Of a DNA stretch of 64,000 nucleotides, positions 1 through 64,000 are shown piece by piece. Source of the stretch: Cetorhinus maximus (Eukaryota); the NCBI RefSeq assembly GCF_964194155.1, contig NC_135888.1, forward strand, positions 23,064,001 to 23,128,000. Reading direction: 5' to 3'. Numbering within the stretch: position 1 is the first letter of the stretch; every line of letters begins with the position of its first letter. Position numbers and translations under genes: made by a program. Under the pieces are notes generated by a model. That model saw only the letters and a program-made list of their open reading frames with translations. It was not told the origin of the DNA and searched no databases.

Positions 1-1254
1 ATGGACCTTGGTGCTTTGAAAAGAACTGTTGTTGGTGCTGTTGCTCATTAGGATCAAATCTAAGTCGGAGTGCTAAGATCTATTGGCAGCAGCAACTTGA
101 TGTGTCGGTGAATTAAAGAGAGTATAGATTTTAATTTATCTGTTTTTCCTCCAAACTTTTAAGCTGTCCAAGTTTGCTGCTTTGAAAGACTTCAGTGTTC
201 TAGATTACAACCTATTACTTGTCAAATCACGTTTCATACAGTCATAGGTATGGGTGATGCTTTTCCTATATTCCTAAAGGAGATTGGTAGCAAGTGTCAG
301 TAAGCTGTTAGCTGTGATGAGCATCACTAATCAACTGAGGGAATGGGGTGCGAGAGGACCTGCTTCTGCACTCACCTGCCTAGGGCAGAGAGCCAGTACA
401 GACTCAGTGGCTGCCTTCTGCACTGAAAAGATTTTGTGACACTGAGGCCAAATGTACTATCATGTCTTGGGCTGAGCATGGCTAACTTTGCACAAGTTGG
501 GGATAGAACCAGGGAATCTTTCTGATCTGTCCGGAACACCCATTAACTGAATAAACTTACTGAGCTACTGGGAGAGTCCCTGTGGTCGTTAGCGGGGCTT
601 TTTATCTTATATGCCACTCTTGCTTGAAATGAAACCCATGTAAAAATGGGAGGCATCCTAATTTTTTTCATTGTTTATATCTGATAAAAAGTTGAAGAAT
701 GCAGTGCAGGAGAACATTAGAAACCATTGAATGGTTTAGAATACCTGAGTAGCATTTTAAAATTAGAGAATGATACCAGGACATGGAGGGTTCAATTAAG
801 AGGGCACATTGCACAAACTTGGATCAAGTATAGAAGATTGAGGAATGATCTGATTATGGCGTTTAAAATGTTAAATGAATTTGATAAGAATAGAGAGGAA
901 CTATTACCTCTAATGGGGGAAACCCAGAATGAGGGGACGTTTAAAGTGGTTAAGCCATTTAGAAGGGAAATCTAGAACCAGCTTTTCACGAAAAGAGTTT
1001 TAGAAATGTGGAATTCTCTCTCTCAAAGTCTAGCTGGGATCAGTTGAAATTTTCAAAACTGAGACTAATAGATTTTGTTGGGTAAGGGTATTAATGGATA
1101 TGGAGCATAGGCAGGCAAATAGTGTTGAGACCTGATCAGAATTCTGATTGAATTGCAGAACAGAGGAGAGGGAGAGGTATCCTAAATGTTTCCAAAGATA
1201 TATGATCTGGATTGTGCAGCTCAATTCTTTACCTAATCTGTGTGATGGAGAGGT

Positions 1255-4017
1255 GAAGGCCAAACAAGTCCCTCTGACCCCACCCCATCTTCTAATCCCA
1301 GCCCTTGCCGTGTATTCACTGTACCCTCTGACCTTTCTCTCTGATACTGAACATTTTGTACTCCACAAAGGATACAGTTTCATCCCCTTATGCCCTGGCC
1401 TCAATGAATTTTTGTCTTGGCACGATGCTGAACTCTCTTCCGTTGCCTTTGTCTCCATGCTCACTTCTTTAGGCAGGAGTCCTCTTCCCCCATTAAACGA
1501 ATCCTTTCACCCGCCTCCAGTATCCTCCCTCTACCTGGATCCCTCCCTCTGACCTGCTCTTGATCTTTTCATTGAGAACTGTTGGCGTGACATCAGCTGT
1601 CTTAATTCCTCTGCTGCTCTCACCCATTCCAACCTGTCTCCTCCTAAGCTTGCTGCACTACATTCTCTCAGGTCTAACCCTGACTTTGTTATCAAACCTG
1701 CTGACGAGGGTGGTGCTGCTGTTGTCTGGCGTACTGATCTCTAACTTGCAGGGTCTGAGCACCATCTCTCAGACATTTCTTCCTACCTACCCCTTGACCA
1801 TGACCCCACCACTGGATATCAAGCCATTGCTCCCAGGACTGTCACTGACCTCATCTCCTCTGGAGATCGTCCATCCACAGCTTCCAACCTCATACTCTCC
1901 CAACCACGTACAGCCCACTTCTACCTCATTCCCAAAATCCACAAACAGGATTGTCCTGATAGACCCATCGTGTCAGCCTGTTCCTGCCCCACAGAACTCA
2001 TTTCTTCCTATCTTGACTCCATTCTCTCTCTCCCCTTGTCCAGTCTCTTCCCACCAACATTCGCGATTCCTCTGATGCCCTATGCCATATCAACAATTTT
2101 CAGTTTTCTAGCCCTAAAGGCCTCCTCTTCACTGTAGACACCCAATCCCTCTACACCTTAATTCCCTACCAGGACGGCCTGAGGGTGCCCCGCTTCTTCT
2201 TGAACAAAGGCCCAAACAATCCCCATCCACCATGACTCTCCTCCATCTGGCTGAACTTGTTCACTCATTCAACAATTTCCCATTTCACTTGTCTCACTTC
2301 CCCCAAATAAAAAGTGTGGCTATAGGTAGCCACATGAGCCCCAGTTATGCCTGTCCTTTTGTAGGGTATGTGAAACATTTCTTGTTTCAGGCCCCCACGC
2401 ACAACTCTTTTTTTTCGGTATGTCGATCACTGTATTGGTGCAGCTTCAAGCTCTAGTCTGGACCTGAAAAAATTTATCGTTTTTAATTTGCTTCCAATTT
2501 CCACACCTCTCACAGCTTCACATTGCCCATCTCAGACACTTCCCTTCCCTTCCTTGACCTCCCTGTCTACATTTCTGGTGATAGACTGTCCACCAATATT
2601 CATTGCAAGCCTGCTGACTTCTACAGCTACCTTGACTACAACTCCTCACACCCTGCTTCCTGTAAGGACTCCATCCCGTTCTTCCAGTTCCTCTGCCCCC
2701 AGCGCATATCTGTTCTGATGATGCTACCTTCCAAAATGGTGCTTATAGAGTGTCTTCCTTTTTCCTTAACCGGAGATGCCCCCGGCCCCCCCACCCTGCT
2801 GTATTTGGCAGGGCCCTCAACTGTGTCTGACCCATCTCCCTCACCCCTTCCCCTCCCTCCCAGAACTATGATAGTGTCCCCCTTGCCCTTACTTTTCACT
2901 TCACCAGCCTCCACATTCAAAGGATCATCCTCAGCCATTTCCGCCAACTCCAGCATGATGCAACCACCAAACACATCTTTCCCTCACCCCCCCGCCAATC
3001 AGCATTCTGTAGGGACCATTCCCTCCGTGACACCCTGGTCCACTCCTCCCATCACCCCCAACTCCTCATCCCCTTCCCACAGCATCTTCCCACGTAATTG
3101 CAGAGGGGGCAGCACCTACCCCTTTACCTCCTCCCTCACCATCCAAGGCCCCAAACACTCCTTTCAGATTCAGCAGTGCTTCACTTGCACCTCCTTCATT
3201 TTGGTCCACTGTATTCACTGCTCCCAATGCGGTCTCCTCTACATTAGGGAGACTAAACTCAAACTGAGTAACTGCTTTGCGGAGCTCCTTCGCTCAGTCT
3301 GCACACATGACCTAGACTTTCCTGTCACATGCCATTTCAACACACCATCTTGCCCTCATGCCCACATGTCTGTCCTTGGCCTGCTGCAATATTCTAGTGA
3401 AGTCCAGCGCAAACTGGAGGAACAGCACCTTGTCTTCCGGTTTGGCACTTTGCAGCCTTCTGGACTTAACATTAAGTTCAACAACTTCACACCATGAACT
3501 CTTGCCTCCATCTTTACCCCTTTTTTAATTCAATTGCTTTTTTTCACCTTTTTCAATTTTAATTATTTTATTTATTTATTGCTCCCTTTTCCTTGACCAC
3601 CCCCGCCCCCAAACAGGGCCACCTGCCACTGGCTTCTACAGTGTGCTTTCACAGAACACCGACCCTTGTTTTGCTATTAATAATCCTGCTGTCTTTCTTT
3701 TACACCACTATCAGCGCCTTCTTTAGCCTTTACCACTACCATTAACAACCCCTTGTCCTGTGTCCATGACATCTTTGTCAAAAAATCTCCTTAGCTCCCA
3801 CCTATCCCTGACCTTCTATTTTGCTCCACCTGCTCCATCCCCTCTTAACCAGTATGAAATCCATCACATTTTTATTCTCTAACTCTGAAGAAGAGTCATA
3901 CAGACTCAAAACATTAACTCTATTTTTCTCTCCACAGTTGCTGCCAGACCTGCTGAGTTTTTTCAGCACTTTCTATTTTTATTTCAGATTTCCAGCATCT
4001 GCAGTATTTTGCTTTTA
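1255..4017 (+). mobile_element. Penelope-like retroelement, decayed (RT + GIY-YIG), in a CIZ1 intron
   Basis: Frameshifted RT motifs (KPAD.GG, PKIHK..C..RPIVS) and endonuclease region HCIHCSQCGLLYIRETK. The 3' repeat contains a degenerate hammerhead at about 3881-3920. Homologous to 29573-31989. Confidence 0.9.
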
Positions 4018-4099
4018 CACTTTAATGGTAAGTGGGAGGAGAAGCAGAAGTGCGATAAAATCTGAGGTCAGTTCTAAATAACCAATAATTGTCTTACAG

Positions 4100-4187
4100 T
4101 GACAAGAAACGGCCCAGATGGTGCAGCACCTGTCAGGCCCACTTCAGAGGAAATATCATTGAGCATCGCAGGACACAGAGACACAAG
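4100..4187 (+). CDS. CIZ1: CIZ1 internal exon, zinc finger (DKKRPRWCSTCQAHFRGNIIEHRRTQRHK); upstream exons lie outside the window
   Basis: AG at 4098-4099 and GT at 4188-4189; 88 nt (1 nt + 29 codons). The translation resembles the CIZ1 finger RRWCNTCQ...IQHRRTQDHK. Not in the ORF track. Confidence 0.9.
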
Positions 4188-5261
4188 GTAGACAAAAAAC
4201 CTTTCTGCAGAAATTGCTAGAGTCACATATTGTCTCAAAGAGAAAGATAGTTTGCCTTTTGATTAAAGACACCTCAACCAAACCATCGAACTACCTTCCA
4301 GAGGCTACCTAACCTGCTGTGCATTTATAGCATTTGCTGTTTTCCTTTGTGCAACTATACATTTCTATATCCATAACTTGCAAATTATTGCTAGTAGGTG
4401 TAACTGTTACCAGCTTTTTAATAACTTTTTTTGCTGCAAAATTTATGCAATTTAAATAGGTGGGCATATGTTGTTGTTGGTCTGCAAATAAGTTGGGATG
4501 GATAGCATTTCTTGTAAACACACATGATGTTTAGACATTCGCTCCTCATGCTAAATGTAAAACATTTAGCCAAAATGCAGAATATCCTGATTGAAAAACT
4601 GGTGTCATCTGCTTCTATAACTATCCGTTTGCATCAGAAGCTTGCACCTTTAAATTTTAGTTTGGTTTCAGTAATTCAGAACACATGAGTTCTTAACTTA
4701 AACCTCCCCGTTTCCCTTTTCGGTGCTTACTGTGTCTCTTCTGTTCCTTTCTCCTTTGTGTTTCAGTCATGCCTTTCATTTCTTGGGCGTTCTGCAGTTG
4801 TTACTTAGTTGTCTTAATGCTTATTCTGTTCTTTAAGCTTGCTGTAACTTCTGCAGCTTGAGTCAAAAATCAATGAGTGAGTGCGGAAATTTAGCCATTC
4901 AGCCTCCACAAGCAGTTGAACAAGTCTTGCTGACATTAATAGTGAATGTCTCCTGTGTTTGATGAGATTTGCTTACAATTCAGTCTTAACAGTAACGGCT
5001 GGGGATGATTGGTGCACAGGTGTACAAGGCCTTTGCCTAGGAGACCCCAAGCAAATATAGCGCCCTACTTCACACACACAAAACACCGTCCTGATAAAAG
5101 GCACCATAATGCAGAAAAAAGGCATGCAACCAATGGATCGGTATCATTTAAGTATAAAGATCCTTAAAACATCTACATTTAAAACAGGCAATTGTTTATA
5201 TGAGCCAAAAAATCACAACCATTATTGATTTACATCATCATTATCAAAGTTGTTGGTTACA

Positions 5262-5600
5262 GGGGAGATAGTGGCATAGTGGTAATGTCACTGGACTAGT
5301 AATCCAGAGACCCAGGCTAATGTTATGGAGTCATGGGTTCAAATCCCACCACGGCAGCTGGTGAAATTTAAATTCAATTAATAAAAATCTGGAATTGAAG
5401 GCTTGTCTCAGTATCATTGATTGTTGTAAAAACCTATCTAATTCACTAATGTCCTTTAGGGAAGGACATCAGCTATCCTTATTTGTCTGGCCTACATGTG
5501 ACTCCAGACCTATAGCAATGTGGTTGACTCTTAATTGACCCTACAAGGCCACTCAGTTCAAGGGGCAACAAATGCTGACCTTGCCACATCCCATCAAAGA
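5262..5600 (+). mobile_element. Second tRNA-derived SINE family
   Basis: A-box-like gtggcatagtggt and B-box-like gggttcaaatccc. Related copies at about 15090-15450 (+), 23655-24030 (-), 58230-58598 (-) and 58599-58800 (+). Confidence 0.72.
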
Positions 5601-5767
5601 AAAATATATAAAAAAGCATCTTTAAGCTCCATTTATTCCAGAAGGAAACAGTGCTTAACTCTAGTTCATGTCTCATTAAGCTGCACTGAATACAAGAACA
5701 AACTACAAACAGAGTTAAAGGAGGCATCTGTCATGTTCAGTTACCTATTGTATACTTAAGACCTTCT

Positions 5768-5770
<3 letters not shown>

Positions 5771-5798
<28 letters not shown>
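5771..5798 (+). repeat. (TC)n microsatellite
   Basis: About 14 uninterrupted TC units followed by a C-rich tract. Confidence 0.9.
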
Positions 5799-7377
5799 CC
5801 CCCCTCCCCCCAACCACCCCCACCCTGGCCACCACCACCCTCACCTCCCCCGCAATGTGATCTGGGATTACAATTTGTACTAAACACTTACTGCAGTTTA
5901 AATATAGCTAGTTGCATTACATTTTTTCATTGTTCCAGTGTTGATCTACAACATTCTTGTTGATTACTGTAATACCACTGCCATGTTACACTACCCTTTA
6001 TGTAGTAATGTCACACGAACATGCATTGTGAGCGGTGGTGAATGTGGTATGTTCTGATGCGATAAGCTCTGTTATGAATGTAGTGTATAAATATTCCATG
6101 GGCAAATTTCTTCATGCATTTTATTGCACATTTGTGTTTTAAATGGAGTGAGGAAGTGGTTATGCAGAGGGGCAGGTTGGCCCAAATGTTCTTGGTGCCC
6201 AGAGGCCCAAGAATTCTTAATCTGGCTGTGCCTACATGGAAGAAAAAGTGGCTATTAAGTGAGAATTTGACAACAGCTGGCATTATGATAGGTATGTGTA
6301 AGTTCTAGGTGCACTATATTAGTGGGAACATGCTCATTGTTAAATGATCATGCGATGGGGAGTGATCGAGTTCATGCCTGCAGTTTATGTGGCTTGTAGC
6401 TGCTTACAGATCCTGTTCAGCTGCTTTGATGTGTACATTATAAGGGAAAACCCAAATGACATACTCTGAGTTGAAAACTGTGTTCAAGTGGCAGTTAGAA
6501 CAGAGGGCCTTGAAGGGCACTCCTAAGGTTTCCTGTGCTTAAGCTTATCCCTCCATTTGGGGAACATGTCTGTCTGCTGTTCCTGTGAGATATTTAACGA
6601 AATATATAAACATTTTAAAGAAGAATCATTTCTTCAATGTGGTAAAACATCCTAAGGTGCTTCGCAAGTGTGTCATTAAATAAATTTTGACACCCAAACC
6701 ACATGAGGGGATATCAGAAGAGATAACCTAAAGATTTGTCAAATAGTTAGGTTTTAAGAAGCATTTTAAAAGAGGAACATGGTTAGAGAGGTGGAGAAGT
6801 TTAGGGAAGGAATTCCAGAGCTTAGTTCCTCTGCAGCTAAAGGCACAGCCATCAATGGTGGTGCGATGAAAATCATGAATGCGCAAGAGGTCAGAATTGG
6901 AGGAGCTTCAAGATCTCAGACTTTGGGGGCTGGAGGGGATAACAGAGATGAGGACGAGTGAGGCCATGGAAGGATTTGAAAGCAAAAGTGCGAGTTTTAG
7001 AATTGAGACATTATTCAAACAGGAACCAATGTAGAGCGACAAGCACAGGAGTGATGGGTGAACGGGACCTGGTACAAACCACGGTATGGTTAGCAGAGTT
7101 TTGCATCAGTTTAAGTTTTTGGAGGGTGGAAGATAGCAGAAACTCTGTTACCCTCTCCACAGATACTGCCAGACCTGCTGAGTATTTCCAGCTCTTTGTG
7201 TTTTTATGTCAGATTTCCAGTATCCGCAGTGTTTTGCTTTTATTTCGCCTTGAAATCTCTCTCTTCAACGTCACTTTTGGCCACCCCTCCAGATTCCCCT
7301 TTACATGGTTCCCAACTCTGTCGGTGGGGGCATTTTGTTAGTTTAAAGGCAATATATACATAGTGTAAAATTATTCT

Positions 7378-7597
7378 AAGCAAAATATTGCAGATGCTGG
7401 AAATCTGAAACAAAAACAAAAATTGCTGGAAAAACTCAGCAGGTCTGACAGCATCTGTGGAGAGGAAGACAGAGTTAACGTTTCGAGTCCGTGAGACTCT
7501 TCATCAGAGTCATACGGACTCGAAACGTTAACTCTGTCTTCCTCTCCACAGATGCTGTCAGACCTGCTGAGTTTTTCCAGCAATTTTTGTTTTTGTT
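7378..7597. mobile_element. Fold-back mini-element made of two inverted Penelope 3' repeats
   Basis: 92-nt arms at 7409-7500 and 7506-7597, with two mismatches seen. Imperfect flanking direct repeat tgtaaaatt(a/g)tt at 7364 and 7597. Confidence 0.85.
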
Positions 7598-8761
7598 GTA
7601 AAATTGTTTTGGTGGTTGCCCTCACAAGTTGTGTCTGAGGACTCCCAAGTAGCAAGTGGACTTAAGGGATTATGTGCATCAGTGTTTGTTTTTTTTTAAA
7701 TTAAATGTGCTCCTTAGAATATGAGATGAATATTCAATTTATTTAAATACAGCTCCCTTTTTAAAAAAAGCATTTTGATCTTTTCAGGAGATCTGTAGCG
7801 TTGCCTGAAAGCGGATTCAGTGGTAACTTTCAAAAGGGAATTGGATAAATGTTGAAAAATAAAAATTTGCAGCGCAGTGGGAAAAGTGGGATGTGGGGAA
7901 CTATTTGGATAACTCTTACAAAGAGCCAGCACCCGCACAATGGGCTGAATGGCCATTTTCTGTACTGTATCATTCTATGTAGAGATCGAAAATTGTCATT
8001 GTCGAGAAAAACAAGAAAAGCGCTTGATAGAAAGTTTATTTCTTTTGAAAGCCAGACCAAAAATAATAAGGCTGTTAAATCATATTTAATACTGGTGCTG
8101 TTCCTTTTGTTGCTGGCACTCGTACCCCAACCAGGTAGCTCAATTATTATCTCAGGGCAGTACAGATTTATTGCCTTGAATGGTGGTGGGCCTTTTGGAA
8201 CAATTGGCTTTTACAACTGAGCAGCTTACTAAACAACTTCAGACAGGGGTGAACCACGCAATGTGGGCAAGTGAACCATGTCATGTAGCACTGGAGTCAT
8301 GTATAGGCCTCACCAGGTAGGGTTAGTGGGCTCCCTTCCTTGAGTGATTCCAATGAACCATGCCAAAGTTGTCATTGGGTTCTCAATATCACAAAACCCA
8401 ACTGATGCCAGAAGAATCGGCTGCTATTGTGGGTCAACATCAGAAAAATAACCTCACTTTCAATTTTGCAATTTGTCGTGGAGAGATTTAAGCTCAGTAT
8501 CTCTGTGCTCCTTGCCCAGTACCATCAGCATTACATTGAGGAAGCCTGTCATCTTTGCTCTTCCTAGCAGATGAGGTGAGTGCAGCCTTGGCCTGAAAGG
8601 CTGTGCATGAGTCACACAGGACCTGGGAAAGATGCAGCCGTTTCAAAGCCCCACACTGTACTACGGACTAGGTTCAACTGGTCCTTTTTTTGAGGGAGGT
8701 TGCTGGCCCAATCCCACCCCTTGCTGTAGCTGTGTCATTTATGTTCTCTGTTTCTCACCAG

Positions 8762-8875
8762 CTTGCTAAGTACTCGCTGCGGCCTTTCTGCACTGTCTGC
8801 AGCCGACACTTCAAAACCCCCCGCAAGTTTGTGGAGCACATGAAGTCGCCAGAGCACAAGCAGAAAGTGGAAGAG
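8762..8875 (+). CDS. CIZ1: CIZ1 exon, C2H2 zinc finger (LAKYSLRPFCTVCSRHFKTPRKFVEHMKSPEHKQKVEE)
   Basis: AG at 8760-8761 and GT at 8876; 114 nt, phase 0/0. The SLRPFCTVC..FKTPRKFVEH motif is diagnostic of CIZ1. Confidence 0.95.
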
Positions 8876-11800
8876 GTACACTAAGCTTTTACTAGGCTTT
8901 TCACTTGTTTCCATAGTGGAATACAGGGGAAATTAAAAATATTTTTAAAAAATGCTTACACCTTGTTTTTGAATGGCTATTCTGATGCTTGAGAGATCAG
9001 GTAGATTACAGTCCACAACAACATCTTGCATTTACATGCTTTGAATAGATTAAAACATTCAAGGCGCTGCACAGGAGCATTATCAAATGAAATTTGACAA
9101 TGAGCTACATAAGGAAATAATAGGATAAACCAAAAGCATGTTAAAGGAGTAGAGAAGGACTGAGGGGCTTAGGGAGGGAACTCCAGATCTTAGACCCTTG
9201 GCACAAGCATCAAAGGTGGAGCAATGGAAATCAGGACATGTCTGAGGCCAGAACTTGAGGTGCGCAAAGATCTTGAAGGGTTGCAGGCCTGGAGGAGGTT
9301 ACAGGGATTGTGAGGGGTGAGGCTATGGAGGGTTTTGAACACAAGTATGAGAATTTTAAAATTGAGATGTTGCTTGATCAGAAGCCAATGGAACTGCCCT
9401 ATTTTGTGATGACTAGACTGCTACACATGATGTATCTGAGCAGAGATGAGTTGGACAGTGAGTGCATTTCCTTTAATGTTTTGGGATGCATTCTACATGT
9501 GCCCTTTTAACTCAGCCAAACAGTATTGACACTTAAACAGTTTGAAACGTCAATTCAAATACAACACATGTCATTATGATTTGTTTTCTCTCTCTAATTG
9601 GACATGTTATTTAGGGCTGCAACTTGACCCTCCAATCCCACTTTAGCCTTAATTTCAGAAGGTTGTGGGTTTGAGCTCCACATCAGTTGGCTGACATTCT
9701 AGTGTGATATTGAAGGAGTATATCCTTTGAATATGGCATTAACTGAAGCCCTTTCAACTGATACTTAGGCTGTAATAGGAAGATGGTAGGGCTGAATTCT
9801 AAAAGAGGTTGAATGGCCTGGAAACCTTCTTCATCCAAACTAATGTGAGCTTTCTGTACTCCACTCTTCCTTCCGCCTGGGTCACACTTATTTCTGGTTG
9901 TAAATGTCCAGATTGCTCGATGTGTTTGGAGTGAGCAGAATTAATTATCTGCACTGTTTCATCTCGGGGATGCAATCTCCAGTAGTGTGTACTTCACCCG
10001 GTGACTTAAGTTGGCAATAATTTGGTTACTGAGTGATGAGGGATTGAGCCTGCCCACTACCTGTTTCAGGGGCAGGCATACTACTTCCTGAGCCCTGGAG
10101 CACCTATGCTCACCTTGCTGGAAAACCTGCAAGTGTATTATTTCTCAAATTCTCAAATAATTTTTACCACACCGCAAAGGTTGTAAGCACTCTCCTTGTT
10201 CTTTGTATCTAATCAGAGGAATTATGGCCCTAATTTAATTTGTTCAGTAGCTGTAGGGGCTCTGTTAAAACTTGTTACATGTATTTTGATATGCAGATTA
10301 AAATGCCAGCTTCCATGGATACTGAAATGTGTGTCCTGAAAAATACTAATGAAACATTATATTAAGTCATTCAAGCCTTTTTGAGCAGGAGCACATGAAG
10401 CTGAATCTGCCCTTTGTCCACATACTATCTAAATTACAAATGCTTTAGTTTACTGGGGGTGCACAGTATTTTTATCTGAAACGTTACAGAGCCATTTTCA
10501 AACTGGGTTCTGCAAGGTTTGTGCGGTCACTGCACAAATACTTCTTGCCATCTAACACATGCTTTGTGCACCAATTTTTTACGCATTGCCTCTTCTCCCA
10601 TTATCTTTATCCATCTCTCCCACTTGACTAAATGCAAACTCCTTATAATTTTTAATACCAAAATTATATATCCTCTAAGCCTGTGCTTTTCTGAAGTGGA
10701 TGACCCCAACTCGTAGAGTCCTGAGGCTAGGTATTATTTAGTTGTTATCTTCTGCAAGTCCTCAAGTGGCAATATTCTTTATCATGTGCAAAGATAAAAT
10801 TGGATTCAATATTATGAGAGTATCTCCAACAGTGTCTTCTCTTCCTGTTCCGCTCCTTTACTTATTGATTTTCCCAAGAATTTGTACTTTGTCATCTCCT
10901 CTTCCTCATTTACATGCTGCTTCTTGGCGACATCATCCAAAAATGTGGGATCAGGTTCCACAAGTATTATGATACTCCCCCCTCGATCACTGTCTCGTAT
11001 TTAACCAGACTGTTTAGAACTGTGGCAGCCTATTTAATCCAGTTTACAATCCCATATCCTCTCGATCACAAATGCTGCCTCCTTAACATTGTCCACCTGC
11101 CCCACCTCACCCTGTCTGCTGTCAAAGCCCTCACCTGCACCTTTGTCACCTTCAGTTTGACTATTCAATGGGGCGCTGAAGAATCTCCATTACAAACGTG
11201 TCCATAGAAGTCACTGATTAGCAATTTGGAGTGCTGAACAGAATTGCCAATCAGGGCAGTGAAAAGCTGTCCTATTGATGGACTATTTGGAAAAAGAAAT
11301 TTGTGCCCTGGCTGCGCTCCCATTTTGTACTCTGTAAATTTCAGTTCATTTAAAACTCTCTGCCTGTATCCTACCTTGCACCAAGTCCCACTCACTCATT
11401 GCTCCTGCGCTCACTGTATCTGTATTGGCTCCTGATCTCCCAACTCCTATTAAAAAATTCTTATCCTTGTGTCTAAATCTCTGGTAATCTGAAATTAAAT
11501 GAGAAAATACAAGAATGCACAGCCATTCGGGCAGCATCTGTGGAGAGAGGAAGTTTAAGGTTACTGGGTCAATGACTTTTCTTTCGACAGTGTATTCCAC
11601 TCTTGAATTCTTGGACAGCCAAATTTTCCATAATCTTTTGCAGGCCTGTTTCCATGAATCTATCTGTTCTCAGTTGATTTTACTGACAGCTCCATGTTTT
11701 GTATCAGTTACACTTCTGACACATATGAACACTTTTTCAGATTTGTTGGGTTTACGATTTTTTTTATCCCCTGTTCTTAACTTGTTCACTCCTTGCAATA

Positions 11801-12612
11801 ATGCTCTCTCCAGTTAGGGTACACTGTATGGGCTTGGATGGCCACCTGTGCCACTCGATCATTTGTACCAAATGACCCAATTAAATTAGATTGGCTAAAC
11901 AACGTCCGATTTTCTATGAATCAGAGATGAGTAATTCACTATTCAGTCTCAAACCAGACCAGCATATTGGATTTGATTCAACATCCACCCTCCACCACCA
12001 GAGCACTGAGGCTGCAGGATGTATGTTCTACAGGGTTCACTGCAGCAACTTGCCAGCCAAGGTTGCTTTGACAGCACATACCTCCCCTGACCTCTGCCAC
12101 CAAGAAGAATAAAAACAGCAATGTTGGAAGATCATCATTCCTTCATTGCCACTGGATCAGAATCCTGGAATTCTCTACCTGGTACCATCGTGGGCAAAAT
12201 CATCACAAAGGCTGCAACAGTTCAAGAAGAATCCCTAGTACCACTTTCCCAGCAACTAGAGATGGGCATAAATGCAATCTTACCTGCAATATCCACCTTA
12301 CCTCCTGCATTGGAGGAATACAATTCAAACAATAAAATCAGATGAGCTCAGATGGTACTGCTGCACTTGTGGAAGGGTGTAATATCAGTATGACAAGTAC
12401 TTTACTGTGGCAGTTTCTATCACAACCGTAGACCGAGAAATTTATAATGGGAGAAAAGTGTTGGATGGAAATGGATGCAGATGCAAGATATTTATGTCAA
12501 GTGTCTGTGGATAATATTTGACACAAAATCCAAATATTTATGCAGCATGAACTTGCTACCATCACTAACCTGTGTAATAATTACACATCAGTGAATTTAA
12601 TTTTGTTTTCAG

Positions 12613-12783
12613 GTTAAGCTGCAGCGTAGCTCCCAGGACAAAGACCAGGCTGGACAAGATGATCCAGAGGATCTGATCACTGTTGATGCAGTTGGTTGCT
12701 TTGATGAAGATGATGAAGAAGGGATGACTGAGGAGGATGATGACAGCGTTTCTGATTGTTTAAGTGATAGGGATTCTCAGCAG
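12613..12783 (+). CDS. CIZ1: CIZ1 exon, acidic domain (...EDLITVDAVGCFDEDDEEGMTEEDDD...)
   Basis: Acceptor ttttgttttcag and donor CAG|gtttgt; 171 nt, phase 0/0. Contains the CIZ1 ITVDAVGCF motif followed by an acidic run. Confidence 0.93.
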
Positions 12784-14045
12784 GTTTGTCAATATACTGT
12801 TAGAATGGTTTGTATTTCCCTGTATTCACACACATCTAATCTAAATAACCTCATTTGCTATATGATTTTATTAGAGGTGACAAATAATATTCAGCTTTAT
12901 TTTTAACCACTATGATAACTATTGCGGGATTTGGCAGTGTATACTCCCTTGATGTAGTTGGTTCTTCATACTGTTTTAACTGTGATGTTGCAAAAGTGCA
13001 ATTTCAATTACTCCTTTTATTTTTGAAGATTAAGCACCTCTACTACAACAATATGCATTTATATAGTGCTTTTAATTTGGTAAACATCCCAAGACGCTTC
13101 AAGAGTGTTATCAAACAGAATTTGACACCAAGTCACGTAAAGAGATACTAGGATAGGTCACAAAATGCTTGATCAAGAACTAGGTTTTAAGAACTGTCTT
13201 AGATGAGAGAGAGGCGGGGAGAATTGAGGAGGGAATTCCAGAGCTGAGGGCCTAGGCAGCTGAAGGCACAGCTGCTAGCGGTGGAGTGAAGGAAATTGGG
13301 GGTGCGCAAGAGGCCAGAATTGGAAGAACACAGAGATCTCATAGAGTTGGAGGAGGTTAGAGATTGGAATGGGTGGGAAGAATTTGAAAATAATGAGAAT
13401 CCTAAAATCTTTGCTAGACTAGAAGCCAAAATGGATCAGTAAGCTCACAGGTGGGAAATGTCTGATAATCCAATTTAAAGCTTATTCTGGGGGAAAGAAG
13501 GGAAGAGCAGATATATCATTCAAGCCTTTAAAATAATGAAAGATATAAGGTTGAAATTAATAAACCATTCAATTTTGGTAGTGATTGTGGGACAAAGAGC
13601 TCAAGCACAAAATTTACAACCCTTGCGCAAGGTTAGAAATTAGAAAAAACATATCCAAAGGATGGTGGACATGTAGAATAGGCACTCTGGAGAAGGTAGT
13701 TTATTTGGGGCCAACTGATGCATTGTAAACTGGTAATGGATTGATAGGAGAAGGTGGATATTAGAGGGATCACTAACTTTTTTAGGAGGGGTAAGAGAAA
13801 GAGCTCACTGGCCCTTAAATTAGAGGATCAACAGATTGAAGGAGAAGAGGGACATATCCATAATGGAACATCCTTAAATGGACTCTGGATGGAATGAGCT
13901 TGACAGAAAGAATAGCTGTTTTTGACTGCGGATTTCGTTAATTTGCTTGGCTTCCCTGAAATGTCATGGAATTTTACAACCTCTTGAATAAAATGTGCAT
14001 CTTAGAAAGGGGAGGAAAAAGTAAACATACGCTTTGTACATTTAG

Positions 14046-14097
14046 GCTTTGCTGTCAGAGTTTGAGAAGGAGCCATATGACGCAGAAGCTGTGTATG
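14046..14097 (+). CDS. CIZ1: CIZ1 short exon (ALLSEFEKEPYDAEAVYG)
   Basis: Acceptor tttag and consensus donor G|gtgagt; 52 nt, phase 0/1. This phase is exactly what is needed to join the next exon, and the ..Y....YG ending precedes the matrin finger as in CIZ1. Confidence 0.85.
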
Positions 14098-14257
14098 GTG
14101 AGTACTAAATAAGTATGCTAATGTATTTCACTCGATGCTTTTCTCCATTAAAATCTACTAAGTTTCCCTAAATAACACATTATTGAATTTAATGGATACT
14201 TTAGTCTGTCAGCCTGTGATTTCATGTGATGTTTAATTAGATCAGGATTGACTTCGT

Positions 14258-15050
14258 AACAACCAGTTGCGTTTACATAGTGCCTCTAATGTCCCAATGC
14301 ACTTCACAGAAACGTAAGCAGACAAAGATCGACACCAAGCCAAAGGAGATATTAGGACAGTTGTTTAAGAAACTTGGTTAGAGATGTAGATTTTAAGGAG
14401 GGTCTTGAAAGAGGACAGAAAGCCAAAACGGTCTAGGGACGGAATTCCAGAGCTCAGGGCCAAGACAGCTGAAAGCATGGCCTCTTGTGGGGGCTTCATA
14501 AGAGGCCAGAGTTTGAGGAGTGCAAAATTCTCAAAGGGTTGTAGGGCTGAAGAAGGTTATAGAGATATGGAGGAATGAGGCCATGGAGGGATTTGAATAC
14601 AGTGACAAAAATTTTAAATTCAAGGCATTGGTGAATTTAGAGCCAACGTAGATCAGAAAGCCCAGGGGTAAGGTTTTATGGCATGGTTCAGGCTGAGTCC
14701 ATGTTTATGGAGCGAGCAAGGTGGGAGGCTGGTCAGGAGAGCATTAGAACAGGCAAGCTTGGAGGTAACAGATGTACGAGTGAGAGTTTCAGCAGGAGAT
14801 GGGCTGAGAAGTAGGGTGGAGACAGGCAATGTTACAGATGTGGAAGTGAGTGGTCTTAGCAATGGAGACAATATAGAATCCAAAGCTCAGCTCAGAGTCA
14901 AATAGGGCACCAAGGCCTGCAATTGGGGGTGGGGGTGTGGGAGGAGCGGTTCCAGTATCAATTGCATGGAGGCCAGGAAGGGAAATTGGGTTTTCAGCAG
15001 TTTAGTAGGAATAGGGTTGAGGGAGCAGCTGGATCTTTTGATTAAGGAGA
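14258..15050 (-). mobile_element. L2-type LINE 3' fragment
   Basis: Minus-strand TSVTSKLACSNALLTSLP resembles L2 FVTSRLDYCNALL.GLP. Related fragments at about 6630-7130, 9015-9390, 13045-13450 and 21190-21430 (-), and 10850-11490 and 50010-50560 (+). Confidence 0.68.
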
Positions 15051-16474
15051 GGACCTGAACGGAGATTGGAGGGAAACTAAATGCAGGCCTGAGGTAGCAT
15101 AAGGGGTTCTGTTACTAGACGAGTAATCTGGAGGCCTGGGTTAATGAGTCAGAGAAATGAGCTTCAATCCTGCCATGGCAGCTGGGGAATTTAAATTGAA
15201 TTAATTTTTAAAAATACCTGGAATAAAATGTTAGTTTCTGTAATGATGACCCAGTAACAAAATGGCCTTGCAGGCCTATCAGTATACCAAACCATGACAA
15301 GCATACCACTGCAGGAATACCTTCACCAGAAGGACTGCAACAGTTCAAGAAGATTGCTCACCACTACTTTCTAAAGGTCAGTTGAGGATGGCCAGTAAAT
15401 GCTGGCCTTGTCAGTGGTGCCCACACCCCATGAATTAATGTAAAAAAAAAACAGAGAAAGAACAAGGATTGGGGAAGGTTACCTTGGTGTGGGAGGGAAG
15501 GATGTGGCGGAGACCACTGGTTGGTCTTGACCTTTGGTGGCCATGGTGACAAAGAAGCCCATGAGCTCTTCATCTATTGGAGGAGGCAGGGAGAGGGTTT
15601 AAGGAGAATTGTTGGTAGTACAGAAAAGAAGCCAGGGATTATCTTGTCTGGGAGTTTCCCTTAAACTTCTCCCATTGTTTGTTGCCAAGGGAATTGGGAT
15701 ATTGATGCTTTTTTTTAATGTTTCTCACTTTGCTAAGATGCTTGTTCCTAGGGAGACTGTTGTGCGCTGTGGTTAACATCGGTGGTTTAAAATGATCAGT
15801 GTTCATTCTAATTCTGGCACCCTCAATTTTTTCTTTTAAAACAACAAACTTGATGACAAATCTGCTAAGCAAAATGGGTTGGACTTAGTCCATAATACAA
15901 GTGCCCTCAGATTTGTTCATTGCAGTTAGCAATTCATTAGTTTCCTCCGAGCAGAATGATGGACTGGTGATATACAGAACACTAATGTTGTGGAGGAAGG
16001 GGAGAATTGTCAGGTTAATATAAACAGAAAGAAACTCTGTGTCTAGTTTGATAATTGATCTGTGATTACCTCATGCTATCTGTGCAGAGTGGGAATAGTC
16101 TGATTCCTTAAAAGGGGAAGGAAAATATAGCAGCATGCTGCTTAAGCTACGTATTCACTCCCCTTGTCTACAATCTTGTTTTTAAAAAATTTAAAATCCC
16201 CTTTTTAAAAAGCTTTTAATTTTAAGTTTCCCAGCCTAGACTTGTGTGACATTCCTGGGTGGAGATGCCTGCATTCTGCAACACCTGTATTCATCACAAT
16301 AGGATTACAGCTTTGCTCTGATCCGACGTAGATCCAGGACTAGCCAGCCCTTAATGCCTGCACAAGTGTCCGGTTGTACAGCATCATAAAGTGCACACTG
16401 CCATTGCGTCGCCCATTTCAGTCTTTACCATCCTCCAGTACGTTGCAGTTGGTGAGATTTTCCTGGAAACATCA

Positions 16475-16915
16475 ACCCTTAGGAACACGCCCGTTGAACC
16501 TGTTCCACCACCATTTAATTACATAATTACAGATCTGAATCTCAGCTCTATTCTCCAGCTTTGATCCATATCCCTTGATTCCCCATATCTAACAAAAACC
16601 TATCATACTTGCCTTGAAAATTCAAATTGACCCTCAGCATACACAGCCTTCAGGGGGATGCATGTTTCAGATTTCCACTACCCTTTGTGTGAAAAAGTGT
16701 TTCCTAATTTCACTCCTAAATGACCTAGTTCTAATTATAAGACTGAGACTACCTGTTCTGGATTCCTCCTCCAGAGTAAATAGTCTCGCTGCAACTAACC
16801 TGTCAAATTCTTTAAATGTTTTAAACACGTGGATTGGATCATCCTTCAATCTTATAAACTCAAGCAAACACAGCAAGTTAATACAACCTAGCCTTAACCC
16901 TTTTAGCCATGATAT
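16475..16915 (-). mobile_element. CR1 3' fragment
   Basis: FRSEIRKHFFTQRVVEI motif. Similar short CR1 tails at about 815-1175, 7795-7980, 20590-20958, 26950-27130, 32385-32780, 36760-37200, 51075-51476, 51930-52410 and 55578-56030. Confidence 0.7.
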
Positions 16916-17738
16916 CAAAGCTTCATTTTCTTTTGCTTTTGCACGTCCTTCATTGTGCTGGAAAATGGGATTAGAATAGTTAGGTACTTGTTTGACCGGC
17001 GCAGACTCGATGGGCTGAAGGGCTTTTTTCTGGGCTGTAGACCTCTATGACTCATAAGCTAATCATCTTCAGGTCCCCAAATTTATTTGAGTAGTAGTTC
17101 AAAGAAAAGACTAATTGTTTTGTATTGGAGAGTTGATCACTGAAAATAATGGTTTTAGTTTAGCCATCACTGCTGGACCCGTAGCTGTTGAGTTCACAGA
17201 CTGCACAACAGGACCTTTGGAAGCAAGCTTGAGTGAGGCTTTTCTCTTAAAGTTCAATTTGCCTTTTCCAAAATTGGAGTATCTATCTTACCTAGAACCA
17301 TTTCGTACACAACATTAGATCTCAAATTTGAAAACTGTTAAGTACTTAGTTTGTATCTGCTTAGTGCAGATAAACTGGCCCTGTAAACTGTGTAAAACTA
17401 TCCTGTAGCATAGCTATTTGTATCCAGATTCATTGCTGTGGCTTTCCATTATGGTATCATCGCGAAGCTTTCCTCTCACTAATGCACCTCCATATCTCTG
17501 AATCCTGAAAGGTGATTTCTGCTTTTGGCACATAGCCATCAATCTTAAAAAGCTAATCAGGACGACTGAGGCCGAGAGCCAAGTTTCTGTTAACTCTTAT
17601 ACAGCTGACTTTTTTGTTTAAAACAAAATTCTTGTATGCATTTCCTTTTTTTTACTTCTGATTTGTTTTGTGTGTTTTAATGACAAGGGCACATTCAATG
17701 TAACATAGTGATCGTCTTGGTTCCCCTCCCCTCCACAG

Positions 17739-17860
17739 GCCAGGAATTTGTGGTTCCTGTGACCGGTTTCCTCTGCAAGCTGTGTCACAAATTCTACCAT
17801 TCTGAGTCCACTGCCAGATTTACCCACTGCAAGTCACTGATGCATTTTCAGAACCTTCAG
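17739..17860 (+). CDS. CIZ1: CIZ1 exon, matrin-type zinc finger ([41 protein letters not shown])
   Basis: Polypyrimidine tract with acag acceptor, donor CAG|gttaga; 122 nt, phase 1/0. CxxC...HCKS..H matrin-type finger. Confidence 0.95.
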
Positions 17861-19897
17861 GTTAGATGGTTGTTCCATGATGTGGCCTGTGTTTCATTCT
17901 CTCCATTTCTCCTCAGTACCTTTTTTTTTCTCTTTCTCTTCTCACCTTGCCCCTCTTCATCAATCTTTAACCTTCATTTATACCTGCCTTTCCTTCTCTA
18001 CCTACTTATCTCTCTCTTATCACTCCTCGCTACCCCTCTCTGCACCCCACCTTCTCCATTGCTCCCACAACTCCCCTCCTGTTCCACCACTCTCTATTTC
18101 TCTGCATCTTTCTCATTCACTCTGGTTTTTCTCTTCTACTTCTGGTGTTTGGTGTTGTCCCAGACTTGCTTTAAAGTCCCTTCTTCTACTGAATGCAGTT
18201 TGATTATTGTGGGAGCAACTAGAATTTTCCAATTTAAACAAAAATGCCCTGATCTTTTTGTCTTTTGCTGCTGTTTGATGTCAAGTTAGTCACATATTCG
18301 TTGCTGGAAACTTGTACCATGCTGTTTCAAGTTTTCCCCTATTCAGTGTACCTCTACTCATTAACAGGTCAATATGACCATAAACTTGTTTAGATTTAAT
18401 CTTTCTACACTCCCTCCCTCAATTAACTTGGTAATCCTGGAAATGAGCAGTATTGGGTATCTTTAGGTACCAAACAAGCTAGAAAGGGATGGCATTAACT
18501 TATTTCCAGCAATCTCAGTTCAGCTTATTTATGGACTTGAATCAACAGGGGACAGCTATCAGATTTGGGACTGAAATGGTGTTGCTCAGAGAGGCTGTGG
18601 GAGCAAAGTGTTTTTTTTAAAGTTGCATCAAAGTAGATTTTGAGTTTGGGTTTGAGGTACATTGTTTAGGCAAACAAGATTAGTTCTGCTTTACACCTGT
18701 CCTTAGCAAGCCCTTAGATGTGTTTACTGTGAAGAGATTCCCCCCGCCAAAAATGATGAGATATTGATACCTTTTTGATGGGAAAATTGGAGCAAGTCTG
18801 TGACCCGTTATGCATTCACCTTTTATTGAACTGTTTGTGTTGATGTTGTTTTACATTGTGAGTTTCGTGTGATTTGTTCTATGTTTGAGATATTTGTGGA
18901 GTATTGTTGCAGCCTAATAGTCACCTGTCTCACGTTGATTCATCTTTCATTTCAATATTCTCGTCTAGTTTGTACTTTCAAAGTCTGTGTGCCTAGAACG
19001 TATATCCACTTTCTTTACTTGCAATCCATGTGGTTTCACATTTCTCCTCCTTTCAACTTGACATTACAGCATTATCTCTCTTGACATGTTAATTGTTCTA
19101 CAGAAAGTAATTAAACAAAAAGTTATGTTGTCAATTTTACATTTCAGTTCAGGGCTGATTTGCTGCATCCACCCCTAAGCATGCTGCCCTGAGCACAAAA
19201 CTAAGGAAAGGCTCCACAAAATGCAAGTGGAGCAGACTCAGGATTTGGAAACAGTCAGATTTTTGTTTGTGTCCCTGTCGTGCAAGTGCACCCATCACTT
19301 TCAAGCCAAGCAGCGATAGATGATTTGTAATGATGCGTTTGATCCATCCCCAGCGTTTATAGGTCAAACAAATGTGGCTTGTTCATAGAATCTTTCAAGT
19401 AAATATGTTACCAGACTCAATTAAGGTTGATTACCAACCTTAAAGCCTCATATTTCACTTTTTCTAGTCCATTTCATTAAAATTCAAGTGTACTTGTGTT
19501 TTGGTGGTATAGTTCTACAGCATGCCATATGTTTTTAAATTTCATATGTCATTGAGGTCAATGGGAACAATGTTTTTTTTTTATATGTATTTTTTCATTT
19601 CATTATTGGCTTGCTTTCATAGGATTTGATCTAAATTTTTGAGTCTCAGAGAGAAAAGGTCTTTAGTCTTTTCTGACCTCTTGATCTTGCTGGGTCAAAG
19701 GTACTTAAATAGCATCACTGTGACCATTGTTCAGATGATGTTTAGATAATTTGCACTTTCACACCTGCTGATGGTCCATTGTATTCACCTGGGGCTGGGA
19801 TCACTGGCGGTGCCTTTTTTCATAGATGGGATTGAGACATGTGCCAGATGCAAGTAGACTTCTTAAGAGTCAGTTATGAAACAAGCTAAGAGGACAG

Positions 19898-20091
19898 GAA
19901 CAAAAATAGAAAATATTGGAAATACTCAGCAGGTCAGGCAGCATCAATGGAGAGAGAAACCAAGTTACATTTCAGGCCTGTGATCTTTTACCAGAAGTTT
20001 CTCTCTCCACAGATGCTGCCAGACTTCCTGAGTATTTCCAGCATTTTCTGTTTTTATTTTAGATTTCCAGCAATTGCAATATTTTGCTTTT
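19898..20091. mobile_element. Older fold-back Penelope terminal remnant
   Basis: ggaaatactcagcaggtcaggcagcatc is followed by its approximate reverse complement gatgctgccagacttcctgagtatttcc. Confidence 0.7.
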
Positions 20092-21916
20092 GTAGAAAGA
20101 CAAGTTGCATTGCTGCAAGTCTTAAGTAGTTTCAATGTGTACCTGTTCCTGTACAAATAGCTAATGCTTGGTATCTGGGCACAGATTCCACATAGATCCA
20201 CATGCATTTTGTTTTTCTCAGCTTGCAACTGCTTTTTTTGTGTGAGGTCCTAGAATGGGCGATAGCGACATCGTAGAAGAATCAACCAACACACACTTTT
20301 TGGTTCCCAGTTGGTGAAATTTTTGCTTCAACATATTCAGTATGAATCACTCTGCTTTTACAATACCACCTACTCCAGCTGAATTAGATTTCAGGGCTGT
20401 TCCAATGGAGTTCCTTATAAAATAAAATCAACACCCTGTCATATTTGAATGCTCATCACATCTGCCACATGGTTAAAACACTAAGTAGCAGGAGGCAGAC
20501 TTTTGATAGGCACAAATTAGAATGGAGGGATATGATCATGTAGCCTTGGCCAGTAGTTGACATCTGGAGCAAAGCTGGAAAATAGTGGATAGAGTAGTTA
20601 AAAATCATAAGGGGTTTAAGATAAATTGAATACAGAAAAAACTGTTTCCAGTTGTTGAAGGGTCACTAACAAGGGAGCACATTTTAAGGTGATAGGCAAA
20701 AGAACCAGAGGCAACATGAAGAAAAACCTTGTTTAGAATTCAGAATGCACTGCCAGATGTGGTGGTGGCTACAGATTCAATAAGTAATAGCTTTCTAAAG
20801 GCAATTATAGAAATACATACTTGAAGGAGAAAAAAATCGCAGGGATATGGGATAAAAGAGGAAGGAGTGGGACTGACTGGATTGCTCTTCAAAAGAGCCA
20901 GCACAGATTCGATGGACTAAATGGCTACCTCCTGTGATGTGCTGTACTATGATTCTAGATATTCTTGGCTGTAAGATTTTCAGAATGATTAACGAACTAG
21001 GTGGTTTGGTCTTGTTAATGGAATACATAATTGTAGTCAGGGAAAAATTTTTCATTGGCAGTGGTTTTCAGATGGACTTGTTGGGGTTGAGTGCAAGAGA
21101 TCTGTTACCACATTGGGAGCATGTTAAGACAGGGGTGTTATCAAACAAAAGTTGATTGTGAGCTATGTGAGATTACAACATGTGACCTTAAGCTTGATCA
21201 AAGAAGTATGTTTTAAGGTGCATCTTGAGAGAGAGCTGGAGAAGGATAGGAGGGAAGTTCCACAGTTTAGGACCAAGGCAGCTGAAAGCATGGCTGTCAA
21301 TGCCAGAGTAATTAAACCAGGGGGATGTGCAAGATGCCAGAATTAGAGGAACGCAGAGATCTCTGAGGGTTATATGTTGGAAGGAGGTTACAGAGATAGG
21401 ATAAGGCGAACCCCTGGGGCACTTTGAAATCCTTCGAAATAATGTATAAATGAAGCTAAGTATTGGTAAGGTGAGTGAGTGGGCTGCTTTTTTGATGGGC
21501 AGGTGTCAACTGATAATTGAAGTTCATCATGTAACAAGTTGTACTACTGAGCTTGTAGTATTTGGGCTCTTTCTCAGGCAATGGATTGTGATGTTGGGTT
21601 GGGTGCTAAGCAGAAACTGGATAGTTCCCATAAAGTGGAATGGGAAGTTGGCAAGTAACATTCTCACTAACTTTGTAACATCAGTTACAAGGCAGCACAT
21701 GACTAAGGAGCAGATCACTTCCTCGTATACTCAACCAAGGAAGGGCAAAGAACTGGAACTTGGAAGGGAAAGCAGTGCTTTTTATAAATTAGTGACATGC
21801 TCCAATCAGTATCAAAAACTAATATTGGTTTGACTGAAAGTATATATTTTGTCATGATGACTCCCAATGTTTTGGTGCCTTTGCCCATTTTTTTTGTGTT
21901 TTCTTTGTTCAAACAG

Positions 21917-22624
21917 CGTTACAAAGCACAAAGAGCCCAAGATTATTTATCTGCCTCTGCTCAGGAACCAGCTCCTTCCGCAGGGAGCAGCCTTGGTTCA
22001 ACAGATGATCACAAGCAGGTGGAGACTGATGAAAAATCTACTGAAGCCACTGCTAGCAAGCCCAAAATGGAGGAGGTGAATTCCATATCTGAGGCCCAGG
22101 CTCCTGCACTGTTGGGTGATGGTACCGTTCCCCATGTGGACGAAGATGGTGCTTCCCATTCGCAAAGTGTTCAGCTCGAGAACCCAAGTGGTGGAACTGG
22201 AGTGATCTCTGGCAGTGCACCCACCACGGAATTTGATTGCAAACTAATTGTCATCCCTCTCTCAAATGATGAGGCACCGAGCAGCCCCAAGGAAGCGGCG
22301 GAGCAGACAGCCGGTCCTGATAAGTGTGAGGCGAGTTCTATTGCTGGCAGTGAGGTAGTAGATGACCAAGATGGGAATGAAGAGTGCGACCTGAGCTTGA
22401 CCAAAGCTGAGGAGCCTAGTGAAGCAGAGGATGGTGAGGAGGAGCCCCTGGCTGATGGCTGCCTGGCAGAGAAGGAATGCGAGGAGGTGAATGTCAAAGG
22501 GGAAGATAATGAGGCTGAGGCTGAGCTTGAGGATGATTGTAGCCACCTGGAACGCAACACCCCAAAAACAAGATCCGGGAGGGCAGCCAGAGGCCGTCGT
22601 TTCTCCTCGAGACGGAAGAAGTAA
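21917..22624 (+). CDS. CIZ1: CIZ1 last coding exon, 235 aa acidic low-complexity tail ending RGRRFSSRRKK*
   Basis: T-rich acceptor ...ttcaaacag at 21915-21916. The exon starts RYKA (CIZ1 has KYKA after the matrin finger) and stays open to TAA at 22622-22624 (ORF 21797..22624). Confidence 0.88.
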   Translation, partial: RYKAQRAQDYLSASAQEPAPSAGSSLGSTDDHKQVETDEKSTEATASKPKMEEVNSISEAQAPALLGDGTVPHVDEDGASHSQSVQLENPSGGTGVISGSAPTTEFDCKLIVIPLSNDEAPSSPKEAAEQTAGPDKCEASSIAGSEVVDDQDGNEECDLSLTKAEEPSEAEDGEEEPLADGCLAEKECEEVNVKGEDNEAEAELEDDCSHLERNTPKTRSGRAARGRRFSSRRKK

Positions 22625-23654
22625 ATTAAAAATCCAAATCCTTTTTTCTGGAGTAATTTATACCATGGTTGGGATAAATCTGGGTTTGCCACGATGTTAG
22701 GTTCACAGTGGACTGTCTATCAGTGGTTGTGTGTTTTTCTTTCATCAGTGAGAGAAGAATCATGTGCAAGTCCACTGCTGATTATAAACTAGTGTCCCAA
22801 TGCAGTACCTGTTCAAAAATATTTTACCACCCTCTTATGGATTATAAAGTAGAGGTGACTGCGGTGCTCCAAAGATTTTAGTATTGTAACTTAGAGCATT
22901 CGCTTTCAGTGTTTTCTTTTGGAAGTAACATCACTGCAGTCTTTACTTTGTGTACTGCTGCTGTTTGAACACTGTCCCTTCACTGCTGACACCTGAACCT
23001 TGGGTATTGTAAAACAAAGTAATTCCTTGTAGGCTTGAAACCCTATCTTATATCTCCTTTCAAATCAGCAGTTAGTTATGGAAGATATTGAGATGTCACA
23101 AAACAGTGGAGTTGCTCCTACTTTGAACCCTTTGCTGTGTGACCATTGCACAGAAATGCATTGCAACCTTGTCACTTGGTGTGAAGTAGAAAATGGAAGC
23201 ATTTCACAGGATCTTGATAAGTGTATATCACTTCTAAAAAAATATATCATGCGCACCTCACTTGGTGTAAGATAGACAACAGTAATTTTCACACTGAGCA
23301 ATTGCAGTTCATTTTTGCACGAGTTGCACACTTGCATTGACAGACGATAGAAACATAACTTAGCATACACTGAAATACACTAACCTGTTTGCTATCCAAT
23401 TCCCTGCATTGATTTCAAAAATTCTCATGGCTATCTGCCCTCTCTTGAAGCACCAGCTGGGGGATGAGAGAGAATGGGTGCAAGTTTTGGGGTAGGGTGG
23501 TATCTTGACTGAATTATCATGGTGGAAAGTAAGGCTTATAAAAGAGAGCATCCCAGTTTCTATGCTTGATGGGTGGGTGGATCAGCTCAATGGGTGTTTC
23601 TTTTGCATGGCTTGGATCAGCTGTGATGGATTAAAATGAAACAGTTTATGGGGA

Positions 23655-24030
23655 ATAGTTTTTTTCTTTCATGGGATGTAGGCATTGCTGGCAAGGCCAG
23701 CGTTTGTTTCCCACCCCTAATTGCCCTTGCGCCGAGTGGCTTGCCAGGCCATTTCAGAGGGCAGTTAAGAGTCAACCACATTGCTGTGGACCTAAAATCA
23801 CATGTAGACCAGACCATAACTAAATGACATTAATGAACCAGCTGGGTTTTTACAACAATCGGTGATAGTTTCACGGTCATCATTATAGTTCTAACTTTTA
23901 ATTCCAGATTTATTCATTGAATTTAAGTTCCACCAGCTTCTGTGGTGGGATTTGAACCCTCGTCCCCAAAGCATCAGCCCTTGGCCTCTGGATTACTAAA
24001 CCAGTGATATTACCACTACACTACCATCTT
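23655..24030 (-). mobile_element. tRNA-derived SINE (same family as 5262-5600), downstream of the CIZ1 stop
   Basis: Reverse complement of head and body; 3' tail shared with the LINE at 45240-45840. Confidence 0.72.
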
Positions 24031-27000
24031 GTCGTTTGTCCCCCACACCCCCCCAAACAATGACTTACCAAGTCTTCCATCCAAGCATCAACCTGGTACT
24101 GCAAGATGCAACTAAATCACACAGTTCTTACACTGAGCTGAGATGCACAGTATTGTACTGTTCTCCATTTTAGTGGCCATTCAACCAAAATAACACACTT
24201 TAAAATTAAAGGGATTTAGGATCTGTGTGATGCTAGCCCATCCCTCAGTATTTTGAGAAGACGTTGGTGGGCTGCCCTCAGTTCCCCTTGACCTGTTCCC
24301 ACAGTGGGAGAATTCCAGGATATTGAGCCAGTGTTGGCGAAGGAATGACAGTACATGTCCAAGTTAGAATGGTGTTCTCTTGGCATTGCTGCTCTTGTCC
24401 GTCTGTGTGGTCATGTTTGCAGGGGAGGGGAGATGCTGTTCAATTATGTTAATTAAGTTGCTGCAGTGTAGGTGTAGCATTGCCTGGTTGGATGTATTCC
24501 TGATGGTGTAATCACATGACCTCCAACCATGCCGTTCCTCTCCCCCTTCCAACCTTTGGCTGCCCAACGCGTTCAACCTCACAATTCACAGCCTTCCCAA
24601 GCAAGCAGGCTCTTCTTTCAATTGGATGATTCTTGACTATTAGTCAAGGGCCCTATTTTTTTCCACCTCCAATTTTTAAGTAGCTAACAAGTGCAAGTAT
24701 TTTAAGAAATTTCTTTTTAAAAACACACTTTTTTAATGTATCTTTGATTTTTCTCAAAAGGACCGAGCATGAGTAAATGGATTGCTCTGTGGTTAGCTGG
24801 CATGGACTTGATGAGCCAAGTAGCTGCCTCCTGTGCCATAAATAACTCTATGATTCTATTGTTATGATAACCCTGTGTAGTCGGTAACCCTATGTAGATG
24901 GTGCATGCTGCAACTACAGTGCGATGGTGTTGGAAGGAATGGATATTAAGTGCAGTGGCAGGGTGTTGATCAAACTTCTACCCTAACAAATTCATAAGTG
25001 GCTGCCTAGATATGTTGAAATTAGACACGCACAACAGATGAGGGAGGGAATCCTTCCTCTTGGGAATAAGATCTAGTTGTAATTTTCTGCATGCTTTACT
25101 TTTTTAAAAAAACTTGATTTAATTTGTTTTATTAAATAGGGTAATCAGAACATTTTAATTTGTGCTTAAAAATAGTAAGCAGTTTGTCAACATTTGAAGG
25201 AAAGAAGAGTGAGTCCCAGGTGTGGACCCCGCATCAGAACAGTCTAAACTCAAAATGTTATCTTTTCTCATACAAGCCCTGTACATTTCCAGAATTTCCG
25301 GTTACTTTAGTTCAAACCTCTTTAGCCAAAGAAGACATTTAGAAAAACACAATTTTTATTTGGGCGGCCTAATGTAATGCTCACAGGGCTGCTGGTGTTG
25401 AGATATGAAATTACAGCACCATCTAACAGTGCTGGCTGCAGGAAAGTGCTCTTGTAATCCATTGTGGTCTTTGGCTGGATCTGCTTTCCAGACCTGGAAG
25501 TATGTGCCCCCGGTAAGGAGGGTGGTGTGGTGGTTGGTACAGCGCTTAGGAAGGACTCTTGTGTCTTCTCCATTGATTCCTCATTAGCCACTGTGGTAAT
25601 GCAAACACTAACGTTAATTATGCCAACATCTTTTCCAAATAGCGCAGCCAGTGATGTTGGAGTCTTTTTTTAGTTTTTCTTTAATACTTGCTGTTCTGGT
25701 AAACCTGTTTTAAGTCCCTTCTGCCTTTATTCAGCTTTCTTTGAGAGGTTCATTTCATGGTCCGTAAAATAACCAGCGGCCTTTGAGATAATGGAGCCAT
25801 AAAGTGCGGTGGAATTACTGCTTTCCTTGACTTGTTTGAGGTTACCTGGCTGCCCTACTACCCCGCCTCCCCACCCCCTCCAGTGGATATCTTAGGCCAG
25901 TCACTGGATGAGGTTTGCAAGTTTTCTCTTGTTTTCCCCTGCTTGTTGCTTCTTGCCAAGGGCAACTCTAGAAGCTGCCAACACATAGGCATTGCCCCAG
26001 ATGTGGCTACTTAGTGGTGCTGCATGTTGGAACTCCAACCCGCTGGCATCACTATAGTTTCCTTCAAACATAACAGTTGTTTTTTTTGCTCTTTTTAAAA
26101 TCCTTGTGAACAGATAACTGCAGTAACGTTTATTTAAATACGGTTAACAGTCGCATACTGGACTAGCAACACAGAAGTCACTGGTTCTAATTCCACTATT
26201 GTAAAGTTGAATCCAATAAATCTGTGGGCTTTATACCAGAAAAACATATGGTAGTAAAAATATTCAACCAGTGGCTGTCACCTATCCCTAATCTGCTCTA
26301 AGCTGTGTAGTGGCTGGTAAGCTTTCTCCAGGAGTCAAGCTGCCAGCCGCTATTCAGAAAGAAGGCCCACTACCAACACCTGATATCGAGTTACAGATGG
26401 ACAATATACAGTCTCAACCGGTGTTGCCCATATCCCAACAACAATGACATTTTGGCCAATGTAAAACTTGCCCAACAAGTTTCTGTATTCTTGGTTCAAT
26501 GAACCAGTCTGCTCATTTTAAATCAGATTCTTTGGACGCACCTTGCTATTCAAATGTCAAGTCTGCTGCCATGGCTGCAAAGCCAGGGTTTTCTCTCAGT
26601 GCCAGGTTAAGCTGCCTTTGGTTGAGCAAGCGTGAACATTCCTGGCAGTGCAGCCTTTAACAACAGAAAATAAACGGTTAATGAATGTCAACAGTCAACT
26701 GAGTAAAGCCCATGAACCTTAGTTTTGTAATTATGTAAATATTCTGTGAGCAGCAATGAAACTTCATTTTCACCAAGGATAGTGGTTGGAGTGAGGAAGT
26801 GGCACAGCAAAATGAGGTGCCATTTGTGTCTTCCCCGTGCCTCTCCCTTGAAGGGCAGGACTGCCTGGGTTACACAGTTCCATATATGATTACACATCAG
26901 CACTCAATAGGCATAGAGTGGACATACTTCATTTTGTATAGAAGGTGTTAAACATAAGTAGGAGCAGGAGCAGACCATCTGGCCTGTTCCATCATTCAGT

Positions 27001-28326
27001 TAGGTTATGGCTGATCTCCTATCTCAATTCCACTTTCCTGCCATATCCTTTCATTCCCTTAGTATCCAAAAATCTGTCAATCTCTATCTGCAGTGTGCTC
27101 CAACGACTGAGAATTCAGAGCCCTATGAGGTGGAAAGTCAGGGCAGAGCTGGAATCTGAAACATTAGATTCTGCTACTCTAGGTGTTCTCAGGTCAGAGT
27201 TTGTACAGGAGTCTCCAGTATAATAGAATGATATAACAGTGTGAAGAATGCAATAGCTGCCTGAAAGTTTGGAGATAAATAGCCTCATGTTATTTAATTT
27301 GTATAAGTTAACACAAGTAGTGCCAAATAAAGGATAGCTTTGTTGTGTGCTGCCTGAATTGATAGCAGCGAAGTATAGGGCCTTTTTCACATTTGACAAA
27401 CTTCCTGTATCCCAAAACCCAAGTCTCTTCAGTGAAAGGACTGTTTTCCCCATCAGACAGCAGATCTTCATTCCAACTGTCTGGTAGGGATTAAAGCTGG
27501 CGAAAGGAATAGTGTCCTTGCCTCGTGACCGTAAGTAGTGCCCTGCATTCCACATAAATCCTCCAAATAGCAGTCTGTAAAGCCAGAATAGATATGAGCA
27601 TCTGCTATTTTTGATTTTCACATCACTGTCTCATATTAGTTATTTGAGAATCTATTGTCACTCACACTTTGAATAGATGTGTACCTAATCTCACAGTGCT
27701 GTCACTGAGTTGGTCCTGATTTAGAAGAAAAAAAGCAAGAATCCTTTATACTGCTGTCAGCCAAAATCCAGAGTGACCAAATGTTAATAACCTGTGGGCC
27801 TTTTTTGTTATTCTTCCCACAATGTCCATTTAATTCAAACCCAGGTGTCAAGCAGAGGAGATGTGTTCAAGTGAGCCACCAGGTTCCCCGTCAGACCCTC
27901 ATTCCATCTGTTTGGGTTAAAACAAAGATAAAAAGATGCTTAGCCTGTGGAGATCTACTCATGATGACATTTGTTGTTTCTGCAATACTCAAGCCACCTC
28001 ATTCACACTCGTTTGAGGAGGTAGAATAAACACATTGAGGTGCATATACTCTTTACCTGTTTTATATGCATCCTTAACCAAGCTGATTTGTAAAATGCCA
28101 CAATAAATGCATCATCAGCAATTAACTCTTCATTCCTTACAAATCCTCTAGAAACATGACATCTGGATTGTAACAAAGGAATATTTTGGATGGGCAGTGT
28201 TCAATGTATTTAGGGTAATGGGGCATTTAAATGCTACCTTTTTTGGAGATCGATGTCCCTTTTAATGTTATTTTTTAAAGTCATTCATGTTGCTGTTTGT
28301 GAGTACTGTCATTTTTCCTTATTCTA

Positions 28327-28414
28327 AATAAAATGCTGTTCTCAGTGTAGTTTCAGAAACATGTTTGTTTTCAGTTGGTGATTGAATGGTCTGCCGTGAG
28401 GTTTCAGAAATAAA
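28327..28414 (+). terminator. Candidate polyadenylation signals for a long CIZ1 3' UTR
   Basis: AATAAA at 28327-28332 and 28409-28414, in U/GU-rich context. Assignment to CIZ1 is inference. Confidence 0.3.
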
Positions 28415-29139
28415 GCTTCAGTCAAATACTGTTTGAAATAGTTTTTAAATATATGGTAAATTTTTGCCTCTCACTAAAAGGTAGATTGTATTTTGGAAAT
28501 TCTTTATACTCTGCACTCCTTGATTTGAGATTTTTTGCGGCTTAATTGCCTCTGCACCCAAAGCACGAACTTCAAGCTATACAAGTTAACACCTATCTTC
28601 AATTTCAATCGCTACCTTGTTTCGATTAAGGCTTCTGGCCAGCAGCCTCTATATCCAGCAATTGAAGGTCATCTTATGTTAAGAGGCAAAAAAAAACAAC
28701 GGTGACATGAGGGGAAAACATGTTTATCCTGGAATCTGGAATGCTGTGCCTGAAAGGGGAGTGGAAGCAGGTTTAGCATTTTATGTTCTAATTGTTCTCT
28801 GTGGATTGAAAATGCCAGCTCCTCACTTTGCTTTCCTAGTGATCATCCTAATTCTATTATTTGCCAACCAGTGGAAACAATCCTTTTAACTTAACTGTTT
28901 TAAAATCTGTAAATTTTGAAAATATCTTCTGCTGGAGACTATTGTAGACCTTCCACCTGAGGCATTTCTGCTGCCAATGCAGGAGCTGTATGTAGACTGC
29001 AGTAAGGAATAGAAGCTCTACCCCATGAACTCATTATGCTCTCTATCCATAAAAGCAAAAAACTGCGGATGTTGGAAATCCAAAACAAAAATACCTGGAA
29101 AAACTCAGCAGGTCTGACAGCATCTGCGGAGAGGAATAC

Positions 29140-29178
29140 AGTTAACGTTTCGAGTCCGAATGACTCTTCATCAGAACT
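29140..29178 (-). ncRNA. Minimal type I hammerhead ribozyme motif (best-preserved copy)
   Basis: The minus strand reads AGTT-CTGATGA-A-GAGTC-attcg-GACTC-GAAA-CG-TT-AACT: stem I AGTT/AACT, canonical core, 5-bp stem II and palindromic AACGTT in place of stem III. Confidence 0.75.
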
Positions 29179-31853
29179 AAGGAAAAATAGGAAGATGAAA
29201 TATAAGCTGGTTTACGGTGGGGTGGGACAGGTAGAGCTGGATAGAGGGCCAGTGATAGGTGGAGAATGCCAAAAGATGTCATAGACAAAAGGACAAAGGT
29301 GTTGACGGTGGTGATATTAGCTAAGAAATGTCAGGGTTGGACCTGAGAGAACGGACTGCAACAAGTTCATAGAGAGACAGGTTAGAGTGGGTGAGAGGAG
29401 CAGAGAAATTGAGACGACTAATGTCACGCCGACAGTTCTCAATGAAAAGATCATGAGAAGGTAAGAATCCAGAGGGAGGGGTCCAGGTGGAGGGAAAATA
29501 TTGGAGGCGGGTAAAAGGATATGTTGAACGGGGAGAGGACTCCTGTCCAAAGAAGTGAGCACGGGGACAAAGGTCCCTCCACCTGGACCCCTCCCTCTGG
29601 ATTCTTACCTTCTCTTGATCTTTTCATTGAGAACTGTCGGCATGACATCAGTCATCTCAATTTCTCTGCTCCTCTCACCCACTCTAACATGTCTCTCTCT
29701 GAACTTGCTGCACTCCGTTCTCTCAGGTCCAACCCCGACATTGTCATCAAACCTGCTGACAAGGGTGGTGGTGTTGTCTGGCGCACTAACTCCTACCTCG
29801 CAGAGGCTCAGCGTCAACTCAGACACTTCCTCCTACCTCCCCCTGGACCATGACCCCACCACTGAACATCAAACCATGTTTCCAAGACTGTTACTGACCT
29901 CATCTCCTCTGGAGATCTTCCTTCCACAGCTTCCAACCTCATAGTTTCCCAACCTCAGATGGCCCGCTTCTACCTCCTACCCAAAATCCACAAACAGGAC
30001 TGTCCCGGCAGACCGATTGTGTCAGTCTGTTCCTGCCCCACGGAACTCATTTCTTGCTATCTTGACTCCATTCTCTCTCCCCTTGTTCAGTCCCTTCCCA
30101 CCTACATCCGTGATTCCTCTGACACCCTACATCATATCAACAATTTCCAGTTCCCTGGCCCCAACCGCCTCCTCTTCACCATGGACGTCCAATCCCTCTA
30201 CACCTCCATCCCCCACCGGGATGGTCTGAGGGCTCTCCGCTTCTTCCTCGAACAGAAGCCCAAACAATCCCCATCCACCACTACTCTCCTCCGTCTGGCT
30301 GAACTTGTTCTCTCACTGAACAATTTCTCCTTAAACTCATCTCACTTCCTCCAAATAAAAGGTGTGGCTATCGGTACCTGCATGGGGTATGTGGAACATT
30401 CCTTGTTCCAGTCCTACTCCGGCCCCCTCCCACAACTCTTTCTCCGGTTCATTGATGACTGCTTCGGTGCTGCTTCATTCTCCCGTCTGGAGCTGGAAAA
30501 ATTTATTAATTTTGCTTCCCATTTCGACCCCTCCATCATTTTCACATGGTCCATCTCTGACACTTCCCTTCCTTGACCTCTCTGTCTTAATTTCTGGTGA
30601 CAGACTGTCCACCAATATTCATTACAAGCCTACCGATTCCCACAGCTACCTTGACTACGCTCCTCACACCCCGCTTCCTGTAAGGACTCCATCCCATTCT
30701 CTCAGTTCCTTCGCCTCCGTTGCATCTGTTCTGATGATGCCACTTTCAAAAACAGTTCCTCTGACATGTCTTCTTTAACTGAGGTTTTCCAGCCACGGTG
30801 GTTGACAGGGCCCTCAACCGTGTCCGGCCCATCTCCCGTGCATCCGCCCTCACACCTTCCTCTCCCTCCCAGAACCATGATAGGGTCCCCCTTGTCCTCA
30901 CTTATCACCCCACCAGCCTCCACATTCAAAGGATCATCCTCCGCCATTTCCGTCAACTCCAGCATGATGCCACCACCAAACACATCTTCCCTTCACCCCT
31001 CCTGGCGGCATTCTGCAGGGATCATTCCCTCCGGGACACCCTGGTCCACTCCTCCATCACCCCCTACACCTCAACCCCCTCCCACAGCACCTTCTCATGC
31101 AACCGCAGAAGGTGCAACACCTGCCCCTTTACTTCCCCTCCTAACTGTCCAAGGGCCCAAACACTCCTTTCAAGTGAAGCAGTATTTCACTTGCACTTCC
31201 CTTAATTTAGTCTACTGCATTCGCTGCTCCCAATGCGGTTTCCTCTACATTGGAGAGACCAAACGCAGACTGGGTGACCGCATTGCGGAACACCTTCGGT
31301 CTGTCCACAAGCATTACCCAGACCTCCCTGTCGCTTGCCATTTCAACACACTGTTCTGCTCTCATGCACACGTGTCTATCCTTGGCCTGCTGCAATGTTC
31401 CAGTGAAGCTCAACGCAAACTGGAGGAACGCACCTCATCTTCCGATTAGGCACTTTACAGCCTTCCGGACTGAATATTGAGTTCAACAACTTTAGATCAT
31501 GAACTCTCTCCTCCATCCCCACCCCCTTTTTCCAATAATTTATATATATTTTTCTTTTCCCACCTATTTCCATTATTTTTAAATGTATTTATAAATGTAA
31601 TTAAATGTATTTATCTCTACCTTTTAGCCTATTTCAATCCCTTCCCCCACCCCCCACTAGGGCTATCTGTACCTTGCTCGTCCTGCTTTCTACCCTTAAT
31701 CAGCACATTCCTTTAGATAATTTCAACACCTCTTTGTCCTTTGTCTATGACATCTTTCAGCAATCTCCACCTATCACTGACCCTTTATCCAGCTCTACCT
31801 GTCCCAACTCCCCTTAAACCAGCTTATATTTCACCTCTCTTCCATTTTTCCTT

Positions 31854-31892
31854 AGTTCTGTTGAAGAGTCATACGGACTCGAAACGTTAACT
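31854..31892 (+). ncRNA. Minimal hammerhead ribozyme motif, CUGUUGA core variant
   Basis: AGTT-CTGTTGA-A-GAGTC-atacg-GACTC-GAAA-CG-TT-AACT in the 3' repeat of the Penelope element. Confidence 0.6.
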
Positions 31893-33139
31893 GTATTCCT
31901 CTCCGCAGATGCTGTCAGACCTGCTGAGTTTTTCCAGGTATTTTTATTTTTGTTTTGGATTTCCAGCATCCGCAGTTTTTTGCTTTTATAATAGAGTCAA
32001 GTATATATATTTACATACATTGTAATCTGAGAAGTGTACACAGTAGGAATAATTAGCCATTGCCAGCACATTGTTTTTACACCTGCAGCTCTAGTTTAGT
32101 GCAAGTTAAACACTCGTATTCAGGCTGGTTCCTGATCTTTTCACATTGTTCCATGGCAAAATAACAGCACCCACTGTCTGAATTGTTATCTCCTTGAAGC
32201 AAAATGGGTTATCCGTTTTTATATCATTCAATGAAGTAGCAGTAACTGCTGCAGCAGCAAGTTGGGGAGAAAACCTGTCCCTCGACATCCCGGTTACTGG
32301 CAGTGGTAAATTATCCCACAATTCTGTGGGCATAAAAATCCATGGAGGAAATAAATTAAGAACGTTACAGAAGCAAAACATTGCACAATATAAGAAATAG
32401 GAGCAGGAGTCGATCATATGGGCTGTGAGACTGCTCCGCCATTCAATATGATCATGGCTGAACCTTGAGTTTCAACTCCATTTTCCCACCCGCTTCCCAT
32501 TAATCCTTAATTTCCTGAGACACCAAATATCTCCCTATCCCAGACTTAAATGTGTTCAATGGTGGAGCCTCCACAACCCTCTGGGCTAGAGAATGCCAAA
32601 GACTCAGAACCCTTTGAGTGAAATCATTTTTCCTCAAGTCAGTTCTAAATGATTGGCCCCTTTATCCTGAGACTGTGCCCCTGTGTTTTAGACTTCTCAA
32701 CTGACGGAAGCAATCTCTATGTTTACCCTATCAAGTCCCCTCAGAATTTTGTGGGTTTCCATGAGATAACCTCTCATTCGTTGCAGATGCTGAAAATCAT
32801 AGAATGGTTACAGCACAGGAGGAGGCTATTTGGCCCATCAAGTCCATGCTAGCTCTGTAAAATCTGAAATAAAAGCAAATTGTTGGAAACGTTCAGGTCT
32901 GCCAGCATCTGTGGAAAGAGAACCAGCTCATGTTTTTGGTCGAATACCTTTCAGCTCTGTGTCCCGCCACAGATGCTAGACTAGTTGAGCATTTTCCGTT
33001 TTTATTTAACTGTGTTAAGGGTTGCCACTGAATTATAGATTTTCACAGTAGTTGTAATTTGTTCCTCCATTCTACTAATTTGAGAAGCAGTGTAAAACCT
33101 TCATTGAAAAATTTTAAGTCAGGAGCAAGCTTTTATTTA

Positions 33140-34874
33140 CCTTAGATCATAGCATCTAAGATAACCCCATTTTTCTGGCCCCAAAATTGGGTTTTTACTA
33201 CAATTGGCATGTAAGTCAACTTCCCTTTTCAGCCATGACGTTATACTCGCATTAGTAGTCTCAACTATTAGTAGTCCCCACAGATGCATATTTTACTTAG
33301 CTTATAAATGGCCACAAGGGATTGAGCAAGTGGTATGGGCTGTGTTGCAAAGGTGCGTGGGAGTTTAAGACATGCCCACACAGAGCAGACCTCACATGGC
33401 AAACAATGACAAGAAATGAATCTTCCAATGAAACAAATAATGAAGCTGGTTTCAAACTAAAAGTCTTAACATTTGCTAATTTGCCAAATAACTGCTACAG
33501 CAAGGGAACTCAGTGGAAGTGAAAATCTGGTGCGAGAATGTGAGGAGGAGGAATCTGCCCTGAAGAAGATGCCCAAAGCGCCATGAAAACAGGGACCAGC
33601 CTGACTGTGAGAAGCTTGTATTGGAGTGGGTTCTCAAAAATTGTCAGAATGGTTACATTGTCACCAGAAAATATATGCAATGCATGTATATGCACTTAAG
33701 AGCCAAATCAAACCCAAAACAAGTTAGTTGTAGCTGATTTATGGAACAAAAATGTAGTGTTGTGGCAGAAGATCAAGATCGCTCAGATTACCAAAAGACC
33801 TCAATGCCAAAGTTCCCAGTGGTTCATTGTCAGACAGCAGTAAAAACACAAGTACCCATTATGCTACATTGGCAACATGGATGAAATGCCCATGAATTCC
33901 AATATGCTCAGCAACCAAACTATGCAGTTGAAAGGTTCAAAAGCAGTTCTAGTGAAAACCACAGGCCATGAGAAGATTCATGGTGGCACTAGCCTACATG
34001 GCCATGGGAATAAAATTAAAGCCTATGGTCAGTTTCAAATGTAAAACCATGCCAAATATCAAATTCCCTGCAGTAGTTTTTGTGCATGCCCATGACAGGT
34101 TGGATGGATGAGGATGGAGGGAAATTATGGATCTATAACATGTGCAATAGGTTTCCTGCTGTCCTACATTAAGAGTATAGCTTATTAGTGCAGGACATGT
34201 TCAGATCCCATTTAACTGATGAGATCAAGAGGTGCCTGCGAAGAAATAACACCCATATTGCAGTTATACCAAGGGGTCTAACGTCCATAGTTCAACCTTT
34301 GAATGGCTCGTTAAGGCATGCATCCAAGGGTCATATTTGCGCCGAATGGAATCTGTGGATGGTTGACAGAAGAAAAACCTTCATAAAGAATGGAAATATG
34401 TGTGCTGCGCCACTGGATGTTTTGTGGTTTTGTCATCAAATTGTGGGATGCTATCAGTGCACAAACTGTCATCAGATCATTCAAAAAATGTGAAATATCC
34501 AATTCATTGCATGGAGAGAAGGATAATTTGTTGTGATGGGATGAGTCTGAAACTGAAAGCACATATCTGATCCAGAGTTGGGATCCTTACAGTGATGCCA
34601 CAGCCAAAGTAGCTCAATGAATTTGCATCAAATGCTGAACGCAATGAACTTGATAGGTTTAAAAAAAACTTTCATTGTGGTGTACTATTAATTTATTCAA
34701 TGAACAGTGCCACATTAATTATGAATTACCAGTGTTATGTTTTCTTTTCACATTTCAAAATGGCAACTACCCACACAGGCAGTTCACATTTTATCCGCGG
34801 TGTATAAGTTGACACCCGTTTGTGGAACTATTTTTGGAGTCTTCACAGGTCGACTTATATGCCGACATCTACGG
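33140..34874 (+). mobile_element. Decayed pogo-type (POGK-like, Tc1/mariner-related) DNA transposon
   Basis: Broken transposase motifs AGFKLKV, IGNMDEMPMN (about 33868), KTTGHEK (about 33955), GWMDED and DMFRSHLTDEIK..IAVIPRGLTSIVQPL. Imperfect TIRs ccttagatcatagcatctaag / cttatatgccgacatctacgg, with TA at 33138-33139. Confidence 0.82.
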
Positions 34875-35449
34875 TGAGTAAAACAGAAAAAACATGGTGC
34901 AAGATGTCCTTCAATTCAGAATGACTTGGGTGTTATTAATGCATGTGTTTTTTTCAAACCATTTGCTCATTGCTACCCAGGACTTGATAGATTTTCAAAT
35001 TACAATGTGTTACACAACAGTCCCATTGAATAATATAGCTTTAAAAGTCAGTTACAGGAACGGCAGGAACATTCACTAAAGTGAGAAAACTGTATTAAGA
35101 GGAAGAGTGAATAAATCTCAAAGATTAAGCACGAGTCTGGCCCCAGCTAGAATACTAGGTACAGTTCTGGTGACCAAATTTCTCTCTCTCGTACTGGGTA
35201 CCTGAATAATGGGGAAAGGCCACAGAATCTGGGAATGTTTACACAAGAGAGGGCTCCAGTGATTATTAGTTACGACCTTGAAGCATACAGATAAGAAACA
35301 ATAATGCACCGATTACACACAATGGCATAATCCCTCACTTAGAAAAGGAGGGAGGGTGAAAAGACAGTTTAGGTTTAACTTTTTACATAGATTATGATGA
35401 ATGGATGGAATGGTTGGCAGAGGTTGATTCTATTTGCAAATTCATGAGA

Positions 35450-35885
35450 AAATTTTGCATTTATACAGCACCTTTTGTGACTATCGGATGCCCCAGAGCA
35501 CTTTAGTCAATTAAATACTTTTGAAATTCAGTCACTGGTGTTGTAATGTGAAGAATGGAGCTACTAATTTGCACATAGCAAGCTCCCACAAACAGTAGTG
35601 GTTTTGTGATGCTGATTGAAGGATAAATATTGGCCAGGCCCCCAGGAAGAACTGCCCTGCTCTTTGAAATTGTGCCTTAGCATCATTTATTTCCACCTAA
35701 GAGGGTGGATGGTAGATGTTTAACATCTTATCAGAAAGATGGCACCTCTGACAGCGCAGGGTACCCTTAGTATTGCACTAGTGTCAGCCTAGAATTGTGG
35801 TCACCAGTCCTGGAATGGAATTTGAATCTACAACTTTGTGACTCAAGAGGCAAGAGTGCTGCCCACTGAACCAAGGCTGACACTG
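35450..35885 (-). mobile_element. Deu-type SINE
   Basis: Reverse complement of the family at 54530-54972. Further partial copies at about 37240-37400, 38150-38370, 44598-44790, 45900-46225, 53470-53630 and 58010-58090. Confidence 0.68.
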
Positions 35886-36286
35886 GAAAAATAAAGTATA
35901 AACAGGATGGTGGGTTCTAAACATTAGGATTAGTCAGGTGACTTACAGTGGTCCATGGGACCAAACACTCAACTTTTTTAATTATTTGAATCCCATTAAA
36001 ATAAGATTTCTCATCTCATTATAGCAACTCACAATTGAAGCACAGCATCGGTTACAAATGAACTCCCTCTTGAAGGAAGGAACAGAAATTCCACAACCAA
36101 AATCAACAAAGATGTTAATAAAGAGTGAAGATCTCAGTACAATGATGAAAACTAGCCAATTTTAAGGGAAAATAAAGCTGCTAGCAATGGTTACAGTTGG
36201 CAAACAAGTCTTTTAAAATTCTTAATCAGGACATGTAATATTAGAGCTTGATAGAGAAACGGTGATCAGAGTCAAGCATTGCGGTC

Positions 36287-36459
36287 CTAGGAATCTGTTG
36301 GCGCTGTTGCATCTATTTGTTGCTGCCTGAATTCCATCCTCACCTGCCTATTTGACTCCAACAGTTCACGAAGTTTCACATTTAGGACATCGTTCTTCTC
36401 CTCGAGGTTATCCAGGCAAGAGTTGATCTGATCAAGCATCAGATTAAGTGCAGCATATT
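36287..36459 (-). CDS. BBLN: BBLN last coding exon, coiled coil (EYAALNLMLDQINSCLDNLEEKNDVLNVKLRELLESNRQVRMEFRQQQIDATAPTDS*)
   Basis: Minus-strand acceptor cttggcag at 36460-36461; 173 nt, ending in TAG at 36287-36289. Matches BBLN EYAA.N.MLDQINSCLD.LEEKND...LLESNRQ. Total protein 84 aa. Confidence 0.95.
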
Positions 36460-37617
36460 CTGCCAAGAAAGGGAGGGGGGTGGGGAGTGAGGTGAAGAAT
36501 ACAATACTTAACTGTCAGCAGAACTAGTTACAAAAAAAAGAAACTTGCATTTATGACCCGCCTTTCTCTACATTAGGTTTTTATTTGCATTTTTTCACCT
36601 CCCAAGGTATTAAAATAATTGGGGTGAGAGCTATTGGATCTGGTAAATATATTTGCTGCAGACTGAGAGATGCCTATTTTAGTTTGACCATTAAGGAGTT
36701 GCCACCAGGGTCGTCAACAAGGATTTGCATTTCATAATATCAGGATATCCCAAAACACTTTACAGAAGCAGGCAATTCAGCCCATCGAGTCCATACTCAT
36801 TTTCTGCAGAGCAATCCAATCAGTCCCACTCCCCGGCTCAATCCCAGTAGCCATGCAAGTTTATTTCCTTCAAGTGCCTATCCAATTTCCTTCTGAAATC
36901 ACTGTTTCCACTTCCACCACGCTCAAGAGCAATAAGTTCCAGGTCATTACCACTCACTCTTCCTCACATTCCCCCCGCATTTCTTGCTCAAACCTTAAAT
37001 CTGTGTCCCCTAATTCTAAATTTTACCTTGTCTACTTTATCCAAACCTGTCATAATCTTGCATACCTCTATTAAATCCACCCCCGTCCAATCTCTTTTGC
37101 TCCAAGGAGAACAAACCCAGCTTTTCCAACCCAACCTTGTAACTAAAGTCCCCCATTCCTGGAACCACCCTGGCAAATCCCTTCTGCACTCCTATGTAAA
37201 TCTGGTTTTGAAGCGTGGTGACTTATGGCCATGCAGGAAAGGCCGCAGCAAATTTGCACATTGCAATGTGATGTTGACTGAGGGATTAAATGGTTGACGC
37301 GAACACCGGGGATAACTGCTCTTCGATGGCAGACGGGGTGACGACCAACTTCTCATCCGTAAGATGGCACCTCCGACAGTGCAGCACTCCCTCAGTACCC
37401 GAGCAAAATGAAAAATTAATTCTACAACTTGGCATCTCAGGGTCTGGTGGAGGAGGAGGGTGGGGGCGGGGGTGGTCCTGTCACGGTATCAGGTTGGCTG
37501 TGGGGGGGGGGTGGGATAAGGAGTGTGCTCTGGTCAAATGGTCCAGATCGAGAGTTGCAATGGGATCTGCAACATGGATCCAGTGGGGGTCTGGTTGGTT
37601 CCCTCTGCCGGGTTTAC

Positions 37618-37699
37618 CTTCCTCGGGCACTTCCTCCTCCTCCTCTTCCTCCTCCTCCCGCCTCACGGTGACATTCGGTTCCCCGTTCGGCCCCGACAT
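37618..37699 (-). CDS. BBLN: BBLN (bublin, C9orf16) first coding exon (MSGPNGEPNVTVRREEEEEEEEEVPEE)
   Basis: The MSGPNG N-terminus is characteristic of BBLN. Donor G|gtaaac at 37617; 82 nt, phase 1; CpG-rich context. Confidence 0.93.
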
Positions 37700-37985
37700 T
37701 CTCGAGATGCCCCGGGGACGAGAGCCGCTCTACCCGGAGTCTCTCCCAGAAATCCGACCCCCCCGCGACCCCCGACCTCAAAATGGAACAAATGACGCAG
37801 TCCGGGGTCCTAGCGCCGTGTGTCCCGGGACCGCCTGAGAACAAAACACAATTCCACCCAATTGTCGGTCATAATTCCCCAGCAAAAAAACCACAATGAA
37901 CGTTTCAATCGAAAATATCATTCGAAACTTTCCCTTTTAAAAAAAAAACCGGCCACAGGCACAAAGGAAGCCGCCTGGGTATCAG
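37620..37985 (-). promoter_or_regulatory. CpG-rich segment at the BBLN 5' end
   Basis: Local cluster of CpG dinucleotides in an otherwise CpG-depleted background. Confidence 0.55.
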
Positions 37986-38516
37986 GCTCCTTTGTTGCAA
38001 TCCATGGGCAGATTGTTAAAGGGGTAAATCCTGACTATCAATTGGTTTCCAGAAAGGCACAGGAATTGTTATCTGAGTGAACTGAAAATAACAGGCTGAG
38101 TAACTCACTGGAATTGCTGCAACCTTTGTGACAAACCGAAATACGAAACAAAGACTTGCATTTATGTAGCATCTTTCATGACCTCAAGGTGTTCCACACT
38201 TTCAATATCCATTTATTAAGTGTAGTCAATGTAGTAACTCCCTTGGTCTTCATCAAAATAGTGGCCGTGGAATCTTTTACGTCCACCTGAGAGACTAGGG
38301 CCTTGGTTTAATGTCTCAGCTCAACGATGGCACCTCCAACAGTACAGAACTCTCACAGTGTTGCACTGTCGGGGGCAGTGTCTCAGGATAAGGGGTTATT
38401 CATGTAGGACTGAGGTGTGGAGAGATTTCTTCACTCAATCTTTGGAATTCTCTGCCCCAGAGAGCTGTGGATGCTCAGTTGTTGACACTGAGAGACTTCT
38501 GAACACTGAAGTTCTC

Positions 38517-40138
38517 ACAACTCCTCCCCCTCCCACAACTCTTTCTCCGGTACATCGATGACTGCTTCGGTGCTGCTTCATGCTCTCGTCTGGACCTGGA
38601 AAAATTTATTAATTTTGCTTCCAATTTCCACTCCTCCATCATTTTCACATGGTCCATCTCTGACACTTCCCTTCCCTTCCTTGACCTCTCTGTCTCAATT
38701 TCTGGTGATAGACTGTCCACCAATATCCATTACAAGCCTACCGACTCCCACAGCTACCTCGACTACAGCTCCTCACACCCCGCTTCCTGTAAGGACTCCA
38801 TCCCATTCTCTCAGTTCCTTCGCCTCCGTCGCATCTGTCCTGATGATGCCACTTTCAAAAACAGTTCCTCTGACATGTCTTCCTTCTTCCTTAACCAAGG
38901 TTTTGCACCCACGGTGGTTGACAGGGCCCTCAACCGTGTCCGGCCCAACTCCCGTGCATCCGCCCTCACACCTTCCTCTCCCTCCCAGAAACATGATAGG
39001 GTCCCCCTTGTCCTCACTTATCACCCCACCAGCCTCTGCATTCAAAGGATCATCCTCCGCCATTTCCGCCATCTCCAGCATGATGCCACCACCAAACACA
39101 TCTTCCCTTTGCTCCCCCTGGCGGCATTCCGCAGGGATCATTCCCTCCGGGAAACCCTGGTCTATCCCTCCATCACCCCCTACACCTCAACCCCCTCCTA
39201 CGGCACCTTCCCATGCAACCACAGAAGGTGTCACACCTGCCCCTTTAATTCCCCTCTCCTCACCGTCCAAGCGCCCAAACACGCCTTTCAAGTGAAGCAG
39301 CATTTCACTTGCACTTTCCTCAATTTAGTCTACTGCATTTGTTGCTCCCAATGCGGTTTCCTCTACATTGGAGAGACCAAACACAGACTGGGTGACCGCT
39401 TTGCAGAACACCTTCGGACTGTCCGCAAGCATGACCCAGACCTCCCTGTTGCTTGCCATTTCAACACCCCACCCTGCTCTCATGCTCACATGTCTGTCCT
39501 TGGCCTGCTGCATTGCTCCAGTGAAGCTCAACGCAAACTGGAGGAACAGCACCTCATCTTCCTACTAGGCACTTTACAGCCTTCCGGACTGAATATTGAG
39601 TTCAACAATTTTAGATCATGAACTCTCTCCTCCATCCCCACCCCCTTTCCGATCCCCCCCCTTTTTTTTCCAATAATTTATATAGATTTTTCTTTTCCCA
39701 CTTATTTCCATTATTTTTAAATGTATTTCCATCCATTGTTTTATCTCTACCTTTTAGCCTATTTCGATTCCTTCACCCCACCCCCACTAGCGCTATCTGT
39801 ACCTTGCTTGTCCTGCTTTCTACCCTTAATAAGCACATTCCTTAGATAATATCACCACCTTCAACACCTCTTTGTGCTTTTGTCTATGACATCTTTTGGC
39901 TATCTCCACCTATCACTGGCCCTCTATCCAGCTCTACTTGTCCCACCTCCCCCTTAAACCAGTTTATATTTCACCTCTCTTCTATTTTTCCTTAGTTCTG
40001 TTGAAGAGTCATACGGCCTCAAAACGTTAACTGTGTTCCTCTCCGCAGATGCTGCCAGACCTGCTGAGTTTTTCCAGGTATTTTTATTTTAATTTTTGTT
40101 TTTGATTTCCAGCATCCGCAGTTTTTTGCTTTTATCTT
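38517..40138 (+). mobile_element. 5'-truncated Penelope-like element with an open RT C-terminus and GIY-YIG frame
   Basis: RYIDD motif near 38548; ORF 38875-39621 ends ...GLNIEFNNFRS. 12-bp direct repeat actgaagttctc at 38505-38516 and 40139-40150. Confidence 0.92.
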
Positions 40139-40782
40139 ACTGAAGTTCTCTGATTGGGATCCATGAACCTCTGGATTCCCCTCAGTTGGTCTGCAATGCA
40201 GGGTAAGTTAACGACATGGGCAACCTCCCAGGGCACCATGGTCAGAGTGAGTGAGCGAGTGCAGCCGGAGATGTGATCTGCTGCTCCCTCCCATTGTCTC
40301 CTTGCTCCTTTACCACTCCCCACCACCCCACCCCTGCTCCATCTCGCCCCCTGCTCCTGCTTTGCCTGCATTTGCTCTCCCCCTACTTCTTCTGTCCCCT
40401 GCACCTGCTCTCCCCCCTGCTTTCTTTGTGCTCTGCTGTCAGCAGGCTTCTCATGGTGGTGTGCCTTCCCCATTGCTCCTGCTCTCCCAAGTGCTTTATC
40501 CATATTCTACTCTGCTCCCCCAGCGCCCCCCCCCTCCCTCCCAGGGCTCCTGCTCACCCCTCACCACCACCTCTTTACATGCAAAACTTTTATATTATAA
40601 GTATTATATAATATTTTAATTTAGATGGAGAGGGTCTGTGATCCTGAATCCATTTGAAAATGGGTCTTTCAACCAAAAAAAAAATCATTGCTCTGTGATC
40701 GTCAAGGGATAGGGGGGAGGGAGTGGAAAAGTGGAGCTGAGCCAGAAGATTGGCTGTGATCTCACTGAAGGACAGAGCAGGC

Positions 40783-40892
40783 TATATGACCTGCTCCTGC
40801 TTATATGGCCTGCTCCTGCTATATGACCTGCTCCTGCTTATATGGCCTGCTCCTGCTATATGACCTGCTCCTGCGATATGGCCTGCTCCTGC
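40783..40892 (+). repeat. Minisatellite: six 18/19-bp units forming three 36-37 bp dimers
   Basis: tatatgacctgctcctgc alternates with ttatatggcctgctcctgc; the last unit is gatatggcctgctcctgc. Confidence 0.92.
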
Positions 40893-41351
40893 AACTATTT
40901 CCTATTTTGTGAGATAGCAAATGTTCATAAGAATACGATTTGATTCATTTTCTTTTTTTTTTGCCTGATTTAGTGACTGTTCCATCTTTAAAAAAAAAAG
41001 GGGGGGGGCACTTTTGTTAGGTTTGTTGAGATGACAACACTAGTGGATTGAAAGAGGCAAATGTTGGTTTGAACTGTTTTGGGGGAACGTGTTTTGATGC
41101 GAAGTTCTGAACAGCGATCGTGGAGTGTGAGCCGATAATTTACGTTGTACAACCAAAATTAAATTCGCCGTCAGTTTTAGTATTTTTGGAGGGGGGGGGG
41201 GGTGGAGGGCTGGGGGTATACATGATCAAAAAGGATGTCTAGTTGAAATAGGAAGATGATGTTTGGAAGTGCGGGGGGAGGGGAACTCACTGTAAATCAG
41301 TGGTGTCCACCTTTAAGAAGACCAGGGTGACTCAAGTTATGTAAGGTAAAG

Positions 41352-41621
41352 ATGGCAGCTTCCTATGTGAGAGTGGGGAGGCTTTGTGCCCGGCTTGTTG
41401 CTTGCAACAGGGCTTGCAGCTGGCAGGTCCTGGTGCTGCAGCCTGGCAGCAGGTTCTACGGGCAGGACAGAGGTTTGAGGGAGAAGTTGGCGGGGCGCCT
41501 GAAAGTTGGCAGCTCTGCCCTGAGCTTTGCATTGGTGCTGGGTGGGACCCTGGGATTGTACCACACGCTCAAGCACTACCTGCAGCAAGAGCAGCATCAT
41601 GCCGAGCAGCCATACACGAAG
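41352..41621 (+). CDS. PTGES2: PTGES2 coding exon 1 (Arg-rich transit-like N-terminus plus hydrophobic anchor ..LGGTLGLYHT..)
   Basis: ATG in good context (aagATGg), donor AAG|gtaaac, 270 nt. The GG.LGLYHT motif matches the PTGES2 membrane anchor. Confidence 0.88.
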
Positions 41622-42714
41622 GTAAACCGCGATTAAACAGGACAAAAAAAGAGGATATCAGGGGGCTCCAGTGCGGTCCCAGTAACTTTATTTGCAGGTA
41701 GATAGTAAGGTTTGCATTTCTTGTCAGTTTCTCATGGCATTCCTTATGTTGGGCTGGTGTGGGGTGGGGTAAATCTGCACTGATTTTGTGGCATAACGTT
41801 AAGTCCAACGCAGTGTGCTCCCTTTTGTCTTTTTTGCATTACTTTGCAGTGATCTGCTTTCAAACTCTCAGCTTAAATGCCTTTAGTTGTGTCGAATGTT
41901 ATCTGCAAAAGTATGATGATGCAGTTTATTTTGGACAAATGTGGCTGAAAGAACTTTTTTTTATTTAAAAAAAAATAACGTACAATTGTCCGTGCCATAA
42001 CATTATAACTTTCAATTTCACAGTACATTTCAAACTTGTCCATATGGGAGACACCTCTTAAAGATGTAAAATAATTCCCCTGTTCTAAGTTTCCAAAGGC
42101 AGTGATAGCCTTAAATACTTTTTACTTATGTTGCTGTCTAACAATGATAATGTATTAACAAGGCAATATTTTTATATTTGCCTGCTTAACACTCCTTAAA
42201 TTTCAAGGTCATTCATTGTATGTCAAGCACTATATAAACCACAAGTCTTTTTATATTGTGGTGTGAATTTTCATCATCGTGAAGTTATGTAGCATATTCC
42301 CAGAGGAACATAGGAACAGGTGGAGGCCATTCAGCCCTTTGAGCCTGTTCCATCATTCAGTTAGATAATGGCTGATCTGCATCGTAACTCCAACATTCTT
42401 GTCAGTCTTCAAAGTAAAAGGGATTTGGATGGTTGCTTGAAGAATAGGTGTTAAAAAGGTGGTGGAAGTAAGCAGGAGCATGCTCAGGGAACAGTGAAAA
42501 ATAACACTGGCACAGGTGCAGTGGGCTGATGAATTATTGTTCTGTGATCGCAATAATGATGTGTTCATACTGCTTCAATATTTCAGCGTAATGGAATTTT
42601 GGGTGCACAGTGACATAAAAGTGATTTACCTAATCTGATGCTTGAGCACACTGAAGCCAATTGGTATGAAATTCACTTCCAGGAGGTAGTCAGTGCCAAC
42701 AGTATAATTATAGA

Positions 42715-44452
42715 CCAGCGTCAGATGGGCTCAGTTGATTGCACACTTGTCTTTGAGTCAGAAAGTTTTTTTTTGGAAAAATATACTTTATTCATAAAAT
42801 ATCTGGAAAAACATACCAAACCATTTCAAAATCACCATCACAAAGGTACAATCAGGTTCAACTTTTACAACATGTATCACGAGGTGCATCAATACAATAA
42901 ATGAATATTACAATCATTTGCAAACATTCATTTTGAGCTGTACAGCCCGAGGGGCTCTAAACAGTTCCCAGTCCCTCGGTGCTCTGTGGCAGAAAGGTCT
43001 TAGACAGTGACCCTTGCCCATTGCGCCTTTGCGGCGGCTGCCCCAAGCTTTAGTGCATCCCTCAGCACGTAGTCCTGGACTTTGGAATGTGCCAGTCTGC
43101 AACACTCGGTCGGGGACAACTCTTTGCACTGGAAGACCAACAAGTTTCGGGCAGACCAAAGAGCGTCTTTCACCGAGTTGATGATCCTCCAGCTGCAGTT
43201 AATGTTTGTCTCGGTGTGTATCCCTGGGAACAGCCTGTAGAGCACAGAGTCCTGTGTCACAGAACTGCTCGGGATGAACCTCGACAGAAACCACTGCATC
43301 TCTCTCCAGACCTTCTTTGCAAAGGCACAATCTGCAAGGAGGTGAACAACGGTCTCGTCCCCACCACAGCCACCTCGAGGGTAACGTGCCAAGGGGGTGA
43401 GACTCCTGGCATGTAGGAAGGATCTGACGGGGAGGGCCTTTCTCACCACCAGCCAAGTTACGTCTTGGTGCTTGTTGGAAAGTTCTGGTGATGAGGCATT
43501 CTGCCAAATGACTTTGACAGTCTGCTTGGAGAACCATCTCACAGGATCCACCCTCTCCTTTTCTCGCAGGGCCTCTAGGACGTTACGTGCCGACCACTGC
43601 CTGATGGACTTGTGGTCAAAGCTGTTTCTCTGCATAAATTTTTCCACGAGGGACAGGTGGTACAACACGGTACAACTACTTGGAGCGTTCTGCGGCAGCG
43701 TGGCCAGACCCATCCTTCACAACACCGGGGACAGGTAGAACCTCAGCACGTAGTGACACTTGGTGTTTGCGTACTGAGGGTCTACGCACCGCTTGATGCA
43801 GCCACACACAAAGGTGGCCATCAGTATGAAGGCGATGTTGGGCACGTTTTTTCCCCCTTTATCTAGAGGCTTGTACATCGCGTCCCTGCGGACACGATCC
43901 ATTTTCGACCTCCAGATAAAGCGAAAGATGGCTCGGGTGATCGCCATCGCGCAGGAGTCTGGAATGGGCCAGACCTGCGCCACGTACAGCAACAGCGAGA
44001 GTGCCTCACACCTGATGACCAGGTTCTTACTTTGAGTCAGAAAGTTGTGGTTCAAGCCCCATGCTCAGGATTTGAGCACCTAATTCAGGCTGACAGTGCT
44101 GAGGAAGTGCTGTACTGTCTGAAGTGCACTTTCAGATGATGTGGTAAACCAAAGCCTCGCCTACCTTTTAGGTGGATTTAAAAGATCCCATGGCAACTAT
44201 TTTGAAGAAAAGCAGGGGTATTCCCCACAGGGCTTGTTCAATATTTATCTTCAGCTGACATCACTAAAGAGTATCTGGTCATTATCACATTGCCCCTTCT
44301 GGGACCTTGCTGTGTGCCAATTGGCTGCCATGTTGCCTACATTACAACAGTGAATACACTTCAACTGAGCACTTTTTGAGGTACTACATTGGCTGAAAAG
44401 TGCTTTTAATCAACCTGAAGCCATAAAATGTGCTATATAAATGCCAGTCTTT
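42715..44452 (+). mobile_element. tRNA-derived Deu-type SINE split by the Tx1 LINE (halves 42715-42767 and 44030-44452)
   Basis: Head ggctcagttg...gagtcagaaagttgtggttcaagcccc (A/B-box-like), body ..ttgctgtgtgccaattggctgcc..acattacaacagtg.. and L2-like tail gctatataaatgc. Confidence 0.75.
42768..44029 (-). mobile_element. 5'-truncated L1/Tx1-clade LINE with poly(A) tail and 17-bp TSD
   Basis: ORF2 C-terminus with zf-RVT-like GCGGDETVVHLLADC, and one in-frame TGA at 43717-43719. AATAAA and an A-tail lie on the minus strand near 42766-42792. TSD ctttgagtcagaaagtt at 42751-42767 and 44030-44046. Confidence 0.88.
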
Positions 44453-44796
44453 CCTCCCTCCCTCCGCCTAGTTCAATGCACCCGGGTCAGATACAGATAG
44501 GCACTTAAACAAATGCACTTCACTGTTGGGTCAGTTCTGAATGATAAAAAAGAACAAGCGGGAGGGTCCACTGAACTGGAATTTTGAAATAAAGTAAGAC
44601 CTGCATTTATATAGCACCGTTCACAATTTCAGGATACCCCAAAGCTTCTTACATCCAATGGAGTAGTTTTGAAGTGTAGTGTGGTAGTTTCCTACACTGT
44701 TGTCGTGTAGAAAATGCGGTAGCCAATTTGCGCACAAACCGCAAAGTGATGATGACAGGGTCATTTGTATTAGTGATACTAGTTGAGGATCGGTGA

Positions 44797-45129
<333 letters not shown>

Positions 45130-45239
45130 TAAATGTAGAGCATGAAATAATATTCATGAAATAAATGTAAAATTTACTTTTGTATTTCCACTTTAGTGAT
45201 ATAAATTAGGAAGCAAAATCTTTGCAAAGATTTTTTTTA

Positions 45240-45840
45240 AATTCACTCACGGGATGTGGGCTTCGCTGGCTGGGCCAGCATTTATTGCCCATCCCTAGTT
45301 GCCCTTGAGAAGGTGGCGGTGAGTTGCCGTCTTGAACCGCTGCAGTCCACGTGGTGTAGGTACACCCACAGTGCTGTTAGGAAGGGAGTTCCAGGATTTT
45401 GACAGTGAAGGAATGGCGATATACTTCCAAGTCAGGATGGTGAGTGACTTGGAGGGTTCTGGTGTTCCTATCTATCTGCTGCCCCTTGTCCTTCTAGATG
45501 GTAGTGGTTATGAGTTTGGAAGGTGCTGACTAAGGAACCTTGGTGAATTCCTGCAGTGCATCTTGTAGATGGTACACACTGCTGCTACTGTGTGTTGGTG
45601 GTGGAGGGAGTGAATATTTGTGGATGTGGTGCCAGTCAAGCAGGCTGCTTTATTCTGGACAGTGTCAAGCTTCTTGAGTGTTGTGGGAGCTGCACTCATC
45701 CAGGCAAGTGGGGAGTATTCCATCACACTCCTGACTTGTGCGTTGTAGATGGTGGACAGGCTTTGGGGAGTCAGGAGATGGGTTACTCATCACACAATTA
45801 CTAGCCTCGGGCCTGCTCTTGTAGCCACAGTATTTATTTG
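45240..45840 (-). mobile_element. 3' fragment of a non-LTR LINE (clade not resolved)
   Basis: Post-RT region MEYSPLAWMSAAPTTLKKLDTVQNKAACL..HSLHH; a degenerate relative lies at about 11975-12300 (+). Confidence 0.7.
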
Positions 45841-46509
45841 GCTATGATTAGGTAGTGGCTTCAGAATGTGGAAATCTGTTGGAACCCTTTCAGGATGGTG
45901 ACTGCAGCATATAATTTAGGTTGGCACTTGAATGCAGTAGCGAGGGAGTGCTGCATTGCATGAGGTACTGACTTTCCAATGAGGGTTTAAACCATCTGCT
46001 GCTGCCCTGTTTCAAATGGACGTTTAAGGTCACATGAAACTCTTTATAGCAGAGCATGGCGTTTTTCCCGACTCTTCCCTAACATTCAATCAATCAGCTC
46101 ATTGGGATCTTGCTGTGAACAAAAAGCTGCCACATTTGCCATCTTTAAATGTCAGATTACTTAATTGCACGCAAAGAAATTTAGGACATTTTAGAGCTGT
46201 GATGAAGTGTTATCCATGTGTGTCTCTCCGTATTCTCACTTGCTGTTTCTCCTCCCTTTCCTCTTCCTCTCCTTCAATCTCCCTTCATCTCTCTATTCTT
46301 ACCCCCATCTTTCTCTTTTCCCCATCCCCTCTTCCTCTTCACCCAACTTCTCCACCTCTCTCACTGCCCAATTTAGTATAAATTAGTTTAAACCTGAAAT
46401 TTGAGAAGTGAATGAAATGGGCGTATTGGAATAAAGACATAGAGTTGGATGTTTGTGAATTAAGTGTGGGATAAGCAGCTTTGAACTAATTTAGTTTCCT
46501 TTTTTTCAG

Positions 46510-46565
46510 CAAATCAATGATTCCTCAGTTATCATCAGCGCTGTAAAGACATTTTTACTGTCCAG
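46510..46565 (+). CDS. PTGES2: PTGES2 exon 3 (QINDSSVIISAVKTFLLSR)
   Basis: Acceptor ttttttcag and donor AG|gtaaat; 56 nt, phase 0/2. NDSSVIISA motif. Confidence 0.95.
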
Positions 46566-47492
46566 GTAAATCTGACGTGGCTACTGACACTCATTTGGAT
46601 ATTTATTTCCAAAGTTTTTTGCTTTGTGAAGTTTAGATTCTCTTTTTGAACAGAGCTTTTAGTTTCTTCATTTTCTTTTGTCGAAAGGATTCCCATTTTC
46701 CCCCTCTGGTTATTAATTTTATTTCAAACTTTTCACCTTTTTGCTTGAGATCTCCTTATCCTATAATTATAAAGATGTTTTTTGTTTTTTATTTGAACTC
46801 CAAAAGTCACTAATTTTTCCAGAAACATGAATTTTCTCTTCCTCCCCTGTGTTCAGCTGTTAAGGGTGCTTGTGGCACACTTATACCTTTTGCTCAAACA
46901 TATCCACTTACGCGTGTACACTTGCATTTTTACACACACATGCGTGCACACTCCTTCGTTAACTTAGGGACACATCCACTCTTCTTTTTCCCTCTCACTC
47001 ACAGACCAGACTCTTCCATTATTGCACACTTAGTCGCAATCTCATGTCCCTCTTAAAACCCATTCCCTCCTGCTCTCTGTCACAAACCCACAATCACCCA
47101 AACACGGTTTTTTGTCCATTTTGTAGGATTGTTCAATTTCTACTATTCCCCTCAGTTTTTACCTGTTGCTGAAGAGCCCAAAAGATTCCAAGGATTTTTT
47201 TTTTTCTTTTCAAAAATAGGAATGAGAAAAAGCAGAGCTCTGCTCTTCAAGTGTATTGCTTTATGAGCCATTCAGGTCCATCGATTTAGAGGGTAGCATA
47301 TTATCCTGGCTTTGGCCAGTACCATCATGTAACGGTTCCTGGAAATTAAGTGAAAGCAGCCTAATTTTTCTCTCCCCTTCCTTGCCTTACCTCTTGTGGG
47401 TAAGTGGCTGATTGATGAGCTCCTCGTTGGTGGCACAGTTAAAATTAGTGTACAAGTGCATAGCCGATTGTGAACACAATTCCACCTCCCCT

Positions 47493-47594
47493 GAAACTCT
47501 GATGAAGAGTCATACGGACTCGAAACGTTAACTGTGCTCCTCTCCGCAGATGCTGTCAGACCTGCTGAGTTTTTCCAGCTATTTTTGTTTTTGG
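47493..47594 (+). mobile_element. 102-bp Penelope terminal mini-insertion with hammerhead core, in PTGES2 intron 3
   Basis: 12-bp TSD tccacctcccct at 47481-47492 and 47595-47606. Core CTGATGA-A-GAGTC-atacg-GACTC-GAAA-CG-TT. Confidence 0.88.
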
Positions 47595-48594
47595 TCCACC
47601 TCCCCTCACTTTGTCTTGGATTTTTCACTTTGGCCGCAATCGGCAATCCAGTTGCAAATTGCACCCGGCTTGAGAAGTGTTTTTTTTTCTTCCCCATAAG
47701 TTTCTGTTCAAACTGATTTGCTTATCACTGAACACAAAAATCTGCCATGAGCCAGTGCAATTGGGCAGCATTTTGTAACTTTGTGAAAAAAAAAGCTTTA
47801 AAATTAGAGTGGTAACCTGGTGTAGTGTGATTTAATACAGCTGAAAATGTGTTTCTCACAAAAAATAAGAATTTTACTCAGATTGTCTGGTCTGCCACTT
47901 CTGAGTAACCTATTTTAAATAACTGAAAATGACTTTAAAAGAACAACATAGAACCATTTGCTAGTTATATTGGGATACAGAGGTCAGTTTCTTAGATTAA
48001 AATGATACTCAAAGCTTTAAAACTCACAAATGGTGTCCTTGCACCCAGAAGAATTAGCTTAATTTTTAGACCCTCCATGAAGGCCTGTAAACAAGTGCAA
48101 CTAGCATAAACTCTTAATGGCAATTAATTTCATCAGGAGGTATGACCAGTTTTAAAGGCAAGGGCAGCTTCTAGCAAAATATTTTTTAACCTAGCGTAAA
48201 AGATCTTGGAAACTTGAGTTGTGCTTGATACAGCTTGCTGGTTTGGCCAATTTTAGACAAATTGCATTAAAAAAAAACAGTGCAACTGAGAGGAAACCCC
48301 AGGCCCTTGTACCCACATCGGTATGTGAGCCTAGTGTTAGGAGACAGATGGTGACTTGGGGTCCCTCTTGAGTTGTCGCCCCACCACTTTGGGAGAGGTT
48401 GGCCTTCTATGATCGACCTCTTCTCTTCACACCTCCTGCCCTGCCATGGTACACCTCTGATCATCTACCGGGTGGATGAGCAATTACTGGTGTGGACTAG
48501 CTGTTTGAAAGCTCTGACATTGGTTTTTTTTAAAGAATTGTTAGTTGTGAATACTGGAACTGTTGACATGTATGTGGGTTTCAATTTACAAAAC

Positions 48595-49648
48595 AAAGAG
48601 TTGGAGGTATTGCGAACTGTGAGGAGGATAGTGATAAACTTCAAGAGGGCATAGGTTGGTGGAATGGACGGACATGAGGCAGATAAAATTTAATGCACAA
48701 AAGTGCGAAGTGATGCATTTTGTAGGGAGAATGAGGAGAGGCAATATATAATAAAGGGTACAATTCTGAAGGGACTTAGGAGCAGAGGGTTCTGCGGATA
48801 TATTGAAGGTGGTAGGGCAGATTGAGAAAGTGGTCAAAAAGGCATACGGGATCCTGGGCTTTATAAGTAGAAGCACAGAGTATGATAGCAAGGAAGATAT
48901 GATGAACCTTTATAAAACTTTGGTGTGGCCTCAGCTGAAGAATATTGTGTACAATTTGAGCAACATACTTCAGGAAGTATGTTCTCTGGATCCCACTACC
49001 ATGTGGAACATCGTGCACAATGTGCCCAAAGATATGGAGATTGAGAATCGGCCTGTTCAATCGCATGAAAACTCATGGCAGGAACTGGTGACCTTGAGTA
49101 GGCGTCATCCTTGAATCGAGAGACAGCTGATGATGACGACAATTTCAGAAGAGATCTGAAGGCTTTAGAGAGATGCAGAAAAAAAATTCATGAAAAATGG
49201 TTCCAGGGATGAGGGACTTCAATTACATGGATAGTTTGGAGAAACTGGGACTGTTCCCCTTAGAGTAAAGAAGATTGAGGGGAGATTTGACAGAGGTGTT
49301 CAAAGTCATGAGAGGTCTAGACAGACTAGGTAGCGAGAAACTTCCCGTTGGCGGAGGGATTGAGAACCAAAGGACACCGATTTAAGGTGGTTGGCAAAAG
49401 ATCCAGCGGCGACATGAGGAAAATCTTTTTTAAACAACATGTGGTTGGGATGTGGAATGCCCTGTCTGTGAGTGAGGTGGAGGCAGATACAATTGTGGCT
49501 TTCAAAAGGGAATTGGATAAGCACCTGAAGAGAGAAAATTTTCAGGGCCGTGGAGAAAGGGTGTGGAGTGGGATTAGCTGAGTTGCTCTTGCAGAGAGCT
49601 GTCATGACATGACGGGCTGAATAGCTTTTTGTAATCATTCTATGATTT
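48595..49648 (+). mobile_element. CR1-type LINE 3' fragment interrupted by an RTE-like 3' end (about 48978-49140)
   Basis: KVVKKAYGILGFISR..MNLYKTLVWPQL is CR1. The insert encodes a C..C..RIGL...KTH-like terminus and ends in gatgatgacgac. Confidence 0.75.
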
Positions 49649-49708
49649 TATACAACGTGCTGGTTTGTCTCTCCGTGCTGTTTACTTGCTGTTTCTTAAA
49701 AATCTCAG

Positions 49709-49861
49709 GCACAAAAACCTAACTCAGGTGGCATCATACTATCCAGAGATGAAATCTAAAGATGAGAAGGGGAAGGAAGTGGTTGAATACAACAACAAGT
49801 ACTGGGTGATGCTGGAGGACCAGGATGAAAAGCAATACTACTTCACCAAGGAGGCCAGGAA
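49709..49861 (+). CDS. PTGES2: PTGES2 exon 4 (HKNLTQVASYYPEMKSKDEKGKEVVEYNNKYWVML...KEARK)
   Basis: Acceptor ctcag and donor AA|gtaagt; 153 nt, phase 2/2. YYP.MK...GKEV.E..NKYW.ML motif. Confidence 0.95.
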
Positions 49862-50739
49862 GTAAGTAAACCATGAAGCACACTTCAAATCAATCATGTT
49901 TTTCTGATGTTATTTTTGAAAAATAAGCTGTTCTGGTTGGGATAGATTTCTATAATGTCCAATGCCCTCTTGTCCAGTCCTGGTAGGTGGAATGGATATG
50001 CCAGTGTGCCTTTGTTACCTCCAGACTTGACTATTCAAATGCTCTCCTAGCCAGTGTCTTATCTTTCTCCGTCCATAAATTCAAGCTCATTCAAAGCTCT
50101 GCTACCTAAATCCTAACTTGCACTGTCCCATTCACCAATCCACCCCCTGTTCTCATTGACCTACATTGGCTCCCGGTCAAGCAATGCCTCAATTTTTAAA
50201 ATTCTTATCTTTTTCAAATCCCTCCATGGCCTCATTCTTCCCTATCTCTATAATCTCCTCCAATTCTATAACCCTTCTGCGCTATCTGTGCTCCTCCAAT
50301 CTGGCCTCTAGCACATTCTCGATTTTAATCACTTCACCATTAGCAGCCATGTCTTCAGCTGCCTGGGCCCTAAGCTCTGGAATTCCCTCCCTAAACTTCT
50401 CTACCACTTTCTCCTCTTTTAAGATGCTCCCTCTGTGACCAAGCTTTTGGTTACATCCTAATGTGGCTTGATGTCAAATTTTATTTGATAACGCTCTGTG
50501 AAGCACCTTGGGAAGTTTTTGCTACTGTTAAAGGTGCTGTCTAAATGTAAGCTGCTTTTGTGTACAAACTTCAAATGGCTGGTGACACTCCTGTTTCCAC
50601 AGGGGAGGGAGGGAAGACACTGTGAGTTCATTATCTAGCTGTTGTTGTACCTGCCCTACGGTCTGCCTAAGTCATGGCCCATTACAAGGTTGATCAGCTG
50701 ACTTTGGTTATGGATGTTGGATGTTCTTTACCATATTGA

Positions 50740-50988
<249 letters not shown>

Positions 50989-51694
50989 TAAGGTTCCTTA
51001 GTAAGTCCAGACACCTGGATGGGAAGTGGGAGATTGCCCACCGGAAATGGAACCAGGACTGGTCGGAAGGATATCACGCCATGGAGAAGGTGCAGAGGAG
51101 ATTTACTAGAATGGTAGCAGGCATGATGGATTTCAGTAAAGGAGGGACTAGAGAATGCTCTCCTCAGAGCAGAGAAGGTTAGGGGGAGATTTAATAGAGA
51201 TGTTCAAAAACATGAAGGTTTTTGATACTAAATAAAGGAAATAAGGAAAGATTGTTTCTAGTAGCAGAAGGGCCAGTAACCAGCGAAAGCACTGTCTGAA
51301 AGGGATGTAGAAGCAGATTCAATAGGAACTTCCAAAAAGGGAATTGGATAAATACTGAAGGTTGAAAACTGCAACGTTATGGGGAAAGGGCAGACCAATT
51401 CGATAGCTCTTTCAGAAGAGCTGGCATAGGCATGATGGGTGAAATGGCGTCCTGTTGCACTGTAAGATTCTATGACTCCGCTGGCCTAAGGTGGTATCTC
51501 TGCACCGTTGACACCCGAATTGGATTTGAGAGAGAAATCTTACAGGGAACCAGATTACCACGGGAAATGCCACACGACCAATCTTTCCTACCATTCCTCT
51601 CGCTGCTTCAAGCTGTCATGTCATATCCACTGGTTGTCTGGGCTCAAACTCCAACTCCCTCATCCTTTTGGATCTCCTGTGCTGTGTCTTATGA

Positions 51695-51967
<273 letters not shown>

Positions 51968-52454
51968 TGAGGGGTGATCTGATAGAGGTCTTTAAGATTA
52001 AGATTATGAAAGGGTTTGATAGATGTAGAGATATGTTTCCATTTGTGGCACAGAAACAGGCTATTCAGCCCATCTTGTCTGTGCCAGTTTTTATGTTCCA
52101 CATGAGACTCCTCCAACATCTCTTCAACTCACCCTATCCATATATCTTTCTATTCCTTTCTCCCTTGTGTGTTTTTCTAGCTTCCCCTTAAATACACCAT
52201 CACCTCAACCGTGGAAGCAAGTTCCACATTCTAATCATTTGCTGGGCAAAGAAGTTTCTTTTGATTAACCTATTAGATTTATTAATGACTATCTTATATT
52301 TACGTGCTCTAGTTCTGGTCTCGCCCTCAAGTGAAAACATCTTCTTGATGTCTACCCTATCAAACCTTTTCATAATCTTAATCACCTCTATCAGGATCAT
52401 CCTCAGTCTTATGGATAACAGTTCCAGCCTGTTAAGCTTTCCTGATAGGTATAA

Positions 52455-52652
<198 letters not shown>

Positions 52653-54255
52653 ATTGATGCAGGAGTCATTGAGAGAATCATGTGAAATTTTTATTGCATT
52701 TCTCTTCTGTTAATGGTGTTGGACAGACGATAGGACCTGATGTTGATGGAGTGCTGTGAGATCAGTATGGAGAAAAGAAGCTATGCTTTAACAACTGCAA
52801 CCATGCAACAGTCATCCTTGGTTAATCAAGGGGGCTTTTCCACTGCAGCAGGAAGATTTTGATGCAATGCTACATTTGTAGTTTAAATGCTGCATGAATC
52901 CAGGATTAGGGACTGACCTGATACCAGAAAGAAATTGGTGGATGGAGTCTCACTCTGCTTTGCTTCAAACTCAGTTCAGGTTTATTAGTGGATTTATACA
53001 TGCACAGTTTAGCATTGATAACGGGACACAGTATTGGTGCTAAATATAAATGCAACTGAAAAGGCACTTAAAAACATAGCTTTAAAAAGCCACAAAGGTT
53101 ATACATTTAACAGTGCGATGTTTGTGAGCATTGAAGTAAAATGCAAAATAAAAACTAGACATCTCAAAGAAATACAGGCTGTGCTGGTAATGCAAGTAGA
53201 TTCAGTCTCTTTATGGAGACAACAGACACGTTAATGATTGAGGTATAACACTTAATCTGAACTGGTAAAAATGAACAGCATTTAAATAGGAACAAAACAG
53301 GGAAGGGGGAAACGCACACAAACACATGAACGGTAGAATGTCCATTATTACTCTTTTCACTTCCCTTTATGTTTCGATTTTAGATGCTGTTCGTTTCTCA
53401 GTTCTGTTGAAGGGTTACACCTGTATCTGGGCCAGCATTTATTCCTAAGCCAACAACAAAACTAAGGACAGAATATCCTGGTCATTTTCACATTGGTGTT
53501 TGTGGGAGCTTGTGTGTAAACTGGCTATCGCATTTCCTTTACTACAACAATAACTATGTTTCAAAAGTACTTCATTGGCTGTAAAGTGCTTTGGAATATC
53601 CCTGAAGACCTGAAAGATGCAATGTAAATCTCTCTCTCTCTCCCCGCTCTCTTGCCCCTCTCTTTCTCTCCCTCCCCCCGCCCCCTCCAACCCTGAGGTT
53701 AGTTGGAGGAAAATTACTGAGGAAGCTGCTTGTAAATTCTAGCTGTCACACTCAGGGAGAGGCAAGGTTATCAAGCTAAGAAAAGCCAGCAGGAAATGAA
53801 ATATCTTGACATTTGGATCTGTAACAAAGTTTGATAGATCAGGTGCTGGATGCAAGGCTGGTTAATTTCTGTTTTATCTGAGTGAGAGTGAATTGATGAG
53901 TTGTATGGAAGGTAAAGTTCTTCAAATTAATAATTTTAATAGATTTATTATGTTTACCCCAACCTGCCTTTCTCCTGTGCTTCCCCCTCTCCCTGTATAT
54001 AACTATTTTGGTTTTTGCTGAAGTTGTGTCCTCTTCGCTTCTCTGTGGCAAGTAGAAATGAGTTCCTGTTTGAAGGGAAAAACGGGTACATCAGAATCTA
54101 ACAGGGCGTATTTGAGACCATTTTTTTCTCCTAAATGTACCTTTGTCACAGGAGTGGGTGAAAAGGAATTTCTTCAAACAAACCTTGGCGAGGTCTTAAT
54201 GGTTAGAGGGGATCCATGGCTACATGTGTGTAGCTGGATGGTGTATGTAATATTT

Positions 54256-54261
54256 AATAAA
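54256..54261 (+). terminator. Candidate PTGES2 polyadenylation signal
   Basis: AATAAA with upstream TGTA motifs and a U-rich downstream tract, about 1.6 kb after the stop codon. Confidence 0.45.
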
Positions 54262-54529
54262 AAGTATTACGAATTTTACTCTGTTCTATTTGATTAACTG
54301 TAACTAGATTATTGATGGATTGTAGAAGGCAAAAATAATGATAATAATAATGGTAAGCACTGTATTACAGAACCACAAAGGTTCTTGGTCTTATCCTGAC
54401 TACCTGATCTTTAACAGGAGTGCAACAATTGGGCCCAGGAGGGACAACCCCCTCCTGAACCATGTTGAAATGTGGACACAAAGTGAAATCAGATGAGGCT
54501 TGGCTTGGGTGCCTACATAATTAAATAGT

Positions 54530-54972
54530 GTCAGTTGTGCCTCAGGGTACTCTTGCCTCTGACTTTGAAGGATGTGGGTTCAAGTCCCATTCCAGACACT
54601 TGAGCTCAAAAATTTAAGCTGATACACTGGTTCTGTACTCTGGGAGTGCCGCACTGTTGGAGGTGCCGTCCTTCAGATGAGACATTAAACTGAGGCCTTA
54701 CCTGCATTCTCAGGGTGTAAAAGATCATACACCCTCTTCAAAGAACAGTGAAGGAGTTATTCCTGGTGTTCTGGGCCAATATTTATCCTTCAATCAACGT
54801 CACTTAAAAAATTATTTGGTCATCCTCACATTGCTGTTTGTAGGAGCTTGTTGTGTGCAAACCAGCTGTCACTTTTCCTACATTGCAACAGTGCTTAGAC
54901 TTCAGTACTATTTGGTGTGAAGCAGTTTGAGACATCCTGAGGTCATGAAGGTGCAACATAAATGCAAGTTTT
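54530..54972 (+). mobile_element. Deu-type SINE, near full length
   Basis: B-box-like gggttcaagtccc; body and tail shared with 44030-44452. Confidence 0.72.
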
Positions 54973-56065
54973 TAATTTATTTAAACAATGACCATTTGGA
55001 GAAGCAAACTGAAGACTGCCCACACTCATGGAACCATCTTGAATGATGTATAATTGCTCCACAATGATGTTGAAATAATTATGATATTAGTAGAAGTAAC
55101 AATCAACACAGCCTGTCACTGGTGGACAGCAAAGAACAAAGCAAATACAATGATATAGCTACCACAGTAGAGTACAAAGTAAGAACAAATACTAGTAGCA
55201 GTTACACAAAATAGTGTGCCTGTCAGGCTACACATCTTGAATAATGTGTCCAATTCTTGTGTTTGGGATACAAGGAGGACATTTAAGATGCAGAAGGAGT
55301 GCACAAATGGGCCACGAGACTCATTCCTAGGACTAGATTATGAGGAAAGACTAGAGAAATTTGAGATTTTCAGCCCTGAATGGAGGTGACCATTTAGAGA
55401 TATAAGCCTTTCAACCCTTTGATATCTCTACACTGTCCATTTCTGACCTTTTGCATATCCACCTTTGGCAGTCATGTCTTCTGCTGTCTATACCCTAAGC
55501 TCTGAATTCCCTCTCTAAAACTCTCCACCTCTCTACCACTCCATCCTTTAATATGTTAATCAAAATCTACCTCTTTTGATCATGTTCCCTGGGATGAGGG
55601 AGTTATCTTATAAGGAAAGGTTGGGCCTGTATCCATTGGAGTTTAGAAGAATGAGAAGTGATCTTATTAAAACATATAAGATCCTGAGCGCACTTGACAG
55701 TGTGGATGCAGAGAGGATGTTTCCCTGCGTGGGAGAGACTGGAACTAGGACAAACAGTTTATAAATAAGGGGTCTCCGATTTAAGACACAGATGAGAATT
55801 TTTTTCTCTGAGGATTGTGAGATGTGGATAACTCTTACCCAGAAAGTGGTAGAGCCAGGATCATTGAATATTTTTAAGGCAGAGGTAGATTGACTCCTCA
55901 GTTAATCAAGAATCGAAGTGCAGGCAGGAAAGTGACGTTGAGGTCACAGTAGTTCAGGCATGATCTTATGGAATGGTGGAGCAGGCTCGATGGGCCAAAT
56001 GGCCTGCTCCTGTTCCTAATTCGTATGTATGTACGTTTTAGGTCACCTATCTTAATATTTCCTTG

Positions 56066-56251
56066 ACAAAAACAAAACTACATGGAAAAACTCAGCAGGT
56101 CTGGCAGCATCTGCGGAGAGGAGCACAGTTAACGCTTCGAGTCTGAATGACCCTTCAGGGGTCCTCTCTGCAGATGCTGCCAGACCAGCTGAGTTTTTCC
56201 AGGTATTTTTGCTTTTGTTTTGGATTTCCAGCATCCGCAGTTTTTTGCTTT
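56066..56251. mobile_element. Fold-back Penelope terminal mini-insertion
   Basis: 18-bp TSD tatcttaatatttccttg at 56048-56065 and 56252-56269. An inverted copy is followed by a direct copy of the 3' repeat. Confidence 0.85.
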
Positions 56252-56420
56252 TATCTTAATATTTCCTTGTGTGGTCTGGTGTCAAATTTTGTCTGATAAT
56301 GCTCCTGTGAAGTGCTTGGGGTGTTTTACTACCATAAAGGCGCACACAAATGTAATTTGTTATTGATAGGAAAAAGATCCAGAACAGTACCCCAAATTAA
56401 ACCACCATAGTAGGGCAAAC

Positions 56421-56556
56421 CCTGCTCCGAAGAAGGATCATACGGACTCGAAAGTCGACTGTTTTTCTCTTTCCACAGATGCTGTCAAGACTACTGAGTT
56501 TTTCCAGCATTTTCTGTTTTTGTTTCAGATTTCCAGTATCACAGTATTTTGCTTTT
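56421..56556 (+). mobile_element. Penelope terminal mini-insertion
   Basis: 14-bp TSD atagtagggcaaac at 56407-56420 and 56557-56570; degenerate hammerhead core at its 5' end. Confidence 0.82.
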
Positions 56557-56734
56557 ATAGTAGGGCAAACGTTCATATTAGTAAAATGCAAAATTAGTAT
56601 TGAGGTCAGGTACTTCAAAGAGTCGTTTTAAGTACACAGCAATATTCTAATAAATCTCTGTACCCTCAAGTGGTGGCCAGAACTGTACACAGTAATCAAG
56701 TTGTTAATCTAACTGGTGTTTTATACTGGTGTTT

Positions 56735-57559
56735 CTCCTCACCGTCCAAGGGTCCAAACACTCATTTCAAGTGAAGCAGCATTTCACTTGCACTTCCCTC
56801 AACTTAGTCTACTGCATTCGTTGCTCCCAATGCAGTTTCCTCTACATTGGAGAGACCAAACGCAGACTGGGTGACCGCTTTGCAGAACACCTTCGGTCTG
56901 TCCGCAAGCATTACCCAGACCTCCCTGTCGCTTGCCATTTCACACTCCACCCTGCTCTCATACCCACATGTCCGTCCTTGGCTTGCTGCATTGTTCCAGT
57001 GAAGCTCAACGCAAACTGGAGGAACAGCATCTCATCTTCCGACTAGGCACTTTACAGCCTTCCGGACTGAATATTGAGTTCAACAATTTTAGATCATGAA
57101 CTCTCTCCTCCATCCCCACACCCTTTCTGATTTTCCCAATAATTTATATAGATTTTTCTTTTCCCACCTATTTCCATTATTTTTAAATGTATTTCCATCC
57201 ATTGTTTTATCTCTACCTTTTAGCCTTTTTCGATTCCTTCACCCCACCCCACCCCCACTAAGGTTATCTGTACCTTGCTCGTCCTGCTTTCTACCCTTAA
57301 TTAGCACATTCCTTAGATGATATCACCACCTTCAACACCTCTTTTTCCTTTTGTCTGTGACATCTTTTGGTTATCTCCACCTATCACTGGTCCTCTATCC
57401 AGCTCTTCTTGACCCCCCCCCCAAACCAGCTTATATTTCACCCCTTTTCTATTTTTCCTTAGTTCTGTTGAAGAATCATGCAGACTCGAAACATTAACTG
57501 TGCTCCTCTCCACAGTTGCTGCCAGACCTGCTGAGTTTTTCCAGGTATTTTTGTTTTGG
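56735..57559 (+). mobile_element. 5'-truncated Penelope-like element (GIY-YIG portion + 3' repeat)
   Basis: LVYCIRCSQCSFLYIGETKRRLGDRFAEHL; 3' region nearly identical to 39255-40090. Confidence 0.9.
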
Positions 57560-57599
57560 TGCTATCAGTGCTGTTGTGTTTCTGGGATTCGGAGAAGGC

Positions 57600-57870
57600 C
57601 CAGCCAGCAAGGATTTGATGTGGTTGCTATGGTAACCCAGCAGCTCCCGCAAACCGGAAGGGAAGCTAACGGTTGACAATCGGAGGAGGGGGCGGGCTTG
57701 GGAGGGTCACAGCGAAACAGCCAATCGGAGTCGCGGAAAATCCGTTGAAAGTATTCGAATGCGCCAATGGGAAGCGGAGATAGCGCGTCCGGAAGTGACG
57801 TCGGGCGCCGCCGCAAGCTCAAAGCAACCGCTTCAAGTGGCTGCTGGCAACAGGCGTTTCGCATGGTAAG
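57600..57870 (+). promoter_or_regulatory. CpG-rich Pol II promoter and first exon of an unidentified gene
   Basis: X-box GTTGCTATGGTAAC 57623-57636; ETS CCGGAAG 57654-57660; GC box about 57689-57696; CCAAT at 57721 and 57764; CCGGAAGTGACGTC 57789-57802; ATG 57863-57865 followed directly by the donor GTAAG. Confidence 0.8.
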
Positions 57871-59299
57871 GAGCCGGGACTGGAACCTCTCATCTGGTTA
57901 AAGAGCAGCGATAGGGTTGGGTTCAGCAGAGGAACGGGAAGAGCTACGGCATTTGTTGAAAGATGTCGCAAAAAAAGCGTTTCACAACTACTGGAAGTAG
58001 CAAAGGAAGGGGCGCAGTGACTTGTTATGTAGGGAAATCTGGCGGCCATTTTGTGCAGAGCAAGATCCCACAGCCAATGATATGAATGGCTAGTTATTTC
58101 TGTCTTGAGGTAGCTCTTGGGTTTTTCTTCTATTCTTTTATGGGATGTGGGTGTTGCTGGCAAGGCCATCCCTCATTGCTGTTGAACTGAGTAGCATGCC
58201 AAATCTTTTCATAGGGGAGTTGAGTGTGGTATGAATTTTTAAATTCATTCATGGGATGGGGGCATTGATAACTAGGCCAGTGTTTATTGCCCATCCTTAT
58301 TTGCCCTTGAGAACTGAGTGGCTTCCTAAGCCATTTCAGAGAGCATTTAAGAATCAACCAACCACATTGCTGTGGGTCTGAAGCCAGACCAGGTAAGGAT
58401 GGCAGATTTCCTTTCCTAAAGGATATTAGTGAACCAGATGGGTTTTTATGACAATTGACAATGGTTTCATGGTCATCATCAAACTTTAAATCCAGATTTT
58501 TTGTTTATTGAATTCAAATTTCATGAATCTTATGGGTCCTCAGAGCATTGCCCTAGCACTTTGACCAATGTCAATACCACTACACCGCTGCCTCTCCAAT
58601 GGTAATGTTGCTACACTAGTAATCCAGAGGTTCAGTCTAATACTTTGAGGACATGGCAGCTGGTGGAATTTAAGCTTAAGTAATAAATCTGGATTTGAAA
58701 GCTAGTCTCAGTAATGGTGACCTGTTCTTACCAGGTCTGGTCTACATGTGACTCCAGATAGCATTCCACAGCAGTAGCTGAATCTTTTACATCCACTGCA
58801 GCCAATGCCTGTAATGAAAAGGGGTGATGGGGATGAGATGGTGCATAATCTCATATCCACTTACCCCAACCCCATCATTTTGGAACTAGCCAATGTTAAT
58901 TTGGAGAACCTACCTTCACCTCATTTTGGTGCTCTGCCCCCAGGAACCTCTGTTGCCTGTCTCCCACATCCAGGTTCACTCACCTTCAGCCTGTTTGGTT
59001 CCTGGCTTGGATTTTGGACAAGGTATATCAGCATTTCCTTATTCCCAGCTTGGACCCCTCCCTGCCTACTCTGCTGAATCTTGACTCCAGCCCCCTTGCC
59101 CGTCCCCACTTCCACCCAGTTGACTAAACCCAGTTCTGCCACAAAAAGCAGGTGAGACCTCCAACACTATTTCCAAAGGATGGTACTCCTGACAGACTCC
59201 CTTCTGAACTGCACTAGAATGTTAGCTTAGAATATATGCTGTGGAGGGGAGTGTCGTGGACATTCCACATCAGGCTAAACAGGGTACTTCCCTGTGAGG

Positions 59300-61800
59300 T
59301 TTGAATTAACCTTAATATTAAGCATATTGGAACTCCTACATACATGAAGTTGGTTTTGAGTGTGCCTTATACAAAGATGGCTGTGTAAGTTGGAAACTAC
59401 AAAATGCCGAAAGGGCGTGAGATTTCCAGCAGGTATGAGTTTCCCTAGAGTGGCAGGGAGATGGGATCCTGAGCAGGGAGACATAAGAGAGGGAAACAAA
59501 GATAGAACTGAAAGGCAGAAAAGTAGAAAGCAAAAGTGGAAGGCAAAGGAAACCAGGGCTAGCAGCAAATAGGGCCATAGTACAATAATAAAAGTGTAAA
59601 AATGTTAAGACAAATCTAAAGCCATTGTACCTGACTGCACAGCATTCGCAATAAGGTAGACACATTAACAGCGCAAATGGATGTAAACTGATATATGATA
59701 TGATTACGATTATAGAGACAAGGCTGCAGGGTGACCAAGACTGGGAATATCCAAGAGTATTCGATATTTAGGAAGGACGGGCAAAAAAGAGAAGGTGGTG
59801 GGGTGGTGGTGTTAGTTAAGGATGAAATCAGTGCAGTGGTGAGACAGGCTATTGGCTCAGAAAATCTAGATATAGAATCAGTCTAGGTGGAGCTAAGAAG
59901 CAACAAGGGGAGGAAAACAGTAGTGGGAGTTAGTTTTAGGCCTCCAAGCAGGAGTGGTAAGGTAGGAGATGGCATTAAACAGTAAATTAGAGATGTGTGC
60001 AACAAGGGTGCTACAGTAATCATGGGTGACTTTAATCTGCATAAAGACTGGGCAAACCAAATTAACAACAACACTGTAGTGGATGAATTCCTGGCGTGCG
60101 TACAGATGTTTCTTTCAGACCATTTTGTCGAGGAACCAGCTAGGGAGCAGGCTATCTTAGATTTGGTGTTGTGGAATGAGCATGAGTTAATTAATAATTT
60201 TGTTGTGCAGGGCCCTTTAGGGAAGAGTGATCATATGAAGAATGAATTCTTCATTAGGATAGAAAGTGAAGTAGTCCAATCTGAAACTAGGGTCCTAAAT
60301 CTAAACAAAGGGAACTGCAAAGGTATGAGACATGAGTTGACTACAATAGATTGGGGAGCTTCATTAAAATGCATGACAGTGGCTAATATTTAAGGAATGA
60401 ATGCATGCATTGCAACAGTTATGCATTCCTTTCTGGCGCAAAAAAAAAACAGGTAAAGTGGCACAACCATGGCTAACGAAAGAATTTAAAGATTGTATTA
60501 GATCCAAAGAGGAGTCGTATAAAGCTGCTAGAAAAAGTAGCAAGACTGAGGATTGAGAGCAGTTTAGAATATAGCAAAGGAGGACTTGGAGATTGATTAA
60601 GAGGAGAAAAATAGAGTGTGAGAGTAAACTTGCAAGGAACATAAAAGCAGATTGTAAAAGCTTCCATAAGTATGTAAAAAGAAAAAGATTAGTGAAGACA
60701 AATGTAGGTTCCCTTATAGTCCGAAACAGGAGAATTTATAATCGAGAACAAGGAAATCGAAGAGCAATTAAGCAACTACTTTAGTTTTGCTTTCATGGAA
60801 GAAGACACAAATAACTTCCCAGAAATGCCAGGGAGCCAAGGGTCTAGTGAGATGAAGGAATTAAAGGAAATTAGAAACATAGAAAATAGGAGCAGGAGTA
60901 GGTCATTTGGCCCTTCGAGCCTGCTCTGCCGTTCAGTATGATCATGGCTGAAGCTCTATCTCAACGCCGCACTCCTGCGCTCCCCCCATATCCCTTGACG
61001 CGTTTAGAGTCCAGAAATCTATTTCTTCCTCAAATATGTACAGTGACTTAGCCTCCACAGTCTTCTGGGATAGAGAATTCCATAGGCTGTCCTTGTATAC
61101 TGGTCACTGAAAGCAAGCATGCAGGTGCAGCAAGCAGCTAGGAAGGCAGATGGTGTGTTGGCCTTCATTGCAAAAGGATTTGAGTATAGGAGCAAGGATG
61201 TCTTACTGCAGCTATACAAGGCCTTGGTGAAACCACACCTGGAGTATTGTGTCCAGTTTTGGTCATCTTACCTAAGAAAGGATATACTCGCCATAGAGGG
61301 AGTGCAGCAAAGGTTCACCAGACTGATTCCTGGGGTGGCAGGATTGTCGTATGAGGCGAGACTGGGCCAACTAGGCCTGTATTCACTGGGGTTTAGAAGA
61401 ATGAGAGGGGATCTCATTGAATCGTGTAAAAATTTGACAGGGCTGGACAGACTGGATGCAGGGATGATGTTTCCTCTGGCTGGGGGTGGGGGTGCAGCCT
61501 AGAACAAGGGGTTGCAGTCTGAAGATACAGGGTAGGCCATTCAGGACTGAGATGAGAAACTTCTTTACTCAGAGGATGGTGAACCTATGGAGTTCTGTAC
61601 CACAGAAGGCTGTGGTGGTCAAGTTACTGAGTATATTTAAGGAGGAAATGAGTTTCAAGACACTAAAGACATCAAGGGGTATGTATGGGGAGAGAGCAAG
61701 AATATGGCGTTGAGATAGAGGATCAGCCATGATTATATTGAATGGCGGAGCAGGCTCGAAGGGTCAAATGACCTACTTCTCCTACTTTCTATGTCTATGT
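59300..61800 (+). mobile_element. CR1-type LINE: AP-endonuclease region and 3' end, with an internal inverted CR1 tail
   Basis: VIMGDFNL, ILDLVL and GKSDH (endonuclease); LYKALVKPHLEYCVQFWS..VQQRFTRLIPG (post-RT). Inverted tail at about 60873-61083. Confidence 0.87.
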
Positions 61801-62689
61801 CCTAGATTCCAGCCAAGTAAAATTTTGATTTTAAAAATATGATATAAATTGTACTCTTCCAGGACTTTGTAAATTGTTTGCTTTGAATGAAATGTTTTGC
61901 TTTGGTACTATAGAGAAGGAAGGTTATTTCAGTATTTTATAAATAGATTTTAAAGTATTGATTGTGCATTAGTTGTAAAGCTGTATGTGTTTGAGAGAGA
62001 AAAAAGTTAAACTTACTTCATTTGGTGACAAGATGTTACAATTAACTTACCTGTGGCAGTAATGATAGTCACAGTAATGCTTGTCACATTATGATGATGA
62101 AACATTGCTTATAATATTTGAGATTGTGTTTTGGGGTTGAGAAATGGTTCCCACAATGTAAGACTATTTTGAACTGAACTGTAATGTATACCTTTGAGGT
62201 ATCAATTAGGATTAATTCATGATTGTAACTGCCTTGAATTAATGATATATTACTAATTTAGTGAGTATGGAAGTGAATTCCTGTGCGACAGATGATTTTG
62301 TGCAGCCGGACATCTGTCAGATTTTACAGTTAATGCGAGATGATCTAATTTTATATCAAATGGCTTCTGTAGTAATAAACAAACTGGCATCTGAGTAATA
62401 ACATCACTTGTTGCAATAAATCACTTTCCCTAATCATTGTTTCCCTGCAGTATGTATAACTATAAACTGTAAACTGTAAGACTATAATCCCTGGTGTCTT
62501 TTTCTTTACTGCTTGGCTTTTGTGTTTACTGTATTACTATGGTTATCATTTCACAAGGTGCTTGCTCAGTGCTTAAAGCCCAGTGTATACTTTAAACATA
62601 ATTTATGAAGTTTAGAACTTATTGCTGTTTTTTTCACTCTAAAATGGACTGGGTTAGAAATGTTTTATTTGGGAATAAAGCTAGCACAG

Positions 62690-63840
62690 TTTCTAAAAGG
62701 CATTCGATAGTGCCACACAAGGCAAGATAAGTGTGCAGGGATTTGGAGGTGATATATTAGTATGGATAGAGAGTTGGTTAACAGACAGGAAGCAGAGTGT
62801 GGGCATAAATGGGACATTTCCAAGTTGGCAGGTAGTGAATAGTGGAGTACCACAAGGGTCAGTGCTGGGGCCTCAGCTATTTACAATCTATATCAATGAC
62901 TTAGATGAAGAGACAGAGAGTAATGTATCTTAAGTTTGCTGATGATACCAAGGTAGGTGGAGAGCTAAGCTGGGGAGAATACAGAGGCTGCAAATATATA
63001 TAGGCAGGTTAAGTGAGTGGGCAAAAAGGTGGCAGATGGATTATAATGTAGGGAAGTGTAAAGTTGTTCACTTTGGTTGAAAGAATGGAAAAGCTGAGTA
63101 TTTTTCTGAAGGGTGGGAGGCTTGTGGATGTTGGTGTTTGGGGAGACTTGGGCGTGCTTGTGTAACGAACGCAAACAGTTAGCACACAGGTAAAGCAAGC
63201 AATTAGGAAGGCAAATGGCATGTTGGCCTTTATTGCAAGGAGATTAGAGTACAGGAATAAAAAAGTCTTGCTAGAATTGTACAGGGTTCTGGTGAGACTG
63301 CATCTGGATTACTATGTGCAGTTTAGATCTCCACGCTTTAAGAAAAAATATGCTTGCATTGGAAGCAGTACAATGAAGGTTCACTAAATTGGTGCCTGGG
63401 TTGAGGAGGTTTTCCTATGATAGGCTGAGCAAATTGGGTCTATTTTCTCTGGCGTTTAGAAGAATGAGAGATGATCTCATCTAAACATTCAAGATTCTGA
63501 AGAGGGTTGATAGCGTGGACGCTGAGAGGTTGTTTGTTTCTGCCGGTCCGGGAATCTAAAACACAGCAGCACAGTCTCAGGATAAGGGACCAGTTGTTTA
63601 GGGCTGAGTTGTGGAGAAAGTACTTCGCTCAAAGGGTTGTGAATATGGAATTCTCTGCCCCAGTGGGTTGTGGATGCTCCATTGTTAAATGCGTCTAAGG
63701 ATGGGGTAGACAGATTTTTCGTGTCGAAGGATATGGGGAACAGGCAGGAAAGTGGAATTGGAGCCCAAGATCAGTCATGATCATATTGAATGGCTGAGCA
63801 TACTGGACAGGCCTTATGGTTTGCTCTTCCTACTATTTTT
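62690..63840 (+). mobile_element. CR1-type LINE RT and 3' fragment
   Basis: [21 protein letters not shown] and KFADDTK (about 62932), followed by a CR1 3' UTR. Confidence 0.87.
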
Positions 63841-64000
63841 GTGTTTGTGGCATTTGGATCAAATCCTAGGAATTAAATGCACAACCTAGGCTAATATTTC
63901 AGAACAGTACTTGAGGGAGCGCTGCATTGTAAGAGATGCTGTCCTTTGGATGATGTGTTCAGTTATGGCCATCTATACTTGCTTTACTGGTTCAAATTGG

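Follow-up and report, generated by a model that had tools for sequence, protein, structure and literature searches.

Hammerhead ribozymes are nearly universal in Penelope-like elements (PLEs), but their activity in vitro is weak, and the single system that has been reconstituted inserts without them; their purpose is therefore puzzling. The locus described here raises this question anew. A window of 64,000 nucleotides from the basking shark Cetorhinus maximus (contig NC_135888.1, positions 23,064,001 to 23,128,000) contains at 29140 a motif that an initial annotation, made from the letters alone, had interpreted as a minimal hammerhead of a Penelope family. Can such a motif still cut, and if it can, what has become of it in those lineages of the family that stayed intact?

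The flagged motif belongs to a known kind of minimal hammerhead

Read on the minus strand from 29178 to 29140, the letters are AGTT, CTGATGA, A, GAGTC, ATTCG, GACTC, GAAA, C, GT, T and AACT. This gives a stem I of AGUU and AACU, CUGAUGA as core followed by a single extra A, then a stem II of 5 bp, GAAA and the palindromic ACGU, which is the layout that had been proposed, including the GUU site. All eight copies listed by the initial annotation (3881, 7473, 29140, 31854, 39994, 47495, 56426 and 57461) are indeed present at these positions, and the one at 29140 is the only one among them that retains the core together with both stems. An exact core pattern matched 6,907 times in the 4.0-Gb genome and not at all in the control, and the core motif is therefore not due to chance. 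With the sequence 3' of the motif as a profile, 17 matches (one of them weak) were found in the window and none in the reversed sequence. An Rfam search of the window returned no hammerhead even at E<=10, and Rfam contains no matching hammerhead model; its miRNA-like matches in the window were palindromic stubs and were discarded.

The Penelope pseudo-LTR (pLTR) context and the assignment to the minimal, dimer-type hammerheads are supported, in agreement with the kind described for PLEs in the available text of Cervera & de la Pena 2014 (PMC4209133). As there, the motif is of type I, its helix III consists only of the palindromic 15.1-16.1 (ACGU), an extra base lies between positions 9 and 10.1, the pair 10.1-11.1 is G-C, helix I is short, both GUU and GUC sites occur, and copies are mostly solo or on opposite strands. 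In that work, GUU sites are described as common, monomers as inactive and dimers as weakly active, and minimal hammerheads are reported for Neptune, Poseidon and Xena elements of fish.

In case of the 29140 copy, the full core has been kept, as had been noted, but the suggestion that it may still be active is weak, because the motif lies in an arm of an old, broken insertion and has no intact partner on the same strand within the window. The host insertion spans 29049-31989 and its ORF is broken; the inverted arm matches 1446-1691 and 31723-31996, and no direct target-site duplication was seen. The monomer is predicted to prefer a mispaired fold (-8.2 vs -6.8 kcal/mol), with a stem I probability of 0-0.26. 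Most probably, this copy is no more than an inert remnant. The loss of G12 in the 3881 and 39994 copies is real, and these losses look like ordinary decay, because the position is sited in a CpG and AAAA replaces GAAA in 10 of the 52 parsed copies of a sample described below.

The host element and its copies

Copies in the window are solo, head-to-head or joined to ORF remnants (Table 1), and tandem non-coding retrozyme units were not found among them. Where ORF remnants with GIY-YIG matches are present, the motifs lie at their 3' end. The stub pair that begins at 7378 is flanked by a duplication of ~12 bp, and its 7473 copy is truncated within the 5' strand of stem I. The U6 of the 31854, 39994 and 57461 copies is a state shared by a subfamily.

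Table 1. Family copies and hammerhead motifs in the 64,000-nt window (strand "." for head-to-head pairs).
Positions	Strand	Feature	Basis or remark
1446..4017	+	older family copy, 79% identical to the arm at 29574	sequence comparison
3881-3919	+	hammerhead with A6, G12A, G16.2A, stem I broken	within older copy 1446..4017
7378..7597	.	head-to-head stub pair, joint inside the hammerhead	arms: 7473-7511 (-), from 7506 (+)
19899..20091	.	older head-to-head stub pair with decayed motif	sequence comparison
29049..29573	-	inverted 5' arm of the Penelope insertion, comprising part of the ORF (29322-29573) and 3'UTR/pLTR with hammerhead	tail end at 29049
29140..29178	-	hammerhead (minimal, type I) whose core has the canonical A6	cleavage after GUU predicted at 29144/29143
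29574..31989	+	main arm: 5'-truncated, frame-broken RT/GIY-YIG ORF, 3'UTR, pLTR with tail	GIY-YIG E 2e-4
31854..31892	+	hammerhead with U6 (CUGUUGA), both stems intact	sequence, folding
38503..40135	+	3' half of element, 372-aa open RT-thumb/zinc-finger/GIY-YIG frame	12-bp duplication
39994-40032	+	hammerhead with U6, G12A	within 38503..40135
47495..47593	+	solo A6 stub whose start falls in the 5' strand of stem I	12-bp target-site duplication
56066..56254	.	head-to-head stub pair, partial motif at 56157 (-)	duplication ~15 bp; absent from the initial annotation
56425..56558	+	decayed solo stub: U4C, stem II broken, stem III altered	14-bp target-site duplication
56734..57560	+	3' fragment with GIY-YIG piece; short end without tail	domain and sequence match
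57461-57499	+	hammerhead with U6, G16.2A	within 56734..57560

Outside the window, intact copies exist. In a protein search, 146 copies scored with an identity of 98-100%, and in many of them a frame of 924 aa is open; the seven complete ORFs of four tandem loci (on four contigs) differ from each other at only 0-8 of 2,775 nt. The motif is located 153 nt upstream of a single 917-aa RT/GIY-YIG ORF, with a tandem period of 3.29 kb, and a pLTR followed by an ORF start was seen in 6 of the 30 loci that were fetched with a 5' ORF probe. The ORF matches RVT_1 (E 2e-6) and, at its C-terminus, GIY-YIG (E 5e-4), both just under the curated cut-offs, and it carries the signatures DKG, YIDD and YIGET as well as a CX4CX2C linker at residue 790, between the RT and endonuclease (EN) domains. 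Homologs among the 120 matches listed are RT proteins of 652-1358 aa, mostly annotated as RVT_1. A CX2-5CxxC linker between RT and EN marks Neptune and Nematis elements, and by the domain and linker criteria given in the accessible part of PMC8557442 the element fits a Neptune-like EN+ PLE. The repeat has the organization of a pseudo-LTR, with tandem and inverted copies and an optional tail of 30-40 nt that is present in 40 of 90 tail-anchored copies.

This anatomy resembles that of the anole Poseidon element PAc, as far as described in the available text of Frangieh et al. 2024 (PMC11167929): pLTR and ORF are in tandem, the hammerhead lies near the ORF start, and the two 3' ends of the shark element, ~35-40 nt apart, match the two RT initiation sites of PAc. 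In contrast to PAc, where the start codon is inside the hammerhead and the core is described as canonical, the shark ORF begins 153 nt past the cut site and is preceded by a short upstream ORF, and the shark element has a Neptune-type zinc-finger linker. Non-LTR retrozymes, as presented in the accessible part of 10.64898/2026.07.22.740005, a study that sampled one chondrichthyan, are likewise hammerhead-bearing non-autonomous pieces derived from PLE pLTRs, but they form tandem arrays, whereas the shark stubs are solo or head-to-head and have duplications.

The short upstream ORF, which precedes the main ATG (L301:3691-3723; L037, L040, L054, L058, L059), starts ~21 nt past the cut site; it extends over 30 codons to a TAA in five of six middle-aged tandem copies and over 10 codons in the youngest. 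An older related family (L094, L254, L264, L265, L273) has an A6 core, a stem II of AGGUC/GACCU with a 3-nt loop, and A10.1-U11.1 where the others have G-C. A loose-end consensus of low agreement (L302:3357) suggests that another organism has related copies in which GAAA is replaced by GAAG and the cut site is followed by AGCU.

Core position 6 was replaced in the younger lineages

The initial annotation had written the core as CTG(A/T)TGA and treated this as harmless variation, which does not hold: position 6 is a conserved core base, and it is replaced in the younger lineages. A core of CUGANGA and GAAA with a NUH site is found in the 29140 copy and in 11,281 A6 copies genome-wide. An otherwise identical pattern with U6 matched exactly 26,559 times, and patterns with a slightly looser stem II matched 21,323 times with C6 and 622 times with G6, the latter being background; such exact-match counts are biased toward young copies. 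In 1.06 Mb of sequence sampled without regard to the core, where 117 matches yielded 87 at >=35 bits and 52 parsed motifs, U or C is present at position 6 in 27 of these 52. When full-length motifs were anchored on the 3' flank alone, C6 was found in 27 of 28 young copies, U6 in 20 of 28 middle ones and A6 in 13 of 14 old ones, and the single young copy without C6 is a truncation. All 11 motifs of the four intact tandem loci read CUGCUGA, and A6 was not found in a young, intact lineage.

A tree of the endonuclease region, which does not include the motif, gives the same picture. It was calculated from those 37 of 266 candidate copies that have enough of this region, with the root assumed on the oldest window copy. 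The 12 C6 rows form one clade (100/99, with a bootstrap that had not settled) that is nested among U6 rows and has end branches of only 0.002-0.023. A6 is basal, A6 and U6 show no clear order in the middle of the tree, and the same order was obtained with 21 rows. To judge from these sequences, the subfamilies look like one succession.

The replacement of A6 is the point at which this family departs from known minimal hammerheads of PLEs. The text of Table S1 and Fig. S3 of PMC4209133 names no cartilaginous fish, and every core that is readable there has A6, whereas in the basking shark family U6 and C6 prevail in young lineages and in intact copies alike. Among the openly accessible papers that our search covered, none dealt with PLE hammerheads of sharks or with U6 or C6 cores in PLEs, and data on A6U hammerheads were not encountered. 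Taken alone, the 29140 copy is an ordinary member of the known kind, from which the family as a whole is set apart by its young, intact lineages without A6. Descriptors that require CUGANGA would miss most of the exact-match copies in this genome.

For C6, a natural precedent exists. The accessible text on the phage Bcep176 hammerhead (Perreault 2011, PMC3088659; Naghdi 2020, PMC7151607) describes a natural C6 core that is slow but active, with low rates in Mg2+ and a rescue by Mn2+ (PMC7151607), and CUGCUGA, the core of the intact shark copies, is the mutant core that was tested in a mouse-gut hammerhead (PMC7151607). The Bcep176 case, however, is one monomeric ribozyme of a phage, whereas the shark motif is of the dimer type, occurs with C6 in >21,000 copies, and arrived there via U6.

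Conservation and compensated changes in the stems

Between the majority sequences of eight subfamilies, only one of 16 core positions varies, namely A6, as compared to 27 of 51 flanking positions (Fisher p 0.001, with families that are not independent). G8, G12, C3, U4, G5, A9, A13, A14, A15.1 and U16.1 are fixed in all subfamilies, as is the palindromic ACGU (15.1-16.1), and position 17 shifts only between U and C, which are both cleavable. However, a block of 31 nt on the 3' side of the motif shows equal conservation (2 of 31 positions vary), and conservation therefore need not mean catalysis.

Inside the C6 clade, pair II.4 went from U-A over U.G to C-G, a stepwise and compensated exchange. 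Other stem changes are II.2 from A-U to G.U and I.1 from U-A to U.G; I.2 is a C.A mismatch in the oldest subfamily and U-A later, and 10.1/11.1 is A-U in an older family. Loop 2 and the flanks vary freely. The initial annotation had proposed compensatory change in stems I and II as a check, and such change exists but is modest: in 15 hand-picked, related copies, 94% of the cells are paired, six cells are changed on both sides (a number that none of 500 shuffles reaches), and two of nine pairs are changed on both sides (as in 248 of 500 shuffles).

Positions at which copies begin

The 5' ends of copies, counted with both arms of palindromes, cluster at -36..-31 from the cut site, i.e. at the start of stem I, in 17 of 70 unbiased copies and in 18 of 89 tail-anchored ones, with only five unbiased ends in the whole range of -150..-42. 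Twenty-five unbiased rows fall at -41..-25. Of these, 12 represent head-to-head junctions, and in 12 a stretch of >=8 nt is also found in the far flank (control 27/300). Seven of the unbiased starts near stem I have 12-15-bp duplications within 5 nt, whereas a duplication of >=8 nt was seen in only 1 of 25 tail-anchored ones. No upstream exon is attached to the stubs that start near stem I.

Starts at the cut site could have been a trace of cleavage, but this was rejected, as there is no excess of them (3 of 20 within -30..+9, p 0.46), and the centres of the palindromic junctions are split about equally between GTTAAC and AACGTT (11 vs 10 among 50 listed). Young copies that start at the cut site are few (75 matches vs 17,397), and 24 of the 30 inspected ones are head-to-head junctions, seven of them judged by eye. 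In 20 of these 30 loci, Rfam gave no rRNA match at its gathering score, in a set selected by a pattern that recovers only a share of such copies.

Two splicing arrangements were also considered and rejected. An overlap of the cut site with a branch point before a CAG/ATG acceptor fails because CAG is lost and UUAAC is variable in young subfamilies, and for an intron that would run from CAG/GT across the tail, old subfamilies lack the GT. No GT-AG joint was found in assembled contigs from six public runs, presumed to be RNA, of four organisms; such contigs are blind to starts, ends, strand and level.

A proposed slowed self-cutter and its alternatives

How can these observations be combined? 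With moderate confidence, we favour the view that the pLTR hammerhead constitutes the first 39 bases of the RNA and is a slow dimer cutter that U6 or C6 slows further; the U6/C6 motif would probably be a self-cleaving one that has lost speed but is still required. The first transcribed base would be the A of AG(C/T)T, which places the start at stem I. An RT that initiates inside the tail and runs off at this 5' end would generate the solo and head-to-head stubs of ~100-140 nt, and an RT that copies tandem read-through RNA would generate the long copies. Two motifs would pair via ACGU and cut slowly after position 17 (GUU/GUC), possibly with the aid of a protein, as in case of the anole element, whose hammerhead is described as cutting only with its protein (PMC11167929). 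The replacement of A6 would lower the rate further, and a low residual rate may well be under selection, since fast cutting would strip the 5' cap and shorten the templates. Copy-start positions, which are a genomic proxy, gave no sign of cleavage. With A6C, an otherwise efficient hammerhead cut at only 3.6e-6 per min in 0.3 mM Mg2+ (PMC7151607, accessible text), and the same change on top of a dimer-only motif may abolish activity. The anole element inserts in vitro without its hammerhead, at whose cut site no RNA-seq ends were found (PMC11167929). A more elaborate version, in which the two-step A6>U>C tuning in a recently active vertebrate element resulted in a conditional cutter that needs Mn2+ or its own protein, with cutting that decaps the RNA and converts mRNA into template and with strong-stop-like cDNAs that seed the stubs, appears doubtful to us; if true, run-off cDNAs from the RNA start would have seeded tens of thousands of hammerhead stubs.

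What alternatives exist for such a slowed self-cutter? The U6/C6 motif could have ceased to cut, with fold and core kept for the binding of the RT/EN protein, for folding or for RNA dimerization, and with cleavage being dispensable. This is possible, albeit in our opinion less probable. It would explain that lineages in which a strongly deleterious position had changed nevertheless produced tens of thousands of copies, and it agrees with the missing excess of copy starts at the cut site and with the folding prediction for U6, in which G5-U7 pairs with A14-C15.2 and the core is closed. It further agrees with the in vitro insertion of the anole element, for which the hammerhead is not required (PMC11167929), and with the Naiads, which spread without a hammerhead (PMC8557442). 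A motif that only folds, however, would not account for the catalytic G8 and G12 and the further core bases being fixed through all subfamilies, for position 17 moving only between the two cleavable bases, or for C6 being the one core change that is known to leave activity (PMC7151607). Very improbable, in our view, is a conservation at the level of DNA, by an internal promoter at and after the initiator-like TTAGTTC or by descent from few masters, with the A6 changes as hitchhikers. Copy starts are concentrated at the A of TTAGTTC, an internal promoter is described for the Penelope element of D. virilis (PMC2377424, available text), and the subfamilies do resemble one succession, but the changes in the stems keep the pairing, including the stepwise compensated pair, which is not predicted by a constraint on DNA, and loop 2 and the flanks are free to change.

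A separate alternative concerns only the cluster of 5' ends, which might not reflect the start of transcription but a splice acceptor, or else an RT stop, located at stem I. In every subfamily the core is preceded by a pyrimidine tract and YAG, to which the young ones add CTAAC, and the D. virilis intron is reported to end at helix I (PMC4209133, available text). This explanation nevertheless appears unlikely to us, as the stubs with duplications begin 0-5 nt from the target without a common upstream exon, and an RT would reach the fold from its 3' side first. The family offers a natural, dated series of A6, U6 and C6, with GUU and GUC sites and a compensated stem, and as this series ends in intact, near-identical copies, the cleavage rate can be compared directly with transposition success.

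Genomic neighbourhood

The 29140 motif is antisense to a CIZ1-like gene on the plus strand, ~6.5 kb beyond its last long exon. The exon at 17720-17860 is identical to CIZ1 proteins of cartilaginous fish, and the exon at 21788-22624 was assigned by position and reading only. Upstream of these exons, weak matches resembling a C/D-box snoRNA are present at 12699-12764 (+), below the gathering score and with a best E of 0.066. Remnants of other LINEs are found at 43000-43716 (-; zf-RVT) and 59986-60393 (+; AP endonuclease), and tRNA-like repeats at 5266-5540 and 23759-24029 are probably SINEs. At another locus (L175, minus strand, from 1684), a young and intact-looking insertion adjoins a 449-aa open frame, which resembles an exon of the NACHT/NLR type.
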